A stretch of DNA of 64,000 nucleotides, from NCBI GenBank assembly GCA_028697555.1, contig JAQVEX010000003.1, positions 12,450 through 76,449 of the forward strand. The letters run 5' to 3'. Positions 1-64,000 of this stretch are shown piece after piece (within the stretch, counting starts at the first letter, position 1; the number at the start of each line of letters is the position of its first letter). The translations under genes and the position numbers were made by a program. Origin of the DNA: Lentimicrobiaceae bacterium (GTDB taxonomy: Bacteria; Bacteroidota; Bacteroidia; Bacteroidales; UBA4417). The notes beneath the pieces were generated by a model. The model was not told the DNA's origin and did no database searches. It saw only the letters and a list, made by a program, of their open reading frames with translations.

Positions 1-185
1 CAGTTTACAATTTCAAACTTAGCCATATCTGCATTGTGCGAATGCAAATACTCAGATATTAATGTTTCGTCGCCAAACAAAACAATAACATCTTCGTCGT
101 GCAGATAAGGAATAGAAAGAATGGCTCCGTCAAGCGTTGCATTAGGAGCCTTATCCCCTCCCATAACATCTAGTCCTATTCTCAT
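1..185 (-). CDS. plsX: phosphate acyltransferase PlsX, N-terminal fragment (gene runs off the left window edge)
   Basis: Not in the ORF track because it is open at the edge. My translation of the minus strand from the ATG at 185-183 gives MRIGLDVMGGDKAPNATLDGAILSIPYLHDEDVIVLFGDE..., a typical PlsX N-terminus (D-x-MGGD-x-AP). It lies directly downstream of rpmF, as in the conserved yceD-rpmF-plsX cluster. Confidence 0.8.
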   Translation of the reverse strand, partial: MRIGLDVMGGDKAPNATLDGAILSIPYLHDEDVIVLFGDETLISEYLHSHNADMAKFEIVN

Positions 186-200
186 ATCAGACTAAAATAA

Positions 201-383
201 TTATGCCTCTTTTGCCTCTATAACTTGCTTTCCACGATAATATCCGCACTCTTTGCACACACGGTGATACAATACAGGGCTTTGACAATTTGAGCATAGT
301 GTTATTGTAGGTTCTTTCAAAAAGTCGTGTGCTCTGCGTTTTGCCGTTCTAGCTTTTGAATTTCTTCTCTTAGGATGTGCCAT
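201..383 (-). CDS. rpmF: 50S ribosomal protein L32 (bL32)
   Basis: 60-aa ORF MAHPKRRNSKARTAKRRAHD... with a basic N-terminus and a CxxC...CxxC zinc ribbon (CSNC / CKEC). Located between a yceD-like gene and plsX. Confidence 0.95.
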   Translation of the reverse strand: MAHPKRRNSKARTAKRRAHDFLKEPTITLCSNCQSPVLYHRVCKECGYYRGKQVIEAKEA

Positions 384-391
384 AATAATTA

Positions 392-967
392 TTATTTTTC
401 TATTAATTCTTTAAGTTTATCCCAATGCGAAGACACGTTTTTTTCCGAATAAGTCCGCAATAGCTCCAAAGTATCGGCATTGCACGTGGACTCACCTGTT
501 TCGGTGTCCGGATGAACCACATACATAGGCACTGCAAGATAAATAATATCGTATATTTCTTTCGAAAAATTTATTTCGGTGCTTGAGTAATGTATGAACT
601 TCTCTTCAACTGTATCTTCAGTAGGGATATCAGTATATTTAACTATTAATTTTTCTTCAATATTTACCGGATAAATGAAATCTTCGGCGCAACGATTACA
701 CATAACTTCAATCCATCCTTTTCCGCAAATATCAACATCTATTATCGAGTGTCTTTTTTGTAAAACGATAGTAATATCGATGTCGGTTTTTTTTGAGTAA
801 TCGGGATTGAAAATTTGCATAAATTCTTGCGTTACAGAATAATTGAACTCATTTCTGTCGTCGCTCAAGTTTGCCAACGAAATATTAAATTCATCCAATT
901 TATCTGTAGGTTTCATTCCAATAACTATTAAAGTTTGCAAATGTACATTATTTTTAAAATTTTGCAA
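392..967 (-). CDS. YceD/DUF177 family protein (23S rRNA accumulation protein-like)
   Basis: Acidic 191-aa ORF with a central CxxC (MCNRCAEDF) typical of DUF177. Conserved position immediately upstream of rpmF. The start could instead be the internal Met (MKPTDK...). Confidence 0.7.
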   Translation of the reverse strand: MQNFKNNVHLQTLIVIGMKPTDKLDEFNISLANLSDDRNEFNYSVTQEFMQIFNPDYSKKTDIDITIVLQKRHSIIDVDICGKGWIEVMCNRCAEDFIYPVNIEEKLIVKYTDIPTEDTVEEKFIHYSSTEINFSKEIYDIIYLAVPMYVVHPDTETGESTCNADTLELLRTYSEKNVSSHWDKLKELIEK

Positions 968-1016
968 ACATAATAAGTTATTTAATTATAAAATAATGAA
1001 TCACTAATGCAGACAA

Positions 1017-1640
1017 TCAGGCAAATAGCCCGTGCATGTGAGTTTCTATTTTTTGAATTACCTTAGCCAAATCCTGCGGATTATCTTCAAAGTTAAGATT
1101 ATCAACGTCTAAAATAATCAGATTGCTGTACTTGTAGTTGTCTATCCATGCTTCGTATCTTTCGCCCAAACTTTTCAGGTAATCTAATCTTATACCTGCC
1201 TCATATTCCCTGCCGCGCCTTTGTATGTTTCTGACAAGAGTACCTATTTCGGCACGCAAATATATAAGTAGTTCGGGCGGCTTTATAAACGATTCCATCA
1301 GCTCGAACAGTGAAGAATAGTTTTCAAAATCACGTGATTCCATCAATCCCATTGAATGTAGGTTGGGTGCAAAGATGTACGCATCTTCGTATATGGTACG
1401 GTCTTGAATAACATCAAATTCGCTGTTTCTGATATTTATTACCTGACGAAAACGACTATTTAAGTAGTAAACTTGCAAATTGAAAGACCAACGTTGCATA
1501 TCTTCATAAAAACTATGCAGATACGGGTTTGTATCAACATCCTCGTACAAAGGATGCCAATTTAATTGTTTTGATAACAAACGTGTTAGGGTTGTTTTTC
1601 CTGCACCGATATTTCCGGCTATTGCTATATGTTTTCCCAT
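1017..1640 (-). CDS. deoxynucleoside kinase
   Basis: N-terminal P-loop GNIGAGKTT, DRTIYED and RRGREYE motifs, and about 200 aa length match the dCK/dGK/dNK family. Confidence 0.85.
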   Translation of the reverse strand: MGKHIAIAGNIGAGKTTLTRLLSKQLNWHPLYEDVDTNPYLHSFYEDMQRWSFNLQVYYLNSRFRQVINIRNSEFDVIQDRTIYEDAYIFAPNLHSMGLMESRDFENYSSLFELMESFIKPPELLIYLRAEIGTLVRNIQRRGREYEAGIRLDYLKSLGERYEAWIDNYKYSNLIILDVDNLNFEDNPQDLAKVIQKIETHMHGLFA

Positions 1641-1683
1641 TATATTTTTTATTGTGATTATTTATATTTTGCTAACAAAGATA

Positions 1684-3198
1684 TTATTTTTCAGCTAACA
1701 TTTGTAATATTTCGTCAACATAATTTCTTTCATTGTTCAAACGGGGCACCTTATTCTGACCACCTAATCTTTCACGATTTCTCATCCATTCGTAAAAAGT
1801 TCCTCTGGGTACTGCATGTACTTTTGGCGGTTTTAGCATAATATCTTTATGCCTTTTGGCTTCGTAGTCGGAGTTTAAACTTTTAAGAGCCACATCAAGC
1901 TCGTGAGTAAAAGCGTCCACAGAATCGGGCACTTGCACAAACTCAATAATCCACTCGTGCATTGCAGTATTGTTATCTTCGTTGATATAAGGTGCAACGG
2001 TATAGTTTGTAAAATCGGAATTTGTGTTTCTGCAAGCAACTTCTAAAGCCTTGTTGGCATTGTCTTCAATAACTTCTTCTCCGAAAGTGTTGACAAAACT
2101 TGTGGTTCGTCCGGTAACCCTAATTCTGTACGGGTCTAAAGATGTAAATTCAATTGTATCGCCAATCATATACCGCCATAGTCCTGCATTGGTTGAAATA
2201 ACAACTGCATAATTTTTGCCCATTTCTACTTCCCAAATGGGATGACTTTTAGGATTATCGGATTGCAAGTTGCTTAACGGTATAAATTCGTAAAAGATGC
2301 CGTAATCAAGCATTAGCAACATATCGGTAGCTACTAACCTATCTTGTATTCCGAAAAATCCTTCGCTGGCATTGTATGTTTGCAGGTAATACAACGGTTT
2401 ACTCAATATTTTGTCGTAGTGATTTCTGTACGAAGAAAAATTAACACCACCATGAATAAAAAGCTCCAAGTCATTCCAAACTTCGTTGATGTACTTCTTT
2501 CCCGTCATTTCCAAAATTCTGTTAAGCATCACTAACATCCACGATGGGACACCCATAAGAGCAGTAACATTTTCCTTAATGGTTGCGTTTGACATCTGAT
2601 CTAGTTTTTCTTCCCAATCTTCAATCAAAGCTATATCAATACTTGGAGTGCGTGCCAATTGAGCCCAAAACGGAAGATTGTCCATAAGTATAGCCGACAC
2701 ATCACCGCAAGCAATTTGTCCACCAACTCCGTCTTGCTTAAGACTCCCTCCCATAGCCAATGTTTTTCCTTCTAATATTATTGAGTCGGGGTTGTTGTGC
2801 AAATAAATAGCTATTAGGTCTTTGCCGCCTTTGTAATGACAATCGTTGAGAGCTTCGTTAGTTACCGGAATAAATTTACTTTTGCTATTTGTTGTTCCTG
2901 AGCTTTTGGCAAACCATTTTACATCTGTATTCCACAAGATATTATTTTCGCCTGCTCGTAGCCTTTCAATGTATGGTTGCAAATCTTCGTACTTGCTAAT
3001 GGGAACGCGATTTACGTAATCGTAAAAATTGTTTATTGAATCGTAGTCGTATTTTTTGCCCCATTCGGTACTGCTACCGCTTTGCAAAAGCTTTTGTAAC
3101 CATTCCCTTTGTACTTCGTCGGGATACTTCAAAAAGTATTCTATTTGATGCATGCGCCGACGCATAAACCACGATACTATTGAGTTGAATATTGCCAT
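1684..3198 (-). CDS. GH3 auxin-responsive promoter family protein (acyl-adenylate-forming enzyme-like)
   Basis: 504 aa with FAKSSGTT and YNASEGFFG motifs, characteristic of the GH3 family that is widespread in Bacteroidota. Confidence 0.8.
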   Translation of the reverse strand: MAIFNSIVSWFMRRRMHQIEYFLKYPDEVQREWLQKLLQSGSSTEWGKKYDYDSINNFYDYVNRVPISKYEDLQPYIERLRAGENNILWNTDVKWFAKSSGTTNSKSKFIPVTNEALNDCHYKGGKDLIAIYLHNNPDSIILEGKTLAMGGSLKQDGVGGQIACGDVSAILMDNLPFWAQLARTPSIDIALIEDWEEKLDQMSNATIKENVTALMGVPSWMLVMLNRILEMTGKKYINEVWNDLELFIHGGVNFSSYRNHYDKILSKPLYYLQTYNASEGFFGIQDRLVATDMLLMLDYGIFYEFIPLSNLQSDNPKSHPIWEVEMGKNYAVVISTNAGLWRYMIGDTIEFTSLDPYRIRVTGRTTSFVNTFGEEVIEDNANKALEVACRNTNSDFTNYTVAPYINEDNNTAMHEWIIEFVQVPDSVDAFTHELDVALKSLNSDYEAKRHKDIMLKPPKVHAVPRGTFYEWMRNRERLGGQNKVPRLNNERNYVDEILQMLAEK

Positions 3199-3268
3199 CT
3201 CTGTTTTTAATTCTTATTTCCTAAAAATATTAAAAGTGGTAAAGGTAGTATTAAATCGCCAATAAAGG

Positions 3269-4294
3269 TCAAATTTTATATTTTTTAATTACATCAATTG
3301 TTCTATCAATCATATTATCATCGATACCTAAATGTGTTACCATTCTGATATTATTGTAACCCATGTGCATGGTCAGTATGCCGTCGTTCTTTAATTGACT
3401 GACATAATTATCGGCGTCTACTTTTGGGTCTAATTTAAAAAGAACAATATTGGTTTCAACTTTTGCTACGCTTTGCACATAGTTGAGTTTTTCTAATTCG
3501 GTGCTTAAAAGTTTAGCTCTTCTATGGTCGTCTTTCAGACGTAAAATATTATTGTCGAGTGCATAAATACAGGCTGCAGCCAAATAGCCTGACTGCCTCA
3601 TTCCTCCACCAAACATCTTTCGGTAGCGTCTTGCAGTATTTATAAATTTGCTATCTCCCATTAGCACCGAACCCACAGGAGCTCCCAATCCTTTCGACAT
3701 GCACACCGAAATACTGTCGAACAAATTTCCATAGTCTTCGGTTGTTTGCTCGGTTTCAACCAAAGCGTTGAACAGTCTGGCTCCGTCTAAGTGATATTTT
3801 AAATTATGCTTTTTGCATATTTTACCTATTTCCACCAATTTATTAAAATCGTAGATACTGCCACCGCCTTTATTCATGGTATTTTCGACAGACACTAAAG
3901 CTGTTGGCGGACGATGAACATCGTCGGATGGATTTATGTGATTTTCTACATCATCGGGGTCGAGATGACCTCTATCGCCGGATAACAAGCAAGTTGACAA
4001 GCCAGAATGAAAAGCCGGTCCTCCAGACTCATAGTAATATATATGCGACAACTTATGGCAAATAATCTCTTGTCCGGGTTGCGTATGAGTTTTTATAGCA
4101 ACCTGATTAGCCATAGTTCCCGAAGGAAAATACAGAGCACTTTCCTTATTAAACATTTTAGCGATTTTTTCTTCCAATCGCTTGGTTGTCGGGTCGCCTC
4201 CATATACATCGTCGCCAACCTGTGCCTGCATCATGTATTGGAGCATTTCGGGTGTTGGTTTTGTAACTGTATCGCTGAGTAAATCTACTATCAT
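3269..4294 (-). CDS. ltaE: low-specificity L-threonine aldolase (PLP-dependent)
   Basis: 341 aa. Motifs DLLSDTVTKPT, GDDVYGGDPT, FPSGTMANQ and the PLP-lysine region CMSKGLGAPVGS match the beta-eliminating lyase/threonine aldolase family. Confidence 0.85.
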   Translation of the reverse strand: MIVDLLSDTVTKPTPEMLQYMMQAQVGDDVYGGDPTTKRLEEKIAKMFNKESALYFPSGTMANQVAIKTHTQPGQEIICHKLSHIYYYESGGPAFHSGLSTCLLSGDRGHLDPDDVENHINPSDDVHRPPTALVSVENTMNKGGGSIYDFNKLVEIGKICKKHNLKYHLDGARLFNALVETEQTTEDYGNLFDSISVCMSKGLGAPVGSVLMGDSKFINTARRYRKMFGGGMRQSGYLAAACIYALDNNILRLKDDHRRAKLLSTELEKLNYVQSVAKVETNIVLFKLDPKVDADNYVSQLKNDGILTMHMGYNNIRMVTHLGIDDNMIDRTIDVIKKYKI

Positions 4295-4299
4295 ATATA

Positions 4300-5490
4300 T
4301 TATTTTTTAAAATCTTTATCGTATGCTTTTTTAAGACTATTAAGAGCTTTTTTCAGATGCGATTTCGGACAACCAATATTCAAACGCATAAAGCCTTCGC
4401 CTCCACTGCCGAACATAATTCCAGTATTGAGTCCCATATCGGCTTTTTTCAAAAAGAAATGATTTAATCTTTTGTCGCTTAAATTAAGCTCTCGACAGTC
4501 TAACCACATTAAAAAAGTAGATTCGGGGATTACAGGTTTTATTTTTGGCGTATATTCCGACATAAATTCTACAACATAATCGACGTTTTTTTGCAGGTAA
4601 CTCATCAAATCATCAACATATTGGTAGCCATTCTTGTACGCCTCTTTAAGAGCTACATTGCCAAAAATATTTCCGTTGGAAATATGATATTTTTGAATTT
4701 GATTTTCAAATTTACTTCTTAGCTCAGGATTAGGAATAACATAAACCGAAGAAGCCAATCCCGACACATTAAAAGTTTTGCTCGGTGCGGTAAACATAAC
4801 TGTTTGTTGCGCAACCTCTTCCGATAAAGTGAGAATAGGTGTATACTTATATTTTTTGTAAACCAAATCGCAGTGAATATCGTCCGACACAATGATTACA
4901 TTGTATTTGAGAGCTATATCAGTCATTTTGGTCAGTTCTTCAACAGTCCATACGTTCCCTCCAGGGTTGTGCGGATTTGACAGAATAAAAAGTTTAACAC
5001 CTTGTTTAATCTGCTCTTCAAAGTCATCGAAATCTATTTGAAGTCTGCTGCCGTCAAAATTGAGTTTACTTTGCACCAAGACTCTGTTATGGTCGGTTAC
5101 TGCGTTAAAAAACGGGAAATAAACCGGCGGCTGAACCAAAATTTTGTCTCCTTCGTTTGTATAAGCAAGTACAGCAATATTAACAGCCGGAACGACTCCA
5201 GGCGTGAATCCGACAGTGGTTGAGCAAATTTCTAACTGATGCCTATTTTTAAACCACGAAATAAAAGAATCGAAATGATTGGGATTTCTGTAATCGTAAC
5301 CAAAAACCGAGTGTTTAACTCTGTCTTTCAATGCTTTGGTTATAAAATTAGGGGTTTTAAAATCCATATCGGCGACCCACATAGCGTATTTGGCATCGTG
5401 TCCCAAAACTTGCTTCATAGCATCGTATTTCAAGCTACCGCTACCACGACGATTAATTACTTTATCGAAATTATTTTTTACATTTTTCAT
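4300..5490 (-). CDS. MalY/PatB family C-S lyase (class I/II aminotransferase fold)
   Basis: 396 aa. RRGSGSLKYD near the N-terminus, SNPHNPGG, and the PLP-lysine motif PSKTFNVSGL. Confidence 0.8.
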   Translation of the reverse strand: MKNVKNNFDKVINRRGSGSLKYDAMKQVLGHDAKYAMWVADMDFKTPNFITKALKDRVKHSVFGYDYRNPNHFDSFISWFKNRHQLEICSTTVGFTPGVVPAVNIAVLAYTNEGDKILVQPPVYFPFFNAVTDHNRVLVQSKLNFDGSRLQIDFDDFEEQIKQGVKLFILSNPHNPGGNVWTVEELTKMTDIALKYNVIIVSDDIHCDLVYKKYKYTPILTLSEEVAQQTVMFTAPSKTFNVSGLASSVYVIPNPELRSKFENQIQKYHISNGNIFGNVALKEAYKNGYQYVDDLMSYLQKNVDYVVEFMSEYTPKIKPVIPESTFLMWLDCRELNLSDKRLNHFFLKKADMGLNTGIMFGSGGEGFMRLNIGCPKSHLKKALNSLKKAYDKDFKK

Positions 5491-5574
5491 GTAACAAAAT
5501 TAATCTAATTCAAATAAACTTACGAAATTTGCAGACGAATTTATTATTAAAAATTAAAAAAACACTAAAACACA

Positions 5575-6492
5575 ATGGCACACTTCAAAGAAAAGGTGTT
5601 CTCAAAAAGCTGGTTTATCAGTTATTCGCTCATAGTCATCGGTGCTTTTATTTTGGCATCAGGTTTTGTCTTTTTTATTACACCTTATAAAATAGTACCC
5701 GGCGGTTCTTACGGTATATCAATTGTTATACATCACGTAACAAAAGGTGTATTTTCGTGGGCTCCCAACGGTTTGCCTGTCGGTATGATGGCTCTTATGA
5801 TTGACATTCCGCTAACCATCATTGGGGTAAGGGTTTTAGGTCCAAGATTTGGAATTAAAACTGTAGTAGGATTTGTTTGTACGGCAATATTTGTCGATAC
5901 TCTCACATTTTTCTACGGAGAAAGTCCATTGGTGGAAGGTGACGCTTTGCTTTCGTCTATTTTTGGCGGATTGCTGATAGGGATTGGCTTAGGAATTATT
6001 TTTAAAAGTAAAGCTACTTCGGGCGGAACGGATATTGTGGCTATGATTTTGGCAAAATATTCAAAACTGACTGTAGGTCAATTGCTTATTTATGTCGATT
6101 CGGTTATTGTTCTATTAGGATTGGTTGTTTTTGCCGATTGGAAAATTCCGCTTTACTCGTTGGTTGTTATTTTTATTACAGGTAAAACTATTGATATTGT
6201 GAGCGAAGGAACAAACTTCGACCGTACTATGTTTATTATATCGAAAGAGTCGGAACTTATTCGCAACTTTATTATTGAAAAGTTGGAACGCGGTGGGACT
6301 TATATTCCCGGAACAGGTATGTACCAAGGCGATGAAAGAACGATAATATTTGTTGTTGTTAACCGCAGAGAAATGGCTTTGTTGGAAGAATACATACACA
6401 GCGTTGACCCCGAAGCGTTTATTACCATAATTGAAGCAAGCGAAATATACGGCGACGGCTTTAGGTCGCTTACAAAAAAACTATCAGATTAA
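5575..6492 (+). CDS. YitT family membrane protein (DUF2179 C-terminal domain)
   Basis: 305 aa. Multi-pass hydrophobic N-terminal part (PYKIVPGGSYGIS, ATSGGTDIV) plus a soluble C-terminal GGTYIPGTGMY...VVNRRE domain. Confidence 0.85.
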   Translation: MAHFKEKVFSKSWFISYSLIVIGAFILASGFVFFITPYKIVPGGSYGISIVIHHVTKGVFSWAPNGLPVGMMALMIDIPLTIIGVRVLGPRFGIKTVVGFVCTAIFVDTLTFFYGESPLVEGDALLSSIFGGLLIGIGLGIIFKSKATSGGTDIVAMILAKYSKLTVGQLLIYVDSVIVLLGLVVFADWKIPLYSLVVIFITGKTIDIVSEGTNFDRTMFIISKESELIRNFIIEKLERGGTYIPGTGMYQGDERTIIFVVVNRREMALLEEYIHSVDPEAFITIIEASEIYGDGFRSLTKKLSD

Positions 6493-6517
6493 CATTACAC
6501 ACGAATAATTTTAAAAA

Positions 6518-7420
6518 ATGGAAATAAAAAACTTACGCAAAGAAATACCTTTTTCGAAGAGATGGTTTAAATCGTACTCCTACATAACTATTGGCACTTT
6601 GTTGGTTTCGATGGGATACGTGCTGTTTTTAAGTCCGCACAAGATAATACCAGGCGGAATTTATGGTATATCCATTATGCTGCACCACCTGTTTAACACT
6701 CCTATTGGTATGGTTTCATTGGCTTTCAATATTCCTTTAACACTAATAGGAACAAAAATATTAGGGCCCAGGTTTGGAGCCAAAACCGTAGTTGCTTTCG
6801 TACTTACAGGTATTTTTACCGATATTATATCAATGATAAGTGGTAATGTTGCTTTGGTTCCCGATGATACATTAGTTTCGGGTTTATTCGGTGGACTTTT
6901 CGTGGGCGTTGGAGTGGCTTTTACATTTAAAGCCAAAGCCACAAGTGGCGGAACCGACGTTGTTGCTATGATTTTGCAAAAGTACACACGTCTGCCAATA
7001 GGACAATTAATGATGTCGGTTGATGCCGTTATTGTTTTTATAAGCACTATTGTTTTCAAAGATTGGACTTTACCCTTGTACAGTTTTATTTCCATTTTTG
7101 TTATAGGTAGAGTTATAGATGCTGTTATGCACGGATTTTCGTACGATAAAACTTTGTTTATCATTTCCGATAAGCATCAGGAAATACGCGACAGCATTAT
7201 AGGTGATTTGGGACGTGGTGGTACTTTCTTGATTGGTGAAGGTATGTATAAATACAAATCGAAAAAAATAATTTTTACCGTTGTTAACCCTAAGGAGTTG
7301 TACATGCTTCAAGAGTTTATTCACCGAATAGACCCTAATGCTTTTATAGCAGTACTTGATGCTAGCGAAATTTTAGGAAAAGGCTTTAAGAATTTAGAAG
7401 ATAAGTTGGACGAGAAGTAG
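6518..7420 (+). CDS. YitT family membrane protein (tandem paralog)
   Basis: 300 aa. Colinear with the preceding ORF (PHKIIPGGIYGIS, ATSGGTDVV, GGTFLIGEGMY...VVNPKE). Confidence 0.85.
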   Translation: MEIKNLRKEIPFSKRWFKSYSYITIGTLLVSMGYVLFLSPHKIIPGGIYGISIMLHHLFNTPIGMVSLAFNIPLTLIGTKILGPRFGAKTVVAFVLTGIFTDIISMISGNVALVPDDTLVSGLFGGLFVGVGVAFTFKAKATSGGTDVVAMILQKYTRLPIGQLMMSVDAVIVFISTIVFKDWTLPLYSFISIFVIGRVIDAVMHGFSYDKTLFIISDKHQEIRDSIIGDLGRGGTFLIGEGMYKYKSKKIIFTVVNPKELYMLQEFIHRIDPNAFIAVLDASEILGKGFKNLEDKLDEK

Positions 7421-7565
7421 TGGGTGCGGGTTAGTTTTGAGTTTTGAGTTTTGAGTTCCGAGTTCTGAGTTCCGAGTTCCGAGTTCCGAGTCTCCAAACT
7501 CAATACTCTCGACTCAAAACTGACAACTCACCGACCACCGACCACCAACCACCAATCACCCAAAA
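7421..7565. repeat. mosaic heptamer-array intergenic element, copy A (type II, long imperfect hairpin)
   Basis: Fills the whole spacer between the convergent yitT-like and obg genes. Order: TGGGTGCGGGTTAG, then 8 tandem TTYYGAG heptamers (7435-7490), an A/C-rich complement (ACTCAATACTCTCGACTCAAAACTGAC), then 5 tandem CACCRAC heptamers (7529-7563). The outermost TGGGTG pairs with CACCCA. Confidence 0.9.
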
Positions 7566-8558
7566 TTATTCCTCCAACAGCTTCCACAAGTGGTTTTTAA
7601 GCTCGGTTAAGCCTTTTTTGTGATGTGATGAAATAAAAACTGTAGTAATATCCTTTGGTAATTCTTTTTTCAGCATCTCTATCAGTTCGTCGTCTAACAA
7701 ATCTGATTTGCTTACGGCAAGCATCCTTTTCTTATGTACAAGTTCAGGATTGTACATTTGCAATTCGTTTAAAAGAATTTTGTATTCCTTTTTTATACTT
7801 TTCGAATCGGCGGCTATGATGAATAATAATACCGAATTACGTTCAACGTGCCTTAAAAACCTGTGTCCCAAACCTTTGCCTTCGTGAGCTCCTTCAATAA
7901 TACCGGGAATATCTGCCATAATAAACGATTTATAATCGTAGTAAGAAACTATACCCAAATTTGGTCGCAGTGTAGTAAAAGGATAATCGCCTATTTCGGG
8001 TTTTGCTGCCGAAATGGTACTCAACAAAGTTGATTTACCGGCATTTGGGAAACCAACCAAACCCACGTCGGCTAATAGTTTTAGCTCGAAAATAACCCAT
8101 GCCTCGCTACCCGACTCTCCCGGCTGTGCGTATCGTGGAGCTTGATTTGTTGACGATTTAAAATTTATATTTCCAAGTCCGCCTTTGCCGCCTTTAACAA
8201 CTATGTGCTCTTCGTTGTCTTCAACAACTTCGCAAATAGCTTCGCCTGTTTCGGAATCTCTAATTACCGTTCCTAATGGAACTTTAATAACAACATCGTC
8301 GCCATCGGCTCCGGTTTTATTGTTTCCCGAGCCGCCAACTCCGTTTCCGGCATGCAAATGTTTGGTATATTTTAAATGTAGCAATGTCCACAGTTGAGCA
8401 TCTCCTCTGACAATAATATGACCTCCGCGACCGCCGTCGCCGCCGTCGGGACCTCCCTTAGGAATTCCTCTTGCTCTGTAAAAATGAGTCGAACCGCTAC
8501 CGCCATTACCGGAACGGACGTATATTTTTACGTAATCAACAAAGTTCGATAAAGCCAT
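7566..8558 (-). CDS. obg: GTPase Obg/CgtA
   Basis: Glycine-rich Obg fold ([11 protein letters not shown]...[12 protein letters not shown]), G1 motif [10 protein letters not shown]3 motif DIPG. Confidence 0.95.
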
Positions 8559-8574
8559 ACTATTCTATTTTCTC

Positions 8575-9744
8575 CTATCTGATTTTTAAAATTGCCTTGC
8601 CTACCTTAGCCGAAATACGATTAAAAATTTCCGCTTTTTCTCCCGTTGCATCAACAAGAACATGCTTACCTCTTTTTTTGTACAAATCCATAACAGGAGC
8701 CGTTTTGGTTTGGTACTCTTCGAGACGACCAATTATAAGTCCTGTAGATTTGTCGTAAGGACGTCCTTTTTCGGAACGACCTCTCTTGTCTAATCGCTTA
8801 ATGAGCTCGATTGTAGGTGCTGTCATTTCGATAACAAACGAAACATTCATGTTCATCTTTCGCAACAACCCGTCTAAAATGTAAGACTGCAATATTGTAC
8901 GCGGAAATCCTTTAAAAACAAATCCGTTGACATCGCTATGAAGTTTTATCTCACGTTCTATAATTCTTATAACTATCTCATCAGGAACAAGCTCACCTTG
9001 TTCTAATTTTGGTTTAATTACTTCACTCAATTTGGTGTTCATTTCAACCTCTTTGCGTAGCAATGAACCTGTAGAAATATAGTATAAGTTATATTTCTGA
9101 GCAATAAGCCTACCCTGCGTTCCTTTACCAACACCCGGAGGTCCCGAAAGCACCAAATTGAACCATACTTTTTGAAGTGCTTCATCAATAGCTTTTTGAA
9201 GCTTTTTAAAAATATCGGGTATATGCCCAACTCCATTTATTGCCTGATATAAATTTCTTTCCTTGTAATATTCTTTAACAGGAGCTGTTTTTTGATGATA
9301 CTCTTGAAGTCGGAACTGAATTACCTCTTCGTTATCGTCGCTCCTTCCGGACACTTTTCCTCTTTCAATAAGACGGCGGGTAAGCTCTTCGTCGGGAACT
9401 TCCAGACTTAACATACAAGTTAGAGTTGTGTTAAGTTTTAACAACAATCCGTCGAGTATGTACGCTTGTACTAAAGTTCTTGGAAAGCCATCGAAAAGAA
9501 ATCCGTTTTTGTCGGGATTGGTTATTATTCGTTTTTCAATAAGTTCAACCATAATATCGTCGGAAACGAGATTTCCTTTGGCTATCAGGTCATCAACCTG
9601 CTTTCCCAACTCAGTTCCTTCTTTAATTTCTTGACGTAACAAGTCGCCGGTTGAAATATATGCAAGGTTATACTTCTCAATAAGCAACTTTGACTGTGTT
9701 CCTTTTCCTGCTCCCGGAGGTCCGAATATAGCTATATTTAACAT
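8575..9744 (-). CDS. adk: tandem-fused double adenylate kinase (two complete short-LID Adk domains in one 389-aa ORF)
   Basis: Two P-loops (FGPPGAGKGTQ at the N-terminus; SGPPGVGKGTQ near residue 200). Each is followed by YISTG, GFPRT and a short LID region. There is no stop codon between the halves. Confidence 0.85.
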   Translation of the reverse strand: MLNIAIFGPPGAGKGTQSKLLIEKYNLAYISTGDLLRQEIKEGTELGKQVDDLIAKGNLVSDDIMVELIEKRIITNPDKNGFLFDGFPRTLVQAYILDGLLLKLNTTLTCMLSLEVPDEELTRRLIERGKVSGRSDDNEEVIQFRLQEYHQKTAPVKEYYKERNLYQAINGVGHIPDIFKKLQKAIDEALQKVWFNLVLSGPPGVGKGTQGRLIAQKYNLYYISTGSLLRKEVEMNTKLSEVIKPKLEQGELVPDEIVIRIIEREIKLHSDVNGFVFKGFPRTILQSYILDGLLRKMNMNVSFVIEMTAPTIELIKRLDKRGRSEKGRPYDKSTGLIIGRLEEYQTKTAPVMDLYKKRGKHVLVDATGEKAEIFNRISAKVGKAILKIR

Positions 9745-9769
9745 TTACCTTAAGGTTTATTAATATTTA

Positions 9770-10312
9770 TTACTTGTTTTCTTTTTTATAAATATGTGGG
9801 TAATTTCTGCCGTAGCCGTCTAAATCTAACCCATAGCCAACAATAAAATCGTTGGGTATCTCAAAGCCCACATAATCGACAGGGAAACGATTGTTAAATG
9901 AATCGGGCTTTAGTAAAAGTGTTGCTATTCTGACACTTTTAGGATTATGTTCATGCAATCTTGAAATAAAAAATTCAAGCGTTAAGCCTGTGTCAACAAT
10001 GTCTTCTACAATAATAACATCTTTGCCGTTTATATCAATATCTAGACCAAAAACTTCCCTAACTTTTCCCGAACTTTCTAATTTATCATATGAAGACAGT
10101 TTTACAAATGCCAATTGACAATGACCCGAAAATCTTTTTACCAAATCGGATGCAAACATAAAAGAACCGTTAAGTATTACTATAAAAATCGGATCCTTGT
10201 CTTTGTACTCGGAATTTATTGTATAGCTTATCTGATTAATTTTTTCAACTATATCAGTTTCTTCTATATACTTCTTAAAGTCAATCCCGTCAATACTTAT
10301 TTGATTAGGCAT
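9770..10312 (-). CDS. hpt: hypoxanthine phosphoribosyltransferase
   Basis: 180 aa. PRPP-binding motif VIIVEDIVDTGLT and C-terminal DFIVGYGLD typical of Hpt. Confidence 0.9.
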   Translation of the reverse strand: MPNQISIDGIDFKKYIEETDIVEKINQISYTINSEYKDKDPIFIVILNGSFMFASDLVKRFSGHCQLAFVKLSSYDKLESSGKVREVFGLDIDINGKDVIIVEDIVDTGLTLEFFISRLHEHNPKSVRIATLLLKPDSFNNRFPVDYVGFEIPNDFIVGYGLDLDGYGRNYPHIYKKENK

Positions 10313-10486
10313 AAAATTCTATCATTTAATTGCAAAAATGCAAAGTTAGAATTTTATTTAAATTTATTCCTGTCATTTCTAAATAAGTATGACAAATTTC
10401 ATGTTTTTTGCTGATTACTTACTTGTTTTCAAGCATTTTCATCTTTATCATTTACTTTTTTGTTGTGTTTAAAGGATAAAGCTTTT

Positions 10487-10642
10487 GCGTGTTGCGGGGT
10501 ACGAGTTGCGGGTTAGTTTTGTCCCGAAATTTCGGGACAAAACTGACAACTCACCGACCACCAACCACCAACGACCGATCACTCATCACTAATCACCAAA
10601 AGCTAACGGCTAACGGCTAACGGCTAACAGCCAAAAGCTAAT
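10487..10642. repeat. mosaic heptamer-array intergenic element, copy B (type II)
   Basis: Order: GCGTGTTGCGGGGTACGAGTTGCGGGTTAG, a perfect 30-nt palindrome AGTTTTGTCCCGAAATTTCGGGACAAAACT (10515-10544), a CACCGAC/CACCAAC/CATCACT array, then a GCTAACG x3-4 array. Lies in the divergent hpt/purE spacer. Confidence 0.9.
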
Positions 10643-10665
10643 AATTCAAAATAACTTTCAATAAC

Positions 10666-10696
10666 TTTGATAAAACACGCAAATATTATACTTTTG
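10666..10696 (+). promoter_or_regulatory. putative Bacteroidota-type sigma-A promoter for purE (TTTG-N19-TACTTTTG)
   Basis: TTTG at 10666-10669 and TACTTTTG at 10689-10696, matching the published Bacteroides -33 TTTG / -7 TAnnTTTG consensus with 19-nt spacing. The box lies 16 nt upstream of the ATG at 10712. Confidence 0.45.
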
Positions 10697-10711
10697 AAAA
10701 AAATTAAAAAG

Positions 10712-11215
10712 ATGAAAGCAATTGTAAGTATAATTATGGGTAGCACCAGCGACCTAAAAGTAATGGAACAAGCAGCAAAGCTATTTGATGAATTTGAAAT
10801 TCCTTTTGAAATAAATGCTTTATCGGCTCACCGCACACCACAAGAAGTTGAAAAGTTTGCAAGCACAGCAGAAGAAAGGGGTATAAAAGTAATAATAGCT
10901 GCTGCAGGAATGGCGGCTCACTTGCCCGGAGTTATTGCTGCATATACTACGCTGCCTGTTATTGGTGTGCCTATAAATGCCTCTCTCTACGGTATTGACG
11001 CTTTGTTGGCTATTGTCCAAATGCCTCCAGGAATACCTGTTGCAACCGTAGGTATTAACGCTGCTACAAATGCAGGACTATTAGCTATACAAATTTTAGC
11101 TTTGAGTGACGAAAAAATTAACGAAAAGCTAAAACTGTACAAAAGCAATTTGAAACAAAAAATTGTGAATGCTAATAATGAATTATCAAAGTTAGATTAT
11201 AAATATAAAGTGTAG
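10712..11215 (+). CDS. purE: 5-(carboxyamino)imidazole ribonucleotide mutase PurE
   Basis: MKAIVSIIMGSTSDL... and AAGMAAHLPGV motifs. I prefer the internal ATG at 10712 over the track start 10667, because PurE proteins begin right before the GSxSD motif and the putative promoter lies inside the 5' extension. Confidence 0.9.
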   Translation: MKAIVSIIMGSTSDLKVMEQAAKLFDEFEIPFEINALSAHRTPQEVEKFASTAEERGIKVIIAAAGMAAHLPGVIAAYTTLPVIGVPINASLYGIDALLAIVQMPPGIPVATVGINAATNAGLLAIQILALSDEKINEKLKLYKSNLKQKIVNANNELSKLDYKYKV

Positions 11216-11232
11216 CTAAGCCCTGATAACTT

Positions 11233-11886
11233 TCAATTCTTGGTAATTATCATAAAGCCGTCACCAATAGGTAGCATGATATTGTTAATATCGCTGCGAT
11301 TTTGCACGTAATTATTGAATTTGGTAACAGCCATTGTGTCTTTATCGGCTATGTTATCAACTGTTCGCAAATACCACAACACATTATCGACTATTATTAT
11401 TCCGTTGTCGCTTAATTTTGGCAATATCAAATCTACTATCGAGCAATAACTTTCTTTGTTAATATCGACGTAAACAATATCGAAACTGTAATTCAAGGTT
11501 TTGATAACATCTTCCGCATTACCTTTTATATATTCGATTTTATCGTCCAAACCTGCTTTCTTAAAGTATTTCAATGCTATTTGCGAAGTCTCGTCGTTGT
11601 AATCAACAGTGAAGAGTTTGCCGTTTTCTTGAAGACCTTGAGCCAAACACAGAGCCGAATATCCGGTAAACGTACCCAAATCTAAAACAAACTTAGGTCT
11701 GATTACTTTGCTCAAAAACTGCAATACTCTACCTTGATGTGGCAATGTAATCATTTGCGGATAAGCCGTTTTTAAGTTTGTTTCTCTGTACAGCTCTTGA
11801 AGCAAAGGCAAATCCTTGCCCGAGTACTTTTCGGCATACTCATCAACTTGCCAATACAACTTTTGCGGATTCGGAATTTTAACCAT
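11233..11886 (-). CDS. class I SAM-dependent O-methyltransferase (caffeoyl-CoA/catechol OMT-like)
   Basis: 217 aa. SAM-binding motif VLDLGTFTGYSAL and FDIVYVD, as in the Methyltransf_3 family. Confidence 0.75.
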   Translation of the reverse strand: MVKIPNPQKLYWQVDEYAEKYSGKDLPLLQELYRETNLKTAYPQMITLPHQGRVLQFLSKVIRPKFVLDLGTFTGYSALCLAQGLQENGKLFTVDYNDETSQIALKYFKKAGLDDKIEYIKGNAEDVIKTLNYSFDIVYVDINKESYCSIVDLILPKLSDNGIIIVDNVLWYLRTVDNIADKDTMAVTKFNNYVQNRSDINNIMLPIGDGFMIITKN

Positions 11887-11897
11887 AACTATTTCAA

Positions 11898-13118
11898 CTA
11901 CTTATAAATAAGAACACTTAATTTATCATCGTCCAAAACCTGATTGGCAACATCGATAATATCGTTTGATGTTACATTATCAATTTTTTCGCAAATTTCA
12001 TCAAAAGTATCAACCTTATCGAATACTGCATACGACTTTACCATACTCAAAATTTCAGCTTGCGACGATTCTATAGCTAACGCCAATTGACCTTTCATCT
12101 GCTTTTTCGCCATACTAATTTTTTGAGCCGATAGCCTATTGTCTCTCAATTTTTTAAATTCTTTTCTAACTATTGATATAGCCTTGTCGGTATTAATACT
12201 ATCGGTTCCCAAATAAAAAGAAAAACTTCCGGTATCGCAATATGCATTGTAATTAGCCTCCAAGTTGTAGGCTATGCCGTTTCTTTCTCTTAAAGCTAAA
12301 GCTAATATTGAGTTCATGGCTGGACCACCCAACATATTGGTTAGTAAACTCAAAGTTACTCTATTTTCGTCGTGCAAGCTGTACGTAACATTGCCAATAA
12401 CAATATGGTTTTGATGACGCGATTTATTCTTTATAACCGTTTGCGGAACATAATTTAAAACAGATTCGGCTTTGATAATTTCCGACCTCCTATTATTATT
12501 GCCGAAACACTTGTGTACCGTGTTTTGCAACTGTTTCATACTTTTTCCGCTAATAGTAGCTATTACCAAATTATTAACCGCGTAATAAGTGTTATAATAA
12601 TCGACAATATCAGCCTGACTTATTTTTTTCACTGTTGATACTTTGCCCAAAATATTAGAGCCCAACGGGTGGTTTTTGAAAAGAACTTCATCAAATGCAT
12701 CGATAATATTGTCGGCAGGACTATCTTTATACGAATTTATTTCGTCGATAACTACATTTTTTTCTTTTTCAATTTCTTTTGCCGGAAAAACCGAATTGAA
12801 AAGCACATCGCTGATTAGTTCGGCAGCTCTCAAAAAATATTCAGTCAGAAAGGAAGCATAAATAGTTGTATCTTCTTTTGTTGTATACGCATTCAAGTCA
12901 GCTCCAACACTTTCTAACCTGTTTAGCACCTGTACATTGTTGCGTTTACTCGTTCCCTTAAATAATACATGCTCAATAAGGTGCGATATTCCCGAAAGAG
13001 AACTGCTTTCATACCTTGAACCGACCTTAACCAAAACAGCAATATGACTAAGTTTTGAGTCCTTCTGCAAATGAATCCATTTTAAACCGTTAGGCAAAAC
13101 CTGATACTGATAGCTCAT
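11898..13118 (-). CDS. M16 family (pitrilysin/insulinase-like) zinc peptidase
   Basis: 406 aa with the inverted zinc motif HLIEH (HxxEH) near the N-terminus and a downstream E in a typical M16 context. Confidence 0.85.
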   Translation of the reverse strand: MSYQYQVLPNGLKWIHLQKDSKLSHIAVLVKVGSRYESSSLSGISHLIEHVLFKGTSKRNNVQVLNRLESVGADLNAYTTKEDTTIYASFLTEYFLRAAELISDVLFNSVFPAKEIEKEKNVVIDEINSYKDSPADNIIDAFDEVLFKNHPLGSNILGKVSTVKKISQADIVDYYNTYYAVNNLVIATISGKSMKQLQNTVHKCFGNNNRRSEIIKAESVLNYVPQTVIKNKSRHQNHIVIGNVTYSLHDENRVTLSLLTNMLGGPAMNSILALALRERNGIAYNLEANYNAYCDTGSFSFYLGTDSINTDKAISIVRKEFKKLRDNRLSAQKISMAKKQMKGQLALAIESSQAEILSMVKSYAVFDKVDTFDEICEKIDNVTSNDIIDVANQVLDDDKLSVLIYK

Positions 13119-13120
13119 AA

Positions 13121-13708
13121 TTATTCTTCCACAAGGTTAAACGCTTTCGGATAGGTATCGTCGGTAAAAATCCAAAACAAAGGTTTGTTGCCTCTAAAAG
13201 TGCCATCTTCGTTGTATATTTCAACAACAGGACAAATACCTTTAACTTTTTTATCTATCTGCAATGTTTTTTTGTCGAAATACCACTCCTCCAAAAATCT
13301 AATTTTAGTTATGTCCTGAACCGAAATTTCCTTAATCAAAACGGTGTCAACCAACTCGTATGGCGGTTGAGCCGACATTACGCTAATAGTATCAACACGG
13401 CGAATTATGGTTTTTACGTCTTCGGCAGATAACTGTCTGTACGAAAAAATGTCGTGAGCAACAACATTCCCGTCGGTAACTTGCTTGAAAATATGTTTAA
13501 CAAATTCCTCTCTTTTTATTCCTTCTATATTGTTTATCCACCAATAGGAGTCGGCACTTACATCACATATAGGAACATCGTACTGAATACGCTTTGTTAG
13601 CTCATCGCCCACCTTATTCTTATCCGATTTGCAAGAAACAATCAGCGTTAAGCATAATGCAAACAGCGAAAATACAACAAGACCTACTTTAATATTAATT
13701 CTATTCAT
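13121..13708 (-). CDS. GldN-like lipoprotein (short paralog of GldN/PorN)
   Basis: 195 aa. Signal peptide plus lipobox (LIVSC). PPYELVDTVLIKE...EEWYFDKKTLQIDKKVKGICPVVEIYNEDGTFRGNKPLFWIF aligns with GldN at 19343-20194 (PPYDYYDTVLVEK...EDWYFDKQRSMLEVRIIGLCPVVDRFNEDGSYRGPSPMFWINF). It lacks the C-terminal ~75 aa of GldN. Confidence 0.7.
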   Translation of the reverse strand: MNRINIKVGLVVFSLFALCLTLIVSCKSDKNKVGDELTKRIQYDVPICDVSADSYWWINNIEGIKREEFVKHIFKQVTDGNVVAHDIFSYRQLSAEDVKTIIRRVDTISVMSAQPPYELVDTVLIKEISVQDITKIRFLEEWYFDKKTLQIDKKVKGICPVVEIYNEDGTFRGNKPLFWIFTDDTYPKAFNLVEE

Positions 13709-13820
13709 ATGTCTTTATTTATGATATTTCTGATTTAATATTTTGTAAAAATAATAATTGTGCAAAACTACTCTAAAAATGCTTGTCAATATTTTTCAAC
13801 TTTTCGATAAAACCTTGAAG

Positions 13821-13917
13821 TGGTGGCAGATGCAATGAGAAATGAGCAATGTACAGTTAACCCCGAAGTTTCGGGGCTAATTACTAATTGTTAATTATTG
13901 ATTCCCACGTACCCCAT
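13821..13917. repeat. mosaic heptamer-array intergenic element, copy C (type I, short)
   Basis: Order: TGGTGG, CAATGAG-like units, hairpin CCCCGAAGTTTCGGGG (13861-13876), CTAATTACTAATTGTTAATTATTG, then CCCACGTACCCC. Colinear with the cores of copies E and F. Lies in the divergent spacer upstream of porP. Confidence 0.85.
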
Positions 13918-14103
13918 TCAATATTAGGGCTTTAAAGTCTAATCTTATAAAACATCTATCATTTTTTTACAATTATGCATTCAAGTTCTGAGTTTTTAGT
14001 TAAATTTGCAAAATAAATACAAGAAAATCTAACGAGTATTCGTTTAATATTGAAAAAGTATTAATTTAGCACGCTTTAAAACAGGAGGTCTATTACTGTA
14101 AAA

Positions 14104-15066
14104 ATGACAAACAAATCATATCTAATAATACTGTTGGTAACGACTGTAATGTTTATAGCGGGTAAGGATTCGTACTCACAGCAAGACCCCCACTTTACGC
14201 ATTACATGTTCAATAGGTCGATATATAATCCTGCAAATTTTGGTCTCTCCGATGGCATTTCGGTTGTTGGAGTTTTTCGCAATCAATGGTTAGGATTTAA
14301 AGACCCTGAGGGAAATATTGTTTCTCCTGTTACCGTAGAAGCAACTGCCGATGCTCCGATAAGGATTTTGCACGGTGGCATAGGCTTTGGAGTTATGCAA
14401 GATAAATTAGGTTTTACCTCCAATTTAGATGTGAAGCTAGGATATGCCTTTCACGCGTACATAGGCAATAATTTGTTGAGCATAGGAGCAAACGTCGACC
14501 TTAACAATGTAAGCCACGATAATTCTAAATACATTACCACCGATAACGAACCTGTTAACTTAGGTGGTAACGATAAAGGCGCTGTTGTTACCGATATGGC
14601 TGTCGGATTAATATTTAAAAATCCTAAGTACTACATTTCGCTATCATCAAACAAGGTTTTGGAAACAAAAAAAGAGTTGGAAGGACAAAGTTCCATTGCC
14701 CTGCAGAACAGAAGGCATTATTATGCTAACGTTGGTTACAACTTTACATTACCAGCCTACCCCAACTTTGTATTTATGCCAACAGCCTTAATATACAGCG
14801 ATGGAAAAGTTTTTCAAACAAATTTTATGGCAATGGCAAAATATAATAATAAAATTTGGGGCGGAGTTGGGTATCGTTTTCAAGATGCAATAAACCTTAT
14901 TATAGGAACAGAATTTAACGACATAGAAATAGGTTACGCTTTTGACATACCTATTAGTGGGCTTGGGATAAGGACATTTGGGTCGCACGAAATAATGATG
15001 AGATATTTATTTAAAATAGAAAGGCAAAAAACTAATACAGGATACAGAAATACAAGATTTTTATAA
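14104..15066 (+). CDS. porP: type IX secretion system membrane protein PorP/SprF family
   Basis: 320 aa. Signal peptide followed by the family-defining QQDPHFTHYMFNRSIYNPA motif, and a beta-barrel-like C-terminus ending in F-L. Immediately upstream of gldK, as in the porP-porKLMN arrangement. Confidence 0.85.
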   Translation: MTNKSYLIILLVTTVMFIAGKDSYSQQDPHFTHYMFNRSIYNPANFGLSDGISVVGVFRNQWLGFKDPEGNIVSPVTVEATADAPIRILHGGIGFGVMQDKLGFTSNLDVKLGYAFHAYIGNNLLSIGANVDLNNVSHDNSKYITTDNEPVNLGGNDKGAVVTDMAVGLIFKNPKYYISLSSNKVLETKKELEGQSSIALQNRRHYYANVGYNFTLPAYPNFVFMPTALIYSDGKVFQTNFMAMAKYNNKIWGGVGYRFQDAINLIIGTEFNDIEIGYAFDIPISGLGIRTFGSHEIMMRYLFKIERQKTNTGYRNTRFL

Positions 15067-15200
15067 TATTTTTTGTATCTTATAAAATAAAAAAAATATA
15101 AACTCGTTATAAGAAAGACTAAACTAAATCAGACCAACGCAAACACAATAAATTTAAGTTTTTTGCGTTGTAAAAAAACTAACTAAGAATTAAATTTTTC

Positions 15201-16562
15201 ATGATGAAGAAGCTAATATTCGTTTTATTAATAGGTATAGCTGCTTATAGCTGTAAAAACAATGGCAACGGCGAATTAATAGGAGTACAAAACAGAGGTA
15301 AATTTTTCCAACCCGATCCCTACGGAATGGCATACGTGCCAATGGGTAGCTATGCACAAGGTGCAGGCGAAGAAGATGCTTTTTATTCTTTTCAAAATAT
15401 GCCTCGTACCATAACCGTATCGGCTTTTTATATGGACGAAACGGAAATTACAAACAATGAGTATAGGCAATTTGTGTACTACGTTCGCGATTCTATTGCA
15501 AGAACATTGCTTGGCGAAATCAATCCCGAAGAATTCCTAATCTCAGAAAACAAAAAAACAGGCGAAATCTACGACCCGCCATACCTTAATTGGGAAACAA
15601 AAATTGATTTAAGAAATCAGGAGGTAGTTGAAGCTCTCGAACCATTGTACGTTCCCGAAAATGAAAGGTATTTCAGAAAAAAAGAAATTGACGCCAGAAA
15701 ATTATTCTACGAATACTATTTTGTAGATCTATTAGCAGCTTCAAAGAAAAACTTTAAGGAAACAAGCGACCCCAAAAATGCCAACTTTGCTAATAGGCAT
15801 CAAGGTATGAGAGACCGTTCGGTTTACGTTCGTAAAGAAGTTATAAACGTTTATCCCGATACTTTATCTTGGCTACACGACTACTCGTATAGCTACAACG
15901 ACCCTATTGCAAAGATGTACTTTTCGCATCCGGGCTACGATCATTATCCGGTTGTGGGAGTTAGTTGGAAACAAGCCAACGCATTTTGCGTATGGAGAAC
16001 ACGCCTGCTAGAAACGGGTATGAAAAACAGAAAAAAAGGTGCTATGCCTGCAGAGTTCCGTTTACCAACCGAGGCAGAATGGGAATGGGCAGCCAGAGGT
16101 GGAAACACATTCAGCCCTTACCCTTGGGGAGGACCTTATACACGTAACGATAAAGGCTGTTTCTTGGCTAACTTTAAACCACTTAGAGGTAATTACGTCG
16201 ACGATGGAGGAGCCAGAACAATTATAGTTGCACACTATCCGGCTAACGATTTCGGACTTTACGATATGGCAGGCAACGTTGCTGAATGGTGCGTTGATGC
16301 ATACGACGAATCGGCTACACAATTTACTTGGGATATGAACCCAACGTACCAGTACAATGCCAAAGAAGACGACCCTGCAATACTTAAAAGAAAAGTAATC
16401 AGAGGCGGCTCATGGAAAGATATTGCTTATTATCTGCAAGTTAACACCAGATCGTACGAATACCAAGATTCTGCCAAATGCTACATAGGTTTCCGTTGCG
16501 TACAAGACTTCATTGGACGTCAGAAAAACGATAACCCCGCAAAGGCATCAAGAATATACTAA
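15201..16562 (+). CDS. gldK: gliding motility/T9SS lipoprotein GldK (PorK)
   Basis: 453 aa. Lipoprotein signal (AAYSCKNN) and an FGE-sulfatase/SUMF1-like domain (VVGVSWKQANAFCVWR, LPTEAEWEWAARGG, RGGSW). Followed by gldL, gldM and gldN. Confidence 0.92.
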   Translation: MMKKLIFVLLIGIAAYSCKNNGNGELIGVQNRGKFFQPDPYGMAYVPMGSYAQGAGEEDAFYSFQNMPRTITVSAFYMDETEITNNEYRQFVYYVRDSIARTLLGEINPEEFLISENKKTGEIYDPPYLNWETKIDLRNQEVVEALEPLYVPENERYFRKKEIDARKLFYEYYFVDLLAASKKNFKETSDPKNANFANRHQGMRDRSVYVRKEVINVYPDTLSWLHDYSYSYNDPIAKMYFSHPGYDHYPVVGVSWKQANAFCVWRTRLLETGMKNRKKGAMPAEFRLPTEAEWEWAARGGNTFSPYPWGGPYTRNDKGCFLANFKPLRGNYVDDGGARTIIVAHYPANDFGLYDMAGNVAEWCVDAYDESATQFTWDMNPTYQYNAKEDDPAILKRKVIRGGSWKDIAYYLQVNTRSYEYQDSAKCYIGFRCVQDFIGRQKNDNPAKASRIY

Positions 16563-16619
16563 TAGAAAATAATCACAAATTAATAATTAATAAATAATCA
16601 ACAATTAAACATAACTAAA

Positions 16620-17693
16620 ATGGGACTACAAAGTATTGTAACAAGTAAAGGATATAAACTTTTCATGGCTAAGCTCTACGGGATAGGAGCTGCAGTAGCT
16701 ATTACAGGAGCACTTTTTAAAATTGTACACTTACCGGGAGCAAATATTATGCTTATAGCCGGTCTTTCGGCGGAGGCTATAATATTCTTTTTCTCTGCGT
16801 TCGAACCACCTTACGTTGAACCAGACTGGTCTCTGGTGTACCCGGAATTAGCAGGTATGTACGAACACATGCGTCCCACCAAAAAAGAAAAAAAAGTCAA
16901 GGATAAAGATAAAAAACAAGTAACTGCTCCAGGTGTAGCAAAAACGCCAACACAGGAACTTGACGATATGCTTACACAAGCCAAGATAGGACCGGAACTT
17001 ATCGAAAGTTTAGGAGAAGGCATGAGAAGAATGAGCGAAAATGTTAGCAAAATGTCAAATGTTACCGATTCGGCAATTACATCCGACACCTTTGTCAGAA
17101 ATGTAACCGAAGCAAGTAAATCGGCTAGCGAGCTTTCAAAATCGTACCAAAATATGGGTAGAGTGTTAGATGAAGATGCAAAAGTTACAGGAGAATTTTC
17201 TAATAGCATTAAATCGGCTGCAAGTACTGCAAGCAACTTAGCTCAAACATACGAAGAAGTTTCGGGTGCTATTAAAAAGGAAATTAATGTAGCACAAACA
17301 TTTTCAAACACAATGTCGGAAGCAGCAAATTCGGCAAATAATTTAGTACAAAAATATAATGAGTCCGCTGAATTGTTATCGAAATCAGCTGATATACTTA
17401 ATTTTAGTGCTTCCGATAGTAAAAACTACAACGAACAGCTACAAAAAATTTCAAACAACCTTGCAACGTTGAACAATATATATGAAATGCAAGTTAAGTC
17501 TGTTACATCTCAAGTTGATTCCAGCAAAGAACTTACTAACTCAGTAAGTAACTTCCTTTCAACTCTTGAAACTTCAGCCAAAAACATGGATAACTATCAA
17601 AAAGAACTTAGTGCACTTACTCAAAGAGTTGCGGCTCTTAACCAAGTGTACGGTAATATGTTATCGGCAATGAACTTCAATCCAAAAAACTAA
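16620..17693 (+). CDS. gldL: gliding motility/T9SS protein GldL (PorL), long form
   Basis: Two N-terminal TM helices with the GldL signature (KLYGIGAAVAITGALFKIVHLPGAN...AEAIIFFFSAFEP) and a conserved C-terminus (LNQVYGNMLSAMN). The cytoplasmic part is extended and repetitive. Confidence 0.9.
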   Translation: MGLQSIVTSKGYKLFMAKLYGIGAAVAITGALFKIVHLPGANIMLIAGLSAEAIIFFFSAFEPPYVEPDWSLVYPELAGMYEHMRPTKKEKKVKDKDKKQVTAPGVAKTPTQELDDMLTQAKIGPELIESLGEGMRRMSENVSKMSNVTDSAITSDTFVRNVTEASKSASELSKSYQNMGRVLDEDAKVTGEFSNSIKSAASTASNLAQTYEEVSGAIKKEINVAQTFSNTMSEAANSANNLVQKYNESAELLSKSADILNFSASDSKNYNEQLQKISNNLATLNNIYEMQVKSVTSQVDSSKELTNSVSNFLSTLETSAKNMDNYQKELSALTQRVAALNQVYGNMLSAMNFNPKN

Positions 17694-17718
17694 CAACTAA
17701 TACTTGAAAATTTAACAA

Positions 17719-19278
17719 ATGGCTGCATATAAGGAAACACCCAGACAAAAGATGATAGCAATGTTGTATCTTATACTCACTGCTATGTTGGCTCTTAATG
17801 TCTCCGTTGAACTATTGAACGCGTTTTTGATTGTCAACGAAACTATTGCCAAAACAAATGAGACTTTCGATGCAAAAACGGGAGAACTTTATACAAGATT
17901 TGAAAAATATAACTCCGATAATCCTGAAAAAGTAACCCCTTTCTGGAATAAGGCTTTAGAAGCAAAAGCTTTATCCAAAGAACTTAAAGATTATGTTAAT
18001 GAAACAAAATACGAACTTATCTCCATTGCTGAAGGAATTACAAAAGAAGAAGCTAAAACTATTGCTCTTCGCGATATTAAGAAGAAAGATAAGTACGACA
18101 CACCTACCAGATTTTTTATTGGCAACTCTAATGACGGTTCTGCCGGTAAAGCCGGAGAAATGAGAAAGAAAATTGAAAAGTACAAAGAAGATATTATGAA
18201 CTTGGTAGAGCCCGAAAAGAGAGGTATGATAAAAATTGGTTTGGATACAGAAGGTCCATTCTACGACGCAGGCAGAACACAACAAAATTGGGAAATGTAT
18301 AATTTTTATCATACCATATTGGCTGCCGACGTTGCTATATTAAACAACATTGTAGGCGAAATTCAAAATATCGAATATGACGTTGTAAACCACCTTATGG
18401 CTGAAATTGGAGCATCGGACTTTAAAATTGACCAAATAGGTGCTACGGTTGTTCCTAAGAGTCAGTACGTTTTCCAAGGCGAAAACTACGAAGCTGAAGT
18501 GTTTGTTACCGCTATGGATACCAAACAAAGCTTTTCGGCTAACATAGGTGGTGTAAGTCGTTCGAGTGAAAATGGAGTTATTAAAATCTCCCTTCCTTCA
18601 ACTTCGCCCGGACCTAAAAAAGTAACCGGAACCGTGTTTTTCAAAAAACCCGACGGAACCGACGTTACTGCTCCCGTTGAATTTGATTATATCGTCGCTC
18701 CTCCTTCATTAGCCGTTTCGGCAACCAAAATGAATGTATTTTACGTAGGTGTTGACAATCCTGTAACAATTTCGGCAGGCGGTGTTTCTCCCGATCAAAT
18801 TACCGCTACTACTAACAACGGTCAGATTGTTAGAAGCGGAAGCGACTGGATAGTCAGACCAGCAACAGCAGGAGCTTCAAAAATAACTGTAAATGCCCAA
18901 CTTGACGGTAGAGTGAAGAGTATGGGTAGCGTTGATTATAGGGTAAAATATGTGCCAAGTCCAACTGCAATGATAGCTAACATTAATGAAGGTGCTATAA
19001 CTAAGGACAGACTTATTGCCGCACGAGCTATTATCCCTAAAATGCCCGACGATTTTGAATTCGATTTATATTTCGTTATTACTTCTTTCAATTTTTCAGG
19101 AAATAGAAGGGGAGACATTATTGACTTGCCAAGTAAAGGCAATACTCTAACTCCTGAGATGATTGACTTTATTAGAAATGCCAGAACTAGAGAACAAATT
19201 ACGATCAACGATATTCAAGCCAAAGGTCCCGATGGCAGAACCAGAAGACTTACTCCAATTGTTCTAACTATACAATAA
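17719..19278 (+). CDS. gldM: gliding motility/T9SS protein GldM (PorM)
   Basis: 519 aa. N-terminal ETPRQKMIAMLYLILTAMLALNVS single TM signature of GldM, then a long periplasmic region. Confidence 0.92.
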   Translation: MAAYKETPRQKMIAMLYLILTAMLALNVSVELLNAFLIVNETIAKTNETFDAKTGELYTRFEKYNSDNPEKVTPFWNKALEAKALSKELKDYVNETKYELISIAEGITKEEAKTIALRDIKKKDKYDTPTRFFIGNSNDGSAGKAGEMRKKIEKYKEDIMNLVEPEKRGMIKIGLDTEGPFYDAGRTQQNWEMYNFYHTILAADVAILNNIVGEIQNIEYDVVNHLMAEIGASDFKIDQIGATVVPKSQYVFQGENYEAEVFVTAMDTKQSFSANIGGVSRSSENGVIKISLPSTSPGPKKVTGTVFFKKPDGTDVTAPVEFDYIVAPPSLAVSATKMNVFYVGVDNPVTISAGGVSPDQITATTNNGQIVRSGSDWIVRPATAGASKITVNAQLDGRVKSMGSVDYRVKYVPSPTAMIANINEGAITKDRLIAARAIIPKMPDDFEFDLYFVITSFNFSGNRRGDIIDLPSKGNTLTPEMIDFIRNARTREQITINDIQAKGPDGRTRRLTPIVLTIQ

Positions 19279-19342
19279 AATTAAAAAATAAAGATTTGTA
19301 ATAATATTACTAATTTTAAAATTAATAATAAAACAACAAACA

Positions 19343-20194
19343 ATGAAACAAATAATCATAATATTGGCAGCTGTACTATGCATAACTATAAGTAGTTATT
19401 CGCAGGCTATATTAAATACTCCTCCATTAGATGGAGTAATAGATAAAACGGAACGTTTCGAAAAAGAACCTGTGCCTTATGCTTATGTTCGCACATCTGA
19501 CTATGTATGGGAACGCCGTATATGGAGAACCATTGACTTCAAAGAAAAAATGAATCAAGTAATGTACTATCCCGAAGTGCCACACAACAATTGGCGTAAC
19601 TTTATAACCGTCATTATGGACGCTCTTCGTGAAGGAACACTTACCGCATACGATGCTACATCTGCAACAGACGAGTTTACAACTCCTTTAAGCTACAAAG
19701 AACTTATGGAGAGAACCGACCGTACGCAAACTGTACAGCTTCAAAGAAACTATCCTCCATACGACTACTACGATACGGTTTTGGTTGAAAAATTCAATCC
19801 TTCGCATGTTAAATCACTACGTATTAAAGAAGATTGGTATTTCGACAAACAACGTTCCATGCTTGAAGTCAGAATTATAGGTCTTTGTCCGGTAGTCGAC
19901 CGCTTTAATGAAGACGGCTCATATAGAGGTCCTTCGCCAATGTTTTGGATAAACTTTGCCGAAGCCAGACCAGTTCTTGCCAAAGCCGAAGTGTTTAACA
20001 GATTTAACGGTGCCGCTCGTATGTCGTACGATGAGTTTTTCTGGAAAAGAATGTTTTCAAGCTACATTACTAAAGTTGATAACCAGTACGACAGAAGTAT
20101 TGCCGAATACGCTACAGGTATGGATGCTGTGCTTGAATCGCAAAGAATTAAAGATGAATTGCTCAACTTTGAGCAAAACTTGTGGGAATACTAA
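19343..20194 (+). CDS. gldN: gliding motility/T9SS protein GldN (PorN)
   Basis: 283 aa. Signal peptide, conserved EDWYFDKQRS...GLCPV...FW block, last gene of the gldKLMN operon. Confidence 0.9.
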   Translation: MKQIIIILAAVLCITISSYSQAILNTPPLDGVIDKTERFEKEPVPYAYVRTSDYVWERRIWRTIDFKEKMNQVMYYPEVPHNNWRNFITVIMDALREGTLTAYDATSATDEFTTPLSYKELMERTDRTQTVQLQRNYPPYDYYDTVLVEKFNPSHVKSLRIKEDWYFDKQRSMLEVRIIGLCPVVDRFNEDGSYRGPSPMFWINFAEARPVLAKAEVFNRFNGAARMSYDEFFWKRMFSSYITKVDNQYDRSIAEYATGMDAVLESQRIKDELLNFEQNLWEY

Positions 20195-20216
20195 TCAATT
20201 TCCTGCAATCTAACTT

Positions 20217-20245
20217 AAAAAACCGTTTTTATAACGGTTTTTTTT
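20217..20245 (+). terminator. rho-independent terminator after gldN
   Basis: AAAAAACCGTT-TTTAT-AACGGTTTTTTTT: a perfect stem followed by a T-run, 23 nt after the gldN stop. Confidence 0.8.
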
Positions 20246-20290
20246 ATTCTAATTTTATAACTTTGCCATTAGTTTTAGATGTAAATAATA

Positions 20291-22399
20291 ATGCAAGTAG
20301 ATTTATTAGATACTCCTATTGAATACCTTAAAGGAATTGGTCCTAAAAGGGGTAAAATACTGAGAGATGAATTGAATATCAGTACATACTACGATTTGTT
20401 GCATTATTTTCCATTCAGGCATGTTGACAAAAGCAAATTTTATAAAATAAACGAAATCCAATCCGACAACGTTTATATTCAACTGAAAGCTAAGGTAATA
20501 AAAACTGAAACCATAGGTGTTGGCAGAAAAATGCGACTTGTAGTTACGGTTGAAGACGACACCGGAAGCATTGAACTGATTTGGTTTGCAGGTATAAGAT
20601 GGGTTAAAGATAAGTTTAAAATAAACTCCGAATGGGTAATTTTTGGAAAACCCACTTATTTTAAAGGAGTGTACAACATCGCTCACCCCGAAATGGAACC
20701 TGTGAGTGAGTTCTCATTAATAAATATAGACCCTCTACAGCCAATATACTACACTTCCGAAAAAATGAAGCAACACGGCTTGGGTACAAAGCAACTAGCT
20801 AAACTAACTAAAACCCTAATCGACCAAGTTTATGCAGTAATAGGCGAAAATCTTAACAAAGACATAATAAATCGTTATAAATTTTTATCACGAAGAGATA
20901 GTCTGAAAGAAATTCACTATCCTAAAAACGAAAGAAATCTTGACAAAGCAAAAGAAAGTCTGATTTTTGAAGAACTTTTCTTTCTTCAACTCAATATCTT
21001 AAGCTACAAACATCAACGAAGCGTAAGCATAAAAGGCTTTACTTTTTCTGTTGTCGGCGATAATTTCAATTATTTTTACAGCAACCTCCTACCCTTTAAG
21101 CTAACTAATGCTCAAAAAAGAGTGATAAAAGAAATTAGAGCCGATATGCGCTCGGGTAAACAAATGAACCGACTTTTGCAAGGCGATGTCGGTAGCGGCA
21201 AAACCTTAGTCGCTCTTATGTGTATGCTTATAGCCGTCGATAATAACTTTCAGTCTTGCCTTATGGCTCCTACCGAAATTCTTGCAAACCAACACTACAA
21301 CACTATCAGCAAAATGCTAGGCGATATGAATATAAATGTTGGATTACTAACGGGAAGTAGTACGGCTTCGGAAAGAAAGAAACTACATGAAGAGTTGCAA
21401 GACGGTAGCCTACATATTATTATAGGAACACACGCACTTATTGAAGATATTGTTCAATTCAAAAACTTGGGATTTGTGGTAATAGACGAACAGCACAGGT
21501 TTGGCGTAGAACAAAGGGCAAAACTATGGAAAAAGTCGATTACTCCGCCTCACGTGCTTGTTATGACTGCCACTCCTATTCCACGTACTTTGGCAATGAC
21601 ACTTTACGGCGATTTAGATGTTTCGGTTATTGACGAATTGCCACCTGGCAGATTGCCAATAAAAACAATTGCAGCTTTTGAAAAAGACAGACAAAAGGTT
21701 TTCAGGTTTGTGAAAAAGAATATTGACGAAAAAAGGCAAGCATATATTGTTTATCCTATAATTGAAGAATCTGAAACCCTCGATTTGCGCAGTTTGTACG
21801 AAGAATTTGAAAACATAAAACAAATTTTTCCTTCGCCTAAATATTCAATAGATATGCTTCACGGCAAAATGAAACCAGCCGAAAAAGATGAAGCAATGCT
21901 AAAGTTTAAAAATGGCGAAACCGATATCATGGTCGCTACTACTGTTGTTGAAGTTGGAGTTGACGTACCTAATGCAAACATAATGGTAATTGAAAATGCC
22001 GAGCGTTTCGGACTTTCGCAATTGCATCAGCTCAGAGGCAGAGTTGGAAGAGGCAAGTACCAATCGTATTGTATACTGATATCCGATTATAGTAAACTTA
22101 GTAGCGAAGGACGCACTCGTATTCAAACCATGGTCAACTCAAACGACGGCTTTGAAATAGCAGATGTGGACTTACGTTTGAGAGGTCCGGGCGACCTTGA
22201 AGGAACAGCTCAGAGTGGAATTTTGGAACTGAAAATCGCTAATTTAGTTAGAGATGAAAGAATGTTAGTTGTTGCTAAAAATGAAGCCGACAGAGTTCTG
22301 CTATACGAAAACGGACTCAATAATCCCGAAAATATCAATATTTTAAAGCATTTTCTACTTCTAAAGAAAAAACAAAAATCTTTCTCGCAAATCAGTTAA
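20291..22399 (+). CDS. recG: ATP-dependent DNA helicase RecG
   Basis: 702 aa. Wedge/OB N-terminal region, Walker A GDVGSGKT, DEQHRFG, QLHQLRGRVGRG. Confidence 0.95.
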   Translation: MQVDLLDTPIEYLKGIGPKRGKILRDELNISTYYDLLHYFPFRHVDKSKFYKINEIQSDNVYIQLKAKVIKTETIGVGRKMRLVVTVEDDTGSIELIWFAGIRWVKDKFKINSEWVIFGKPTYFKGVYNIAHPEMEPVSEFSLINIDPLQPIYYTSEKMKQHGLGTKQLAKLTKTLIDQVYAVIGENLNKDIINRYKFLSRRDSLKEIHYPKNERNLDKAKESLIFEELFFLQLNILSYKHQRSVSIKGFTFSVVGDNFNYFYSNLLPFKLTNAQKRVIKEIRADMRSGKQMNRLLQGDVGSGKTLVALMCMLIAVDNNFQSCLMAPTEILANQHYNTISKMLGDMNINVGLLTGSSTASERKKLHEELQDGSLHIIIGTHALIEDIVQFKNLGFVVIDEQHRFGVEQRAKLWKKSITPPHVLVMTATPIPRTLAMTLYGDLDVSVIDELPPGRLPIKTIAAFEKDRQKVFRFVKKNIDEKRQAYIVYPIIEESETLDLRSLYEEFENIKQIFPSPKYSIDMLHGKMKPAEKDEAMLKFKNGETDIMVATTVVEVGVDVPNANIMVIENAERFGLSQLHQLRGRVGRGKYQSYCILISDYSKLSSEGRTRIQTMVNSNDGFEIADVDLRLRGPGDLEGTAQSGILELKIANLVRDERMLVVAKNEADRVLLYENGLNNPENINILKHFLLLKKKQKSFSQIS

Positions 22400-22419
22400 A
22401 ACAAATAAAACAATAATTT

Positions 22420-24048
22420 ATGAAACCACTTAAAACCATTTCAGGACACATAGTCGATATTGAAAACCGTAATATTTACGATGGTATTCTTCATATTTCC
22501 GGCGATAGAATAGAAAAAATCACCAAATCCGATGACGTAAGCGATCAATATATTTTGCCCGGCTTCATCGATTCGCACATACATATTGAAAGCTCAATGC
22601 TTGTCCCTTCCGAATTTGCTAAAATTGCAGTTACTCATGGTACAATCGGAGCCGTCTGCGACCCACACGAAATTGCAAATGTTAACGGCGTAAAAGGAGT
22701 TGAATTTATGATTGAAAACGGAAAAACCGTACCGTTTCATTTTTTCAACGGTGCTCCATCTTCCGTTCCTACCACAAGTTTTGAAACAAACGGAGCTAAA
22801 TTAGGTGTTGCCGAAATAGACGAACTTTTAAGCAATAAGGACATCTACCATTTGTCGGAAATGATGAACGTGCCAGGCGTTGTTTTCAACGACGAAACCG
22901 TATCGGCAATAATCGACTTAGCAAAAAAATACAATAAACCTATTGATGGTCATGCTCCGGGCATATCTTCCGAAAACTTAAAATTGTACGCCAAAGCAGG
23001 TATTAGCACCGACCACGAGTGCTCAACAATAGATGAAGCTATAGAAAAAATTAATAGTGGCATGAACATTTTAATTCGTGAAGGTAGCGCTGCCAGAAAT
23101 TTTGATGCTCTTGTTCCCTTATTTGATAAATATCCCGAAAAATTAATGTTTTGTAGCGACGATAAGCACCCCGACGACCTTGTGAAAGGACACATAAATT
23201 TATTGGTTAAAAGGGCTGTAAAATTGAATTACAACCTATTTGATGTGCTCGCAGCCGCCTGTATTAACCCCGTAAAACATTATAACCTTAATACCGGATT
23301 TGTAAAAACTAATGATAAGGCTAACTTCATTGTAGTTAACAATTTGTCCGATTTTGATATTATAAAAACTGTCATAAATGGAAATATCGTTGCCGAAAGC
23401 AATGTTTCTTTAATTGAAACAAAACCGCCTACAATTATTAATAAATTCAACATATCTGAGATTACAGTTGATGAAATTGCTGTAGAATATTCGGGTAACG
23501 AAAGCATAAATGTAATTGAAGCCATTGATGGTGAGTTATTTACAAACAAAATACTTGTAAAACCAACTGTTAAGGACAATAAAATCGTTCAAAATATTGA
23601 TGACGACATACTAAAACTTGTTGTTGTCAATAGATACAACAAAGCCAAGCCTGCCGTAGCCTTTATCAAAGGTTTTAACTTGCAATCGGGAGCTATTGCA
23701 TCTACGGTTGCTCACGACAGCCATAATATTATTGCTGTTGGCACAAACGACAATGACATTACGACAGCAATAAACGCAATAATAGAAACCAAAGGCGGAA
23801 TTTGTTGCAGCAAAGACGGAAAAACCGATATACTAAAACTACCCATAGCCGGACTAATGTCAGACCTTGAAGCATCGGAAGTAGCTACTCAATATCAAAA
23901 CATTGATGCTAAAGCAAAACAATTGGGTAGCACGCTAAAAGCGCCGTTTATGACGCTTTCATTTATGGCGTTGTTGGTTATACCCGAAATCAAACTAAGC
24001 GATAAGGGTTTATTCGACGGTTGCAAGTTTGAGTTTATAAGCCTATAA
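22420..24048 (+). CDS. ade: adenine deaminase
   Basis: 542 aa. Amidohydrolase metal motif GFIDSHIHIESSM and the overall length and organisation of Ade. Confidence 0.85.
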   Translation: MKPLKTISGHIVDIENRNIYDGILHISGDRIEKITKSDDVSDQYILPGFIDSHIHIESSMLVPSEFAKIAVTHGTIGAVCDPHEIANVNGVKGVEFMIENGKTVPFHFFNGAPSSVPTTSFETNGAKLGVAEIDELLSNKDIYHLSEMMNVPGVVFNDETVSAIIDLAKKYNKPIDGHAPGISSENLKLYAKAGISTDHECSTIDEAIEKINSGMNILIREGSAARNFDALVPLFDKYPEKLMFCSDDKHPDDLVKGHINLLVKRAVKLNYNLFDVLAAACINPVKHYNLNTGFVKTNDKANFIVVNNLSDFDIIKTVINGNIVAESNVSLIETKPPTIINKFNISEITVDEIAVEYSGNESINVIEAIDGELFTNKILVKPTVKDNKIVQNIDDDILKLVVVNRYNKAKPAVAFIKGFNLQSGAIASTVAHDSHNIIAVGTNDNDITTAINAIIETKGGICCSKDGKTDILKLPIAGLMSDLEASEVATQYQNIDAKAKQLGSTLKAPFMTLSFMALLVIPEIKLSDKGLFDGCKFEFISL

Positions 24049-24453
24049 TTCTGTTGCCAATCTATACTTTTCAGCAATAGACTCAGCGGTTTTTCTCATC
24101 TCTTCATCCGTTAATTTTACTTTTTCTTTACTAAAGTTCATATCTTCAACCTTAGAAATAGGGATAAGATGTATATGAGAATGGGGAACGTCTAGACCAA
24201 CAACAGCCACGCCTACTCTTTCGCATGGTATTGTTAATTTAATTGCTTTTGCAACTTTTTTAGCAAAATCCCAATAAGCGCGATAAAGATCTTCGGGTAA
24301 ATCGAATATATAATCGACTTCTAGTTTGGGTACCACTAAAACATGACCTCTTGCTTGCGGATTTATATCCAAAAAAGCATAAAAGTCGTCGTTTTCAGCC
24401 ACCTTATACGATGGAATTTCGCCTTTTATTATTCTGGAAAATATACTAGCCAT
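24043..24453 (-). CDS. HIT family protein (histidine triad nucleotide-binding)
   Basis: 136 aa. N-terminal IFSRIIKGEIPS and the histidine triad HSHIHLIP. Confidence 0.9.
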   Translation of the reverse strand: MASIFSRIIKGEIPSYKVAENDDFYAFLDINPQARGHVLVVPKLEVDYIFDLPEDLYRAYWDFAKKVAKAIKLTIPCERVGVAVVGLDVPHSHIHLIPISKVEDMNFSKEKVKLTDEEMRKTAESIAEKYRLATEL

Positions 24454-24457
24454 TTTA

Positions 24458-24937
24458 TTAATGATTATATTTTATTTCAAGTACTTCTAATTTCAGTATT
24501 CCGGCAGGAACGGTAGCTTCAACCTTATCGCCAACGCTTTTGCCTAACAAACTTTTAGCTATGGGCGAGTTTACCGATATTTTTTTCTCCCTAATATTAG
24601 CTTCACTCTCCGGAACAATAGTATAAGTTACCTTACTCTTACTTGTAAGATTGTTTATTGTAACAGTTGCGAGAAGTTGCACTTTATTTGGGTCGAGCCT
24701 CGACTTATCAATTAAGCGAGCATTGCTAATTAAATCTTGCAACTGAGATATTTTATTTTCCAACATAGCCTGAGCATCCTTAGCAGCATCATATTCGGCA
24801 TTTTCCGATAAATCGCCTTTATCTCTAGCCTCAGCTATCAGCTCCGAAATTGCAGGACGCTCAACAGTTATTAGGTGCTTTAATTCAGCACGCAACTTTT
24901 CTAAACCTTCTTCAGTATAAAATACTACTTTTGACAT
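24458..24937 (-). CDS. greA: transcription elongation factor GreA
   Basis: 159 aa. Coiled-coil N-terminal domain with DLSENAEYDAAK and a C-terminal FKBP-like domain. Confidence 0.92.
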   Translation of the reverse strand: MSKVVFYTEEGLEKLRAELKHLITVERPAISELIAEARDKGDLSENAEYDAAKDAQAMLENKISQLQDLISNARLIDKSRLDPNKVQLLATVTINNLTSKSKVTYTIVPESEANIREKKISVNSPIAKSLLGKSVGDKVEATVPAGILKLEVLEIKYNH

Positions 24938-24950
24938 AATAAATGTAGAT

Positions 24951-24988
24951 TAAAAAAACATAAAGACCCTGAACTAACAGGGTCTTTA
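24951..24988 (-). terminator. rho-independent terminator after the PorV/PorQ-like gene
   Basis: The minus strand reads AAAGACCCTG-TTAGTT-CAGGGTCTTT followed by ATGTTTTTTTA. 10-bp perfect stem plus a T-run, between the barrel gene stop and the greA start. Confidence 0.8.
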
Positions 24989-25031
24989 TATTTGGTGAAC
25001 AAAAAGAGTACCAAAATGTATTTCTTCTATA

Positions 25032-26087
25032 TTAGAAATTTAGTCTGGCAGCAATATTGTGAACTCCACCAAATGGATTAGTTGCTCTATACGAATAATC
25101 TACCGCAAATACGGAAGATTTGTCAGAATTTAAAGGAGCTTGAACAGTAATACCTGCACTAGGTCCTGTAAATACTGTCGTTCTTTTTGCATTATCTAAA
25201 ATGCCATCTTCGTAGGTATATGCTCCACGTACTTGCAAGTAGTCGCTTAAGCTATACTCTAGACCTAAAACAAATTGGTCTTTACCGAAGGCATTTGAAA
25301 CAAATGCTCCTGCAAATGTAATTTGGTGAATTTCAGCAAAGTCCAAAGCATAAGAACCTCCAATAAATAGCTGTGTTGGCAATTCAAACGCCGATGAACG
25401 TATGTCCATGGTAAATTGGTTAGAGTTGCCCGGTAAGAATGTTTGAATTGACAAACCGTCTCCCGTATATCTCATGGTAGGTCCAATGTTTTTAAGAGCA
25501 ATACCGAACTTGATGTTTTCTTTAATACCGGTTACGTACTGAATACCGGCATCAATAGCTACACCGCTTGCGCTAAGGTTACTCATTGACTCGTTAATAA
25601 TTTTAAAGTTGAAACCTCCGTATATTGAGTTAGAGAACGCTTTTGCATATGCAAGGTTAATAACCAAATATCTGGGCGAAAAGTTTCCAACTCCTCCTTC
25701 GGGAAGGTCAACTCTAGTAATAGGTATATCTCCAAAATTCATTGTCATAATAGAGGCACCCAAAACGCTTCCAGGTCCAACGCGTTGTGCTATACCAATA
25801 TTATATATACCTATTTCAGCTCCTTTCAACCATTGTGTATGGTTGAAAGAAACTTCAGTACCCGGAGTAAAAGCCAAACCTGCAACGTTTGAAAACAAAC
25901 TTTCCAAACCAAAGGCACAAGCCACGTTGGCTCCATTCCAGCCCGAACTTTTTGCCCACGGGTTTATCAATAACTGGGAAGCTCCAGCTTCTCCAGACCT
26001 GTCTTTATTTCCAGCCTGCATATAACCCGGTAACAACAAGGCTGCAACGACTGTAATTATAACTATTTTATTTAAAATCTTTTTCAT
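25032..26087 (-). CDS. PorV/PorQ family outer-membrane beta-barrel protein (T9SS-associated, FadL-like)
   Basis: 351 aa. Signal peptide, N-terminal EAGASQLLINPWAKSSGWNGANVA block resembling the PorV/PorQ signature, alternating beta-strand pattern, C-terminal ...ARLNF. Family assignment is from recall, not a search. Confidence 0.55.
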   Translation of the reverse strand: MKKILNKIVIITVVAALLLPGYMQAGNKDRSGEAGASQLLINPWAKSSGWNGANVACAFGLESLFSNVAGLAFTPGTEVSFNHTQWLKGAEIGIYNIGIAQRVGPGSVLGASIMTMNFGDIPITRVDLPEGGVGNFSPRYLVINLAYAKAFSNSIYGGFNFKIINESMSNLSASGVAIDAGIQYVTGIKENIKFGIALKNIGPTMRYTGDGLSIQTFLPGNSNQFTMDIRSSAFELPTQLFIGGSYALDFAEIHQITFAGAFVSNAFGKDQFVLGLEYSLSDYLQVRGAYTYEDGILDNAKRTTVFTGPSAGITVQAPLNSDKSSVFAVDYSYRATNPFGGVHNIAARLNF

Positions 26088-26113
26088 CTGTCTTTAATTT
26101 TGTTTGTTACGAA

Positions 26114-29100
26114 TTAAAATGCATTTAAGTCAATTTGACGTGGCGAACCGAAGAATTTAACAACTTTTTCGCCTTGTGGTGATTTAACATATATAATGTA
26201 AATACCTCCTGCAACAGGAATACCGGCATAGTTTGTCAAATCCCAATCGACTGAACTGATAGTTGGGTCGTCTTTAGAAAACTTACGTATTAAGTTACCA
26301 CCTGTATTGTATATCGAAATATCGCAAGTTGGAGGTAGGTTAACAATTTTTACGCGTTTATCTAATTGGTCGGTTTCGTATTGGTTATAACCGTAATACG
26401 GATTAGGTACAACTGCTATTTTATCCAAGTCATTTTCGGCTTTTGCTACATCGTTATATTCTGTTGCAACATTCTCGGTTGTAAACTTATACATGGGCCA
26501 ATAATCGTTATCAGCATGCGCTCCAGCCATTGGAACTGAGAAGTAGCGTTCGTACGGTTTTTGTACTCTTATCTGGATTTTTAAGTCGCAGTTTAGCCAC
26601 TCTCCGGTTTGAGGAGTACTGTAAGGTACAGCTACCCACATAGCATTTGAAAGCTGTTGTGCTCTGAATTGACGAGCAAGTACAGGTATAGCAGGTCTTG
26701 TAATTTGTTTAACAAAGTGTGCACAACCATCATAAGCCGGATGGTCGAATACACTTGCAGGATGTATTGGAGATGTTATACCTAATTTTGCTTTTTTGCC
26801 TGTATATGTGGACATGACGTAAATATAGTGTCTTCCACCTATTGGGAAATCAACCGGAGCATATTCGTAGTCTAATCTCAACGGAGCCGGATTAAAGAGC
26901 AAGTCAGCTCCATTTTCTTCCGGATAACGAGAGTCTTCTCCGAAAACAATGTTCAAACGTTCACCTGTTTCAACATTGATAGCGTATCCCGGGAACCAGC
27001 TCATACCATATGGGTGGATAAAGTCGGAGTTAAGTGCTGGATCAGAACTTACAACAGCTGTATCACCATTTTGATTTAATGAGCGATGTGCACGAAGTTC
27101 AAATTGCTCAACTTTTCCTTGCGATTGATTTTTGGCTCTCGACAACTCAACAACGGCACAACGTGTCCATTTTGATTTATCAGGAGTAAATACTATATCA
27201 ACACTTGACAACTGAGTATTTATGAATTGATTACGCATTGCATCACTTTGAACACTGTATGAAGGAGCTATATATCCATCACTTTGTGCAAAAATCATAG
27301 GTGACCACCTGCCTTCCAAAACTTGCTCGTAAATTCCTTGAGGATCGAAAAAGTTGCCTATAGCTTTCCAGTCCCAATTCTTAATCATACCTGCTCTAAT
27401 CCAGTCGAAAAGCTCATGACCGTCAATATCCGGAACAAAATCAATATATGGTTTTGTCGGGTCTTCAAATTCCATAGTTGCACCAAGGAATCCGTTGTTT
27501 TCCAATTGAGGTTCTCTGGTATAAACATAATCATAACCTGTTAAGTTACCTGCGGTATCATAGTCCGGTCTTATCTCAACATTTGTAACGTACAAGCCAA
27601 AGTATAGACTTTGTTGAATGTTGATAGAAAGACCTAAGTCTAAGAATAATTGTTCGTTTTTAACAACTGTACTTGTATCCGAATGGTACACTTTTCCAGT
27701 TGATAAGTCGGTCAATGTCCATGTGCCAACAGGCATTAACGTATCTTTATTTTGGAATTTATATACAACGTCATGCATAGGATCGAACTTAACAACATAT
27801 TCAGCATTTTTAACATTAAGCGGGTCGATAACTTTAACATCTATAGGTCCTCTACCTTCTTTATACTTTAAATTGTAAGCAATTGGATATGTGTCCATAC
27901 CTAAGGTGTTATTGGTTGAATCCATCATTGGTTTCGACAAAATTTCTTCAATCGAAGATTCGTCTAATTCAAGATAATTTCCACCATTTCCTTGACCTGC
28001 AATACGAGTAATAACTACACCATCACCATATTCTGCTTTAGGCGAAAGCAATCCCACAGTTTGATGAGGAATACCTGTATAAACTCTGATGTTTTTTCTA
28101 CCAGCCAAATAAGGTAGCATCTGACCATCCAACATGTCAGGATCTAGTGGATTATAGGGTTTGTAGTTATTATATGCATAAGCTAATGCCAAATAGTAGT
28201 ATTGTTTGTGATTAACAAGAGCTTCGTTAGTAAACGCGTCTTTTGTAATCTTAACTGAGTGAACAATACCTTTATTTTCGCCTCTAACTTCTTGGTAAGC
28301 TTCATTACTGTTAAGGTCGGCATTGTAATAATAGTTTATGATAGAAGAAACGTCGTTTTTAAGGTCGCATTGGAATACCGGACGAGCTTTATCAACGTCT
28401 TTAATATCGGCAACTGTAACAGTAGCATCTCTAAGTTGGAAAATTTGATAACCTTCGAAACGATATAGCGAGTCCCAAGAAACTGATGGGTCAGGTGCCT
28501 GGATACGAGGATCGTATTCTACGTATTTTTCATTAAAGTTATTTCCATCGTCAGGAGTTCTGCGGTTAGAAATGTAAATAATGATAGCTTTGTCTAATTC
28601 TCTTAAAGTTAAGTCGGGAGCATTTGGTCCGGTGATAACTTTAAAACAGTTGTCGAACAATTGCTGACATTTATCGTCAACAACTTGCAGTTTTCTTACC
28701 GAAGCCATTGGTCCTCCACTTGTTGCTCTTGCCCAAGGAATACCAACGGTAATGTAGTTAACTGCACCTGGTCTTAGAGTAAATGGTCCTGCCGACTGCA
28801 TGAAACGACGGTCGCCTGGAGGGTTACCGCTACTTTCTTCAGTCCAATCTTTAGGTCCGTTGGGTTGCAAACCACCTGTTCCCCAGTCGCAAATATCGGT
28901 ATTTCCAGGGAACATAAAGTCGCAAACAGGTCCGTATGTACCACCCTGACCCGGATAAGCTGTTCCACCATACTCCATTCTTTTACCATCTTTCCAGCGT
29001 CCTGTCAAGTAGTTATAGTAGTCTTTTGCATAATGAGGGTCACCTTGGTTTCCTGACTCGTTGTTGTGATAAACAAATCTTCTCATACCAAAACGTTCGT

Positions 29101-30394
29101 CATCAATAATTCCGTTTCCAAAGTTAACACCGTTAATTGCACATGCATTAACTAAGGTTAAAACAGAGTCGCCGGGCGACTGGTTAAGAGCAACCATTTG
29201 GAGTGTAGAGTCGTACTCAACTATAGCACAACTTCCAAAAAAGGTTGGACCTTCGTCGTAGCTGTACGGATTGAATGAAGGGTTGTCGTAACCGTCGGGG
29301 TCAAGATAAGGACCTTGGAAGAAGTCAACACCGACTGCCGGTGGATTTTCTCCGTATGTCCATACTTGATTATTACCGTCAACAGGACGACCGTTGTAGC
29401 AATATCCCAAACCTCTGATAACATCGCAACCAACATAGTCGTCGTAAGCGAAACCTAACTCAGAGTCAACCCATTGCGAGAAGTAGGTATTATTTAAGGT
29501 ATATGTAGAACGGTTAATAATTTCGTATGAGTAGAAAGTCATATCGTTAATTTCGTCGTTGGTGCTGAAAGCAAAAGCCTGAGCTCTGATTTCCAAGCCT
29601 ATAGGCTGTCCACCGGTTTCTGAGTGAACGTCGCCTTTATCATTGAACACCCACCACAAAGTTCCGTCACCTTTCAACACTTGGTCAACCAAAATACCAT
29701 TACCCTCCATTGTAGGAATATTGGTGTGGCACAACTCGTTTGTCAAGTCGTAGTACGGATAATCTCCATCTTCCCATTTGTATTCTCCGTCTCCGTTTAC
29801 GTCTTTAAAAGGAGCTAAATATCTGGGTTGGTGTAGATTTTCTTTTCCGTGTGCCGGATAGTCTCTAATTGATTCAGGCACTTGATAAGTTGGGTATGCT
29901 GACGGATTTTGGTTATAAGCCAAAAATTCATCTACTTCAGCACGAGATATCGAGAATATTTTATCGTACTCTTCGCAAACTTCTCTGGTAATAGAAGCAG
30001 GGTTATCGCCACTAACCGTGAGCGGTCCGGGGAAGTAGTCGATACCAACTTGGCGGAAACGTTGTGCAGCAAGTTTTAGCTGTCCTTGGTTGTCAAGACC
30101 TCCAATCCACAATGCTGCAGCAAACATACTGGTTTTTTTCGAACCCTTTGGAATTTCGTATTGTCCAATTTCGAAGTCCCACCACATGTCGCCGCTGGTG
30201 TTGATACGTGTTCTTACGTTGTTAATTTCGAGCCACTTAAAGTTAGCACCCGCCTTACATCCTGCGGCTGTGGCTTTTATTTGAGCAGGCGAACTTTTTT
30301 CGTATCTGTATCTTTCGGCTTGTACTTCAGACGAAAACAAGAATAAAAACCCGACTGCTAATAAGCTTAAAAGTATTTTTTTCATTTGTATCAT
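26114..30394 (-). CDS. very large secreted protein of unknown function with a T9SS-type C-terminal sorting domain
   Basis: 1426 aa. Signal peptide (LFLFSSEVQA). I recognise no catalytic domain. The last ~95 aa (VVPNPYYGYN...VKIVNLPPTCDISIYNTGGNLIRKF...VDWDLTNYAGIPVAGGIYIIYVKSPQGEKVVKFF) fit the type A CTD pattern (PNP ... IYxxxGxxV ... GxYxxxV ... K). The start could be the Met 3 codons downstream. Confidence 0.6.
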   Translation of the reverse strand: MIQMKKILLSLLAVGFLFLFSSEVQAERYRYEKSSPAQIKATAAGCKAGANFKWLEINNVRTRINTSGDMWWDFEIGQYEIPKGSKKTSMFAAALWIGGLDNQGQLKLAAQRFRQVGIDYFPGPLTVSGDNPASITREVCEEYDKIFSISRAEVDEFLAYNQNPSAYPTYQVPESIRDYPAHGKENLHQPRYLAPFKDVNGDGEYKWEDGDYPYYDLTNELCHTNIPTMEGNGILVDQVLKGDGTLWWVFNDKGDVHSETGGQPIGLEIRAQAFAFSTNDEINDMTFYSYEIINRSTYTLNNTYFSQWVDSELGFAYDDYVGCDVIRGLGYCYNGRPVDGNNQVWTYGENPPAVGVDFFQGPYLDPDGYDNPSFNPYSYDEGPTFFGSCAIVEYDSTLQMVALNQSPGDSVLTLVNACAINGVNFGNGIIDDERFGMRRFVYHNNESGNQGDPHYAKDYYNYLTGRWKDGKRMEYGGTAYPGQGGTYGPVCDFMFPGNTDICDWGTGGLQPNGPKDWTEESSGNPPGDRRFMQSAGPFTLRPGAVNYITVGIPWARATSGGPMASVRKLQVVDDKCQQLFDNCFKVITGPNAPDLTLRELDKAIIIYISNRRTPDDGNNFNEKYVEYDPRIQAPDPSVSWDSLYRFEGYQIFQLRDATVTVADIKDVDKARPVFQCDLKNDVSSIINYYYNADLNSNEAYQEVRGENKGIVHSVKITKDAFTNEALVNHKQYYYLALAYAYNNYKPYNPLDPDMLDGQMLPYLAGRKNIRVYTGIPHQTVGLLSPKAEYGDGVVITRIAGQGNGGNYLELDESSIEEILSKPMMDSTNNTLGMDTYPIAYNLKYKEGRGPIDVKVIDPLNVKNAEYVVKFDPMHDVVYKFQNKDTLMPVGTWTLTDLSTGKVYHSDTSTVVKNEQLFLDLGLSINIQQSLYFGLYVTNVEIRPDYDTAGNLTGYDYVYTREPQLENNGFLGATMEFEDPTKPYIDFVPDIDGHELFDWIRAGMIKNWDWKAIGNFFDPQGIYEQVLEGRWSPMIFAQSDGYIAPSYSVQSDAMRNQFINTQLSSVDIVFTPDKSKWTRCAVVELSRAKNQSQGKVEQFELRAHRSLNQNGDTAVVSSDPALNSDFIHPYGMSWFPGYAINVETGERLNIVFGEDSRYPEENGADLLFNPAPLRLDYEYAPVDFPIGGRHYIYVMSTYTGKKAKLGITSPIHPASVFDHPAYDGCAHFVKQITRPAIPVLARQFRAQQLSNAMWVAVPYSTPQTGEWLNCDLKIQIRVQKPYERYFSVPMAGAHADNDYWPMYKFTTENVATEYNDVAKAENDLDKIAVVPNPYYGYNQYETDQLDKRVKIVNLPPTCDISIYNTGGNLIRKFSKDDPTISSVDWDLTNYAGIPVAGGIYIIYVKSPQGEKVVKFFGSPRQIDLNAF

Positions 30395-30451
30395 ATTTTT
30401 TTCAGTTATACTCTTTTTAAGAGATTATTTTTTAATTATCTATAGTTTGAA

Positions 30452-33400
30452 TTAAAAGTTTAAACCTATACCCAAGCGAATCATTCTTGGTGAGCTGTAG
30501 TGATAAGGATTATTAACTCTTATTGAATACAAGTCGATAAATGTTTGAGTACTTATTTGGTTGTTTATCTCTGTTTGATACTCAGCTGCACTCAAGAATC
30601 CGTCATCATCGGGGTTACCTGTTGCAGAATAAACACCCATTATGTTTTTAGAGTTAAGAATATTTAGCACCTGTAGATAAACGTTTAGGTAATAATTCTT
30701 TTTATTTCCGTTTTTATCTTTTTGCGTAGCAAAAGTAAAGTCTTTGTCTAAACGTCCGTCGAAACGGAAAGACCATGGCATACGAGAACCGTTATACGAA
30801 CCTTCGATAATTTTTTGGACACGGTATACCGGATATATTTTGCTTGAACGTGTATAAGGAGTACCCGAACCACCGTTCATAGAAATATTTATACCTGTAT
30901 TAGCCAATATATCTTTTCCTCCAACCTTTGGACCGTTGTAGTCTTGTCCTTCGCCATAGCGGAAGTCAAAGTTAAGAACTAAAGCGTGACGTCTGTCGTG
31001 TGTTAGTGGGAATAAGTTACGCAAGTTAGGTTGTCCCGAGCTGATAAGAGCTTTTGAAGTTTCAGGATCGGAACCTGTACCGTTAGCAAACTGTAATGTG
31101 TAGCTTGCTCTTAAACGAACATTACCTGTACGGCGTAAATCGTATGTTAAAGTAAGACCTTTAACTGTACCAAAGTCTATATTATGGTATGAATAATATG
31201 TTTTAGGATATGCTCCTGTATAACGGAACGACTGGATTTGGTCTCTTGATTCGATATAGAACGCCGAAATATTAATTGACGATGTATTGGTTAGTTTTTG
31301 TTTATAACCTAACTCGTAGTTAACGTTTTGTTCGGGTTTCAAATCAGGGTTAGAGAAAGTAGGATTGCTTTCATTAGCCCAGTATAAATAGTTAACAGGG
31401 TCGAAAGTGTTAGCAGATTTAGGACGTTGTGTAATAACGTCGTAGTGAGCATAGAATAAAGCCTCATCGGTAACCGGGAATGAGAATGATATACGAGGCA
31501 TTACAGACCATTGCGGTTTGTAATCGGAGAACGAGCTATTAAAGTTTTCGCGTTCTACCTTATCTAATGTTTTAAAGTAAGGTATAAGACCTATATCTGT
31601 TTTAATAGAACTCTTTTCAGGGTCAACAACTTCGTTTCCACCTGCGTCGTACCAAACATTTTCATGTCTGTAACCTTTAACAGTAGTAGGATTTTCCATA
31701 TTATCGACGTAAATTTTATAATCATCGCCCATGCTTGCAGGGTGAGTAAAATTATTGTCTTCTCCAACTGTTCTGATAGGATATAGAGAATATGGGTCGG
31801 CAAGTACCGGCTGGTTAGCATCGAAACGGTCGACTCTAACACCTACGTTAAATACCAAATCTTCGAAAGCAAATTTATCTTGTAGATAAAATGCCATGTA
31901 AATTGGTTCTTCGGCTGCAATCGGGCGTGTATAAACTCCGTTTTCATCTCTCTTGGTAAAGAAGTCCATATGACTTGGTTTATTAGCTCCGGTAAACTTG
32001 TTGCCGTGGAAATCGTAGCCTCTGGCGTAAGCAAACTGTCTGGAACTGTTAGGACCTAACAACTCATCAGCACTAAAGAAAGTAATATCTATAGGCTTCG
32101 ACAAGGTAACGGTTCTTCTAACCATATCGTTATCGTAGTACGAAATTGTGTACGTTTCGGGATTGTACGAATCTATATCTATGTATTCGCTACCATTTGT
32201 TGGTAAGCCCATTGCTTCTCTTAATCTTCTGTCAAATACGTATTGTGTTTCGGTACCAACTAAGAATTTATAATCACGTTGGTACACATCGCACACTACT
32301 CCGTCTATTTCAATTTGTCTTTGAAGATCAGTGTCTATTGGGTTTTCTAAGTCTAACTGTTTAATATGCGAGTTTGTACTCAAATACATATGACTCCAAA
32401 AAGCTGTAGGTGCATATCCTACATAAGAATATGTTCCACGTTCGAAAGTCATACCGAATTTAACTTCGTGATTTTTAATATCGCCCGATATATTGAAGTT
32501 AGCTGTAAACTGAGTTGACGAACTCATTGAATAACCTGATTGACGTGCACCTGGCATACCAAACAAACTGTAAATTCCGCCAAAACGAGTGTTAGGGGTT
32601 TGTCCGTTTAGCAAACCACCATATCCATATAGTTCCTCTCTGTATTTAAAGCTACCAAATTGTTCGTAAACGTCTGTGGTATGGTTGGCAATAAGCGGGT
32701 TATAAGTTGAAGGTGTGAAAATGATTGCAGTATCTGCATATCCGTCAAATTCATAATAAAATCTTCTATTGGCTGTATCTGCCACCTCATTGTACGCCCT
32801 CTTCTTATGTGTATCAAACTGTCCAACATGTCCGTAAGCCATTAAGTTATCTTTTAGCTCAGCATCTTCTCTTTTGCCAAACGACTGCGAGTAGTCTGCC
32901 TGAAGCTCAAGATATACGTTCTTAAATACCGAATTGCTTTCCGGATTGTTAGGGAAGCGATGAGTATATCTACCGTAAACTCTCCAGGTATTACCACTTA
33001 CCATGCTATTGTTGTCGTAGTTGAACATTGAGTTATAATAACTGAAATCTCTTCTGGAGAATAGATTATACGAACCTCCGAAGGTAAGGTTGGCATTTTG
33101 CGAAAGAGTAACGTCGAACTTACCTGTTGCATTTATACTAAAGTTATTGCTATTACGGGTTGATTTTGAAAATTCAAGATCGTCCTTAGTAATAAATAAG
33201 GCTTTGTAATGGTTTGGGGTATTTGGTTGGAATGGATGCTCTAACATGTCTTCCAAAACATCATCTTTAATATAGTAAGATCCAATTGCAAGAGGACTTC
33301 CGTCTTTTCTATAGGTAGCATCGGCTGCTATAAAGTATCCAACAAGTGCTCTATTTGTTGTTTTGTTAACAAAAATAGGTCCTGTGATGTTAAGCCCTGC

Positions 33401-34147
33401 TCTATTATATCCGTACGGGTCTAGCAATTCTGAGGTTTGAAGTTCAAGACCTCCTCCAAACATTCTTGAAGGTCCTCTTGTTGTAACGTTGGTAATACCA
33501 CCGATAGCATCACCGTATTGTGCCGGCAAACCACCCAACATAACCGATACCTGCTCAATAGCAGATTCGGGGAGGCTGCTCGAACCTATAACTTTAATAC
33601 CGTCGATGTACATAACGTTACCTTCAGTTCTTTGTCCTCTCACACTACCAACTTCACCGTCGCGTGAAAAAACTCCACCAACGCTGGTAGCAACGGATGC
33701 AGCACTTCTGATAGGCATCTTTGCGATTTCCTCAGATGTAACTGTACCGCCTTGTACTGTGTTGTCTTTACTAATAAGAGGTACTTTGTAGTCAACCACG
33801 ACGACTTCTTCCAACTGAGTAGATGTTGACTCTAACTCAATGTCTAAGAATTCGGTTTTGTTGGCTGCAATAACAAATCCTCTGATAAGCACGGGTGAAT
33901 ATCCAACGTAAGAAACTCTTACATCGTATGTTCCCGGCTGTACCGGTTTAATTGTGTAATTTCCATCAAAATCGGTTGTACCACCGCCTGCTTGTGTGCC
34001 ACCGTGCTCAACAACAATATTTGCAAATGGAATCGGTTCTTTGGTTTTTTTATCGTAAATCTTTCCCCTCAACGCACCCGATTGAGCGTATCCAAAGGTA
34101 CTTGCGACTAAAAACCAAACGAAGAATAGGAGTATTTTTCTTTTCAT
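30452..34147 (-). CDS. TonB-dependent receptor-like outer-membrane protein with N-terminal carboxypeptidase-regulatory-like domain
   Basis: 1231 aa. Signal peptide, CarboxypepD_reg-like fold (GKIYDKKTKEPIPFANIVV...TDFDGNYTIKPVQPGTYDVRVSYVGY), plug region (RGQRTEGNVMYIDGIKV...GGLPAQYGDAIGGITNVTT), a long beta-barrel, terminal ...GIGLNF. Confidence 0.8.
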   Translation of the reverse strand: MKRKILLFFVWFLVASTFGYAQSGALRGKIYDKKTKEPIPFANIVVEHGGTQAGGGTTDFDGNYTIKPVQPGTYDVRVSYVGYSPVLIRGFVIAANKTEFLDIELESTSTQLEEVVVVDYKVPLISKDNTVQGGTVTSEEIAKMPIRSAASVATSVGGVFSRDGEVGSVRGQRTEGNVMYIDGIKVIGSSSLPESAIEQVSVMLGGLPAQYGDAIGGITNVTTRGPSRMFGGGLELQTSELLDPYGYNRAGLNITGPIFVNKTTNRALVGYFIAADATYRKDGSPLAIGSYYIKDDVLEDMLEHPFQPNTPNHYKALFITKDDLEFSKSTRNSNNFSINATGKFDVTLSQNANLTFGGSYNLFSRRDFSYYNSMFNYDNNSMVSGNTWRVYGRYTHRFPNNPESNSVFKNVYLELQADYSQSFGKREDAELKDNLMAYGHVGQFDTHKKRAYNEVADTANRRFYYEFDGYADTAIIFTPSTYNPLIANHTTDVYEQFGSFKYREELYGYGGLLNGQTPNTRFGGIYSLFGMPGARQSGYSMSSSTQFTANFNISGDIKNHEVKFGMTFERGTYSYVGYAPTAFWSHMYLSTNSHIKQLDLENPIDTDLQRQIEIDGVVCDVYQRDYKFLVGTETQYVFDRRLREAMGLPTNGSEYIDIDSYNPETYTISYYDNDMVRRTVTLSKPIDITFFSADELLGPNSSRQFAYARGYDFHGNKFTGANKPSHMDFFTKRDENGVYTRPIAAEEPIYMAFYLQDKFAFEDLVFNVGVRVDRFDANQPVLADPYSLYPIRTVGEDNNFTHPASMGDDYKIYVDNMENPTTVKGYRHENVWYDAGGNEVVDPEKSSIKTDIGLIPYFKTLDKVERENFNSSFSDYKPQWSVMPRISFSFPVTDEALFYAHYDVITQRPKSANTFDPVNYLYWANESNPTFSNPDLKPEQNVNYELGYKQKLTNTSSINISAFYIESRDQIQSFRYTGAYPKTYYSYHNIDFGTVKGLTLTYDLRRTGNVRLRASYTLQFANGTGSDPETSKALISSGQPNLRNLFPLTHDRRHALVLNFDFRYGEGQDYNGPKVGGKDILANTGINISMNGGSGTPYTRSSKIYPVYRVQKIIEGSYNGSRMPWSFRFDGRLDKDFTFATQKDKNGNKKNYYLNVYLQVLNILNSKNIMGVYSATGNPDDDGFLSAAEYQTEINNQISTQTFIDLYSIRVNNPYHYSSPRMIRLGIGLNF

Positions 34148-34297
34148 ACTGAATTGGTTTATTTGTAAATAATAGTTTAATTTTATTTATTTTAATTTAA
34201 TTCTTATTTATTCAATACTTATCAAAATAAGGTGTCAAAGATAATATATTTTTAACCAAATTTAACAAGAACAAGAAATTTGATGAAAAATTTTTTG

Positions 34298-34687
34298 TTA
34301 AAAATATTTTTTATTTAGCAACTCGCTGTATATCACAGCCTTTTGCAAATCAAAATTTATTGCTAATTTTTCGTCTTTTATATCTTCTACCTGTATTTTG
34401 TCGATATTTTCTAGTTTATTAGAATAATCGTATTCAATTTCATCAATTATTGTTTCGAGAGAGTCTTCCGAAAGAGGCTTATACCTAGTGCCCGAACTTC
34501 TCGTATTTTCTTCGTAATCGGAAAGAGTATCTGCTTTACTATCAACAATATCCCTCAAAGCGGATTGCTTGTTTAGCTTTTCCTGCTTCTTTTTTTTCGC
34601 TTCGTAAACCGAAAATATAACCCAAAAAGCAGTAAACAGAATGAATAATATCGTGTTCATAGTAAGGCTTAAAAAAATATTTTTCAA
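34298..34687 (-). CDS. hypothetical membrane-anchored protein
   Basis: 129-aa ORF with one N-terminal hydrophobic helix, then a K-rich stretch and an acidic tail. No recognisable family; start uncertain. Confidence 0.4.
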   Translation of the reverse strand: MKNIFLSLTMNTILFILFTAFWVIFSVYEAKKKKQEKLNKQSALRDIVDSKADTLSDYEENTRSSGTRYKPLSEDSLETIIDEIEYDYSNKLENIDKIQVEDIKDEKLAINFDLQKAVIYSELLNKKYF

Positions 34688-34821
34688 AGATAAAAGATTT
34701 TTAATATTTTAACCTGAAAATCGTATTTTTTTTGTTAAAACTGTAATATATTATAATAAGGTATAGCAATTATTTTTTTATCTGAGAAAAATAAATTTGT
34801 AAAAAGCTGATAGGGTTTAAA

Positions 34822-35058
34822 TTACTTTCTGTTAAACCTTTTAGCTTTTTTACGTGTTCTTTTCATCATCTTTTGAGTTTCTTTGTCTTGTTTTTTGAAG
34901 TGAGCCTTTTTCAACTTTTTGTATTCTTTTTGCTGAGCTTTAACTATGGCTCTTTCTCTACGTTCTACTTTTTTTTGCTGGCTACGGCTAAAAATACCAC
35001 ACGATGAAGTTGTAACTATCAAGAATACTAAAAGCAGAATTTTAAAAAATTTGTTCAT
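34822..35058 (-). CDS. small, extremely basic putative lipoprotein
   Basis: 78 aa. Signal peptide plus lipobox (VTTSSC), followed by a K/R-rich helical tail (KKVERRERAIVKAQQKEYKKLKK...). Confidence 0.45.
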   Translation of the reverse strand: MNKFFKILLLVFLIVTTSSCGIFSRSQQKKVERRERAIVKAQQKEYKKLKKAHFKKQDKETQKMMKRTRKKAKRFNRK

Positions 35059-35149
35059 TTCAATAAAATAAAAAGTGTTTAATGTAAGTTGTCTAATTAT
35101 AAAAAAACTTTATCTTTATAGTTCCTTTATATTGAAACGCAAAATTGTT

Positions 35150-35572
35150 ATGAAACGTACATATAAAAATATTTTTTTTACTTTGTTATGCTCCTTTTTC
35201 ATGTTTTTATCGTGTGGCGATAAAAACTATCCTGATATACCCTACGTTAATGTCGACAGGTACTTGTATATTAACTCAATGGATTATATTCCCGTAGGTG
35301 GATACAAGTACATAGACGATGGCTACAGAGGTTTGATTGTTTACAGAATTATGACCAACGAGTTTTCGGTATTTGAAAGGTGCTGCCCACACGATCCCGA
35401 AAAGATAACAGCAAAAGTATTTGTTGAAGAATCGGGCGTTATATGTATTGACACAACTTGTGGAAGTCGTTTTAATTTGGTTGACGGAGGCAAAATTGAA
35501 GGTCCATCGATTTACCCTTTAAAAATGTATCGCCATAGCTTTGATGGGGAGGTCTTACATATATATAATTAG
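35150..35572 (+). CDS. Rieske-fold-like small lipoprotein (incomplete cluster ligands)
   Basis: Start taken at the ATG at 35150 (MKRTYKN...), not the GTG at 35075. Lipobox FLSCGD. CPH box (ERCCPHD) followed by CGSR instead of CxxH, with a GP...L..Y tail typical of Rieske-like domains. Confidence 0.5.
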   Translation: MKRTYKNIFFTLLCSFFMFLSCGDKNYPDIPYVNVDRYLYINSMDYIPVGGYKYIDDGYRGLIVYRIMTNEFSVFERCCPHDPEKITAKVFVEESGVICIDTTCGSRFNLVDGGKIEGPSIYPLKMYRHSFDGEVLHIYN

Positions 35573-35775
35573 TGGTACGGGTTACGGGTTGCGGGGTGCG
35601 GGGTGCGGGTTAGTCCCGAAGTTTCGGAAGAGTTACGAGTTATGAGTCGGGAGTTTTGAGTTAGGAGTTAGGAGTTACGAATATTTTTCCTGACTCAGAA
35701 CTCAAAACTCAGAACTAATTCACTAACCACTCATCACCCATCACCCATCACCCATCACCAACCACCGACCACCAC
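35573..35775. repeat. mosaic heptamer-array intergenic element, copy D (type II, long imperfect hairpin)
   Basis: Order: GGTTACG/GGTTGCG/GGGTGCG heptamers, GGGTTAG, hairpin TCCCGAAGTTTCGGA, GAGTTAYG-type units, a loop, complementary CTCAGAACTCAAAACTCAGAAC, then CATCACC x3 and ACCACCGACCACC. Begins right after the stop of the upstream gene. Confidence 0.9.
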
Positions 35776-35790
35776 TTGCACATTTACACA

Positions 35791-35820
35791 AAAAAAGCTG
35801 CCTTTACAGACAGCTTTTTG
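35791..35820. terminator. bidirectional rho-independent terminator (groEL on the minus strand; Rieske-like gene on the plus strand)
   Basis: AAAAAGCTG-N10-CAGCTTTTT with A-run and T-run on both sides. 26 nt beyond the groEL stop. Confidence 0.7.
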
Positions 35821-35845
35821 TTTTATAAGAATATTTACTTATCTA

Positions 35846-37480
<1,635 letters not shown>

Positions 37481-37518
37481 CGTTGTAAATTTTAAATGTT
37501 GTTATTGTTTTCGGTTAT

Positions 37519-37797
37519 TTAGATAATTGCTAAAATATCACTTTCTCTCATCATAAGATAATCTTCACCGTTATAATTCAATTCGGTTCCCGAATATTTT
37601 CCATACAATACGGTATCGCCTACCTTTACAGTAAGTGGTTCATCTTTTTTGCCGTTACCTACTGCGACAACTTCTCCTTTTTGTGGTTTTTCTTTAGCTG
37701 TGTCGGGAATAATAATACCGCCTGCTGTTTTTTGTTCTGCTTCTGCCGGTTTAACTAAAACACGGTCTGCTAATGGTTTAATGTTAATTTTAGACAT
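37519..37797 (-). CDS. groS: co-chaperonin GroES
   Basis: 92 aa. [12 protein letters not shown]...[13 protein letters not shown] mobile loop. Confidence 0.97.
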
Positions 37798-37997
37798 ATT
37801 ATTAAATTTATTTTTAAGTTAATTTATTATTCAAATACGCCTTAGTATTTCATAATTTATGCCATTTTATTTTTTAAAGGCTTAAAAAATGGTAATTTAA
37901 GAAAGTAAAAGCTGATAATAATTTAAAATGCTGCAATAAAGACGCTGTGTGTCAGCATATTACGCTAAATAAAGGAATTGTTAATGTCCGTCTTAAA

Positions 37998-38032
37998 AAT
38001 AAAAAAAGTGTCAGTTTTTAGACTGACACTTT
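37998..38032 (-). terminator. rho-independent terminator after secG
   Basis: The minus strand reads AGTGTCAG-TCTAAAAA-CTGACACT followed by TTTTTTTATTTTT. 24 nt after the secG stop. Confidence 0.75.
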
Positions 38033-38055
38033 GTCGGAATAATATCTTATCAATT

Positions 38056-38385
38056 TTATTCTTCTGTCGGAATTGGCTGATAATCTTGAATAGGCACTGC
38101 ATTTTCGTCAATAACTTGTCTCAACTCTGTATCAGCTTCGATGTTGTGTCTTACACCACGTGGTATAGCTACAACAGAAATCAATGATAATGCCAAAATG
38201 ACTATTGCAGTTCCCCAAGTAAATTTTTCTAAGAAGTCGGTGGTTTTTCTAACTCCCATGTACTGATTTGACGAAGAAAAATTAGAAGCCAAACCTCCAC
38301 CTTTTGAGTTTTGCACCAACACTACCAATATAGTTAGCACTGCTGCTATAAGAATTAAAATTGCTATAAAAACGTATGCGTTCAT
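38056..38385 (-). CDS. secG: preprotein translocase subunit SecG
   Basis: 109 aa. Two TM helices flanking the LVQNSKGGGLAS motif typical of SecG. Confidence 0.85.
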   Translation of the reverse strand: MNAYVFIAILILIAAVLTILVVLVQNSKGGGLASNFSSSNQYMGVRKTTDFLEKFTWGTAIVILALSLISVVAIPRGVRHNIEADTELRQVIDENAVPIQDYQPIPTEE

Positions 38386-39185
38386 GTTATAAAATTTTGA
38401 CTTTTTTGTATTTCTTTAATTTGGTTTGCAAAGTAAACACTTTTTTCCGGATTAAGCAAAATTAATTTTTCGTAAATTTCAATTGCCTTATCAAAATGCC
38501 CTTGATTTTTATATATTTCAGCCAAAGCTTCCGACACCAAATCGTCGGGTTTAGTATCGCTTTGTTTGGCAACATTGTATGGTCTAAAGAAGTCCCCTTT
38601 TTTGGGTTTTATGCTGGGCTGATTGCTAATAAAGGCATCTATTAAGTCTTGCTGACTATATATTTCATCTTGCTCATCTTGAGTATCGGTGTATTGTTCA
38701 TCTAGTTCAGTCGATGAATTTATATTTTCTGGTGAATTTTCCGACAGTTTTATTCTAATTCTATTTACTAGTTTATTTAACTGCTCATTGGTTGTTTCTT
38801 TTTGAGAAATTGTTTCGGGTTTCTCATCAATGACATCAATATCTGTTTGCTCGGTTTTGGTTACTTCAACATTTTGGGTATCTACTTCCTTATTATTATA
38901 GTAAGCATCTCGACTATGGCTCACACTTTGATTCACCAAAGGTTTTTCTTCTAAAAATTTTTTTAGCATCGCTCTATCCGAAGCATATGCCGAAGCTAAT
39001 TTTAGCGAAAGCGGATAAGCCTTATGTTTGGTATTGAGCAGATTTTTTGCAAGTAAAACTCTAGCCAACTGAAACGACGGATATTTGCGAATAACCTTCC
39101 ATAACTCATTAACAACCAACCTGTCCATGCTTTCGGGTTGCCGGATATACCTTGTTAAATGTGCTATTGTTATATTGTTTTCCAT
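38382..39185 (-). CDS. TPR-containing hypothetical protein
   Basis: 267 aa. Acidic low-complexity centre and a C-terminal TPR-like unit (EALAEIYKNQGHFDKAIEIYEKLILLNPE). 4-nt overlap with the secG start suggests translational coupling. Confidence 0.6.
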   Translation of the reverse strand: MENNITIAHLTRYIRQPESMDRLVVNELWKVIRKYPSFQLARVLLAKNLLNTKHKAYPLSLKLASAYASDRAMLKKFLEEKPLVNQSVSHSRDAYYNNKEVDTQNVEVTKTEQTDIDVIDEKPETISQKETTNEQLNKLVNRIRIKLSENSPENINSSTELDEQYTDTQDEQDEIYSQQDLIDAFISNQPSIKPKKGDFFRPYNVAKQSDTKPDDLVSEALAEIYKNQGHFDKAIEIYEKLILLNPEKSVYFANQIKEIQKSQNFIT

Positions 39186-39189
39186 AGTT

Positions 39190-39720
39190 TTACCAATTTA
39201 CTACGGCTCTGTTAAATATATCGTCGGTAAGTTCTTCATTAATAGTTTCAATCAATGCGTTTTCTACCTGCGATAGTTGTAATCTTGAATCGAAGTCTGC
39301 ATAGCGGCTAAAAGATTGCTCAAAATTTTGTTTTTCGTCTTTTGTATTAACAAACCTGACTCTAACGTTTATTCTGAGTCTTTGCATAGAAGCTCTTTGA
39401 TCGCTTGTAACAGCAACAGGTTCGAGGTTATAGTCGGTTATTTCGCCCTCGAGAGTAAGGTCGCCGTTGTTGTTTACCAAAGATAAAGTCGATTGATTTA
39501 CAAATTTATCTCTAAGTGCTTCGGTAAATACCCTACTCAAGGTCGGATTTACCATTCGAGATTTATTTTGAAAATAATCTATACTTATAGTTTTAACATC
39601 AGGACTAATACTTGCTCCGGTAAATGAATATACACCACACGAGACGTACAAAAACGAAGTAATTACGGTTATCAATCCGAAACACGATATTTTGCAGTAT
39701 TGTCTGAATGTACGACTCAT
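39190..39720 (-). CDS. lptE: LptE-like LPS-assembly lipoprotein
   Basis: 176 aa. Lipobox (YVSCG), then SFTGASISPDVKTISIDYFQN..., resembling Bacteroidota LptE family proteins. Assignment from recall of the family and its conserved position upstream of secG. Confidence 0.5.
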   Translation of the reverse strand: MSRTFRQYCKISCFGLITVITSFLYVSCGVYSFTGASISPDVKTISIDYFQNKSRMVNPTLSRVFTEALRDKFVNQSTLSLVNNNGDLTLEGEITDYNLEPVAVTSDQRASMQRLRINVRVRFVNTKDEKQNFEQSFSRYADFDSRLQLSQVENALIETINEELTDDIFNRAVVNW

Positions 39721-39725
39721 TATTT

Positions 39726-40934
39726 TTACAAATTATATTCTTTAATTTTGCGATAAAGTGTTCGTTCCGAAATTCCTAATTCTTTAGCTGCTACTCTTCT
39801 TTTACCGTTATTTTTAGCCAAAGCTCTTTTTATCAGTTCTTTTTCGTTGTGTTGTAGCTGAAGACTTTCTTCCAAAACTTCGGTAGGTTGAAATTCTTCT
39901 ACGTATTGATTGTCAACAGGAACAACTATATTTATATTATTGGTTTCGGGAATATTTTGCGTAAAATGGTCTTTAGTTACAAGGTCTGAAATTTCGTCAA
40001 TACTTTTGGGATAATTATCTTGCGATAGATACGAAACTACTTTTTTCAGATCCGAAATATCTTTACGCATATCGAAAAGTATTTTGTACAAAATTTCTCT
40101 TTCTCCCAACTCTGATGCGCTTTTTTTATCGACTAAAGTAGGCAGAAACTGATTATCCTGAGGTAAGTATTTTTGAAGTGTTTCGGCGTTAATATTTCTG
40201 TTTTTCTCTATAATTGAAATTTGTTCCGTAATATTTTTCAACTGTCTGACATTGCCGGGCCATCTGTAATTGGTAAGCATTTCAACAGCTTGCTCATCGA
40301 GCTCAATAGTTGGCATACGGTATTTTTCGGCAAAATCGGAAGCAAATTTCCTAAATATCAGATGAATATCTTCCTTTCTTTTTCTGAGTGGAGGAATATG
40401 AATAGGCACAGAACTCAAACGGTAGTACAAATCTTGTCTGAATTTCCCGGTTTCTACTGCTTCGTTAACGTTAATATTTGTAGCTGCAACAACTCTAACA
40501 TCGGTTTTTTGCGGTTTTGAAGAACCAACTCTTAAAAACTCACCCGATTCTAACACACGTAACAAACGAACTTGCGTTGACAATGGCAGCTCGGCGACTT
40601 CATCTAAAAAAATAGTACCGCCATCAGCAACTTCAAAATAACCTTTTCTAGCATCGGTAGCACCTGTAAACGATCCTTTTTCGTGTCCGAAAAGCTCCGA
40701 ATCTATTGTACCTTCAGGAATTGCTCCACAGTTGACAGCAATGTATCTGCCATGCTTACGGGTACTTAGGTGATGTATTATTTGAGGAAACACTTCTTTA
40801 CCCACACCGCTTTCGCCTGTTACCAAAACGCTTAAATCGGTTGCAGCTACTTGCGCAGCTACATCTATAGCATTGTTTAACAGAGGCGAGTTGCCTATTA
40901 TCCCAAACCTTAATTTAATAGCTTGTACGTCCAT
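39726..40934 (-). CDS. sigma-54-dependent transcriptional activator (AAA+ and Fis-type HTH only, no N-terminal sensor/receiver domain)
   Basis: 402 aa. Walker A GESGVGKE starts near residue 40, GSFTGA (a GAFTGA variant) is the sigma-54 contact loop, Walker B is GTIFLDEV, and the C-terminal HTH is AAKELGISERTLYRKIKEY. Confidence 0.88.
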   Translation of the reverse strand: MDVQAIKLRFGIIGNSPLLNNAIDVAAQVAATDLSVLVTGESGVGKEVFPQIIHHLSTRKHGRYIAVNCGAIPEGTIDSELFGHEKGSFTGATDARKGYFEVADGGTIFLDEVAELPLSTQVRLLRVLESGEFLRVGSSKPQKTDVRVVAATNINVNEAVETGKFRQDLYYRLSSVPIHIPPLRKRKEDIHLIFRKFASDFAEKYRMPTIELDEQAVEMLTNYRWPGNVRQLKNITEQISIIEKNRNINAETLQKYLPQDNQFLPTLVDKKSASELGEREILYKILFDMRKDISDLKKVVSYLSQDNYPKSIDEISDLVTKDHFTQNIPETNNINIVVPVDNQYVEEFQPTEVLEESLQLQHNEKELIKRALAKNNGKRRVAAKELGISERTLYRKIKEYNL

Positions 40935-41027
40935 TCTTTTATATTTTCGGCAAAATTAAACATTTCTGTCGTTTAAATAACAAATTTAACGACATTTTGT
41001 CATATAACAACCTTTGTTTGCAAATTT

Positions 41028-43490
41028 TTATTTTCGGATAACGGCTCCGTACTGCTTCTGATACATATTCATTAGCGAATCCATGTATCCGTCAATTTCC
41101 GAATCGGTAAAGGTTTTCTCTTCGTTAATAAATTGAAACCTAAGCGCATACGATTTTTTATCGTCAGCTATTTGTTTACCTTCGTATACGTCAAACAAAA
41201 TCACCTTTAACAAAGGTTTTTTAATGAGTTTAAACGCCGCATTCTCCAAATCGGAATATTTAATATTCTTATCGATAATAAATGCTAAGTCTCTTTCAAC
41301 TATAGGATATTTAGATAAGGTAATTTTAGATTGCTTGGCGTATATAGCTTTGCTTAATACCATTTGCCAATTTATTTCGGCATAAAACACTTTTTGCTTA
41401 ATTCCGAAGTTTTTCAAAACCTTTTCGTCTAATTCTCCGTAGTGTGCCAGAAAATCATTTCTTTGCGACAAAGTTTGTCCGTAGGCAAATATACCACTTT
41501 CTGTGTCGGTTTGTGTTAAACTTTCTAAAGGTATGCCCGATTTTTTTATTATAGCTTCTACAAATGATTTTAAGTGATAAAAATCTGCCTGCTTGTGAGG
41601 ATTATTCCAAATGGTTGGAAGCACGTTGCCTGTAGTTAAGACCGCAAGATTTGAGTTTTGCCAATATTTTTTTTCAACATCTTGTTCGCTCTCATCGGCA
41701 TTAAATCTATAGACGTTTCCAAACTCGAAAAACATTAGGTCTGAATTTTGCCTATTTATATTGAAAGCAACATTTTCTAAAACCGAATAAAGCAATGTTT
41801 GACGCATTACGTTAAACTCTGAGCTTTGAGCATTTAAAACTTTTGCGCATTTGCTCAAAGGATAGCTGTCGTTATTTTCGTAATACTTTGAAGCTGTGAG
41901 AGAGTTGTTCAAAACTTCTACAAAACCATTGGCACTCAAATATTTCGATATATTGGTGCGTAATTTATCGCCATCGGGTTTTTTGCCATAAGATAAAGAG
42001 CTTGAAACTTTATCGTAGAACGGAACATTGTTGTAGCCGTATATTCGCAATATTTCTTCAACAACATCGGCAGGCTGTAAAACTTCGACCTTTGCAGTTG
42101 GTACTAAAACTTTCAGTTCATCTTGACCGAGAAGTTCCACTTCAAAATCCAAGGATTTCAAAATTGAAACAATATCATTCATATCTATTTCAACACCAAT
42201 TAGATTGTCGATATACTGCTTTGTAACGGTTATAGAATGTTTTTGAACCGGATTTGGATAAACGTCAATTATTTCAGATGCAATATTTCCGCCTGCGACC
42301 TCTTTCATCATCATAGCCGCTTTTTTAAGAGCATAAATTGTGATGTTTGGGTCGGTTCCTCTTTCGTATCTGAAAGAGGCATCGGTTGACAAACCGTGAT
42401 GTCTGGCTGTTTTTCTGATATGAACTGGATCGAAACATGCACTCTCGATAAATACCGTGGTTGTTTTATCAGTAATCGATGAATCTATCCCGCCGAACAC
42501 TCCTGCAATACACATAGGTTCGCTACTGCTGCATATCATAAGGTCTTGCGAAGTTAGTTTGCGTTCAACTTCATCTAAGGTTACAAAAGGTGTATCATGT
42601 TCTAACTTTTTAACCACAACGGCGTTGCCGGAAATTTTGTCATAGTCGAATGCGTGCAAGGGTTGTCCCAAATCCATCAGAATGTAGTTGGTAATATCTA
42701 CAATGTTGTTGTGTGGACGAATACCCACAGCCGAAAGGCAATCGCGAAGCCACTGCGGCGACTCTTCAACAGTAACATTATCGACTAAAATACCAGAATA
42801 TCTGATGCAAGCTTCGGGGTTTTGTACCTCAACAGAAATTGGCTTTGACTTACTTTCGATAGCAAAGTTTTTGACTTCGGGAACCGAAAAAGTTATGTTT
42901 TCTTGACTTTTGTTTTGTTTAAGAACAGCGTACAAGTCGCGAGCAGTGCCAAGATGCGAAGTAGCGTCTCCCCTATTAGGCGTAATTGCTATGTCAAAAA
43001 CAGTATCGGAAGTGATATTGTACAAGTCTGCTACCAAAGTGCCGACTTGAGTTTCAGCAGGCAAAACCATAATACCGTCGTGAGATGAACCTATTCCAAC
43101 TTCATCTTCGGCACAAATCATTCCGTAACTTTCTTCACCCCTGATTTTACTTTTTTTAATTTCAAAGGGTTCACCATCGGTGGGATAAAGCTTTGTGCCT
43201 ACAGTTGCTACAACAACTTTTTGTCCGTTAGCAACATTTGGAGCTCCACAAACTATATCTAAAACTTCGGTTCCTACGTTTACCTTACAACAGCTCAGCT
43301 TATCGGCGTTGGGATGTTTTTCTACCGACAACACCTCGCCAACTACTAAGCCTTTTAAACCGCCTTTTATGGTTTCGTAGCTTTCAACTTTTTCGACTTC
43401 CAAACCGCAATTGGTAAGAAATTCCGAAATATTTTCAGCACTTTTATCAATATTAATGTAATTTTTAAGCCAAGATAATGATACTTTCAT
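41028..43490 (-). CDS. pheT: phenylalanine--tRNA ligase beta subunit
   Basis: 820 aa. N-terminal MKVSLSWLKNYI and tRNA-binding OB domain (HPNADKL), followed by B3/4, B5 and a C-terminal FDX-ACB region. Confidence 0.95.
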   Translation of the reverse strand: MKVSLSWLKNYINIDKSAENISEFLTNCGLEVEKVESYETIKGGLKGLVVGEVLSVEKHPNADKLSCCKVNVGTEVLDIVCGAPNVANGQKVVVATVGTKLYPTDGEPFEIKKSKIRGEESYGMICAEDEVGIGSSHDGIMVLPAETQVGTLVADLYNITSDTVFDIAITPNRGDATSHLGTARDLYAVLKQNKSQENITFSVPEVKNFAIESKSKPISVEVQNPEACIRYSGILVDNVTVEESPQWLRDCLSAVGIRPHNNIVDITNYILMDLGQPLHAFDYDKISGNAVVVKKLEHDTPFVTLDEVERKLTSQDLMICSSSEPMCIAGVFGGIDSSITDKTTTVFIESACFDPVHIRKTARHHGLSTDASFRYERGTDPNITIYALKKAAMMMKEVAGGNIASEIIDVYPNPVQKHSITVTKQYIDNLIGVEIDMNDIVSILKSLDFEVELLGQDELKVLVPTAKVEVLQPADVVEEILRIYGYNNVPFYDKVSSSLSYGKKPDGDKLRTNISKYLSANGFVEVLNNSLTASKYYENNDSYPLSKCAKVLNAQSSEFNVMRQTLLYSVLENVAFNINRQNSDLMFFEFGNVYRFNADESEQDVEKKYWQNSNLAVLTTGNVLPTIWNNPHKQADFYHLKSFVEAIIKKSGIPLESLTQTDTESGIFAYGQTLSQRNDFLAHYGELDEKVLKNFGIKQKVFYAEINWQMVLSKAIYAKQSKITLSKYPIVERDLAFIIDKNIKYSDLENAAFKLIKKPLLKVILFDVYEGKQIADDKKSYALRFQFINEEKTFTDSEIDGYMDSLMNMYQKQYGAVIRK

Positions 43491-43540
43491 TTTATTATTA
43501 TTTATCGTTGAACAAAGATAAGGTAATTACAGCAATTGCA

Positions 43541-43957
43541 CTATTTTATCGATTTATTTTCAATAAACTGCTTTAAATTGAGCAATATTTCTTTTAAAAA
43601 ATTATCGAACATTGAAGAATAGGCAATCATCACAATTGGTGGTATGTCGGCTTTTGAAGCAATATTAACATCAACATTATCGCCGTTGTCGGTTATATTA
43701 AAAACGATGTCGGCATTTTTCACTATGTTGCTTGTCATTTTCCAAACCACTTGCTCGTAAGCTACAGCGTGTTCATTTGTGAAAGTAATATCAACAATAT
43801 TGCGATACGAAAAAGAACAAGTGCCTTTTGTAGCTTGCCAATTATCGATGTATTGTGGAATAACTTCCGAAAAATTTGTAAAATCGTTCAGAATATCGAA
43901 GGTTCCTGATGCTGTACTCTTTATGTTAACAGGATCGGAAATATTTTCTTTTATCAT
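43541..43957 (-). CDS. hypothetical protein (possibly SRPBCC-like fold)
   Basis: 138-aa ORF tightly coupled (1-nt overlap) to pyrE. No motif I can name. Confidence 0.4.
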   Translation of the reverse strand: MIKENISDPVNIKSTASGTFDILNDFTNFSEVIPQYIDNWQATKGTCSFSYRNIVDITFTNEHAVAYEQVVWKMTSNIVKNADIVFNITDNGDNVDVNIASKADIPPIVMIAYSSMFDNFLKEILLNLKQFIENKSIK

Positions 43958-44604
43958 TATTCAATTCCCCAAGTTGATGGATTGCTTCTCCATTGTATAA
44001 GCGACTGCATATCACTTTCTTTGATATAATCGTGTTGTAAGGCTGTTTTGATAAGGTCGTTATAATTTGTTAGCGAAAAAAGCTGACAATTTGCAGCTTT
44101 AAAATTTTCGATGGCTTCTTCCAATTGATACGAAAAAATCGACACCATACCTTTAACGTTGGCTTCAGCTTCGCGAAGTGCAGCAACAGCATTCAGACTA
44201 CTTTTGCCTGTGCTTACAAGGTCTTCTATTACAACCACCGATTGTCCGCTTTCAACAACGCCTTCAATCTGGTTTTTCATTCCGTGATCTTTTTTCTCGC
44301 TTCTAACGTAAGCAAAAGGCACACCCAAATCTTGTGCAACCAATGCTCCTATAGCTATTCCGCCTGTAGCAACACCTGCAATTACAGCAACAGGTCCGAA
44401 CTCAATATTTATTATTCTAGCCATTTCCTGACGAACATAAGTTCTTATTTTTGGAAAAGACAAAATCCTGCGATTGTCGCAGTATATAGGCGATTTTATG
44501 CCCGATGCCCATGTAAATGGAGTTGTATTATTTAATTTTATTGCTTTAATTTGCAAAAGAGATTCTGCTGTTACTGCCGAAATTTCATTTAAATATTCCT
44601 TCAT
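43957..44604 (-). CDS. pyrE: orotate phosphoribosyltransferase
   Basis: 215 aa. PRPP motif VVVIEDLVSTGKS and FTWASGIKSPIYCDNR. Confidence 0.93.
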   Translation of the reverse strand: MKEYLNEISAVTAESLLQIKAIKLNNTTPFTWASGIKSPIYCDNRRILSFPKIRTYVRQEMARIINIEFGPVAVIAGVATGGIAIGALVAQDLGVPFAYVRSEKKDHGMKNQIEGVVESGQSVVVIEDLVSTGKSSLNAVAALREAEANVKGMVSIFSYQLEEAIENFKAANCQLFSLTNYNDLIKTALQHDYIKESDMQSLIQWRSNPSTWGIE

Positions 44605-44605
44605 A

Positions 44606-45247
44606 ATGCAAAGATATACTGTTTATTTTCATCAACGTTGTATCAACTTTTACAGCAACAATAAAGCTTTACGCAAAAAAAACGTTGAAGACAATATTGT
44701 TTACTACAACGCCGAATCAAATTTATTTGATCATGTTTTAAATTTTTTATCTGACGACAAAGGTATAAATTTAACTATAATTGCAAAGAAAAGTGAAATA
44801 AAAAATGCTATAAAAAAGTTCAAATCTTTGTTTATCAAAATTGACGCAGCAGGAGGAATTGTAGTCAATAGCAAACAAGAAATACTGTGGATTTACCGAC
44901 TTGGGAAATGGGATTTACCCAAGGGAAAAATAGAAGAGGGTGAAAGCCGAAAAAATGCCGCTTTAAGAGAGGTTGAAGAAGAAACAGGACTTAGCAACCT
45001 AACTATTTTAAGAAAATTGGGAGTTACAAGGCATATTTTTTCAAAAAAAGAAAAATACCATTTAAAACATACGCATTGGTTTTTGATGTATTGTGCAGAT
45101 AATAGCGAGCCAATACCACAAACAGAAGAAGATATACAAATTGTAAAGTGGTTGGATAGGGATAAAAGTTTAGTATGTATAAACAACACATATGACTCTA
45201 TTAAAGATTTGCTGTTGGAAATTGATATTGATAATTTGTTTTTATGA
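44606..45247 (+). CDS. NUDIX hydrolase
   Basis: Nudix box GKIEEGESRKNAALREVEEETGL. Start placed at the ATG at 44606 (MQRYTVYF...) because the track's longer ORF (44474) overlaps pyrE on the opposite strand. Confidence 0.8.
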   Translation: MQRYTVYFHQRCINFYSNNKALRKKNVEDNIVYYNAESNLFDHVLNFLSDDKGINLTIIAKKSEIKNAIKKFKSLFIKIDAAGGIVVNSKQEILWIYRLGKWDLPKGKIEEGESRKNAALREVEEETGLSNLTILRKLGVTRHIFSKKEKYHLKHTHWFLMYCADNSEPIPQTEEDIQIVKWLDRDKSLVCINNTYDSIKDLLLEIDIDNLFL

Positions 45248-45258
45248 TTAATTAGCTA

Positions 45259-45600
45259 TTGGTGAATGGTGGTGGGTGAATGGTGGTGGGTGAATGGTGG
45301 TGAGTGATGGGTGGTGAGTGATGGGTGGTGAGTGATGGGTGGTGAGTGATGGGTGGTGAGTGATGGGTGGTGAGTGATGGGTGGTGAGTGGTGGCTTATA
45401 TCAATTATCAATTATCAATTATCAATTATCAATTATCAATGAACAATGAACCCCGAAACTTCGGGACTAATTACTAATTGTTAATTGCTAATTAAAAATT
45501 ACCACGTAACACGCAACACGTAACCCGCAACACGCAACACGCAACACGCAACCCGCAACCCGAACCCGCCAACAGCTAACAGCTAAAGGCTAAAAGCTGC
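45259..45600. repeat. mosaic heptamer-array intergenic element, copy E (type I, largest, ~340 bp)
   Basis: 3 x GGTGAATGGTGGTG plus 6 x AGTGATGGGTGGTG (nine contiguous 14-mers, 45261-45386). 5 x ATCAATT plus ATCAATG plus AACAATG (45400-45448). Hairpin CCCGAAACTTCGGG (45452-45465). CTAATTA/CTAATTG/TTAATTG units. ACACGCA/ACCCGCA heptamers (45502-45570). AACAGCT/AAAGGCT units (45571-45598). Confidence 0.95.
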
Positions 45601-45692
45601 TATCACGGTTAATTTCTGTTAAAAACAAATTTTATTTTAAATAATAAGTCATATTAATTACTTTTGCAGAGCATATATTTATATGATAAGAG

Positions 45693-46589
45693 ATGAAACA
45701 AAACACAGGAGGACAAAAAATACGTTCATATTTAAAACAACGCCTAAAAGACAGGTTTCGTTTTATCATCTTAAATGAAGACACTTTACAACAAAAGCTA
45801 TCGTTTAAGTTGTCGCGTTCAAATGTGTTTATTATAATAAGCATTTTATCGATATTGCTTGTATTGCTTACGGCGTACATTATAGCTTTTACTCCTTTAA
45901 AAATGTACATACCCGGATACACCAATCCTACACTTCAACATCGTGTTTATGAAGCCGAAATTAAAGCCGACTCTATTGAAAAGAAACTATACTCGTATGA
46001 GTTGTACTTACAAAACATAAAAAACGTTTTGAGCGACAATATTCCGGTAGAAGTTCCCGAACCTGCCACCGACAGCAGCGAAAATAAGGGTGTTACGGTG
46101 GTTGCCGACAATACTTCGGCAAAGGATTCATTGCTACGAAAAGAATACGAAGCCTACATCAACTTGAACTACTTTAGCTCGGAAGAGCAGAAAGAACAAA
46201 ACCTTATTACGGAAGCAAAAATCTACAACTTTTATCCACCGATAAACGGTATAATTTCGTCGAAATTTAACCCCGCAATAGGTCATTACGGAATTGATTT
46301 GGTTGCCGAAACAGATGAAGCAGTGAGAAGCGTGCAAGACGGCACTGTCATGTTTTCCGATTGGACTATAGAAACAGGCTACGTTATAATAATTCAACAT
46401 AGCGGAAGTATTACATCAGTATATAAACACAATTCCGTTTTGCTTAAAAAAACAGGTGAAAAGGTTATTGCCGGAGAAGCAATCGCCATTATTGGAAATA
46501 GCGGAGATTTTTCCAGCGGTCCGCATTTACATTTTGAATTGTGGATAGACAGAATTCCGGTAAATCCCCAAGATTATATTTTATTTTAA
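45693..46589 (+). CDS. M23 family metallopeptidase (membrane-anchored)
   Basis: 298 aa. One TM helix, and a LytM/M23 domain with HYGIDL and GNSGDFSSGPHLHFEL motifs. Confidence 0.88.
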   Translation: MKQNTGGQKIRSYLKQRLKDRFRFIILNEDTLQQKLSFKLSRSNVFIIISILSILLVLLTAYIIAFTPLKMYIPGYTNPTLQHRVYEAEIKADSIEKKLYSYELYLQNIKNVLSDNIPVEVPEPATDSSENKGVTVVADNTSAKDSLLRKEYEAYINLNYFSSEEQKEQNLITEAKIYNFYPPINGIISSKFNPAIGHYGIDLVAETDEAVRSVQDGTVMFSDWTIETGYVIIIQHSGSITSVYKHNSVLLKKTGEKVIAGEAIAIIGNSGDFSSGPHLHFELWIDRIPVNPQDYILF

Positions 46590-46606
46590 TCAATACAAAC
46601 AACGAA

Positions 46607-47773
46607 GTGGCAAAAAAACACATAGCAATTTTAGGGTCAACAGGTTCGATAGGCACACAAGCTCTTGAGGTTATTGAGTTTCACAAAGATTTATTTGAAG
46701 TTGAAGTGCTTACTGCCAATACCAATGCCGAATTGCTAATAAAACAAGCTATCAAATTCAAGCCCAATGTTGTTGTAATTGCCGATAAAAGCAAGTACAA
46801 AGAAGTTTCGGATGCTTTGTTTGACCACGGCATAAAAGTATATTGCGGAAATGAAGCAATATGTCAAGTTGTTGAAATGGAAACGATTGATATTGTTTTG
46901 GTAGCATTGGTTGGTTGGTCAGGTGTTGAACCTACTTTAAAGTCAGTTGAAAATAATAAAACCATTGCCTTAGCTAATAAAGAATCGTTGGTAGTTGCCG
47001 GTAGCCTGATTTACAAAGCCATTGCTAACTCCAAAAGCAATATTATTCCTGTTGACTCCGAACACTCAGCGATATTCCAATGTCTATCCGGAGAATACAA
47101 TAATCCAATAGAAAAAATTATACTTACAGCTTCGGGAGGACCGTTCAGAGGTAAAGACCTTAATTATTTGGGAAATGTGAGTGTGCAAGAGGCTTTGGCT
47201 CACCCCAATTGGGTTATGGGCAAAAAGGTTACTATCGACTCTGCAACGCTTATGAATAAAGGCTTAGAAGTGATTGAAGCCAAGTGGCTTTTTGGTGTTG
47301 AGATAAGCAAAATAGAAGTTGTCGTTCACCCCGAAAGTATAATTCACTCTATGGTGCAATTTGAAGACGGCTCTATAAAAGCACAGTTGGGGGCTCCAGA
47401 TATGCGTTTGCCTATTCAATACGCATTTTCGTACCCCGACAGAATAAAAGCTTTTTACAAAACCTACGATTTTGCAAATCACACAACATTTCATTTTGAA
47501 AAGCCTGATTTAAACACATTCCCTTGCTTATCTTTAGCATATTCTGCAATAGAAAAAGGAGGAAATACAACATGTGCACTCAACGCCGCCGACGAAGTCG
47601 CTGTTGAAGCATTTTTAAATTCGCAAATAAAATTTACCGATATACCCAAAGTAATAGAAAAAACCATGCAAAAGTGCTATTTCATTGAAAGTCCTGATTT
47701 GGACGACTTAAAAACAACTCATGCCGAAGCCACAGAAATAGCCAAAGCGATTATTAACAACAAAAACAGATAA
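46607..47773 (+). CDS. dxr: 1-deoxy-D-xylulose-5-phosphate reductoisomerase
   Basis: Canonical Dxr (AILGSTGSIG, DSEHSAIFQC, HPNWVMG). A GTG start at 46607 (VAKKHIAILGSTGSIG) gives a normal N-terminus. The track's ATG at 46541 overlaps the M23 gene by 49 nt. Confidence 0.92.
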   Translation: MAKKHIAILGSTGSIGTQALEVIEFHKDLFEVEVLTANTNAELLIKQAIKFKPNVVVIADKSKYKEVSDALFDHGIKVYCGNEAICQVVEMETIDIVLVALVGWSGVEPTLKSVENNKTIALANKESLVVAGSLIYKAIANSKSNIIPVDSEHSAIFQCLSGEYNNPIEKIILTASGGPFRGKDLNYLGNVSVQEALAHPNWVMGKKVTIDSATLMNKGLEVIEAKWLFGVEISKIEVVVHPESIIHSMVQFEDGSIKAQLGAPDMRLPIQYAFSYPDRIKAFYKTYDFANHTTFHFEKPDLNTFPCLSLAYSAIEKGGNTTCALNAADEVAVEAFLNSQIKFTDIPKVIEKTMQKCYFIESPDLDDLKTTHAEATEIAKAIINNKNR

Positions 47774-47779
47774 CTATAT

Positions 47780-49105
47780 ATGGTAGTTTTAATAAAAATA
47801 GCTCAATTATTACTCAGTTTATCAATTTTAGTACTAGTTCACGAATTTGGTCACTTTATAGCTGCAAAAATTTTTAAAGTTAGAGTTGAAAAGTTTTACA
47901 TCTTTTTTAACCCTTGGTTTACACCTTTCAAGAGACTAGTTGGGGAAACCGAATACGGTATTGGCTGGTTGCCTTTGGGCGGATATGTAAAACTGTCGGG
48001 AATGATTGACGAATCGTTAGACACAGACCAAATGAAGAGCGAACCCAAAAGCTATGAGTTTAGAACAAAACCTGCTTGGCAACGGTTTATAATTATGGTT
48101 GCAGGAGTTATTATGAACATAATCTTAGCAATAGTAATTTACATTGTAGCTATGTGGGTTTGGGGCGAACAATACCTTCATAACAGCGAAGTTAAATACG
48201 GCATTTCCGTCGATTCAATAGGATACGAAATGGGCTTACGCAACGGCGATAAAATTATTTCTGTTGACAATATCATTTACGAAGATTTTTACGAAATACC
48301 TGCCGCAATAATTCTCGAAAATGCCGAAACTATACAGGTAGAACGCGATGGTAAAAATGAAAATATAGTTATCCCCGACGGATATATTTCGAAAATAATA
48401 AAATCAAAATCGGGGAGTTTTATAACTCCGAGAATACCTTTTATAATTGGCGGTTTTACCGAAGTTTCGGCTGCAAGAGATGCCGGAATGCAGGTTGGCG
48501 ATAAAATCATATCAATTGACGGCAAGCCTGTTTATTTTGATGAATTTAGAGAAGAAGTTAAAAATTACAAGTCGGCTACAACGCCTATAACCCTTGTAAG
48601 AGACAGCGACACGCTAACCCTTATGGTTAATATTAGCGATGAAGGTATGATTGGTGCTGCTGTACAATCGCCGTTGTCTATTTTTAATATTACAAATAAA
48701 GATTACAGCTTGATAGAAGCAATACCGGCAGGAACTAAAAAGACCTTCACTGTTGTTAATGATTACTTCAAACAGCTTAAACTGATTTTCTCGCCCGAAG
48801 TTAAGGCTTACGAATCGGTTGGTGGCTTTATTACCATTGGAAAAATCTTTCCCGACACTTGGAATTGGCGTGCATTTTGGAGTCTTACAGCATTTTTATC
48901 GGTTGTTCTTGCAATTTTAAATATACTACCAATCCCCGGATTAGACGGAGGGCACGCCTTGTTTGCTTTGTTTGAAATCGTTACCGGAAGAAGACCCGGC
49001 GACAGATTTTTAATTAACGCTCAAGTTGTGGGTATGATAATTCTGTTTGCATTAATCATTTTTGCCAACGGCAACGATATAGTGCAACTTTTGTCGGGAA
49101 AATAA
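47780..49105 (+). CDS. rseP: RIP (site-2) metalloprotease RseP
   Basis: 441 aa. HEFGH zinc motif in TM1, PDZ regions, and NILPIPGLDGGH near the C-terminus. Conserved dxr-rseP pairing. Confidence 0.93.
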   Translation: MVVLIKIAQLLLSLSILVLVHEFGHFIAAKIFKVRVEKFYIFFNPWFTPFKRLVGETEYGIGWLPLGGYVKLSGMIDESLDTDQMKSEPKSYEFRTKPAWQRFIIMVAGVIMNIILAIVIYIVAMWVWGEQYLHNSEVKYGISVDSIGYEMGLRNGDKIISVDNIIYEDFYEIPAAIILENAETIQVERDGKNENIVIPDGYISKIIKSKSGSFITPRIPFIIGGFTEVSAARDAGMQVGDKIISIDGKPVYFDEFREEVKNYKSATTPITLVRDSDTLTLMVNISDEGMIGAAVQSPLSIFNITNKDYSLIEAIPAGTKKTFTVVNDYFKQLKLIFSPEVKAYESVGGFITIGKIFPDTWNWRAFWSLTAFLSVVLAILNILPIPGLDGGHALFALFEIVTGRRPGDRFLINAQVVGMIILFALIIFANGNDIVQLLSGK

Positions 49106-49136
49106 TAATTTGAAATCTCTGAAATAATAATCATAT

Positions 49137-49604
49137 ATGGAAAACAAACTTGATGTCCCAAAAAAAGAAAAAAATAAAAGCAAGTTAGGAAGAAAAGTAA
49201 AGCGTTTTTTTGTTTTCGTACTTATTTTTCTTGTCCTGATAGGCGCCGGCTATACATATTGGAAATATTTTTTCGTTTACAGCAAAGGAAATCGCACAGG
49301 AATATTGCAAAAGTTTTCAAACAAAGGAACTTTATTTAAAACCTACGAAGGCGAAATGAACCTGATTAGTATTAGGGAATTGAACAGCCTGAACCCTAAC
49401 TACGAAAAGTTTATGTTTTCGGTTGTAAACGACAGCGTAGCAAGTGAAGTTAACAAGCTACAAGGCGAACACGTTGTTGTAAGATACAAAGAATACAAAG
49501 GCGTATTACCCTGGAGAGGTAATTCCAAATTCATAGTTGATAGCATTGGTATTGCACAACCTTATAGCAGTGCCCCGAACAGTAAAAATATTATGAAGTA
49601 TTGA
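49137..49604 (+). CDS. hypothetical membrane-anchored protein
   Basis: 155 aa. Basic N-terminus, one TM helix, and a small soluble domain. No family recognised. Confidence 0.5.
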   Translation: MENKLDVPKKEKNKSKLGRKVKRFFVFVLIFLVLIGAGYTYWKYFFVYSKGNRTGILQKFSNKGTLFKTYEGEMNLISIRELNSLNPNYEKFMFSVVNDSVASEVNKLQGEHVVVRYKEYKGVLPWRGNSKFIVDSIGIAQPYSSAPNSKNIMKY

Positions 49605-49607
49605 TTG

Positions 49608-49780
49608 CTTGGCTGTTAGCTGTTAGCTCTTAGCCTTTAGCTGTTGGCAATGAGCAATGAGCAATGAGCAATGAGCAATGAACACCGAAACTTCGGGGTT
49701 AATTATTAATTGATAATTGTTAATTGAAAATTGCCACGCACCTCGAAACCCGCAACCCGCAACCCGTACCAACCACCACC
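49608..49780. repeat. mosaic heptamer-array intergenic element, copy F (type I)
   Basis: Order: GCTGTTA/GCTCTTA units, 5 x GCAATGA (49647-49681), hairpin CCGAAACTTCGG (49685-49696), TTAATTA/TTAATTG/ATAATTG units, CCACGCACC, CCGCAAC x2-3, then ACCAACCACCACC. Fills the whole spacer between the convergent hypothetical gene and udk. Confidence 0.95.
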
Positions 49781-50388
49781 TACTGTAGCTTCATCAAAAT
49801 GCCTGAAACAATCAAATCTATTGCGTTGTCGTTTTCGCCGCCTTGCGGGACGATAATATCTGCCAGACGCTTGCATGGCTCTATAAACTGCAAATGCATA
49901 GGTTTTACCCATTTATAGTAGTGTTCTAAGACTTGCTCTACAGAGCGTCCTCTTTCAACAGTGTCACGTCCGATAATTCTGGCGAGTCTATCGTCGCTTT
50001 CGGCATCAACAAAGACTTTTAGGTCTAACAAATCTACCAATTTTCTATTTGTAAAAACCATTATGCCTTCTATAATAATTATATCGCTGGGCAAAACTGT
50101 TATTGTTTCGGTTAAACGCGAAGAGGTAATATATGAATATGTAGGCATTTCAATTGCCTTTCCGTTGCGCAACTGTTTTACGTGCTCTATCAACAATGAC
50201 CATTCAAAAGAATCGGGGTGGTCGAAATTTACGTTCAGTTTTTCCTGAGCCGTCAGATGCGAACTATCTTTATAGTAAGAATCTAACGATATTGTTGAAA
50301 TAGAATCGGTTGGTAGTTGTTTTACAATTTTTCTAACCACCGTAGTTTTACCACTACCTGAGCCACCGGCAACACCAATAATAAACAT
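49780..50388 (-). CDS. udk: uridine kinase
   Basis: 202 aa. P-loop GVAGGSGSGKTT and the NFDHPDSFE motif. Confidence 0.92.
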   Translation of the reverse strand: MFIIGVAGGSGSGKTTVVRKIVKQLPTDSISTISLDSYYKDSSHLTAQEKLNVNFDHPDSFEWSLLIEHVKQLRNGKAIEMPTYSYITSSRLTETITVLPSDIIIIEGIMVFTNRKLVDLLDLKVFVDAESDDRLARIIGRDTVERGRSVEQVLEHYYKWVKPMHLQFIEPCKRLADIIVPQGGENDNAIDLIVSGILMKLQ

Positions 50389-50428
50389 AATCGTATATTT
50401 ATAATAGTTATTAAGACAATTTACAATT

Positions 50429-51589
50429 TTATCCTAAAAAGCTCAAAAGTACACCGGCAGCAACTGCACTACCAATAACTCCTGCAACATTAGGTCCCAT
50501 AGCGTGCATTAGCAAGTGATTGCTTTTATCGTACTCCTGACCAATAACTTGCGATATTCTGGCACTATCGGGAACAGCAGAAACTCCAGAGTTACCAATA
50601 AGAGGATTAATTTTATTTCCTTCTTTCAGGAATAAGTTAAAGATTTTAACAAATAATACACCTGCAGAAGTAGCCAAAATGAATGAGATTGCGCCTATTA
50701 TAAAAATACCAAGTGATTTTGGACTTAAAAAAGTTGTAGCTTGAGTTGAAGCTCCAACTGTTAATCCTAATAATATAGTAACAATATCGACAATAGGTCC
50801 TTTTGCGGTATCGGCTAAACGTTTGGTAACCGTGCTTTCTTTTAATAGGTTACCAAAGAACAACATTCCTAACAGAGGTAACCCTGACGGAACTATAAAA
50901 GTAGTAAGCAAAAGCCCCATAATTGGGAACATGATTTTTTCAATTTTAGAAACACTCCTTGGTGGTTTCATACGTATAAGTCTTTCTTTTTTGGTAGTGA
51001 AAGCACGCATGATAGGAGGTTGAAAAACCGGTACAAGTGCCATGTACGAATACGCCGATATTGCAATAGCACCCATTAAGTCGGGAGCTAATTTAGATGA
51101 AAGAAATATAGCTGTAGGTCCGTCGGCTCCGCCTATAATACCTATAGCACCTGCTTCGGCAGGCGAAAAACCTAACATTAAAGCAGCTGTGTAAGCTCCA
51201 AAAATACCAAACTGAGCAGCTGCTCCGATTAGCATTAGTTTTGGGTTAGATATAAGTGCCGAAAAATCTGTCATGGCTCCTATACCCAAAAATATCAGAG
51301 GAGGATAAACCCCTTTAATAACACCAAAATATAAATAATTTAGCACGCTACCCGACTCGTAAATCCCAAGTTGTAAGCCCGGCACAAAAGCAATATTACC
51401 AATCAAAATACCGAAACCTATAGGTACTAGTAGAAGTGGCTCAAACTCTTTTATTATTCCTAAATATAAAAAAAACAGTCCGAAACAAATCATAATGATA
51501 TGCCCCGAAGTCATATTGGCAAAAGCCGTGAAATTTAAAAACTCTCGTAAATTATTTAGGATAAAACTTATAAAACTTACATCTTCCAT
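50429..51589 (-). CDS. sodium ion-translocating decarboxylase, beta subunit (MmdB/OadB family)
   Basis: 386 aa polytopic membrane protein with the conserved GIIGGADGPT and NPLIGNSGVSAVP blocks of OadB/MmdB. Confidence 0.9.
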   Translation of the reverse strand: MEDVSFISFILNNLREFLNFTAFANMTSGHIIMICFGLFFLYLGIIKEFEPLLLVPIGFGILIGNIAFVPGLQLGIYESGSVLNYLYFGVIKGVYPPLIFLGIGAMTDFSALISNPKLMLIGAAAQFGIFGAYTAALMLGFSPAEAGAIGIIGGADGPTAIFLSSKLAPDLMGAIAISAYSYMALVPVFQPPIMRAFTTKKERLIRMKPPRSVSKIEKIMFPIMGLLLTTFIVPSGLPLLGMLFFGNLLKESTVTKRLADTAKGPIVDIVTILLGLTVGASTQATTFLSPKSLGIFIIGAISFILATSAGVLFVKIFNLFLKEGNKINPLIGNSGVSAVPDSARISQVIGQEYDKSNHLLMHAMGPNVAGVIGSAVAAGVLLSFLG

Positions 51590-51594
51590 ATCTA

Positions 51595-52023
51595 CTAGCC
51601 TCCTATTTCAACTAATACATCACCTTCCATAACCGAATCTCCTTTTTTGAAGAAGACCTTTTTAATTGTTCCGTCTGACGGTGAATCTATGTTATTTTCC
51701 ATTTTCATAGCTTCTAACAAAATAAGTCGGTCGCCCTTCTTAACAACGCTACCTTCGCTTACAAAAATATCAAGTATAACGCCTGGCAAGGGAGATTTAA
51801 GTTTGGTTTCGGCAGTCGTTGTAGATGTTTCTGCCACCGGAGTAATCCCACTTGTAGGTTTAGGACTTCTGACAAGTTTTGGGGTTTTGGTTGGTGTTAA
51901 CTGACGGTCAATTTCGACTTTATACTTAGTACCGTTTACTTCTATCTTAGCAATATTGTCTTCAATTTTTAAAATTTCAGCATCGTAAATATTGCCGTTT
52001 ATAGTAAATTTGAATTTTTTCAT
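51595..52023 (-). CDS. biotin carboxyl carrier subunit of the decarboxylase (MmdC-like)
   Basis: 142 aa. P/T-rich linker and a biotinyl domain with EAMKMEN. Confidence 0.88.
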   Translation of the reverse strand: MKKFKFTINGNIYDAEILKIEDNIAKIEVNGTKYKVEIDRQLTPTKTPKLVRSPKPTSGITPVAETSTTTAETKLKSPLPGVILDIFVSEGSVVKKGDRLILLEAMKMENNIDSPSDGTIKKVFFKKGDSVMEGDVLVEIGG

Positions 52024-52057
52024 TTATGTTATTATTTCTATTTATTTAAGCCTATAA

Positions 52058-52942
52058 TTATTCTCTCGGATTTTTAGTTAATCCATATATTTTTGAACTC
52101 CAAGGCGAATACGTTCTTGTTACTTTTTTAATTGTTAAAATAGTGTTCTCATTGTCGTGTATAGAACTTGAGTGCAAGTGTAACGCCATTGAAATAGCTG
52201 CCGTAACCTCACCTGATATGTCGGGAACAACAGTAGGTTGTACTTCCGGCTTATTTTTCTTCGATTTAAAAAGTCCTTTTATATCTATTGAGTACAATCT
52301 TTTAGTGTTTTTAAATAGAAGGTACAATAGGATAAGAGATATAAAAACAACGCTCATTGCAACAATAGCCATCCCTACTCCATAAGGATCCATTTTTAAG
52401 AACATTTCATTCTTGGTAATAACTTTTCCCACAAAGTTGCTGGCTTTAGGTGTTGTTTTTTCTAACATACCAAATTCTGCTCCACCGTCAAGTAATCTAC
52501 CATATGTAACATCTGGGATTTGTTCGCCAAAAATAATTTCATCTACTTTGGTTCTACCGTTGACATCGTACAAAGCAATGTAATTGGTTTCGGTGAGCGT
52601 AAAATTAAGGTGCAAAATTCCATGTGTTTCCTTAGCATCGGCATAGAAAACAACGAAATTTCGCGGTGGAATTAAGGTTCTGGGGTCGCCTGGAGGTATC
52701 CAGTACTTAGTAGGATTTGTAGAATCGTTAGTTAGATACATTCCGCCCATATCAACATAGTTATAATCAGCATTAAATATTTCTATCCAACCAACACGCT
52801 CGCCGTAATCATCAATATAATTAGTTTCGTTGTGAACTAATATCTCGTTTATAAATAACTCTTTGACAACCTGCGCATTAGCAACAAAGGCAAAAGTTAA
52901 CAAAATAGTTACAAATACAGATTTTAAAATACTTCTATTCAT
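52058..52942 (-). CDS. lamin-tail-domain / OadG-like (decarboxylase gamma/delta subunit) fusion protein
   Basis: 294 aa. Signal peptide, N-terminal LTD-like region (INEILVHNETNYIDDYGERVGWIEIFN), then an OadG-like TM segment (GVGMAIVAMSVVFISLILLYLLF) and the Bacteroidota-type tail EVTAAISMALHLH...YSPWSSKIYGL. Confidence 0.65.
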   Translation of the reverse strand: MNRSILKSVFVTILLTFAFVANAQVVKELFINEILVHNETNYIDDYGERVGWIEIFNADYNYVDMGGMYLTNDSTNPTKYWIPPGDPRTLIPPRNFVVFYADAKETHGILHLNFTLTETNYIALYDVNGRTKVDEIIFGEQIPDVTYGRLLDGGAEFGMLEKTTPKASNFVGKVITKNEMFLKMDPYGVGMAIVAMSVVFISLILLYLLFKNTKRLYSIDIKGLFKSKKNKPEVQPTVVPDISGEVTAAISMALHLHSSSIHDNENTILTIKKVTRTYSPWSSKIYGLTKNPRE

Positions 52943-54501
52943 TACAACGGTAGATTTGAATGTTTTTTAGGAGGATTTATAACTTTTTTTGTGGCTAATG
53001 CTTGGAAAGCTCTGATAACTCTAAAACGTGTGTTACGTGGCTCTATAACGTCTTCGATATAACCATAGCTGGCAGCGTCGTAAGGATTTGCAAATTTATC
53101 TTTGTATTCCTCTTCGTATTGTGCTGTCATTTTCTCTCTTTCTTCCTCAGTTTCTAATTCCCTAATATTTTTGTTATACAAAATTTCTATAGCGCCTTTA
53201 GGTCCCATAACGGCAATTTCAGCGGTGGGCCACGCGTAGTTGATATCGCCTCTTAAATGTTGCGAACTCATAACACAATATGCGCCTCCGTATGCCTTAC
53301 GCAAAATAACAGTAACCTTAGGAACTGTGGCTTCGCCGTACGCATACAAGAGTTTTGCTCCGTGAATAATAATTCCACCGTATTCTTGTGCTGTTCCGGG
53401 TAAGAATCCAGGCACATCTACCAAGGTAAGCAGTGGTATATTAAAGGCGTCGCAAAAGCGTACAAATCGGGCTGCCTTACGCGAAGCGTTAATATCTAAA
53501 ACACCAGCCAAATAGCTTGGTTGGTTTGCAACAATACCAACGGGCATACCGTTGAAACGTGCATAACCGGTAATAATATTAGGTGCATAATGACGAGCTA
53601 CTTCTAAAAATTCTTGCTCATCAACTATAGCATGAATTACATCTAATACATCGTAAGGCTTGTTAGGATTTTCGGGTATTATATAGTTTAAACTATCGTC
53701 TAATCTGTCTATTGGGTCGGTACATGGAATAATTGGCGGGTCTTCCAAGTTGTTTTGAGGCAAATAGCTAAGTATTTTTCTAATCAGCATTAAGCCTTCT
53801 TCTTCGTCGTCGGCAATAAAGTGGCTTACACCCGACTTACTACCGTGCACCATAGCACCGCCAAGTTCGTTCTCATCAACTACCTCGCCTGTAACGGTTT
53901 TAACAACTTTAGGTCCGGTAACAAACATGTAGCTGTTTGATTTTGACATGATGATGTAGTCGGTAAGAGCCGGACTATAAACCGCTCCACCTGCGCAAGG
54001 TCCAAAAATAGCCGATATTTGGGGAATAACTCCACTTGCCAAAATATTACGCTGGAATATCTCGGCGTAGCCTGCCAAACTCTGTACTCCTTCTTGGATA
54101 CGTGCACCACCCGAATCGTTGATGCCAATAACAGGAGCACCCGAACGCATGGCGTGATCCATTACTTTGCATATTTTTTTGGCGTACATCTCGCTAAGGG
54201 AACCTCCGAAAATGGTAAAGTCTTGAGAAAACACGTAAACCAAACGACCGTCGATAGTGCCGTAGCCTGTAATAACTCCGTCGGTTAGGTATTTTTCGTT
54301 TTCAATACCAAAATCTCTACAGCGGTGGGTTACAAACATATCAAATTCTTCGAAGCTACCTTCGTCTAAGAGAATATTAATACGTTCGCGTGCTGTAAAT
54401 TTTCCTTTGGCGTGTTGTTTTTCGATTCTTTTTTCGCCACCACCAAGCATTGCTTTTTCACGCTTGGCGATTAAATTTTTCATTTTATCTTCAATAGCCA
54501 T
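52942..54501 (-). CDS. methylmalonyl-CoA decarboxylase alpha subunit / acyl-CoA carboxyltransferase
   Basis: 519 aa. Two crotonase-like carboxyltransferase halves ([36 protein letters not shown]). Confidence 0.9.
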
Positions 54502-54506
54502 AACAA

Positions 54507-54917
54507 TTATTTATTCTTATCTTCGCAAAATTCTGTGAGTACTCCGTGGGTAAATTTAGGATGCAAGAATCCTATGCTTAAGCCTTCGGCTCCTTTTCGT
54601 GGGACTTCGTCAATTAGTCTGACGCCTTTTTCTTTGGCTTCCGACAAGGCTCCTTCAATATTATCGACTGCAAAAGCAATGTGATGAACGCCTTCGCCCT
54701 TATTGGCTAAAAATTTACCTACAGGCCCTTCGGGGTCGGTGCTTTCTAAAAGCTCAATTTTCGTTTGTCCGACTTTAAAAAAAGCCGTCTTAACTTTTTG
54801 ATCGGCTACTTCTTCGATGGCGTAGCATTTTAAGCCTAAAACGCCTTCCCAATATGGTAAGCTTTCTTCTATACTTTTTACTGCAATACCAATATGTTCA
54901 ATATGTTTGATGTTCAT
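54507..54917 (-). CDS. methylmalonyl-CoA epimerase (VOC/glyoxalase fold)
   Basis: [18 protein letters not shown]...[11 protein letters not shown]... Start placed at the internal ATG (54917), because the 28-aa upstream extension is hydrophobic junk that overlaps the neighbouring gene. Confidence 0.85.
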
Positions 54918-54997
54918 AATAAAATTTGTTAATTTTGTTTGTGGCAAAGTTATATCTTTTTTGTTTAAATAATAGCAAATTTGAAAAAAGATTATTA

Positions 54998-55732
54998 TCA
55001 AAGCATACGTTTCTCACAATCAACCTGCTTGGGTACTATCTGAATTCTTTCGGTATTTTCAATCCTCCATGAATATGCTGTCATTATTTCGGTTAATATG
55101 GTTTGCATTTGCGATGCAGCATATTCTTTAAGTCCACTCTGATTGACCGCATTTTCTAATTGCTTTTTGCCTTCGTACTGTATTTTGTTTATATCTTCGG
55201 GCTTTATTGGATTAAATATATTGTTTTCGATATTGTAATATTTGTAATCGGTTTCTAATGAAATTATTTCGGGTTCGGGAAAGGATATAATCGTAATCTT
55301 TCTTTGTGGCTCGCTAGCTTTCCAGACAAATTTTTCAAAATCGTAGCCTATCAATACCTTAGCCTTAACTACAACCAAAGCTCTTTTTACATTTGGAATA
55401 ATTTTGAAATACATTTTGTTTTCCTCGTAATTGAATATTTCTTGTAGTTGTCCCTCGGTAGTAACAATTTTAAACACCTTTTTCATGCCCTCAACCACTG
55501 TATTAGTATCAATTTTTACCGTAGCTATTTCTGCAGATTTTTTACCTCTCTTGTAAGCGAAGTAAAACAAAATTCCAACTAAAGCAAGGTTAACTGCAAG
55601 AATTTCAATCAATCTCCATAAACTAATTTTTGTAATACTTGGTAATATTATGGTTGCAAGTATGTTTAGAGCTAACAAAATAAGAACCATTGTTAATAAT
55701 GTTACCCTTGATTTTTCATTTTTTGCTTTCAT
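54998..55732 (-). CDS. DUF4230-like membrane-anchored protein
   Basis: 244 aa. N-terminal TM helices, then a pattern (KIVTTEGQLQEIFNYEE...ALVVVKAKVLIGYDFEK) resembling DUF4230. Assignment from recall. Confidence 0.5.
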   Translation of the reverse strand: MKAKNEKSRVTLLTMVLILLALNILATIILPSITKISLWRLIEILAVNLALVGILFYFAYKRGKKSAEIATVKIDTNTVVEGMKKVFKIVTTEGQLQEIFNYEENKMYFKIIPNVKRALVVVKAKVLIGYDFEKFVWKASEPQRKITIISFPEPEIISLETDYKYYNIENNIFNPIKPEDINKIQYEGKKQLENAVNQSGLKEYAASQMQTILTEIMTAYSWRIENTERIQIVPKQVDCEKRML

Positions 55733-55744
55733 AGCCGTAAAAAA

Positions 55745-56551
55745 TTATATGAAATTATTGCAGCACCTAAGTGCAAAATGTTTAATTGCTTTAAAAGTTA
55801 CTTCGGGAGCCTCGATGTATCCCATATGTCCGACATCTTCCAACAAAAGTATTTCGCTATGCGAAGGAAGTATTGCCTGAGCAAACAGTCTGTCGTACGA
55901 CATTCTGGCGTCTTGTTTACCAATAATAAATAAAATAGGCATTTCGGCAAGCAATAATAAATCCAAGCTGTCTTTTCTATCGCGTATTCCCGCTATAGAA
56001 GCTATAACAGCCTCTTTACTCATTTTTAAGGCTTCTTGCTTTGCCGAATTAATTTGCTCGGTGTATTTATCTACATGCTTTTTATCGAACAAGTTGGGAA
56101 TGAAGTCTAAGATGAATCCTTCTCGGTTTGCCTCAACAATATTTATCATCCTCCTTCTGTTTTCTGTTTGTCTTTCGGTATCTGACGTTGCCGACGAATG
56201 AAATAACACCAATCCGATAACAGCTTCGGGCATTTGTTTTGCTACTTGCAAAGCTGCGTATCCGCCCATTGAATGTCCGCAAATAACAAATTGTTTAACA
56301 TTTTCTGCTTCGACAATTTGCTTTACAATATCAGCAATAAGTTCCATGCTACTTATAGTGTCAACCAATTGGCTTTCGCCATGACCCGGCAAATCGGGAG
56401 CTATCACCAAAAAATCGGATTTCAGTTTTGATATAAAATCGTTCCATATTTTTTTTGTCCCCATAAAACCGTGAAGCAATATAATGCAATTGCCAGTACC
56501 TTCAACGTTGTAGGATATTGTTTTTTCTTTATATGTTATTGTTTTGGTCAT
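55745..56551 (-). CDS. alpha/beta hydrolase
   Basis: 268 aa. HGF oxyanion motif (ILLHGFMG) and nucleophile elbow GHSMGG. Confidence 0.85.
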   Translation of the reverse strand: MTKTITYKEKTISYNVEGTGNCIILLHGFMGTKKIWNDFISKLKSDFLVIAPDLPGHGESQLVDTISSMELIADIVKQIVEAENVKQFVICGHSMGGYAALQVAKQMPEAVIGLVLFHSSATSDTERQTENRRRMINIVEANREGFILDFIPNLFDKKHVDKYTEQINSAKQEALKMSKEAVIASIAGIRDRKDSLDLLLLAEMPILFIIGKQDARMSYDRLFAQAILPSHSEILLLEDVGHMGYIEAPEVTFKAIKHFALRCCNNFI

Positions 56552-56702
56552 ATAAAAGACGTTATATTTCCATTCGAAATATTTGTCGGCAAATGTAATA
56601 TTTTGTTTCTAATTTTTAGATATAATTTAATTAATAATTAGCAAATAAATTTATAAAAATAACTTACCTTTGTTACCTCAAACAATTTAAACCTCAAACA
56701 TT

Positions 56703-58112
56703 GTGAAAATATTTAGAAACATTTTATTAATCGGTTTTACGGCTTTAATAATGTTCCAAACAGGGAATATTAAGTGCCAAACGGTAAACAGTTACGATTA
56801 TCAAAAAATAGACATAAAACCCATTGAGTTGCCAGTACCCGACAGACCCGAAGGTGTAACAGACGTGTTGGGTCTGGCTTGTGAACCTATTCCGCTTGTA
56901 AGGGTTGGAATAATAGGTTTAGGTATGCGTGGATATATGGCAGTTGATAGATTTAGATATATTGAAGGTGCCGAAATTGTTGCTTTATGTGATTTGTATC
57001 CCGAGAGAGTTGAACAATCGGAAGAACTTTGGCATAAAGTGAGAGACAATAAAGTTTACGGGTACAGCGGACAATATGGCTGGCGTGAAGTATGCGAACG
57101 AAACGACGTTGATTTGGTGTACATTTGTACTCCTTGGGATAGCCACGTTGAAATGGCTTTGTATGCGATGGAAAAGGGAAAGCACGTTGCTTTGGAAGTC
57201 CCTGCTGCAATGACTGTTGAAGGATGTTGGCAATTGGTAGATATGGCGGAAAAAACTCGCAAACATTGTATTATGTTAGAAAACTGCTGCTACGACTTTT
57301 TTGAGCTTGCTACACTGAACATGGCTCAAAACGGTGTGTTTGGCGAAATTATGCACGTAGAAGGTGCTTACATTCACGACCTTAGAGATTTGCAGTTTTT
57401 GCCCGAAAAAGATGGCGGTTATCAAGGCAAATGGCGTATTAATCATAATGCGGTACATACGGGAAATCCCTACCCTACTCATGGATTAGGTCCTGTTTGT
57501 CAGATTCTTGACATTCACCGTGGCGACAAAATGGAATACTTGGTTTCAATGTCAACAAAACAAAAAGGCATAACCGAATATACTACCGAAAAATACGGCG
57601 AGAATTCGGCGGAAGCCAAACGCCACTATGAGCTTGGAGATATGAATAACACCATCATTTACACAAATAAAGGCAAAACCATTCTTATACAGCATGATAT
57701 AACTAGTCCGCGCCCATATAACCGACTGCATACCATAAGCGGCACTAAGGGTTTTGCTCAAAAATATCCTATAAAGCAAATTGCTCTTGAGCCAAATGCT
57801 CATAAAAGACTTAACGACTCTACAATGAATGCTTTGCTTGAAAAGTGGGAACATCCTTTTGTAAGCGAAATCGGCAACAAAGCCAAAGAAGTTGGTGGAC
57901 ACGGCGGTATGGATTTTATTATGGACTATCGTTTGATTTATTGCTTAAACAAAGGTCTTCCTTTAGACCAAGACGTTTACGACGCTGCTGAGTGGTCGTG
58001 CATAGTCGAGCTGTCGGAAATATCGGCAAGAAATTATAGTGTTCCCGTTGCAATCCCTGATTTTACAAGGGGTGCATGGAACAAGCTGAAAGGATACAAA
58101 CAACATCATTAA
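56703..58112 (+). CDS. glycoside hydrolase family 109 (NAD-dependent alpha-N-acetylgalactosaminidase-like; Gfo/Idh/MocA fold)
   Basis: 469 aa, GTG start, signal peptide. Colinear with my recollection of Elizabethkingia GH109 NagA (VGIIGLGMRG, CTPWDSH, LENCCYD, GNPYPTHGLGP, GGHGGMDF, IPDFTRGAWN). Confidence 0.8.
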   Translation: MKIFRNILLIGFTALIMFQTGNIKCQTVNSYDYQKIDIKPIELPVPDRPEGVTDVLGLACEPIPLVRVGIIGLGMRGYMAVDRFRYIEGAEIVALCDLYPERVEQSEELWHKVRDNKVYGYSGQYGWREVCERNDVDLVYICTPWDSHVEMALYAMEKGKHVALEVPAAMTVEGCWQLVDMAEKTRKHCIMLENCCYDFFELATLNMAQNGVFGEIMHVEGAYIHDLRDLQFLPEKDGGYQGKWRINHNAVHTGNPYPTHGLGPVCQILDIHRGDKMEYLVSMSTKQKGITEYTTEKYGENSAEAKRHYELGDMNNTIIYTNKGKTILIQHDITSPRPYNRLHTISGTKGFAQKYPIKQIALEPNAHKRLNDSTMNALLEKWEHPFVSEIGNKAKEVGGHGGMDFIMDYRLIYCLNKGLPLDQDVYDAAEWSCIVELSEISARNYSVPVAIPDFTRGAWNKLKGYKQHH

Positions 58113-58140
58113 TCAACAATTAATTTTCTTTTTAATAGAT

Positions 58141-59232
58141 ATGTACGACAAACAAACACTGAAATCTATTGCAGAAAAATTCTACATTCAAGATAGTATT
58201 ACCAATATTAAAGACAATGCTGCAGGTTTTATTAACGATACGTTTTTTCTGAACGGCGAAAAACGAAATTACATCTTGCAACGCAAAAACTCTTACGTTT
58301 TTAGCGATATAAAAGGCATGATGAACAATATTCTCGGTGTTACCGAACATATAAAAAGCAAACTTGTTAGTCAGAATAAAGACCCCGAAAAAGGCACTAT
58401 TACCTTGTTCAAAACAAAAGACGAACTGCCCTACTACATTGACGACAATGGCGAGTATTGGTCTTTGTTTTTGTTTATAGATGATACAATAACACACAAC
58501 GAAGTCAGCAATTTAAAAATAGCTTACAACGCAGGTGTAGCAACCGGCGAGTGGCAATATATGCTCAGTGATTACACAAAACCTTTGGCGGAAGTTTTAC
58601 CCGGATTTCACGACATGGCTTTCCGCTTTGAGCAATGGAACGAATGCATCAGTAACAACTTTGCTAATCGCATTGAATCGGTTAAGGACTTGGTGTTTGA
58701 AATTGAAAGTCGCAGAAATGATATTTTAAATATTAGAAAGCATTTCGACGACAATAGTATTCCCAAACGCGTTTCGCACAACGATACGAAAATTAGCAAT
58801 TTTTTATTCGATAGTCAGGACAATGTTGTTGCTCTTATTGATTTGGATACTGTTATGCGATTGTCGGTTCTGTTCGATTACGGAGATGCTATTCGTTCGT
58901 ACGTTAACACTGCTGCCGAAGATGAGCCCAACACCGACGCCGTAAACGTAGATTTCGATATTTTTAAATCGTACACCGAAGGCTACCTTAAATACGGAAA
59001 ACTATTTTTAAACAACACCGAAATAGAAAACCTGTTAAATTCGGCTATTTACATAGTATATGAACAAACTTTACGCTTTTTGGTCGATTACATAGACGGC
59101 GATAAATACTACAAAATATCATATCCCGAGCATAATTTGGTCAGAACTAAAGCCCAACTCAAATTGCTTAAAACGTTGGAGTTGAATAGAAATAGGTTGC
59201 TTGACATTGTTTACAAAGCAATCAGTGATTAG
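58141..59232 (+). CDS. N-acetylhexosamine 1-kinase-like phosphotransferase (APH fold, NahK-like)
   Basis: 363 aa. RVSHNDTKISNFLFD, LIDLDTVM and FDYGDAIR catalytic motifs, and a C-terminal YPEHNLVRTKAQLKLL block that matches Bifidobacterium NahK as I recall it. Confidence 0.7.
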   Translation: MYDKQTLKSIAEKFYIQDSITNIKDNAAGFINDTFFLNGEKRNYILQRKNSYVFSDIKGMMNNILGVTEHIKSKLVSQNKDPEKGTITLFKTKDELPYYIDDNGEYWSLFLFIDDTITHNEVSNLKIAYNAGVATGEWQYMLSDYTKPLAEVLPGFHDMAFRFEQWNECISNNFANRIESVKDLVFEIESRRNDILNIRKHFDDNSIPKRVSHNDTKISNFLFDSQDNVVALIDLDTVMRLSVLFDYGDAIRSYVNTAAEDEPNTDAVNVDFDIFKSYTEGYLKYGKLFLNNTEIENLLNSAIYIVYEQTLRFLVDYIDGDKYYKISYPEHNLVRTKAQLKLLKTLELNRNRLLDIVYKAISD

Positions 59233-59372
59233 TGGTTGGTGGTCGGGGTTGGGGTTAGTTCTGAGTTATGAGTTATGAGTTACGAGTTACGAGTTCTGAG
59301 TGTCAAAACTCCAGACTCAAAACTCGAAACTCGAAACTCACACGCAACACACAACTAATAACGCTTTATAAC
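59233..59372. repeat. mosaic heptamer-array intergenic element, copy G (type II, long imperfect hairpin)
   Basis: Order: TGGTTGGTGGTCGGGGTTGGGGTTAG, GAGTTAT/GAGTTAC/GAGTTCT heptamers, complementary CTCAAAACTCGAAACTCGAAACTC, then CACGCAACACACAAC. Fills the spacer between the convergent NahK-like and M20 genes. Confidence 0.9.
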
Positions 59373-59374
59373 CA

Positions 59375-60754
59375 CTACGCTACAATATCGTGAGCATCAG
59401 CATAATACTTGTAGAACCAAGCAATTGTTTCAATACCTTTATCGAAGCATGCAAGCTGGAAGTTTTCGTTAGGCGAGTGTAATGCATCGGTATCTAAGCC
59501 AAAGCCCATCAAAAGTGATTTAACTCCCAATACTTGTTCAAAAGTAGAAATAATTGGAATACTGCCACCGCTACGTGTTGGGTTTGGCGTTTTACCGAAT
59601 GTTGTTTCATATGCTTTTGCTGCAGCTTGGTATCCAACAGAATCGATTGGCGAAACGTATGGGAATCCTCCGTGATGCTCCGACACCTTAACCGTAACGT
59701 AATTAGGTGCAATCTTTTCTATATGGTCGATAAATAGTTTCGCTATTTTCTTAGGGTCTTGATTAGGAACTAATCGCATACTAACCTTAGCAAATGCTTT
59801 TGAAGGCAGAACCGTTTTAGAACCTTCGCCTATATACCCGCTCCAAATACCATTAACATCAAGTGCAGGACGTATTCCTGTGCATTCGTTTACCGAATAG
59901 CCTTTTTCGCACAATGTTTCTTTTATTTTGATGTTTTCTTTGTATTGGTTGATATCAAAAGGAGCACGAGCCATTAGTTCACGCTCTTCTTCAGAAACTA
60001 TAAGAACATCGTCGTAGAAACCCGGAATGTTAATTTTATGGTTTTCATCGTGCAAAGAAGCAATAATATCGGCAAGCACATTAGCCGGATTTGCAACAGC
60101 ACCGCCGTATAATCCTGAGTGTAAGTCGTGGCTTGGACCTGTAACTTCAATTTCCATATAAGCTAAACCTCTAAGTCCGGTTGTAATGCTTGGTTTGTCC
60201 AATCCTAACATCGACGTATCCGAAACAAGCATAATATCGGCTTTTAGTAGGTCTTTATTTTCGGGCAACCACTTTGCAAGAGACGGCGAGCCCATTTCTT
60301 CTTCACCTTCAAGCAAAAACTTGACGTTAACCCTCATTTGTCCGCTGCTAACCATATATTCAAATGCCTTGAGTTGCATAAACGACTGTCCTTTATCGTC
60401 GTTGGCTCCCCTAGCCCATATTCTTCCATCTCTGATTTCGGGTTCAAAAGGTGGCGAATCCCAAAGTTCAATCGGGTCGACAGGCATAACATCATAGTGT
60501 CCGTACACAAGGACTGTCGGCACATTGTCGGAAATTATACGTTCGGCATAAACAACAGGATGTCCTTCTGTTGGCATAACTTCGGCTTTGGTAGCTCCAA
60601 TTTTTAGCAAATGTTCTTTCAAATATTCGGCGGCTTTGTGCATATCCTCTTTATGAGCCGGAACAGAGCTTATCGAAGGTATTCTGATTAAACCGAATAA
60701 TTCTTCCAAAAATCGTGGTTGGTTTTCCTTAATAAATGATTTTAAATTTTCCAT
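59375..60754 (-). CDS. M20 family dipeptidase/metallopeptidase
   Basis: 459 aa. M20 metal-ligand context (YGHYDVMP, RGANDDKGQ, EGEEEMGS) and a dimerisation-domain insert. Confidence 0.85.
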   Translation of the reverse strand: MENLKSFIKENQPRFLEELFGLIRIPSISSVPAHKEDMHKAAEYLKEHLLKIGATKAEVMPTEGHPVVYAERIISDNVPTVLVYGHYDVMPVDPIELWDSPPFEPEIRDGRIWARGANDDKGQSFMQLKAFEYMVSSGQMRVNVKFLLEGEEEMGSPSLAKWLPENKDLLKADIMLVSDTSMLGLDKPSITTGLRGLAYMEIEVTGPSHDLHSGLYGGAVANPANVLADIIASLHDENHKINIPGFYDDVLIVSEEERELMARAPFDINQYKENIKIKETLCEKGYSVNECTGIRPALDVNGIWSGYIGEGSKTVLPSKAFAKVSMRLVPNQDPKKIAKLFIDHIEKIAPNYVTVKVSEHHGGFPYVSPIDSVGYQAAAKAYETTFGKTPNPTRSGGSIPIISTFEQVLGVKSLLMGFGLDTDALHSPNENFQLACFDKGIETIAWFYKYYADAHDIVA

Positions 60755-60771
60755 ATTGTTGTTTTTATTTG

Positions 60772-61542
60772 TTATAAATTATTTTTATTAAATGCTTTAA
60801 GTTCAAGATTTTCGCCGTCGAAAACCGCATAAGAATAATGTTCAAGCCAATCGCCGACAAAGGTTAATGTGGTTTTATCGTTAAGATTTATTTGACGTGG
60901 CTTATGCAGATGCCCGAACACAAAATAATCAATTTCGGGATTTTGCTCCAAAACTTTCTTTGCATACTTAAACTGTTGCAAATCCTCTGGTTTAAGATTA
61001 TGTGTTTTCAGATATTCGGGTTTATCCTGCTTTGAGATACGACTTTTTCTCGAAAAATAATTGGCAATGCCGAAAGCAAGGTCAGCGGGAAGAAGACTGT
61101 AAGCTTTTTGATTAAACTTCGACTCGAATATTCTTCTCAAAAGTTTGTAGCCATTGTCGCCGGGACCTAATCCATCGCCATGAGCCAAAAAGAACACCTT
61201 ATCGTATATAGTAACTATTTCTGGCTTTCTGTACAAAGCGATGTTAAATTCTTCTTTCAAGTAGCGAAACAGCCACAAATCGTGATTACCTTTGAATAGA
61301 TGCAACTTGATTCCAAGTTTGTCAAGCTCAATAAATTTATTGAAAATAGAGATATATCCCTTAGGTACAACATGTTTATACTCGAACCAAAAATCGAAAA
61401 GGTCGCCCATGATGTAAATTGCATCGGCATCATTTTTAACATACTCAAGCCAATCTACAAAAAGCTGCTCACGGACAAGACTTTCTTCCCTAGATGGAAT
61501 ACCAAAATGTAAATCGCTTATAAAGTACGTTTTTCTAGTCAT
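60772..61542 (-). CDS. lpxH: UDP-2,3-diacylglucosamine diphosphatase
   Basis: 256 aa calcineurin-like metallophosphoesterase with the LpxH-type motifs ISDLHFG, MGDLFDFWFEY, GNHD and GHLH. Confidence 0.85.
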   Translation of the reverse strand: MTRKTYFISDLHFGIPSREESLVREQLFVDWLEYVKNDADAIYIMGDLFDFWFEYKHVVPKGYISIFNKFIELDKLGIKLHLFKGNHDLWLFRYLKEEFNIALYRKPEIVTIYDKVFFLAHGDGLGPGDNGYKLLRRIFESKFNQKAYSLLPADLAFGIANYFSRKSRISKQDKPEYLKTHNLKPEDLQQFKYAKKVLEQNPEIDYFVFGHLHKPRQINLNDKTTLTFVGDWLEHYSYAVFDGENLELKAFNKNNL

Positions 61543-61547
61543 TACGG

Positions 61548-62768
61548 CTACTTTTGAATATATCTGTTTTCAATTTCAACTTTCATTCCTTTAGACCCTA
61601 TGGCAGTGCCAATGCGCTCTTTGAGTAATGCAGGAGATGGATTTATAGCCAATACCTTTTTCTCATAGTCAAGCAAAAACATTGTCGGTACAATACTTAC
61701 ACCATATTTTTGCAAATATTCCGACTGTACTCCTCTGCTGTCGATTGTCTGTATCCAATAAGCTTTATCTTGCTGTATTGCTTCTTTCCATTTTTGAATA
61801 TCATTATCTAAAGATACTGAAAATATTTGAACTTCTTTGTTTAGTTCGGCGTGCAAGGTTGTAAGTTGCTTATTTATCATCCGGCTGTTGTTATCGTATA
61901 TGCTCCAAAAATAAACTATTACCAACTTATCTTCAATGCTGTACAAACTCATTGTTTGGTCTGACATATCCGGCAGTTCTATGTTAGGAACCTTGTCGCC
62001 TAATTTCAAAACATTTTCAGCTCTAACATTTCTCGATTTTTCAAAATCTATAAGACGTTGAGAATAACCTTTTACCAACTCATTTTCAGGATAGCACAAC
62101 ATTAAACTGTCGGAAAGAGCTTTCAACAGTTCAAAATCGTTTGCTACGTTGAGCATAGGACGATTCGCAAAACGATTGTTGACAACCAATAAGGAAGACA
62201 ATGACTTGATATTGTTTTTAACATAATCTCTCGCTTCTTGATTTTGGCTTAAAATCACCTCGTTGAAAGATTTATCGATTAAAGGTTTTAGAGTTTCAAA
62301 ATCGTCAGTGCCCTTTATTTCGCGGTACGCGTGTGTAAGCGAATCTAAAGCGGCATAATTATTATAAGCAGTTTGGTTAAACAATAAATAATTCTCAGAA
62401 TCAGGCGAACCGCTTATTTTACAAGTATTGACTACATCCTCAGCATTAGCAGAAAAATCAACCTTTTGATTAGGTTTTAAAACCAACATCACAAACTGAT
62501 TGTTACCAAAGTTTAGCCTATAAATATTGTCGGCATCGTGCAAAATGTTGAAATAAAAGTTTCCCTCCGAATCAGTTTTTGTAGAATCGATTTTTACTAT
62601 ATTGTCCTCTATAATTTGCATAAGCACAACCATAGAGTTTGAAGCATTGGACAAATTGCCCCGAATTTCGGTAATATTGTCTTTTTTGTTGCAGCCTGAA
62701 ATTATTGTTACAAAGCATAACAACATGGAAATAAGTAGTAAGAAAAATTTATTGTATAGTCGATTCAT
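61548..62768 (-). CDS. TlpA/AhpC-like thioredoxin-fold lipoprotein with DUF4369-like N-domain; lacks the CXXC active site
   Basis: 406 aa. Lipobox (IISGC). The C-terminal thioredoxin-like domain aligns to the TlpA pattern, but FWSIYDNNS replaces FWASWCxPC. Confidence 0.7.
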   Translation of the reverse strand: MNRLYNKFFLLLISMLLCFVTIISGCNKKDNITEIRGNLSNASNSMVVLMQIIEDNIVKIDSTKTDSEGNFYFNILHDADNIYRLNFGNNQFVMLVLKPNQKVDFSANAEDVVNTCKISGSPDSENYLLFNQTAYNNYAALDSLTHAYREIKGTDDFETLKPLIDKSFNEVILSQNQEARDYVKNNIKSLSSLLVVNNRFANRPMLNVANDFELLKALSDSLMLCYPENELVKGYSQRLIDFEKSRNVRAENVLKLGDKVPNIELPDMSDQTMSLYSIEDKLVIVYFWSIYDNNSRMINKQLTTLHAELNKEVQIFSVSLDNDIQKWKEAIQQDKAYWIQTIDSRGVQSEYLQKYGVSIVPTMFLLDYEKKVLAINPSPALLKERIGTAIGSKGMKVEIENRYIQK

Positions 62769-63017
62769 ATTCTTAAAAATTGTGGGTACAAATATAATTA
62801 ATCTATTTAAATATAACTTTATTTAGCAACTGTAAAATAGTTTAATTATTCTTAAACGAAACAGAAAGAAGCTTATTGTTAAATAATTGTATTAACTGGA
62901 AAATTTGCTATTAGCCGATTGTTTATAAAATTTCGTTGTTCGGTAAATATTAATTACAAAAACATATATCTCTACAGCTTCCTATTATTAGTCTTTTGTA
63001 TTTTTATTTTCCAAGAT

Positions 63018-63204
63018 GGTTCGGTGCTACGCACCTTTAATATAACATGTACAATTTATGCTATAAATTGTTCGGTGCTAACGCACCTTTGTTACAAAAG
63101 CAACATCTCTGTTTTCAAAAGTATTTAACTAAAGCCGTGGAACGGCGACCCATTTGTAACTACGTAATAATAAATATAAACAAGGTGCGTAGCGCCGAAC
63201 AATT
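63018..63204. repeat. three copies (two direct, one inverted) of a ~21-24 nt hairpin-containing repeat, GTTCGGTGCTACGCACCTT
   Basis: 63018-63038 GGTTCGGTGCTACGCACCTTT. 63067-63090 ATTGTTCGGTGCTAACGCACCTTT. 63181-63204 CAAGGTGCGTAGCGCCGAACAATT, the reverse complement of copy 2 with 2 mismatches and 1 indel. Each unit contains GGTGC-N3/4-GCACC. Confidence 0.85.
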
Positions 63205-63341
63205 AAAGATTTTTGCGAAAATTTATCTGTCAAAAAAAATCAAAAAATGTATTTATATATAACCGACGGTTTCCTTATTTTAAGATTTTATCAGACTTTA
63301 ATGGTAAAATTTATAAATTTGCACTCAAAGATTGATTTTTA

Positions 63342-64000
63342 TGGATGATATTAAAATTGTTTCCGTTTCATATACAAATACGCTTCCCTTTATATACGGT
63401 ATAGAAAATTCAGGTTTCATAAAAAATTATGCCTTGCAGTTGTTGCCTCCTTCGGGATGTGCCAAAGCTCTTAAAAACAACGAAGCCGATATAGGTTTAG
63501 TTCCGGTGGGTGCATTAAGCGATTTTGAAAAATATTTTATTCACACCGACTACTGCATAGGAGCTGTAAACTACGTCAAAACAGTTCTGTTAGTCAGCAA
63601 TACTCCGATTGATAAAATCGAAACCATTTATTTGGATAGTCATAGCCGAACATCGGTTAAGCTGTGTCGGGTGCTAGCAAAAAATCACTGGAAAATAAAT
63701 CCCAAGTGGAAAGATTTTGTTTACGATAAAGATAATTTCGCTTTGCAACCCAACGAAGCCGCCGTCTTGATTGGCGACAAAACTTTTGAAGTTTTTGATA
63801 AATACAAGTACGTTTTAGATTTGGCAAATCAGTGGTACAATTTTACTTCACTTCCATTTGTTTTTGCTTTGTGGATTTCTGCCAAAGAAATAAAAAAAGA
63901 AATTATCGACAAATTAAACTCAGCTCTGTGTTACGGTATTAACAGCATTGACGATTGTATCGATAATGCCAAAAATTTAATTATTACCAGGGAAAGGGCT
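63342..64000 (+). CDS. mqnA: chorismate dehydratase MqnA (futalosine pathway), 5' part; gene runs off the right window edge
   Basis: Not in the ORF track because it is open at the edge. Translation from the ATG at 63342 gives MDDIKIVSVSYTNTLPFIYGIENSGFIKNYALQLLPPSGCAKALKNNEADIGLVPVGAL..., the typical MqnA/DUF178 N-terminus. Confidence 0.8.

Follow-up and report, generated by a model that had tools for sequence, protein, structure and literature searches.

The window analysed here is a stretch of 64,000 nucleotides from a Lentimicrobiaceae bacterium. It carries the T9SS core operon porP-gldK-gldL-gldM-gldN and, transcribed divergently from it, a short gene whose product resembles GldN and begins with a lipobox-type signal. 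The question raised by this locus is what a short, lipid-anchored relative of GldN is. It could be the remnant of a duplicated gldN, a spare subunit of the GldK/GldN ring, or a protein with a function of its own. The initial annotation described it as a truncated paralogue of GldN. The product begins MNRINIKVGLVVFSLFALCLTLIVSC and is 100% identical to the database protein P0001, which is named 'hypothetical protein, Lentimicrobiaceae bacterium'. The features of the locus are collected in Table 1.

Table 1. Features of the short lipoprotein gene, its neighbours, and the divergent T9SS operon in the window
Feature	Coordinates	Strand	Basis
CDS, GldN-core-only lipoprotein, 195 aa	13121..13708 (including stop codon)	-	ORF list, ATG start
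Signal peptide and lipobox, residues 1-26, I-V-S-C26	13631..13708	-	Read from sequence
Short tether and family-specific N-terminal segment, residues 27-64	13517..13630	-	Alignment of 21 members, AF2 model
GldN/PorN-homologous core, residues 65-189	13142..13516	-	hhalign, Pfam PF19841, PorN profile match, Foldseek
M16 peptidase gene, 406 aa, without a visible signal peptide	11898..13118	-	Pfam Peptidase_M16 and M16_C
Class I O-methyltransferase gene (Methyltransf_3), third of the cluster	11233..11886	-	Pfam
Divergent spacer between the short gene and porP, 395 bp	13709..14103	.	Sequence, consensus scan, repeat family
porP, gldK, gldL, gldM, divergent from the short gene	14104..19278	+	TIGR03519, TIGR03525, TIGR03513, TIGR03517, above cut-off
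Full-length GldN, 283 aa, last gene of porP-gldK-gldL-gldM-gldN	19343..20194	+	TIGR03523 248 bits, Pfam 253.6 bits

The short protein is a homologue of GldN. In BLASTP, its residues 69-180 align with residues 87-203 of the window GldN (E=3e-25, 33% identity over 117 aa). The alignment holds all of the motifs that had been picked out by eye, namely PPY..DTVL, E(E/D)WYFDK, G(I/L)CPVV, NEDG..RG, and P(L/M)FWI. Family models agree. Against Pfam PF19841 (GldN), the protein scores a significant 56.2 bits over a gathering threshold of 23, and the match spans profile positions 31-151 of 228 only. Against the NCBIfam GldN equivalog TIGR03523, it scores 42.8 bits, under the cut-off of 85.9, and the window GldN scores 248. 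Profile-profile comparison of the two family alignments with hhalign pairs residues 65-189 with GldN 83-212 (probability 99.9, E=2.8e-33).

The hhalign match stops at both ends, so residues 27-64 have no GldN homology that sequence comparison can detect, and the final 71 residues of GldN lack a counterpart in the short protein. The N-terminal third had been described as different from that of GldN, which holds at the sequence level; homology of this third was considered and rejected, as hhalign never reaches before residue 65. A T-x-R likeness to S/T51-x-R53 of PorN, seen by eye, was dropped because it is not invariant across the family. The C-terminal shortfall had been put at about 75 aa. 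The protein is indeed shorter than GldN, and the figure is corrected to 71 residues.

The core is composed of two helices and a six-strand beta-meander and contains the motifs PPY, DT, RFLEEW, G-I-C-P, and PLFWI. The AlphaFold (AF2) model of the short protein has a mean pLDDT of 82.8. A Foldseek search of the PDB retrieves five chains of PorN (7PVH, 9OTS, 9MYJ, 9MZU) at probability 1.0, with the next match at E=0.2. Other folds were rejected, since this search gives PorN alone. The profile of the short family also matches the PorN chains 7pvh, 9ots, 9mzu, and 9myj. TMq against PorN is 0.41-0.44 for the short protein and 0.46-0.50 for a control model of the window GldN. The control scores little higher, so modest TM values are normal for a comparison with PorN. 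This control model has a modest pLDDT of 65.9 and was used solely for secondary-structure order and TM calibration.

In the region that the two proteins share, the models have an identical order of elements, i.e., strand, helix, helix, six strands. Beyond it, GldN continues with four helices, a strand at 243-246, and a long terminal helix at 253-282, and the short protein is without these. The N-terminal segment of the short protein contains a strand (residues 35-46) with the invariant motif I41-Q-Y-D-V45, followed by W56, W57, N60, G63, and R66. A separate observation concerns the cysteine of the G-I-C-P motif (Cys182 in GldN, Cys159 in the short protein). It is 99% conserved in 121 GldN sequences and 46% conserved in 108 short proteins, a pattern that suggests it may have a GldN-specific role.

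The short protein belongs to a large family. A homology search of 5.8 billion proteins finds 351 relatives, most of them 175-195 aa in length, and the best match, 100% identical, comes from a Lentimicrobiaceae MAG. With one genome counted per species, 204 loci are confirmed, and every one belongs to an assembly of uncultured Bacteroidales, Lentimicrobiaceae or Lentimicrobium. Across 21 diverse members, 16 columns are invariant: Cys26, I41-Q-Y-D-V45, W56, N60, R66, P116, R137, F138, E140, W142, K153, and W179. A cysteine stands ahead of the IQYDV motif in 118/120 family proteins, and both exceptions are 5'-truncated ORFs. Compared with the 84%-identical orthologue in genome L006, dN/dS is 0.12.

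These figures decide whether the gene is a decaying remnant of a gldN duplicate or an artefact of annotation. Such an origin would suit a protein that is shorter than GldN and annotated as hypothetical only. Against it stand hundreds of intact orthologues of the same length that keep the lipobox cysteine and the motifs, a family-specific and conserved N-terminal segment, and a confident AF2 model. Family size, intact lengths, invariant motifs, and the low dN/dS exclude the pseudogene reading, which is left with practically no probability. The short protein is intact, conserved, and under purifying selection. The initial annotation had named two ways in which its proposal could fail, the lack of a significant match to GldN family models and decay in relatives; the Pfam GldN match is significant, and the relatives are intact. 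Its picture of a one-off truncation is replaced by membership of a large conserved family, and the word 'truncated' does not fit a core-only form that is a stable architecture.

The lipobox had been reported in place of a plain signal peptide, and this reading is upheld. The sequence ...LTL-I-V-S-C26 fits the pattern [LVI][ASTVI][GAS]C after n- and h-regions, and the cysteine is invariant across the family. In Bacteroidota, the signal for surface export is C-X-K-(D/E)2-X, with the variants SDDDD and SDDFE (PMC5080379). This signal was sought after the cysteine, and 0/118 family members fit it. An acidic pair at +2 to +6 is observed in 15/118, and the window protein has C-K-S-D-K-N. From these sequence features we infer a putatively lipidated, periplasm-facing protein of either the outer or the inner membrane. 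The beginning of strand 1 in PorN points to PorK, as does the turn of the hairpin, so a lipid anchor at this end would keep the polarity that GldN has beneath GldK.

A lipid-anchored GldN core could be an alternative or accessory subunit of the GldK/GldN ring, i.e., a short GldO-like paralogue that caps or seeds assembly. The retained core fold and beta-hairpin and the position opposite porP-gldKLMN in the window, in L006, and in the metagenome contig L086 are in keeping with such a role. The structures of PorN provide the means to weigh it. PorK is bound by three PorN segments, the N-terminal arm L50-W70, the hairpin F179-S184, and E285-V295 (PMC12365241). In another numbering, the PorK-binding elements are residues 25-37, F156-D162, and F271-M279, the PorN-PorN interlock is E235/N236, and PorM D4 cross-links at A241 (PMC12421860). 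The offset between the two numbering schemes was taken from the sequence FTPTNSD. In two-hybrid assays, PorN that is missing its C-terminus loses PorK binding, and the folded core retains its binding to PorM and cargo CTDs (PMC8861641).

In the 361-residue numbering of PorN, the window GldN aligns to residues 63-293 and the short-family profile to residues 97-218. The short protein stops where GldN reaches residue 212, or PorN about 226. The docking helix at the C-terminus, the interlock at E235/N236, and the region of the published PorM contact A241 are therefore all absent. The absent C-terminal subdomain and helix correspond to PorN about 227-295 and GldN 213-283, and this missing quarter holds 24/68 invariant columns of the GldN family. 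At the other end, only about 8 residues lie between Cys26 and strand 1, which leaves no N-terminal arm of the L50-W70 type.

The third PorK-binding element, the hairpin that enters the PorK pocket in PorN, is present. Its turn, F179-S184 in PorN, corresponds to F167-S172 (FDKQRS) in GldN and to residues 144-149 in the short protein. F-D-K-Q-R-S is conserved at 98-100% in 121 GldN sequences and is among the most constrained columns of that family (z about -1.0 to -1.2), whereas the commonest residue at positions 144-149 of the short family reaches 36-68% (108 proteins), which is average for that family. Conserved in both sets of sequences are PPY, DT, RxxE(E/D)W, G-I-x-P, and PLFWI.

Each of the three elements that contact PorK is thus gone or relaxed, which argues against ring incorporation in the style of GldN. 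The same sequence comparison argues against GldK binding by the short protein. Other points lead in the same direction. On the dimensions of the published ring, the 8-15-residue tether would place the module level with the 43-Angstrom PorK layer and not beneath it (PMC12421860). The protein scores under the GldN equivalog cut-off, and most genomes are without T9SS linkage. A role as a ring subunit is considered very unlikely.

GldO of Flavobacterium johnsoniae is a full-length GldN paralogue, for which partial redundancy with GldN is reported. Like the short gene, gldO accompanies gldN in its genome as a further gene of GldN type. The short protein differs from GldO in being core-only and lipidated and is therefore not expected to be redundant with GldN. 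The comparison with gldO that had been drawn for this locus does not stand, given the loss of the N-terminal arm and of the C-terminal subdomain and helix, the relaxed docking loop, and the sub-threshold equivalog score.

The neighbourhood of the gene bears on a different reading, which makes the GldN core a generic periplasmic domain for interaction or sensing. The short lipoprotein would then have an envelope or housekeeping function, independent of the T9SS and possibly tied to an M16 peptidase and O-methyltransferase cluster. In the window, the short gene is its own divergent transcription unit, outside the gldK-gldL-gldM-gldN operon. The M16 peptidase gene starts 2 nt past the stop codon of the short gene, with no terminator-like site between them, which makes co-transcription likely. 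The order of M16 peptidase and then O-methyltransferase is as first annotated, and both genes have Pfam matches. The 395-bp spacer, also as first annotated, contains a repeat copy. Putative minus-strand promoter sites in the spacer, from a consensus scan, are TTTACA..TATCAT at 13749-13721 and the TAnnTTTG-type TAGTTTTG at 13771-13764. A search of the spacer for RNA elements gave nothing above the Rfam threshold.

The wider context was surveyed at 80 species-level loci, 63 of which have at least 2.5 kb downstream and 54 at least 7 kb upstream. In 52/63 (83%), the short gene is followed directly, on its own strand, by the M16 peptidase gene, the most conserved neighbour of the family. An O-methyltransferase gene comes within the next 3.5 kb in 48/63, and one or the other is present in 56/63 (89%). 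This constancy speaks for the T9SS-independent reading. However, the M16 gene lies a median of about 180 nt away (range 0-746), which suggests separate transcription in many genomes. Neither the M16 peptidase nor the O-methyltransferase has a signal peptide, which makes it unlikely that they are physically linked to a periplasmic lipoprotein in any direct way. With purE and hpt coming after them, these apparently cytoplasmic proteins look like a housekeeping neighbourhood rather than a set of partners, and the gene context points to no partner.

Linkage to the T9SS is confined to a subclade. Core genes of the system are absent within about 7-8 kb in 53 of the 54 upstream-covered loci, which again favours independence. 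The exception is L006, where tblastn finds porP and gldK/L/M/N. The contig L086, which encodes a 51%-identical orthologue, has the divergent porP-gldKLMN layout of the window. T9SS linkage as a family trait was therefore rejected, and facing porP-gldKLMN marks the subclade of the window, L006, and L086. The divergence from the T9SS core operon that was noted at first is real at these three places and is no feature of the family. A conserved upstream partner was also rejected, as clustering of upstream ORFs gave subclade-specific neighbours only. A protein of ~1000 aa with a response-regulator-like N-terminus and PPDK_N is encoded ~1.3 kb upstream on the same strand in 28/63 loci (L002, L003, L007, and others). 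This recurrent neighbour is probably a case of synteny by descent.

The core module is also found in multiple copies and joined to other domains. A profile search of 1.84 billion representative proteins gives 1949 matches at E<=1e-3, of which 115 are at E<=1e-30. Among the best 150 of the 1949 matches, many have 2, 4, 5 or 6 copies of the module. The two-copy lipoproteins P0003, P0004, P0006, P0010, P0018, P0032, and P0037 are 328-340 aa long, and in these the whole short module is exactly duplicated behind one lipobox; P0003 and P0018, e.g., carry two complete IQYDV...FWI units. At the locus of P0018 (L005), an O-methyltransferase gene follows directly, with no M16 peptidase gene.

Larger arrays have plain signal peptides and are made up of four (P0255, P0267), five (P0285, P0308), or six (P0360) modules. 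These five proteins and P0373 are 650-775 aa, contain 4 to 6 modules, and are unannotated and metagenomic. A homology search with the four-copy P0255 gives only 3 proteins. Two array loci on long contigs, L087 and L088, have a housekeeping context with Por_Secre_tail cargo genes near and no T9SS core genes. Fusions are represented by P0309, an XRE-type HTH with a transmembrane helix and one module, which comes from a single 2.3-kb contig and is a possible assembly artefact. P0355 (1386 aa) has many ankyrin repeats and four modules. P0241 and P0278 have a TPR-like N-terminal region with GldN-core modules, two of them in P0241. The arrays and fusions, all of them unannotated proteins from metagenomes, match Pfam GldN over positions ~21-152 alone and fall short, without exception, of the GldN equivalog cut-off. 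Since they keep the core alone, the GldN core behaves as an autonomous domain. GldN itself can be read as this core with ring-assembly extensions.

The reading without the T9SS gains from these proteins, as XRE-type HTH-TM, ankyrin, and TPR-like fusions are typical of a general binding or sensing domain and the arrays of L087 and L088 sit among housekeeping genes. Against it, the fold has no known relatives apart from T9SS ring proteins, and every carrier observed has a genome of Bacteroidota type that contains genes of the T9SS or of its cargo. The window subclade, moreover, has the divergent control region in common with porP-gldKLMN. A function independent of the T9SS is plausible and, on the whole, doubtful.

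The explanation favoured here, which is considered fairly probable, is a selectively maintained, periplasm-facing lipoprotein with one GldN core that serves as a membrane-tethered binding module outside the ring. The parts with which GldN joins the ring are lost, which makes a separate tethered module likelier than a spare ring subunit. The protein would have descended from a GldN-like ancestor in which direct lipid anchoring took over from attachment through GldK, and the GldK-binding elements would have been lost afterwards. The product would be one module of strand 1, two helices, and the six-strand beta-meander, held on a tether of about 8-15 residues.

We infer that this module binds proteins. 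That its ligands are related to the T9SS, e.g., the C-terminal domains of cargo or the tip of GldM, is possible by analogy, with the balance somewhat against it. The idea comes from the binding of PorM and CTDs by the isolated PorN core, which was observed in two-hybrid assays in one study (PMC8861641). The published PorM contact, as described above, falls in the part that the short protein is missing. In a broader and rather unlikely version, the GldN core would be an autonomous, reusable periplasmic recognition domain. Singletons, 2x-6x arrays, and the HTH-TM fusion would then be a T9SS-linked receptor family that holds or senses cargo CTDs or GldM at the membrane. If true, this would give a direct handle on the PorN core's own ligand.

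Among known systems, the closest is GldN/PorN (TIGR03523, PF19841; 7PVH, 9OTS, 9MZU, 9MYJ). It has in common with the short protein the central fold, the order of elements, the motifs PPY, DT, RxxE(E/D)W, G-I-C-P, and PLFWI, and a periplasmic location in Bacteroidota. The short protein differs in its lipobox, in having neither an arm for the PorK groove nor the C-terminal 71 residues, and in its unconserved docking hairpin. It also has an N-terminal motif of its own, IQYDV...WW.N..G..RE, is usually encoded apart from gldKLM, and falls below the equivalog cut-off. GldK/PorK, the partner lipoprotein that fixes the ring to the outer membrane, is likewise lipid-anchored and periplasmic, and the lipid of the short protein would keep the module at the membrane as GldK keeps GldN there. 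The FGE-like fold of GldK is unrelated. The tandem arrays and fusions have the same core-only module, and the two-copy lipoproteins are close relatives with the IQYDV motif. They differ from the short protein in copy number and anchoring, in the plain signal peptides of the 4x-6x forms, and, for the fusions, in the added domains.

The literature was searched for a short lipidated GldN- or PorN-like protein and for tandem arrays of the GldN core, and no description was found, in agreement with the initial annotation, which knew of no such short form. A preprint on the Bacteroidetes BAM names PorN only as a protein with a changed level. The short lipidated family and the core arrays are accordingly new to the searchable literature, and the GldN fold itself is known.

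Three 2025 structures show how PorN is held in the PorK/PorN ring, and the job of the PorN core itself, whether cargo recognition or motor coupling, is still debated. The short protein is a natural separation-of-function variant, in which the core alone is hung from a lipid with the ring contacts stripped away, and its ligand would reveal that of the core. Reuse of the core in tandem arrays and a transmembrane HTH fusion suggests that the role of the GldN fold is wider than ring building. Core-only proteins, now labelled 'hypothetical' or recorded as partial GldN matches, should not count as GldN when the T9SS is inferred from genomes.

Two further observations were made in the window. The GldL encoded at 16620-17693 is 357 aa long, and TIGR03513 covers residues 15-261. 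The rest is a long C-terminal extension with weak matches of coiled-coil type (SpiroCoCo, SMC).

The second concerns the repeat in the divergent spacer. It is a 71-nt intergenic repeat with three copies of 80-82% identity, located at 13833-13903 (between the short gene and porP), 45423-45493, and 49655-49725. It contains a central hairpin, CCCCGAAGTTTCGGGG, followed by CTAATTACTAATTG, and gives nothing above the Rfam threshold. Tandem arrays with a start-to-start spacing of 14 nt are present at 45234-45408, 45489-45592, 7515-7583, 10538-10608, 35721-35777, and 49735-49782. Arrays of this spacing flank copies of the 71-nt repeat, with heptamer-like units GTGATGG/GTGAATG on one side and CACGCAA/CACCGAC types on the other. 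Together, the repeat and the arrays look like a composite intergenic element.

Follow-up and report, generated by a model that had tools for sequence, protein, structure and literature searches.

The GldL of a Lentimicrobiaceae bacterium, encoded in a window of 64,000 nucleotides (GCA_028697555.1, JAQVEX010000003.1:12450-76449), has 357 amino acid residues and a cytoplasmic tail with internal repeats, which raises the question of how this tail is built and where its length comes from. The reading that we favour, with a probability of about 0.65, is that the protein consists of a membrane hairpin, a disordered linker, an LDxML helix and a tail in which three helical A units precede two B units (A-A-A-B-B); the B pair is ancestral in this reading, and the number of A units varies between lineages. 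The original prediction of an unusually long GldL, expanded by duplication of its own C-terminal helix motif, was partly confirmed in its observations and partly supported in its interpretation.

The genes porP, gldK, gldL, gldM and gldN form five contiguous and co-oriented plus-strand ORFs at the predicted coordinates (Table 1), with intergenic gaps of 134 (porP-gldK), 57 (gldK-gldL), 25 (gldL-gldM) and 64 nt (gldM-gldN). All five proteins score above the curated Pfam and NCBIfam cut-offs of their families, and the gene order agrees with the Porphyromonas-type porPKLMN layout that had been proposed. GldK has an FGE-sulfatase fold (Pfam match), all four periplasmic GldM domains were detected in GldM, and the N-terminal GldL domain PF22827 (GldL_N; 95.4 bits, cut-off 24) and PF19841 (253.6 bits) were recognized in GldL and GldN, respectively. 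GldL is 100% identical to the NCBI entry 'MAG: gliding motility protein GldL [Lentimicrobiaceae bacterium]', and a relative with 60% identity (L081) keeps the order porP-K-L-M-N-recG. The locus is a standard T9SS core operon of a Lentimicrobiaceae-like Bacteroidales genome, routine and previously annotated in public databases. The hairpin 3' of gldN (-10.7 kcal/mol, z -4.82; none of 200 shuffles equally stable; followed by U8) is a credible terminator and the single intergenic terminator-like site on the plus strand, an indirect hint that the five genes may be transcribed together, though calling it strong had been generous for an A/U-rich stem with only three GC pairs.

Table 1 Features of the T9SS core operon and of its GldL, with coordinates in the window
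Feature	Coordinates	Strand	Basis
porP/sprF-family T9SS outer-membrane protein, 320 aa	14104..15066	+	PF11751 194.6 bits (cut-off 22.3); TIGR03519 209.1 bits (cut-off 90.55)
gldK/porK ring lipoprotein, 453 aa	15201..16562	+	TIGR03525 GldK equivalog 565.1 bits (cut-off 350)
gldL/porL motor (stator) protein, 357 aa	16620..17693	+	TIGR03513 208.8 bits (equivalog cut-off 68.3)
GldL two-helix membrane hairpin and cage region, residues 19-79	16674..16856	+	GldL_N match
GldL Lys-rich linker KKEKKVKDKDKK, residues 88-99	16881..16916	+	AF2 disorder
GldL R0, LDxML / IGPELIESLG helix region, residues 113-147	16956..17060	+	conserved; precedes repeats
GldL repeat unit R1, A type, residues 148-182, end ...LSKSYQNMGRV	17061..17165	+	unit HMM 29.7 bits
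GldL repeat unit R2, A type, residues 183-217	17166..17270	+	unit HMM 37.4 bits
GldL repeat unit R3, A type, residues 218-252	17271..17375	+	hhalign, unit HMM
GldL repeat unit R4, B type, residues 260-294, YNEQLQKISNNLATLNNIYEMQ	17397..17501	+	unit HMM 54.2 bits
GldL repeat unit R5, B type, residues 316-350, conserved GldL C-terminal motif ...VAALNQVYGNMLSA	17565..17669	+	hhalign, unit HMM
gldM/porM motor (rotor) protein, 519 aa	17719..19278	+	TIGR03517 362.5 bits (cut-off 180)
gldN/porN ring subunit, 283 aa	19343..20194	+	TIGR03523 248 bits (cut-off 85.9)
Intrinsic-terminator-like hairpin, 11-bp stem, 5-nt loop, then U run	20217..20243	+	RNA fold

In the N-terminal half of GldL, E52 is invariant in three family or clade alignments, and W70 is invariant in two and near-invariant in the alignment of 139 sequences. 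AlphaFold2 (AF2) predicted helices at residues 10-36 and 41-59 (pLDDT ~93), and Foldseek matched the membrane hairpin of the model to the solved GldL/PorL chains 7sau (TM 0.78-0.80, rmsd 2.7-2.8 Å) and 7sat (TM 0.75-0.80, rmsd 1.7-2.2 Å). The role of the glutamate in TMH2 has been described for E49 of Flavobacterium johnsoniae (PMC8986121), as has the membrane-proximal cage (10.1101/2022.01.28.478170). From orthology and the adjacent gldM, GldL and GldM likely form a proton-driven GldL5GldM2 motor. The Lys-rich linker expected after the membrane helices, KKEKKVKDKDKK, was located; its surroundings (residues 91-105, pLDDT <50) are predicted as disordered, and the region varies in length among relatives. 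In the following R0 region, L114, D115 and L118 are invariant (alignment A2). R0 was rejected as a repeat unit, its hhalign P values against any unit being at least 0.006.

The tail had been described as four to five degenerate repeats of about 30 residues. Five units were found, far above chance; the period is 35 residues, equal to five heptads, and the units fall into two subfamilies, three of A type and two of B type. The motifs quoted as examples map to residues 166, 198, 233, 279 and 337, and the last repeat is the conserved GldL C-terminus, as anticipated. The off-diagonal Smith-Waterman self-score of the protein was 155 versus 50 ± 8.8 in shuffled sequences, with the top diagonal at offset 35 and the remaining strong offsets at multiples of seven. 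Without gaps, offset 35 scored 117 compared to 54.8 ± 11.3 in heptad-preserving shuffles, of which 0 of 1000 reached 117, and compared to 39-76 at the other heptad-multiple offsets. A profile self-alignment (hhalign) yielded an E value of 4e-12. Among the A units, hhalign P values were 4.4e-10 (R1-R2), 1.7e-9 (R1-R3) and 2.1e-9 (R2-R3), and 12 of 35 residues are identical between R2 and R3; the two B units aligned with P = 5.2e-11. Alignments of A with B units were all in register, with P values from 1e-4 (R2-R5, the best) to 5e-2, and short GldLs have one unit that is alignable to R1 and also to R4. The resemblance of the two types is weak, and these comparisons only hint that A and B units are homologous.

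All five units end in L-x-x-x-Y. In an alignment of 122 sequences of the clade, the near-invariant residues of R1 (F158, A165, S168, A169, L172 and Y176) recur in R2 at offset 35 (A200, S203, A204, L207 and Y211) and in R3 at offset 70 (F228, A235, S238, A239, L242 and Y246). N341 and Y344 of R5 are near-invariant among 139 family sequences, and the C-terminal motif LNxVYGNMLxAM is kept in 80 of 80 species loci. Tandem Repeats Finder (TRF) and a direct-repeat search over the gldL DNA detected no meaningful repeat; the expansion is hence not recent, and a recent duplication in gldL was rejected. Separate HMMs for A and B units replaced a first repeat HMM, seeded with R1-R3 and iterated over the family, whose core had shrunk to 27 aa and which overlooked R5 and counted too few units (r = 0.37). 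Matches to DUF6468, BLOC1_2, ATG17, SMC, Rad50 and SpiroCoCo stayed below the Pfam and NCBIfam cut-offs and were taken as coiled-coil noise; a match to the MCP signalling domain (PF00015) was likewise discarded with 17.3 bits against a gathering threshold of 34.6. PF27335 is listed for some homologues.

The protein is longer than the references with which it had been compared, the solved GldL chains having 212-228 aa and PorL 309 aa. Among its relatives, in contrast, such a length is the norm, the outcome that had been named as a refutation, and the GldL cannot be called unusually long: the nearest 120 protein clusters have 329-361 aa, and in the nearest 80 GTDB species, most of them Bacteroidales or Lentimicrobiaceae MAGs, the median is 341 aa (range 280-399). 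At least 357 aa are present in 22 of 138 representative clusters. Our GldL is an ordinary member of a long length class.

The query together with the 138 representatives included the architectures ABB (39 sequences), AABB (22), AAABB (15) and BB (14). Between 0 and 7 units were detected per GldL, with under-counting in distant GldLs because the unit HMMs had been trained on the query's clade. GldLs with 2, 3, 4, 5 and 6 units have median lengths of 259, 281, 314, 344 and 392 aa; over all 139 sequences, the correlation of unit number with length is only moderate (r = 0.65), since linkers and spacers vary too. The spacing that separates LDxML from the last Tyr falls into clusters, with a bias modulo 7, and some relatives carry a 49-aa insert with an extra B-like unit. 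Judged from these sequences, unit copy number would largely account for GldL lengths from ~215 to 460 aa.

With the B-unit profile, two B units were found in the 215-aa GldL of F. johnsoniae and in GldLs of 223 and 228 aa; the second B unit of PorL was below the per-stretch threshold. Because the 215-aa protein already holds both B units, the R4/R5 duplication is ancestral. The extra length derives mainly from the A-unit triplet R1-R3. Of the proposed expansion by the protein's own C-terminal motif, the repeats themselves remain, but the single clear copy of that motif, R4, is ancestral, and the A units, a separate triplet, resemble the motif only weakly (best P = 1e-4).

According to the A-A-A-B-B reading, the membrane hairpin and GldM would form the proton-conducting GldL5M2 motor, and the disordered Lys-rich linker would lead into the conserved LDxML helix and a tail of five helical units of 35 residues. 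The B-B pair, including the LNxVYGNMLxAM motif, would have been inherited from the family ancestor, and the number of A units, or of B units in some relatives, would change between lineages in multiples of a heptad. The AF2 monomer (pLDDT 75) has tail helices at residues 125-185, 191-260 and 269-351, with breaks at 186-190 and 261-268 in conserved Gly/Pro/polar-rich turns; in the predicted 215-aa GldL, the three helices reach about half that length (25, 39 and 32 aa). From these AlphaFold monomer models of moderate confidence (pLDDT about 70-80, pTM 0.36) of a protein that in reality is pentameric, we infer that three long helices of about two units each may pack antiparallel in the tail and form an elongated bundle. 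Such a bundle could act as a cytoplasmic arm of the stator that holds GldL5 against rotation and shows the C-terminal motif to partners, e.g. the CheY-like receiver domain of PorX, and the length of the arm would be set by the number of units. The tail is not visible in any of the cryo-EM structures and has been suggested to anchor GldL (10.1101/2020.05.11.089193; 10.1101/2022.01.28.478170). PorX binds the cytoplasmic domain of PorL/GldL via a C-terminal patch (PMC5005315; PMC10951265). A broader proposal, that the tail is a modular ruler across Bacteroidota, a variable array of A units always placed before B units whose growth and shrinkage by heptad multiples sets the arm length and thereby the position of the PorX/anchor-binding C-terminal motif with respect to the membrane, is tentative and rather doubtful. 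If true, it would offer a testable handle on how GldL stays stationary.

Alternatively, instead of each forming a three-helix bundle by itself, the five tails of GldL5 may join across subunits as a coiled coil or helical barrel, for which the 35-residue units would provide the heptad register. GldL is a pentamer (10.1101/2020.05.11.089193), Ala and Ser are abundant in the core, and the PDB entries that the A-unit profile matched best (8qae, 6g68) are designed multi-helix barrels and Type-2 coiled coils. Cryo-electron tomography of Porphyromonas gingivalis has also revealed PorL/PorM-dependent cytoplasmic densities, among them a cylinder of ~14 nm (PMC9170169). However, the two helix breaks of the AF2 monomer, at conserved turns, favour hairpins, and the tails of purified pentamers are not ordered (10.1101/2022.01.28.478170), so that this assembly seems unlikely.

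The units could also serve primarily as multivalent docking sites, each motif with an L-x-x-x-Y end taking up one partner molecule, e.g. the receiver domain of PorX or a protein that anchors the stator; the number of units would then set the valency and not the arm length. Purifying selection has kept surface and core positions nearly invariant in each unit, the site of PorX binding in PorL is close to the C-terminal unit (PMC5005315), and YQNM of R1 echoes the terminal YGNM. Yet the PorX-binding patch of PorL (279-298) follows the terminal Tyr, and the internal units are devoid of that sequence. Moreover, the conserved positions F, V/I, A, A, L and Y are spaced 4-3-4-3, which is typical of a buried helix-packing core and not of a surface epitope, and the A-unit profile retrieved designed coiled coils as its best PDB matches. 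A docking function of the units is, on this evidence, quite improbable.

A lineage-specific expansion, in which repeated duplication of the C-terminal helix motif produced an atypically long GldL, would agree with the 142 residues by which the query exceeds the F. johnsoniae GldL, with the common L-x-x-x-Y ends and with the in-register alignments across the two types (R2-R5). This explanation is largely refuted and has become very doubtful: length and architecture are common to 120 of the 120 nearest clusters and to most of the nearest 80 species, AAABB is the third commonest architecture among the representatives, the R4/R5 pair exists in the 215-aa GldL, the gene is free of DNA-level repeats, and the A units constitute a tight subfamily of their own. 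That there was no true duplication, and merely generic coiled-coil or low-complexity similarity in a Ser/Asn/Ala-rich helix, might be supposed from the biased tail composition (37 S, 28 N and 25 A among 262 residues) and the many sub-threshold Pfam matches to coiled-coil families, but this was tested and rejected, at the level possible in this analysis, by the heptad-preserving shuffles, the excess of offset 35 over other heptad multiples, profile-profile P values of ~1e-9 to 1e-11 in exact register and the recurrence of particular conserved residues at the same period, and is extremely improbable.

In the literature searched, which covered few subscription-journal papers, no description of the GldL/PorL repeats or of their A/B architecture was found. 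The repeat grammar of 35-residue A and B units explains much of the length variation in the family, and the repeats suggest simple experiments on the immobilisation and regulation of the stator. The result describes a known protein family in finer detail and does not define a new system.

Among known structures, the AF2 tail superposes with the elongated antiparallel three-helix coiled coils of BAR, I-BAR and F-BAR domains (e.g. arfaptin, 1I49) at TM values up to 0.64 and an rmsd of 4.8 Å over ~200 columns; these Foldseek matches are weak (E 4e-3 to 7e-2), and the likeness of the predicted fold is generic for three long helices. The BAR domain (PF16746, BAR_3) was rejected with 17.9 bits against a gathering threshold of 31.7, without a significant sequence relationship, and nothing in our GldL points to dimerisation or a membrane-curvature function.

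The short solved GldLs, from F. johnsoniae (215 aa; 6YS8) and in 7SAU (223 aa), 7SAX (212 aa) and 7SAZ (228 aa), share with the query the TM hairpin, the TMH2 Glu, the cage region, the LDxML helix, the terminal LNxVYGxMLxAM and the gldKLMN context. Their alignments cover query residues 7-178 and 264-354 and leave out what lies between. Two B units, as in the query, are present in 6YS8, 7SAU and 7SAZ, and an R4 equivalent occurs in every solved GldL/PorL sequence except 7sax. In contrast to the short GldLs, LDxML and the first B unit of the query are separated by ~112 additional residues, which make up three A units and one heptad; its two B units lie ~14 residues further apart, and its Lys-rich linker is longer. 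A search of the PDB with the A-unit profile retrieved designed coiled coils only and no solved GldL, yet residues 136-164 of 7sax align to R1.

PorL of P. gingivalis (309 aa; 7SAT), the documented PorX-binding subunit (PMC5005315), is encoded in the same order porP-porK-porL-porM-porN, with porP upstream, and also has a long cytoplasmic tail. Its sequence similarity to the query is low (95 bits). Query residues 265-354 align with two B units of PorL, the first distinct (198-225) and the second weaker (250-276), and R5 corresponds to the PorL region adjoining the PorX-binding patch (PMC5005315). The middle of PorL (~117-197) gave no match to the A-unit profile. PorL is also extended by an amphipathic helix at its N-terminus and by a hydrophobic stretch at its C-terminus (279-298), neither of which the query has.

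The closest counterparts are the long-class GldLs of uncultured Bacteroidales, Lentimicrobiaceae and Marinilabiliales (P0002-P0120, L001-L080), with the architecture AAABB, 329-361 aa and the same operon followed by recG. Their identity to the query is 58-96% in the nearest clusters and 34-62% in the nearest species. Only the linker differs: in the query and a relative with 95% identity, the Lys-rich linker is ~10 aa longer.

The five products of the porP-gldK-gldL-gldM-gldN block all pass the curated family thresholds of Pfam and NCBIfam, and the co-oriented open reading frames lie exactly where the original prediction had placed them (see table). By every testable criterion the locus holds a member of the GldL/PorL family within a porPKLMN-type operon, and it is already known and annotated as such. 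Its GldL (357 aa) is 100% identical to the NCBI entry 'MAG: gliding motility protein GldL [Lentimicrobiaceae bacterium]'. The hairpin and U run downstream of gldN plausibly represent a terminator, for which the earlier epithet 'strong' was generous given its A/U-rich stem. The order porP-K-L-M-N-recG is the same in L081, a relative of 60% identity located on a 2.6-Mb contig. In both genomes the gene immediately downstream of gldN encodes a RecG-like helicase (9681-11786 in L081), hence the synteny reaches past the T9SS operon.

Upstream and divergent from porP, a 195-aa open reading frame with a lipoprotein-like N-terminus (…LIVSCKSD) encodes a truncated GldN paralog, which scores 56 bits against Pfam GldN (cut-off 23 bits), stays under the NCBIfam GldN cut-off and shares 33% identity with GldN residues 87-203. 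No GldN-like open reading frame was found upstream of porP in L081. Within the 395-nt gap separating this gene from porP, TAAATTTG is located ~95 nt 5' of the porP start codon and matches TAnnTTTG, the generally known Bacteroidetes-type -7 promoter motif. A scan for sigma-70 promoters yielded matches no more numerous than in shuffled sequences.

Features of the porP-gldN region (window positions) and repeat units of the 357-aa GldL (residue numbers)
Feature	Position	Strand	Evidence or type
GldN-like ORF	13121-13708	-	Pfam GldN
TAAATTTG	14001-14008	+	TAnnTTTG
porP/sprF	14104-15066	+	TIGR03519, 209 bits
gldK	15201-16562	+	TIGR03525, 565 bits
gldL	16620-17693	+	TIGR03513, 209 bits
gldM	17719-19278	+	TIGR03517, 362 bits; all four GldM domains
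gldN	19343-20194	+	TIGR03523, 248 bits
Hairpin, then U run	20217-20243	+	fold -10.7 kcal/mol, z -4.8
recG-like gene	20291-22399	+	
R1	residues 148-182		A type
R2	residues 183-217		A type
R3	residues 218-252		A type
R4	residues 260-294		B type
R5	residues 316-350		B type

The internal repeats in the cytoplasmic part of GldL are real. Smith-Waterman alignment off the diagonal scores up to 155, versus 50 ± 8.8 in shuffles, and the top ungapped diagonal lies at an offset of 35 (score 117); the remaining strong offsets (7, 21, 28, 56, 63 and 70) are all multiples of seven. Generic coiled-coil similarity as the source of these scores is rejected by a stricter null, in which residues were permuted only inside the same heptad position (best offset score 54.8 ± 11.3; 117 reached in 0 of 1000 trials), and by the self-comparison of a 122-sequence clade profile with hhalign, which aligned residues 102-288 to 171-344 (E = 4e-12). 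The motifs quoted in the original prediction were all found where it placed them, and the internal periodicity is significant, with a period of 35 residues instead of the proposed ~30. Five conserved tyrosines (176, 211, 246, 288 and 344) served as anchors for the unit boundaries. Unit-by-unit profile comparison separates two subfamilies, A (R1, R2 and R3; P = 4e-10 to 2e-9) and B (R4 and R5; P = 5e-11); the relation between A and B units is weak (P = 1e-4 to 5e-2), yet in register every time. The near-invariant residues F..A..SA..L...Y recur at 35-position intervals in the clade alignment. At the DNA level no repeat was found within gldL, and the duplications are therefore ancient.

The protein had been considered unusually long. 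A norm of this length in the organism's order had been named beforehand as the refuting outcome, and the comparisons returned it: the nearest 120 clusters at 90% identity (57-100% identical to this GldL) span 329-361 aa, and the median is 341 aa (range 280-399) for the GldL reading frames of 80 loci from a scan of GTDB species genomes (34-62% identity), almost all with the label Bacteroidales, Lentimicrobiaceae, Marinilabiliales or Bacteroidota MAG. For 138 representatives drawn from 50%-identity clusters, median length is 290 aa; 22 reach 357 aa or more, and just 15 stay at or under 240 aa. By these distributions, the 215-aa GldL of Flavobacterium johnsoniae is among the short members of the family. 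The protein studied here is a typical member of a common long class; two GldL length classes have already been noted in a review (PMC9389320).

The repeats are conserved and the tail varies in length in a modular manner. Scored with unit HMMs specific to the A or the B type, which derive from the clade of this GldL and under-detect distant units, the 139 aligned sequences (this GldL and the 138 representatives) display the architectures ABB (39), AABB (22), AAABB (15, including this GldL), BB (14), AB and ABBB (8 each), AABBB (6) and AAABBB (4), with A units almost always N-terminal to B units. Sequences with 2, 3, 4, 5 and 6 units have median lengths of 259, 281, 314, 344 and 392 aa, respectively (r = 0.65). 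Between the LDxML motif and the terminal Tyr, distances group around 111, 156, 185, 230 and 279 residues and show a strong bias modulo 7, classes 6 and 2 comprising 31 of the 49 representatives in which both LDxML and the terminal LNxxY could be recognised; tail length thus changes by whole heptads across the family. A subset of relatives, 388-399 aa long, has a 49-residue, seven-heptad insert directly after the R4 unit (columns 342-390 in the alignment of GldL relatives; clusters P0121, P0123, P0126 and P0130; loci L017, L021, L022, L026, L030, L034, L056, L061 and L072) with an extra ALNxVF.xQLQG motif. This motif looks like a third B-like unit and shows that B units differ in copy number too. 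The A/B grammar, of which no description was found in the incompletely covered literature, is a property of the whole GldL family and not of this locus.

The best-supported explanation of the repeats is an elongated, helical stator arm. An AlphaFold2 model (139-sequence alignment, mean pLDDT 75, pTM 0.36) comprises the membrane hairpin (pLDDT about 93; Foldseek TM 0.75-0.80 and rmsd 1.7-2.8 Å to solved GldL/PorL), a predicted disordered linker (91-105), a short LDxML helix and three long predicted helices (125-185, 191-260 and 269-351), each spanning roughly two units, with breaks at 186-190 and 261-268. The fold of the tail is a moderate-confidence prediction. For a 215-aa GldL the three predicted helices have 25, 39 and 32 residues, giving a predicted bundle about half as long. 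Foldseek also returned weak matches of the tail to elongated antiparallel three-helix bundles of BAR type (E 4e-3 to 7e-2, TM up to 0.64); this likeness was read as one of generic shape and not as homology. BAR_3 scores under the Pfam cut-off. The best PDB matches of the A-unit profile (residues 148-252; window 17061-17375) are de novo designed antiparallel and Type-2 coiled coils (8qae, sc-apCC-6-SLLA; 6g68, CC-Type2-IL-Sg). They reflect the Ala/Ser-rich heptad core and may point either to tight antiparallel packing or to a barrel of several helices. A barrel between subunits, to which all five tails would contribute, is still a viable alternative. The conserved A-unit positions (F, V/I, A, A, L, Y) are spaced 4-3-4-3 and occupied by small Ala/Ser residues, the pattern expected when antiparallel helices pack tightly into a core. 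This spacing disfavours the repeats as multivalent docking sites, as does the PorX patch, which sits after the terminal Tyr.

The GldL tail is not visible in any cryo-EM structure and was proposed to bind a cytoplasmic structure, keeping GldL stationary (10.1101/2020.05.11.089193; 10.1101/2022.01.28.478170; PMC9389320); PorL/PorM-dependent cytoplasmic densities were reported by cryo-ET (PMC9170169). Through the helical arm, the conserved C-terminal motif would be made accessible to regulators or anchors, and the arm's length may be set by the number of units. Such a ruler for the cytoplasmic arm is a tentative proposal, with a probability of roughly 0.3.

While the operon and the repeats of the original prediction stand, its unusual length and its expansion in this organism by duplication of the C-terminal helix motif do not. 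The latter is contradicted by equally long relatives and by the B units of short GldLs. In alignments with solved short GldLs (212-228 aa), residues 7-178 and then 264/311-354 are covered, and the middle is left out. The B-unit profile detects two units in F. johnsoniae GldL (141-168 and 178-210), two each in 7SAU and 7SAZ and one in 7SAX; in PorL from Porphyromonas gingivalis it finds a clear unit (198-225) and a weaker second one (250-276; 9.5 bits, under the per-stretch threshold). The duplicate is therefore ancestral to the family. Compared with F. johnsoniae GldL, the protein has ~14 more residues in the Lys-rich linker, ~14 more between the B units, and ~112 more separating the LDxML helix from the first B unit, which corresponds to three A units of 35 aa and one heptad.

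Follow-up and report, generated by a model that had tools for sequence, protein, structure and literature searches.

A probably slippage-driven heptamer-repeat mosaic between NUDIX and M23 peptidase genes of a Lentimicrobiaceae bacterium

The locus described here lies in a 64-kb window, the whole 64,000-nucleotide stretch of Lentimicrobiaceae DNA that was analyzed, between a NUDIX hydrolase gene (44606..45247, + strand; Pfam NUDIX E=6.6e-21) and an M23 peptidase gene (45693..46589, + strand) that is followed by dxr and an M50/RseP protease gene. Pfam matches confirmed these neighbors, which the first-pass annotation had named from the sequence. The likely ATG start of the NUDIX gene is at 44606; an exact record of this ATG-start product of 213 aa is in Logan contig L163, whose sequence runs only 19 nt past the stop codon, and the product from a TTG start is not on record. 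The best metagenome match to the M23 protein is only 54% identical, with no close relatives in that scan. Directly ahead of the M23 gene, sequence comparison delimits a conserved promoter and 5′ leader block (45603..45692, + strand), inside which a Bacteroidota-type −7 box, TACTTTTG, was found at 45659-45666 as annotated. Between the NUDIX stop codon and this promoter block is the non-coding element E (340 bp, 45259-45600), whose arrays start 14 nt past the stop codon and end at about 45600, 59 nt upstream of the −7 box.

Element E is a patchwork of 7-nt tandem repeats around a small GC hairpin, and none of the other six related elements in the window is as large. Exact string searches place GGTGAATGGTGGTG at 45261, 45275 and 45289 and AGTGATGGGTGGTG at 45303, 45317, 45331, 45345, 45359 and 45373, so that three plus six 14-mers occupy 126 bases without interruption (45261-45386), as had been read at first pass. 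The three GGTGAATGGTGGTG copies (45261..45302, + strand) are the older units of the G-rich 5′ arm, and one such unit is kept in the sister species. The six perfect AGTGATGGGTGGTG copies (45303..45386, + strand), a unit that is also seen at the start of the relative L174, are a recent expansion. By direct reading of the sequence, a degenerate unit and junction, AGTGGTGGCTTA, follow at 45387..45398 (+ strand).

The remainder of E consists of further heptamer arrays and the GC hairpin, again in agreement with the first reading. Six TATCAAT units and then two CAATGAA units (45399..45451, + strand) form the left side of a dispersed core module, and this segment aligns with the cores of elements F and H. 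Next comes the GC mini-hairpin CCCCGAAACTTCGGG (45451..45465, no strand assigned), located by motif search and folding, which at 14-15 nt is about two heptamers long and has a predicted stem of 5 bp and a loop of 4 nt. On its right side, the core module consists of 5.3 copies of ACTAATT/GTTAATT (45466..45502, + strand), partly complementary to the TATCAAT units. These copies are followed by about 10 CACGCAA/CCCGCAA units (45503..45574, + strand), a C-rich 3′ arm that is homologous, by alignment, to the right arms of L174 and L164, and by an outer right array of 3.6 AACAGCT/AGCTAAA units (45574..45600, + strand). The layout is an imperfect palindrome of a G/T-rich 5′ arm, a small GC hairpin and a C/A-rich 3′ arm. 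Its arms differ greatly in length: the 14-mers cover 126 nt and the CACGCAA units about 70 nt, and in L164 the GAGT/ACTC units number 13 in one arm and 5 in the other. This inequality fits drift better than selection for a hairpin.

The tandem short units of E go well beyond chance, as in heptanucleotide LSSR/VNTR loci. TRF reports a period of 14 at 45268-45394 (9.1 copies, 96% matches, score 205), TATCAAT x6.0 at 45399-45440 (100% matches), CAATGAA x2.1 at 45437-45451, ACTAATT x5.3 at 45466-45502, CACGCAA/AACCCGC x8-9 at 45503-45569 and AGCTAAA x3.6 at 45574-45598. Self-identity across 45261-45600 reaches 0.71 for lag 7 and 0.76 for lag 14 and stays at 0.25-0.29 for lags 5, 6, 8 and 9 (window background 0.274). 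At one threshold, period-7 arrays make up 577 nt of the window and periods 4-6 and 8-12 make up 0 nt. The 7-nt register, initially described as continuous, holds over most of E and is broken at a single 6-nt unit, AACCCG (about 45561-45566), which shifts it by −1 ahead of the AGCTAA units; around this unit, the TRF output includes 3-4% indels. A coding reading of E was rejected, given that no ORF of at least 60 aa is present on either strand over 45259-45600 and that stop codons recur in the units. An Rfam scan of the whole window at the gathering threshold gave no matches, a permissive scan of 45200-45720 gave only far sub-threshold matches to eukaryotic miRNAs and snoRNAs, and no tRNA or tmRNA was found.

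All seven elements (A, B, H, C, E, F and G) are intergenic. Copy A (7421..7565) fills the convergent spacer between yitT and obg, copy C (35571..35776) lies in a convergent spacer upstream of a canonical groEL terminator, copy F (49612..49779) takes up a whole convergent spacer and directly adjoins the udk stop codon, and copy G (59233..59360) leaves little of its convergent spacer free, stopping about 14 nt short of the stop codon of the M20 peptidase gene. Copy B (10485..10645), which includes the hairpin, is found between the divergent hpt-like and purE genes, and copy H (13826..13916), which is the core module alone, between the divergent gldN and porP genes; copy H is absent from the orthologous site in L175. 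A role at transcript 3′ ends makes no sense for these two of the seven. Elements are present at 4/6 convergent junctions compared with 3/48 other junctions (Fisher p=0.0015). The two element-free convergent junctions have spacers of at most 17 nt, and every convergent spacer longer than about 20 nt in the window is filled by an element.

The genes adjoining all seven elements are housekeeping genes. Those with a Pfam match comprise NUDIX, M23/dxr/rseP, yitT/obg, hpt/purE, groEL, udk, an APH-family phosphotransferase, an M20 peptidase and the gliding/T9SS genes gldN and porP, and two adjoining genes are without a Pfam match. The elements share one polarity, G-rich in the 5′ arm and C-rich in the 3′ arm, with positive GC skew in the left half and negative GC skew in the right half in 7/7 cases. 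Furthermore, the five 70-nt windows that rank as most C-rich and G-poor on each strand all belong to element arms, and the CACGCAA/CCCGCAA arm of E is among the five on the + strand. Each array type has a constant 4-5-nt core, 2-3 variable positions and strict 7-nt spacing, and at least eight unrelated unit sequences stand side by side.

Only two components are conserved across elements, the 14-nt hairpin (five copies) and a ~75-nt core (three copies), and the remainder differs. The core, [CAATGA]n-hairpin-[CTAATTR]n-ATTNCCACG, is common to E, F and H in the same orientation with a mean identity of 74%. A motif search found the hairpin in elements B, H, C, E and F, with an identical form, CCCGAAACTTCGGG, at several unrelated sites, and no hairpin motif in 159 loci of other Bacteroidales. 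E had at first been treated as one unit; it is instead a mosaic of exchangeable modules.

Comparison with related genomes indicates how these modules change. By alignment, arrays gain or lose whole 7-nt units between near-identical genomes, the type of copy number change known from heptanucleotide LSSR/VNTR loci. In the sister species, the NUDIX-M23 spacer is 396 bp in L164 and 389 bp in L165, L166 and L168, the sole difference being one GAGTCAG unit with 0 mismatches, and the neighboring coding DNA of L164 and L165 differs at 83/3408 sites. The 14-mer array has nine units in the window genome, a count that rests on one assembly, the short-read contigs of this species (L163, L001 and L002) all breaking inside the arrays, and about two in the sister species. 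In L174, which shares 97% nucleotide identity in the M23 gene, the outer arrays are kept and the core module is different, with AGTGATGGGTGGTG units beside this different core. Together, the one-unit difference, the 14-mer counts and the L174 units uphold, for the element, the earlier proposal of a VNTR that has undergone recent slippage.

Whole modules, namely the ~75-nt CAATGA-hairpin-TAATTR core and the 11-16-nt hairpin, are likewise present or absent between close relatives in these alignments. Three orthologous array positions have the GC hairpin in some genomes and lack it in others, and alignments of homologous arrays place 11-16-nt hairpin insertions in L164 and L165 relative to the window and L174. 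Hairpins embedded in heptamer arrays and polymorphic for presence, as aligned here, are a trait of STRR/SDR-type repeats. In the orthologue of F, the hairpin takes the array's own CCCG as half of its stem. The orthologues of A, B and F are conserved in position and different in content, and the unit types at one and the same site are replaced wholesale from one sister species to the other. In the sister species, an IS3-like element is also found inside arrays, as is a second mini element whose ends are inverted.

The first-pass annotation had further suggested that unit number could influence read-through or the promoter context of the downstream genes. The promoter part of this idea was not supported by comparison: the 45603-45692 block has 3 mismatches in 90 nt against L174 and likewise against the 87%-identical L164, with the arrays unalignable in both comparisons. 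Because this block lies wholly downstream of the arrays, unit number cannot alter −33/−7 spacing, and because the flanking genes are in addition housekeeping genes, a role in promoter spacing is unlikely. E does not fit the description of a phase-variation locus either; its repeats lie neither inside an ORF nor between core promoter elements, the arrays being upstream of the conserved −7 block, and its neighbors are housekeeping genes rather than surface, virulence or restriction-modification genes.

On the + strand, the fold-back energy of six elements is below that of dinucleotide shuffles, with z-scores of −3.3 to −6.0, and that of F is −1.4. The z-score of E is a modest −3.7, and that of F is not significant. 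E folds better on the sense strand (−115 vs −82 kcal/mol). Such asymmetry between strands, taken as a possible sign of RNA-level selection, was not consistently linked with transcription direction in a set of 13 elements and orthologues. No terminator-like + strand site was found in 44400-46000, and an intrinsic terminator reading of E was rejected since ACTAATT, not a U tract, follows the hairpin. Canonical terminators are present elsewhere in the window, and one occurs in a convergent spacer of a 73%-identical relative. Copy C adjoins a canonical terminator and is therefore not needed as one.

The reading that we favor, with a probability of about 0.65, is that E is a slippage-driven, hypervariable, quasi-palindromic and non-coding heptamer-repeat mosaic located at gene 3′ ends, with a possible function as a transcript-end barrier. 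Units would be added and removed by replication slippage, 7 or 14 nt at a time, and templated copying or recombination would take place between elements with arrays in common. Partial complementarity of the arms, at about 4-5/7 positions, would be maintained by template switching inside the quasi-palindrome. Unit number itself is probably close to neutral, and effects of unit number on read-through are possible. The elements begin at or beside stop codons, at transcript 3′ ends, and the convergent spacers that they fill are without canonical hairpin-plus-U terminators here, with the exception of C, which lies beside one. Therefore, if the elements are active at all, a transcript-end barrier or insulator is their most likely role, as suggested by position and composition. 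Such a barrier could operate through a long imperfect RNA hairpin, or through the very C-rich, G-poor distal arm, a putative Rho loading site on read-through or antisense RNA.

A stronger version of this proposal, which we regard as doubtful, is that the elements are a purpose-built bidirectional transcript-end system that replaces hairpin-plus-U terminators in this genus, and/or that an unknown enzyme copies the 7-nt units and the 14-nt hairpin. In such a system the 3′ UTR of each gene would itself be G-rich, and a polymerase that ran past the apex would make extremely C-rich, G-poor RNA that would recruit Rho and so halt antisense or read-through transcription. A copying enzyme would account for the step being 7 nt throughout and for the polarity being fixed.

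It is possible, though we think it clearly less probable than the slippage-driven mosaic, that E belongs to a selfish, non-autonomous mobile DNA family like REPIN, MITE or SDR, spread by a putative enzyme. E would then be a nest, in which the ~75-nt core and the mini-hairpin had inserted into older arrays and the heptamer arrays served as preferred landing ground. Very small hairpin repeats embedded in Nostoc heptamer arrays were reportedly described as mobile by Elhai and colleagues in 2008. The similarity and common orientation of the core at E, F and H, its absence from the sites in L174 and L175 that are orthologous to E and H, respectively, the presence or absence of the hairpin at orthologous positions and the recurrence of one identical hairpin at unrelated sites would all be consistent with mobility. 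So would the IS3-like and second mini elements inside sister-species arrays and the uniform G-to-C polarity, as expected of a replicating inverted doublet. However, no terminal inverted repeats or target-site duplications could be defined when occupied and empty sites were compared, the E difference between strains is a replacement and not a clean insertion, and the reuse of CCCG by the hairpin of the F orthologue could equally reflect local template switching or insertion. Beside the copies there is no candidate transposase gene, 0/18 scanned window proteins being a transposase, and the absence of the hairpin from the other Bacteroidales loci also speaks against a mobile family.

The remaining explanations range from unlikely to highly improbable. 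The arrays could be platforms for a protein that reads about 7 nt of ssRNA or ssDNA per monomer, such as a cold-shock-domain, S1-like or nucleoid protein, making each element a post-transcriptional or chromosomal organizing site. The constant unit cores and strict spacing would suit this arrangement, and S1, Csp or CsrA-type binders have been proposed for TAACTGA heptamers (MacGregor, PMC4679880). We nevertheless consider it unlikely, as no single sequence-specific binder would read so many unrelated units side by side, and unit types are replaced completely between sister species at the same site; nor did a candidate protein emerge. Quite improbable is a phase-variable switch in which the G-rich 14-mers fold into G-quadruplexes and their number tunes M23-dxr-rseP read-through or promoter activity. 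The 14-mer array is the most G-rich segment of the window, its unit number varies between relatives, and comparable G-rich heptamers of Xanthomonas and Nostoc form G-quadruplexes in vitro (PMC4692102). The array also fits relaxed patterns (two-tetrad G2 with loops of 1-7, or G3 with loops up to 12), and those alone, so that the original G-quadruplex suggestion is weak. A regular-expression search for (G3+N1-7)x4 had no match in E, only element C (35579-35603) matching, and G4Hunter scores over 45261-45386 average 1.16, below the threshold of 1.5. The best 25-nt window reaches 1.44 among the first three units and 1.24 among the six perfect ones, values that do not exceed commonly used thresholds. 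The canonical G-quadruplex reading of E was rejected on these two grounds. Other copies of the same architecture have non-G4 units (GAGTTNN, AGCTGTT), the arrays lie outside the block conserved between species, the neighbors are housekeeping at all seven copies, and Rehm et al. found no regulatory role (PMC4692102). Finally, the break of the short-read contigs and the single assembly behind the nine-unit count would be compatible with a collapsed or mis-joined repeat. Such an assembly artefact is highly improbable given that the independent Logan contig L001 matches the right-hand 280 nt exactly, that five independent sister-species assemblies, three of them identical, have the same kind of arrays at the same site, and that seven copies of a common architecture occur in the window.

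Heptamer mosaics have been known since 1990 in cyanobacteria and later in Xanthomonas and a few Bacteroidetes. The work of Mazel et al. in 1990 and Elhai et al. in 2008 is said to describe cyanobacterial STRR heptamer repeats with embedded small dispersed repeats (SDR). E resembles these repeats as an intergenic tandem-heptamer mosaic with very small hairpin repeats that are present or absent, and differs in its apparently unrelated unit and hairpin sequences, a hairpin of only 11-16 nt and its lineage. E belongs to a known class of bacterial heptamer repeats, resembling those of cyanobacteria, Xanthomonas and other Bacteroidetes.

Heptamers are the most abundant long SSR class in many prokaryotes, for which an origin by polymerase slippage has been proposed (Mrazek, 2007, as summarized in PMC4679880). 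As represented in that summary, prokaryote heptanucleotide LSSRs share with E 7-nt tandem units far beyond chance, an intergenic position and whole-unit changes between related genomes through presumed slippage (Mrazek, Guo and Shah, 2007, via PMC4679880); relative to this account, E has many unit types in register, an imperfect palindrome, a fixed G-to-C polarity and an interrupting GC hairpin. The G-rich heptamers of Xanthomonas and Nostoc, GGGNATC and GGGGA(C/T)T, are found on the coding strand directly after the stop codon of the 5′ ORF and differ markedly from one related strain to the next, and no function is known for them (Rehm et al., 2015, PMC4692102). They are like the present arrays in being G-rich, placed after the stop of the 5′ ORF, sometimes inverted repeats, variable in length and sequence at conserved positions and under-represented between divergent genes (PMC4692102). 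In contrast, the G tracts of the present arrays are weaker (GG/GGG, the loops that separate GGG runs being 11 nt long) and their G4 potential is hence marginal; the present arrays also have no preference for four units and occur in the phylum Bacteroidota.

Within the same phylum, heptamer-repeat assemblages have been noted in Gramella, Aequorivita and Elizabethkingia (MacGregor, 2015, PMC4679880). These TAACTGA and other heptamers likewise include several kinds of intergenic direct repeat that are absent at the same site in close relatives and at which draft assemblies break; unlike them, the arrays here contain no TAACTGA and for the most part follow genes instead of immediately preceding start codons, and the palindromic architecture and polarity are not described in that work (PMC4679880). 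The REP/BIME/REPIN sequences of Proteobacteria are also dispersed imperfect intergenic palindromes, often at 3′ ends or in convergent spacers, with a fixed inverted-doublet polarity and IS insertions, and their proposed roles include mRNA 3′-end stabilization and termination (PMC3116915). However, REPs have a conserved ~35-nt consensus in place of heptamer arrays and depend on a RAYT transposase (PMC3116915); no such consensus was seen in the 64-kb window, and no such gene among its 18 scanned proteins. Set against these systems, this Lentimicrobiaceae lineage offers a compact and clean case, with seven elements in 64 kb, strict polarity and all sizeable convergent spacers occupied. The one-unit polymorphism and the module exchange between near-identical genomes make the slippage or copying mechanism testable, and the possible terminator or insulator role can be tested in this lineage as well. 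The arrays break short-read assemblies of this group and are natural markers for strain typing.

Element E (45259–45600) is real, with a repeat signal well above chance, and is genuinely hypervariable. It is set between tandem genes, starting 14 nt past the stop codon of a NUDIX gene and followed by an M23 peptidase gene, dxr and the gene for an M50/RseP protease, the neighbors that the first-pass annotation had named from the sequence. The 14-mer array described there was borne out by exact string searches, which located three GGTGAATGGTGGTG units (45261, 45275 and 45289) and six AGTGATGGGTGGTG units (45303–45386); together with a reading of 45100–45800, these searches give an array of 126 bases without interruption. 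Tandem Repeats Finder additionally reported TATCAAT ×6.0 (45399–45440, 100% matches), CAATGAA ×2.1, ACTAATT ×5.3 (45466–45502), CACGCAA/AACCCGC ×8–9 (45503–45569) and AGCTAAA ×3.6 (45574–45598), and a GC hairpin, CCCCGAAACTTCGGG, lies at 45451–45465. Self-identity within E reaches 0.71 (lag 7) and 0.76 (lag 14), compared with 0.25–0.29 at neighboring lags and a window background of 0.274. At a single fixed threshold, period-7 arrays account for 577 nt of the window and arrays of periods 4–6 and 8–12 for 0 nt. The continuous 7-nt register claimed for E is unbroken up to ~45560, where one 6-nt unit introduces a shift of −1. The count of nine 14-mers comes from this assembly only, because the short-read contigs of the species all break within the arrays; an independent contig of the same species (L001) matches the right-hand 280 nt of E exactly.

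The window, which has a GC content of 36.9% and whose best protein relatives are Lentimicrobiaceae/Bacteroidales MAGs, contains seven related elements, E being the biggest. The other six are A (7421–7565), B (10485–10645), H (13826–13916), C (35571–35776), F (49612–49779) and G (59233–59360). All seven have a lag-7 identity of 0.49–0.73, and they are built from a common set of units: GGTGGTG and its complement CACCAAC, TTGCGGG and CCCGCAA, GAGTTNN and NNAACTC, AGCTAAC and its complement AGCTGTT, and CAATGA and TAATTR. Every unit type combines a constant core of 4–5 nt with 2–3 variable positions, and the hairpin CCCGAANNTTCGGG is present in five of the seven elements. Because the unit types of opposite arms are partly complementary (~4–5 of 7 positions), each element forms an imperfect long palindrome. 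The RNA folding energy of the + strand falls below that of dinucleotide shuffles in six elements (z of −3.3 to −6.0; −3.7 for E) and is not significant in F (z = −1.4). A dispersed core of ~75 nt, (CAATGA)n-CCCGAANNTTCGGG-(CTAATTR)n-ATTNCCACG, occurs in three window copies of identical orientation and 74% mean identity, in H (13836–13910), E (45437–45510) and F (49650–49740). Polarity is fixed: GC skew is positive in the left half and negative in the right half of all seven elements, with the reverse arrangement in none, and both strands read G-rich then C-rich because the elements are palindromic. When the 70-nt windows on each strand of the 64-kb window are ranked for high C and low G content, the top five are all element arms.

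A metagenome scan for close relatives found none. The comparison set, obtained by homologue search and exact-protein look-ups, consists of syntenic loci of a sister species (L164–L169 and L175; 87% nucleotide identity in M23) and a single contig (L174) from a strain with 97% identity. Whole units are gained and lost among these relatives. In L165, L166 and L168 the orthologous NUDIX–M23 spacer has a length of 389 bp; that of L164, at 396 bp, differs solely by one additional GAGTCAG unit, with 0 mismatches. The coding DNA beside the spacer differs between L164 and L165 at 83 of 3408 sites. L169 has one ACTCAAG unit more than L164 and L167. Such whole-unit differences between sister-species assemblies support the proposal that E, as an element, is a VNTR shaped by recent slippage, and this reading would extend to the 14-mer array, which has nine units in the window versus ~2 in the sister species.

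Modules and hairpins are also present or absent. L174 has AGTGATGGGTGGTG units on its left side, as in the window, and homologous CCCGCAA/AACAGCT arrays on its right; its center is the GAGTNAG...ACTCAAG hairpin module of the sister species, and the TATCAAT-hairpin-TAATTR core is missing from this orthologous E site, as H is from the orthologous site of L175. Hairpin insertions of 11–16 nt occur at three array positions in L164 and L165 and at none of these in the window or L174, and one of them takes the array's own CCCG for half its stem. Nostoc heptamer arrays reportedly have small hairpin repeats embedded in them. Position is conserved and content turned over, in that the orthologues of A, B and F remain between conserved flanks with largely different units. 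The sister-species spacer orthologous to F is a second variable locus, with haplotypes of 314 and 351 bp (L164 13988–14303 vs L165 13988–14340) that contain unequal numbers of GGTGAAT-type units and a second mini element whose interior is not the same.

This mini element is ~45–75 nt long, and its inverted ends, CATTTTCGG...CCGAAAATG, flank an interior that varies; it lies within the sister-species arrays of the spacers orthologous to F and A (L164:14200–14260, L165:14229–14295, L175:11038–11115) and is absent in the window. We also observed one and the same end of an IS3-like insertion sequence (TGTCATGTCCTGAAATAGGTTTACACC, then OrfA with HTH_Tnp_1) joined to '...GAG' within sister-species heptamer arrays. 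It occurs at three loci, downstream of groEL (L164:1–45), in the NUDIX–M23 spacer (L167:~108 and L169:~87) and in the F-orthologous spacer (L169:4452), and these insertions are missing from other assemblies of the sister species. Like REP elements, the arrays appear to be hot spots for IS insertion; an intergenic palindromic layout, fixed doublet polarity and a role as IS targets are common to REP/REPIN sequences and the present family (PMC3116915).

The elements are enriched at gene 3′ ends. On the ORF map of the window, they occupy four of six convergent junctions versus 3 of 48 others (Fisher p = 0.0015), and the spacers of the two element-free convergent junctions are ≤17 nt. Housekeeping genes adjoin all seven. 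The arrays of A and F span essentially stop codon to stop codon, and G begins at the upstream stop and ends ~14 nt before the opposite one; the spacers of these three contain no canonical terminator. The TAG stop of a 363-aa gene falls within a TAGTGGT array unit (59221–59240), and the CCACCAC array of F continues into the udk stop (49775–49782). Canonical hairpin-plus-T terminators were found in the window at 20217–20243, 24956–24993 and 38005–38032 and, as read by eye, near 35793–35822 beside C, and the sense strand of E has no terminator-like site. Between C and the groEL stop lies a bidirectional terminator-like hairpin with A/T-run flanks (AAAAAAAGCTGCC TTTACA GACAGCTTTTTG; 35790–35825), so that the upstream 165-aa gene would have C in its 3′ UTR and C itself would not be the terminator. 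In a 73%-identical relative, a textbook bidirectional terminator is located downstream of yitT in the convergent spacer.

Replication slippage would make and resize the arrays, templated copying between array-sharing elements could account for module swaps, and template switching inside the quasi-palindrome may keep the arms partly complementary. Our best-supported guess for function is a putative transcript-end barrier or insulator, acting perhaps via a long imperfect RNA hairpin, or via the distal arm, which is very rich in C and poor in G and could load Rho onto read-through or antisense transcripts. Counting against selection for a function, two of the elements (B and H) are flanked by divergent genes, a canonical terminator lies beside C, arm lengths are very unequal, and the strand asymmetry in folding has no consistent link to transcription direction. 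For these reasons it is quite possible that the elements are largely neutral or selfish.

The first-pass annotation had also suggested that the G tracts of E could form G-quadruplexes and that its unit number could influence read-through or promoter context. The former idea is weak, since E has no match to (G3+N1–7)×4 and fits relaxed patterns only, and G4Hunter gives its 14-mer array a mean of 1.16 (the best window reaches 1.24 within the perfect units, and 1.44 within the first three units). The left arms of C and G are much better candidates: that of C holds the only canonical G3N1–7 match in the window, GGGTTACGGGTTGCGGGGTGCGGGG (35579–35609; G4Hunter ≤2.0), and that of G (59227–59270) scores up to 1.76. 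The promoter effect is unsupported, as the promoter block is conserved and located downstream of the arrays, and the genes have housekeeping roles; this 90-nt block (45603–45692), with the −7 box TACTTTTG of the M23 gene, has 3 mismatches to L174 and likewise to L164. A role in phase variation is unsupported on the same grounds. On present evidence, E is neither a G-quadruplex switch nor a promoter-spacing device.

E is a heptamer SSR mosaic, a known class found here in a new lineage, and the literature searched contained no description of such mosaics in Lentimicrobiaceae. Heptanucleotide units are the commonest long SSR class in many prokaryotes, with a proposed origin in polymerase slippage (Mrazek 2007, as summarised in PMC4679880). 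The G-rich heptamer repeats of Xanthomonas and Nostoc adjoin the 5′ neighboring ORF, directly past stop codons and on the coding strand, are at times inverted repeats, are depleted between divergent genes, and vary highly among close relatives, with no function found (Rehm et al., PMC4692102). Mixed heptamer-repeat assemblages at which assemblies break are described in Gramella, Aequorivita and Elizabethkingia (MacGregor, PMC4679880). The architecture of E is particularly clean, being palindromic and polar, and with it the long-standing puzzles of the 7-nt unit size and of the arrays' role become more tractable. Long period-7 arrays upstream of M23 are also seen in more distant Bacteroidales MAGs (L007:2081–2880 and L085:688–860; ~50% M23 identity), where a palindromic layout is not obvious and CT-rich units (TACCTCT, GGTTTCT, CTTCCGA) bear no relation to those of the window.

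Follow-up and report, generated by a model that had tools for sequence, protein, structure and literature searches.

In the propionate fermentation of Bacteroides, Phocaeicola, Parabacteroides, Prevotella and related bacteria, which are the chief makers of propionate in the human gut and the rumen, the step that forms propionyl-CoA and conserves energy falls to the methylmalonyl-CoA decarboxylase (Mmd) pump. The Mmd systems of Veillonella parvula and Propionigenium modestum, and the system that contains GcdD, keep α, the biotin carboxyl carrier (BCCP) and β as separate subunits and add an OadG-homologous δ; MmdD and GcdD are short proteins that are not known to carry any extracytoplasmic domain. 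OadG itself, the OAD γ subunit of Salmonella, Vibrio and Klebsiella (PDB 6iva/6iww), is a protein of about 80-85 aa that lacks a signal peptide and has next to nothing in the periplasm. In the Salmonella OAD βγ structure, its TM helix binds β as part of β3γ3 while its C-tail is cytoplasmic and binds α (PMC7274780). According to published reports, the complex does not form without the δ subunit (PMC7274780; PMC11575231), and a 2024 paper describes the Prevotella/Xylanibacter enzyme as seemingly lacking mmdD until an "oadG" was annotated (PMC11575231). A PDB search returns the Salmonella OAD βγ as the only solved relative, with no structure of an Mmd complex or of a δ carrying a lamin-tail domain (LTD).

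A δ of the latter kind is encoded in the stretch analysed here (the window, 64,000 nucleotides from a Lentimicrobiaceae bacterium), within the following set of features:

54945..54952, minus strand: candidate Bacteroidota-type -7 promoter motif TAACTTTG (TAnnTTTG), read from the sequence
54507..54917, minus strand: methylmalonyl-CoA epimerase, the operon's first gene (TIGR03081, 153 bits against a cut-off of 115)
52942..54501, minus strand: carboxyltransferase α, MmdA-like (PF01039, 680.9 bits; TIGR01117 mmdA, 817 bits)
52058..52942, minus strand: LTD-OadG (Mmd δ-type) gene, 294 aa plus stop, ATG start (ORF list and Pfam)
51595..52023, minus strand: biotin carboxyl carrier subunit, BCCP, MmdC-like (PF00364, 67.8 bits)
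50429..51589, minus strand: Na+-translocating decarboxylase β, OadB/MmdB (PF03977, 488.8 bits; TIGR01109, 484 bits against 190.6)

With α, a separate BCCP, β and δ encoded by adjacent genes, the Mmd subunit set is complete as judged by Pfam and NCBIfam. The order epimerase - MmdA - LTD-OadG gene - BCCP - OadB is kept in 80 of 80 loci from different species, as far as the contigs extend, and the δ gene always lies between mmdA and BCCP, the slot that δ also occupies in the MmdD and GcdD systems. An earlier note on this DNA had read the cluster as an Mmd-type sodium-pump decarboxylase layout with this gene in the OadG/MmdD slot; the neighbours are indeed what they were taken for, and the gene is the sole OadG-like ORF, no second one being found within the window. 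TIGR01117 is the top NCBIfam model for α, its score falling under the model's cut-off of 998.8; BCCP scores 77.7 bits against the MmdC model NF047903, also under cut-off; and β matches Salmonella OadB (PDB 6iva) with E = 2e-111. At 52942 the sequence TAATG makes the δ ATG overlap the carboxyltransferase TAA stop by 1 nt. The candidate -7 motif lies 28 nt upstream of the epimerase ATG and fits TAnnTTTG, which we take to be the Bacteroides -7 promoter consensus; a scan for sigma-70 promoters and terminators and an Rfam scan show nothing relevant. Deletion of the orthologous Bacteroides thetaiotaomicron cluster, BT1686-9, leads to loss of propionate production (PMC8865466).

The δ protein divides into six parts:

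52874..52942, minus strand: signal peptide, aa 1-23, with a predicted SPase I site between ANA and Q24 (hydrophobic peak at aa 5-23)
52433..52873, minus strand: LTD β-sandwich, aa 24-170, predicted periplasmic (Pfam, AF2, Foldseek)
52382..52432, minus strand: short periplasmic linker, aa 171-187 (predicted helix 177-184; conserved F181, D185, G188)
52313..52381, minus strand: single TM helix, aa 188-210 (GVGMAIVAMSVVFISLILLYLLF), OadG-type β-binding anchor (hydropathy peak 2.8; the OAD_gamma match begins here)
52214..52312, minus strand: basic, weakly conserved cytoplasmic linker, aa 211-243 (charge; median identity 0.15)
52079..52213, minus strand: conserved cytoplasmic C-terminal helix and motif, aa 244-288 (conservation; predicted helix 244-277)

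A Pfam scan for the two domains suspected in the earlier note finds both above their gathering cut-offs: OAD_gamma (PF04277) scores 42.6 bits over aa 188-257 (cut-off 27), and LTD (PF00932) narrowly passes, with 35.3 bits over aa 25-136 (cut-off 34.3). The first match upholds the assignment of the C-terminal half to an OadG-family TM anchor and tail. The Ig-like LTD placed behind a signal-like sequence also stands, on the evidence of Pfam, AF2 and Foldseek, except that it extends over aa ~24-170 and not over ~180 residues. Scores against the NCBIfam OadG models all fall under cut-off (TIGR01195 oadG_fam, 18.7 against 36.05 bits; NF003004, 23.4 against 84; NF040909, 18.6 against 25), and the protein is therefore a divergent member of the OadG family and no equivalog of canonical OadG. 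Its most conserved part, the stretch HD.E..LTI..V.R.YSPWSSKIY (aa 261-288), lies past the end of the Pfam OadG model at aa 257. The tail that contains it (aa 244-288; majority fraction 0.78 in the orthologue alignment) is presumed, by analogy with OadG, to bind the α subunit, MmdA. Neither the family profile nor the C-terminal half retrieves anything but noise from the PDB sequences. The protein is like OadG in its OAD_gamma match, its one predicted TM helix (N-out/C-in), its predicted cytoplasmic C-tail, a gene next to β and a presumed place as scaffold between β and α, and unlike it in having YSPWSSKIY outside the Pfam model, sub-threshold NCBIfam scores, no PDB sequence match, and an added signal peptide and 145-aa LTD. 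We consider it very probable that the gene encodes an OadG-family δ subunit with a periplasmic LTD.

Hydropathy gives two hydrophobic segments only, aa 5-23 and aa 188-210. Acidic residues prevail in the LTD (11 K/R against 22 D/E) and basic ones on the C-terminal side, which has 14 K/R against 7 D/E overall and 4 against 1 in the 15 residues that follow the TM helix. Because of the signal peptide, the acidic LTD, the one TM helix and the basic C side, the LTD is predicted to be periplasmic and the conserved C-tail cytoplasmic, as in OadG; the extracytoplasmic N-terminal domain that had been proposed agrees with the hydropathy profile, with the way charges are distributed and with what is known of OadG topology. 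The Sec signal peptide is probably cleaved between ANA and Q24. Residue Q24 occurs in 99% of 79 orthologues versus 3% of LTD repeats from other proteins, and it matches the Bacteroidetes Q-rule for signal-peptide cleavage (PMC5837995); the supplements of the Q-rule paper hold no proteomic confirmation of this cleavage.

The marginal Pfam score of the LTD is backed by the AF2 model and by Foldseek matches. The model, made from 123 sequences, has an overall pLDDT of 78.2 and replaces a 27-sequence run with a pLDDT of 63.5. It reaches pLDDT values of ~87-92 over aa 30-160 and 62-66 for the blocks of aa 161-180, and with a pTM of 0.53 the relative orientation of its domains is unreliable. Foldseek against the PDB gives twelve top matches that are all Ig-folds of lamin A/C, B1 or B2 (probability 0.95-1.00), which belong to the same Pfam family and are the best structural matches, with target-normalised TM values of 0.37-0.64. 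The lamin Ig-folds are only 12-17% identical to the bacterial module, which is longer at its C-terminal end, and they belong to an unrelated cellular context, the nucleoskeleton.

Throughout the order Bacteroidales, δ has the LTD-OadG fusion as its standard form. It is present in at least 593 species-representative genomes, from Bacteroides, Phocaeicola, Parabacteroides, Prevotellaceae, Rikenellaceae, Muribaculaceae and others, so that the lineage-wide survey proposed in the earlier note finds it order-wide and not peculiar to one genome. Two homologue searches return 3,011 and 6,963 clusters with a single ORF of about 290-340 aa (the second, with a Bacteroides query, covers only sequences at least 87% identical to the query and adds annotation names but little diversity), and precomputed Pfam hits place PF00932 in almost all homologues. 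These numbers bear on the idea that the feature is artefactual or has nothing to do with the pump, whether as a frameshift or assembly fusion or as an unrelated membrane protein in the operon. The marginal LTD score and the sub-threshold NCBIfam scores could be read that way, but the same single ORF recurs in thousands of independent assemblies, complete chromosomes included, the gene keeps its place between mmdA and BCCP under purifying selection, and the window offers no alternative δ gene. Wide recurrence, fixed gene order and dN/dS effectively refute this explanation, to which we assign next to no probability.

Selection on the LTD is strong and purifying. Its dN/dS is ~0.07, close to the ~0.05 of the TM helix and C-tail and below the ~0.19 of the linkers, and its median identity is 0.50, against 0.29 for the periplasmic linker and the still lower value of the cytoplasmic linker; a decaying LTD was considered and rejected. 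The full LTD signature kept order-wide, together with this dN/dS, indicates selection on a specific fold and surface. This tells against the proposal that signal peptide and folded domain are a device of biogenesis and topology, which would force Sec insertion N-out and protect the N-terminus (as pyroglutamate) and would have no role after assembly. That proposal draws on the Q-rule signal peptide, conserved here and missing from canonical OadG, and on the statement in PMC10653852 that proteins outside the cytoplasm gain stability from the Q-rule. A small soluble domain of any kind would suffice for such a purpose, however, and the short OadG proteins of other phyla insert unaided. We think it quite improbable that biogenesis is all the LTD is for.

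The closest sequence relatives of the δ LTD are the LTD arrays of giant secreted surface proteins of Bacteroidota type, with tandem repeats 30-40% identical to it over aa 25-170 (~145 aa) and a shared signature. These proteins, of 500-3,900 aa, are secreted or surface-located and carry the LTD in multiple copies, unlike δ, which has a single copy on an inner-membrane pump subunit. A generic LTD signature was defined on 445 repeats from 110 large proteins, 6 of which were scanned with Pfam and show LTD scores of up to 410 bits along with CotH, CBM and T9SS sorting domains. Of 40 LTD positions conserved in at least 85% of δ orthologues, 27 belong to this generic signature and 6 are δ-specific, namely the cleavage-site residue Q24 together with L35, V36, Y80, D86 and F99. 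The conserved residues of the δ LTD are thus mostly the generic signature of bacterial LTD repeats, and the generic polar positions include N32, E33, N38, D44, E54, N57, D102, H111, D134 and N169. With 27 of the 40 positions generic and only 6 δ-specific, the conservation gives scant indication of an interface with β peculiar to δ, and a dedicated β interface built from δ-specific LTD residues is a weakened candidate.

The generic character of the signature is an argument for regarding the LTD as an envelope tether or generic ligand binder. It would then retain the binding activity that LTD repeats have in secreted surface proteins, be it for a polymer of the cell envelope, for lipid head groups or through a contact stabilised by metal, and would use it to anchor or localise the pump relative to a periplasmic or envelope structure instead of contacting β. 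The 27 positions are equally conserved in the 445 repeats, the six scanned repeat proteins have the surface-protein domains just named, and a suggestion that bacterial LTDs direct proteins to membranes or membrane-associated structures is credited to Mans 2004 in PMC6085458. Set against this, the TM helix already anchors the protein in the membrane, and the LTD is unable to reach far from the inner membrane because the linker has only ~17 residues. Moreover, we know of no ligand for any bacterial LTD, and the divergence of the δ LTD, as described below, follows OadB and does not behave independently. An envelope tether strikes us as unlikely.

The same generic polar residues weigh against a sensory or regulatory LTD, one that would respond to a periplasmic condition or ligand (cations, for example) and, by way of the δ helix, modulate the release of Na+ or the elevator movement of β. 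The LTD does have conserved acidic and polar residues, but the polar ones are shared with LTD repeats of proteins that are no pumps, and no precedent for periplasmic regulation is known in the decarboxylase pump family; we give a sensory role very little credence. A DNA-binding role, as in the nuclease and ComEC contexts of the LTD, was also considered and has no support in the operon. The extracellular nuclease ExeM of Shewanella oneidensis is a further case for comparison, being an envelope-associated protein in which a signal peptide is followed by a single accessory, non-catalytic LTD, as in δ. It differs in being a nuclease with entirely different partner domains, and deletion of its LTD only reduces activity in vitro.

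Covariation was measured by mirror-tree and partial Mantel comparison with the neighbouring subunits. LTD divergence correlates with OadB (partial Mantel r = 0.43, p = 0.001, a p-value inflated, as all the Mantel values are, by shared phylogeny) and less with MmdA (r = 0.16); the difference between β and α has a bootstrap interval of -0.02 to 0.49. Of the two controls, TM helix against OadB went in the expected direction and the C-tail did not track α as expected. LTD divergence follows β more than α, then, as a suggestive and weak signal that is not robust, and shared periplasmic exposure of LTD and β could give the same signal without contact.

The reading that we favour is a structural role for the LTD close to β. 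The signal peptide would export a ~145-aa β-sandwich of lamin-tail type to the periplasm, where a linker of ~17 residues would join it to the single OadG-type TM helix, and this helix would pack against β at the edge of the core, as it does in the β3γ3 of the solved OAD pump. The basic linker and the C-terminal helix with YSPWSSKIY would stay in the cytoplasm and dock the carboxyltransferase α, by analogy with the OadG C-tail. Because the linker has only 17 residues, the LTD should lie near the membrane surface. The LTD is a generic bacterial module, of the sort repeated in giant secreted surface proteins, that became fixed on δ. Most likely it would serve for protein interaction or stabilisation in the periplasm, next to β at the membrane surface, where it would help to assemble, stabilise or hold the β3δ3 core and would take no part in catalysis. 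The β-proximal role as such we put forward tentatively, rating its chances as somewhat below even. The whole statement, namely that the protein is the δ of the Na+-translocating, biotin-dependent methylmalonyl-CoA decarboxylase in its Bacteroidales form and that its LTD has the role just proposed, we hold with modest confidence, slightly on the favourable side.

More broadly, the LTD might be a working periplasmic interface and couple the pump to something outside the complex, be it an envelope structure, a neighbouring pump in an array or supercomplex, or a periplasmic ligand. This we judge rather unlikely. If it were true, the periplasm would control how active the main propionate-forming Na+ pump of gut Bacteroidales is, or where it is placed. 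The decarboxylase sodium-pump family would then have its first described periplasmic domain for regulation or tethering, and this LTD would be the first bacterial one with a defined function. To our knowledge, no study has established the function of a bacterial lamin-tail domain, and BT1686-9 of B. thetaiotaomicron is a tractable system in which to ask about it.

Literature searches combining methylmalonyl-CoA decarboxylase with lamin tail, and lamin tail domain with Bacteroides and decarboxylase, found the fusion neither described nor explained. The locus tag BT1687 is unnamed in the literature search, where papers name BT1686, BT1686-9 or BT1688, and guessed Porphyromonas gingivalis tags (PG1610/PG1611, PGN_0498/PGN_0499) returned nothing there. 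The fusion is already annotated by public pipelines and its discussion is absent from the literature searched. The known chemistry of the pathway is unchanged by this finding; the fusion defines an order-wide structural contrast with the textbook pumps of Veillonella, Propionigenium and Klebsiella, and recognising the Bacteroidales δ as an LTD-OadG fusion of 290-340 aa corrects its annotation. This δ has been difficult to identify as such, and in public records the family goes by names as different as "OadG family", "lamin tail domain-containing", "hypothetical" and "phage tail protein"; the protein encoded in this window is 100% identical to one from a Lentimicrobiaceae MAG that bears the name "OadG family transporter subunit".

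The earlier note proposed a single 294-aa reading frame in the Mmd cluster, carrying an LTD-like N-terminal part and an OadG-like C-terminal part. The reading frame itself and the domain matches of its neighbours bear this out, and a Pfam scan finds both domains in the encoded δ protein.

Domain matches of the δ subunit gene and its operon neighbours
52058..52942 (-), LTD-OadG gene: single 294-aa ORF, ATG start
aa 188-257, OAD_gamma (PF04277): Pfam, 42.6 bits against a gathering cut-off of 27
aa 25-136, LTD (PF00932): Pfam, 35.3 bits against a gathering cut-off of 34.3, barely above
Neighbour, methylmalonyl-CoA epimerase: TIGR03081 passed
Neighbour, MmdA-like carboxyltransferase: PF01039; best model TIGR01117, score under its cut-off
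Neighbour, separate biotin carrier
Neighbour, OAD_beta pump subunit: TIGR01109 passed

The ATG shares one base (TAATG) with the TAA that ends the carboxyltransferase gene upstream, as translationally coupled subunits typically do. When all six reading frames of the window are scanned with a profile of the OadG half, no other OadG-like ORF comes up, so this gene is the sole candidate for the anchor subunit. By analogy the δ protein would work as OadG and MmdD do; it shares their Pfam definition but fails the NCBIfam OadG models, and sequence searches match it to none of the solved structures.

Because the LTD score is marginal, the fold was tested. In an AlphaFold2 model from 123 homologues (mean pLDDT 78; about 87-92 over aa 30-160), aa 29-160 are predicted to form a β-sandwich, aa 189-211 a helix and aa 244-277 a long helix at the C-terminus. 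Foldseek against the PDB returns Ig-fold domains of lamin A/C, B1 or B2 as all of its top 12 matches (probability 0.95-1.00; target-normalised TM-scores 0.37-0.64). In an exhaustive HMMER search covering 1.84 billion representatives, aa ~25-170 share 30-40% identity with a module present 3-10 times in proteins of 500-3,900 aa; in six of these repeat proteins, which also bear CotH, carbohydrate-binding and T9SS C-terminal sorting domains, Pfam LTD reaches up to 410 bits. From the model, the Foldseek and HMMER matches and the Pfam results of the relatives, we judge the N-terminal half to be a genuine bacterial LTD, one of the long kind (~145 aa).

Public names are inconsistent within this one protein family (homologues P0001-P0120, P0302-P0344 and P0398), probably because the Pfam LTD score is marginal. 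Pipeline labels already in use are "OadG family transporter subunit" and "lamin tail domain-containing protein"; further names are 'OadG family protein', 'hypothetical protein' and 'Na+-transporting methylmalonyl-CoA/oxaloacetate decarboxylase gamma subunit', and one member is named 'phage tail protein'. No paper linking an LTD with this decarboxylase family was found in the searched literature. A 2024 study of Xylanibacter ruminicola, in which mmdD seemed absent until an 'oadG' annotation appeared, makes no mention of any extra domain (PMC11575231). The LTD-OadG architecture is visible in databases, and is neither described nor explained in the searched literature.

The δ protein is 100% identical to one from a Lentimicrobiaceae MAG, and relatives are encoded in at least 593 genomes (one genome scanned per species). 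Every one of the best 80 of these at least 593 matches covers most of the query; they come from Lentimicrobiaceae, Prolixibacteraceae, Marinilabiliaceae, Salinivirgaceae, Tannerellaceae, Parabacteroides, Bacteroides, Phocaeicola vulgatus, Rikenellaceae, Muribaculaceae and Prevotellaceae, and the divergent representatives that carry names are Bacteroidales too. The order epimerase-mmdA-LTD/OadG-BCCP-oadB is kept in 80/80 loci, as far as the contigs reach. Using a Bacteroides orthologue (304 aa) as query yields 6,963 further clusters, and all the matches listed for it have both Pfam domains, those of cultured B. salyersiae and B. nordii included. Given this breadth and constant gene order, the fusion is the form that δ normally takes in Bacteroidales, and neither an assembly artefact nor a peculiarity of one genome. 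The survey of the lineage that the earlier note had called for thus shows that a known subunit has this variant form throughout the lineage. Loss of the orthologous cluster BT1686-9 abolishes propionate production in B. thetaiotaomicron (PMC8865466), and by synteny BT1687 should be its LTD-OadG protein. These results bear on the annotation of a key propionate-forming pump in gut and rumen Bacteroidales and on the planning of structural studies of that pump, and offer a tractable way to study what bacterial LTDs do.

Some orthologues are 320-331 aa long, and the longest in a set of 78 has 343 aa; a Prevotellaceae protein of 330 aa (L071 2908..3900) has additional sequence past residue ~140 of the window protein, within the C-terminal portion of the LTD. 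For four homologues (P0192, P0245, P0247, P0256) the match to the query falls into two segments. Two Rikenella loci (L072 5879..6457 and L075 5834..6109) have a δ-to-BCCP gap of 270-580 nt, holding long antisense ORFs only, against roughly 10-110 nt in most other loci. P0060 and L066 2017..2850 represent a typical Bacteroidales mmd cluster with LTD-OadG in MAGs labelled Chloroflexota or Agathobaculum (a Firmicute), for which contamination during binning is a likelier explanation than horizontal transfer.

Hydrophobic segments in the δ protein number just two, aa 5-23 and 188-210, the first terminating in ANA|Q. Q24 is found in 99% of 79 orthologues versus 3% of LTD repeats in other proteins, a pattern that fits the Q-rule for substrates of signal peptidase I in Bacteroidetes (PMC5837995). 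Charge differs along the chain: the LTD is acidic (11 K/R, 22 D/E), what follows the TM helix basic (14 K/R, 7 D/E). In the Salmonella OAD βγ structure the γ helix packs against β, and the γ C-tail is cytoplasmic and required for α binding; Mmd and Gcd δ subunits are called γ homologues (PMC7274780). Because of the hydrophobic segments, Q24, the charge distribution and the OAD βγ topology, the LTD is predicted to be periplasmic with or without signal-peptide cleavage, itself a prediction, which agrees with the earlier suggestion of a periplasm-facing domain behind a signal-like sequence.

Median identity to the window protein across 78 orthologues is 0.50 for the LTD, 0.65 for the TM helix, 0.75 for the C-terminal motif, 0.29 for the periplasmic linker and 0.15 for the cytoplasmic linker. 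Values of dN/dS, taken from pairs with unsaturated dS, are ~0.07 for the LTD, ~0.05 for the TM helix plus C-tail and ~0.19 for the linkers, all approximate because dS is near 1. Constraint on the LTD is about equal to that on the parts with known binding roles. The most conserved stretch lies beyond the Pfam OAD_gamma model:

52061..52171 (-), HD.E..LTI..V.R.YSPWSSKIY, aa 258-294

In the V. parvula Mmd, the small ε subunit resembles the δ C-terminus, and it may be related to this motif.

Compared with 445 LTD repeats out of 110 other proteins, the δ LTD has 40 conserved positions (at least 85%), 27 of them generic to the repeat family as its signature, including the polar set N32, E33, N38, D44, E54, N57, D102, H111, D134 and N169. 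Only six are δ-specific (Q24, L35, V36, Y80, D86, F99), Q24 being the predicted cleavage-site residue; thus the δ LTD retains family properties and has no obviously new surface. Here belongs the main rival reading, somewhat unlikely in our view, that the LTD retains a generic LTD binding activity for an envelope component. For bacterial LTDs in general, PMC6085458, citing Mans 2004, gives the suggestion that they target proteins to membranes or to structures associated with membranes.

With epimerase and MmdA controlled, pairwise divergence in the LTD is correlated with that in OadB (partial Mantel r = 0.43, p = 0.001); the correlation with MmdA is lower (r = 0.16). The TM-OadB control is as expected (0.23 vs 0.04), the expected behaviour of the C-tail-MmdA control is not seen, and the bootstrap interval of the β-versus-α difference runs from -0.02 to 0.49; this is a hint, short of proof, that LTD divergence tracks OadB more than MmdA. 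With a linker of only ~17 residues, the LTD would have to lie at the periplasmic membrane surface, beside the rim of the β trimer. Our best reading, a tentative one, is that the LTD would act as a structural or protein-interaction module stabilising or positioning the β3δ3 core.

Across all 64 kb of the window, no Rfam family attains its gathering score. Three further features flank the operon:

54998..55732 (-), DUF4230 membrane protein gene, Pfam 82.7 bits, directly upstream of the operon
54945..54952 (-), TAACTTTG, Bacteroidota-type -7 promoter motif, 28 nt upstream of the epimerase ATG
49780..50388 (-), putative udk (uridine kinase; label from sequence alone), 40 nt downstream of oadB

Only L001, the closest relative, also has the DUF4230 gene in this place. 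We take TAACTTTG, which has TTTG ~23 nt farther upstream, to be a -7 motif from the Bacteroides promoter consensus, and it likely marks the start of the five-gene operon. The putative udk is syntenic only in Lentimicrobiaceae-like loci (L001-L015, L017, L037, L062), and may be co-transcribed with the mmd operon in that family.
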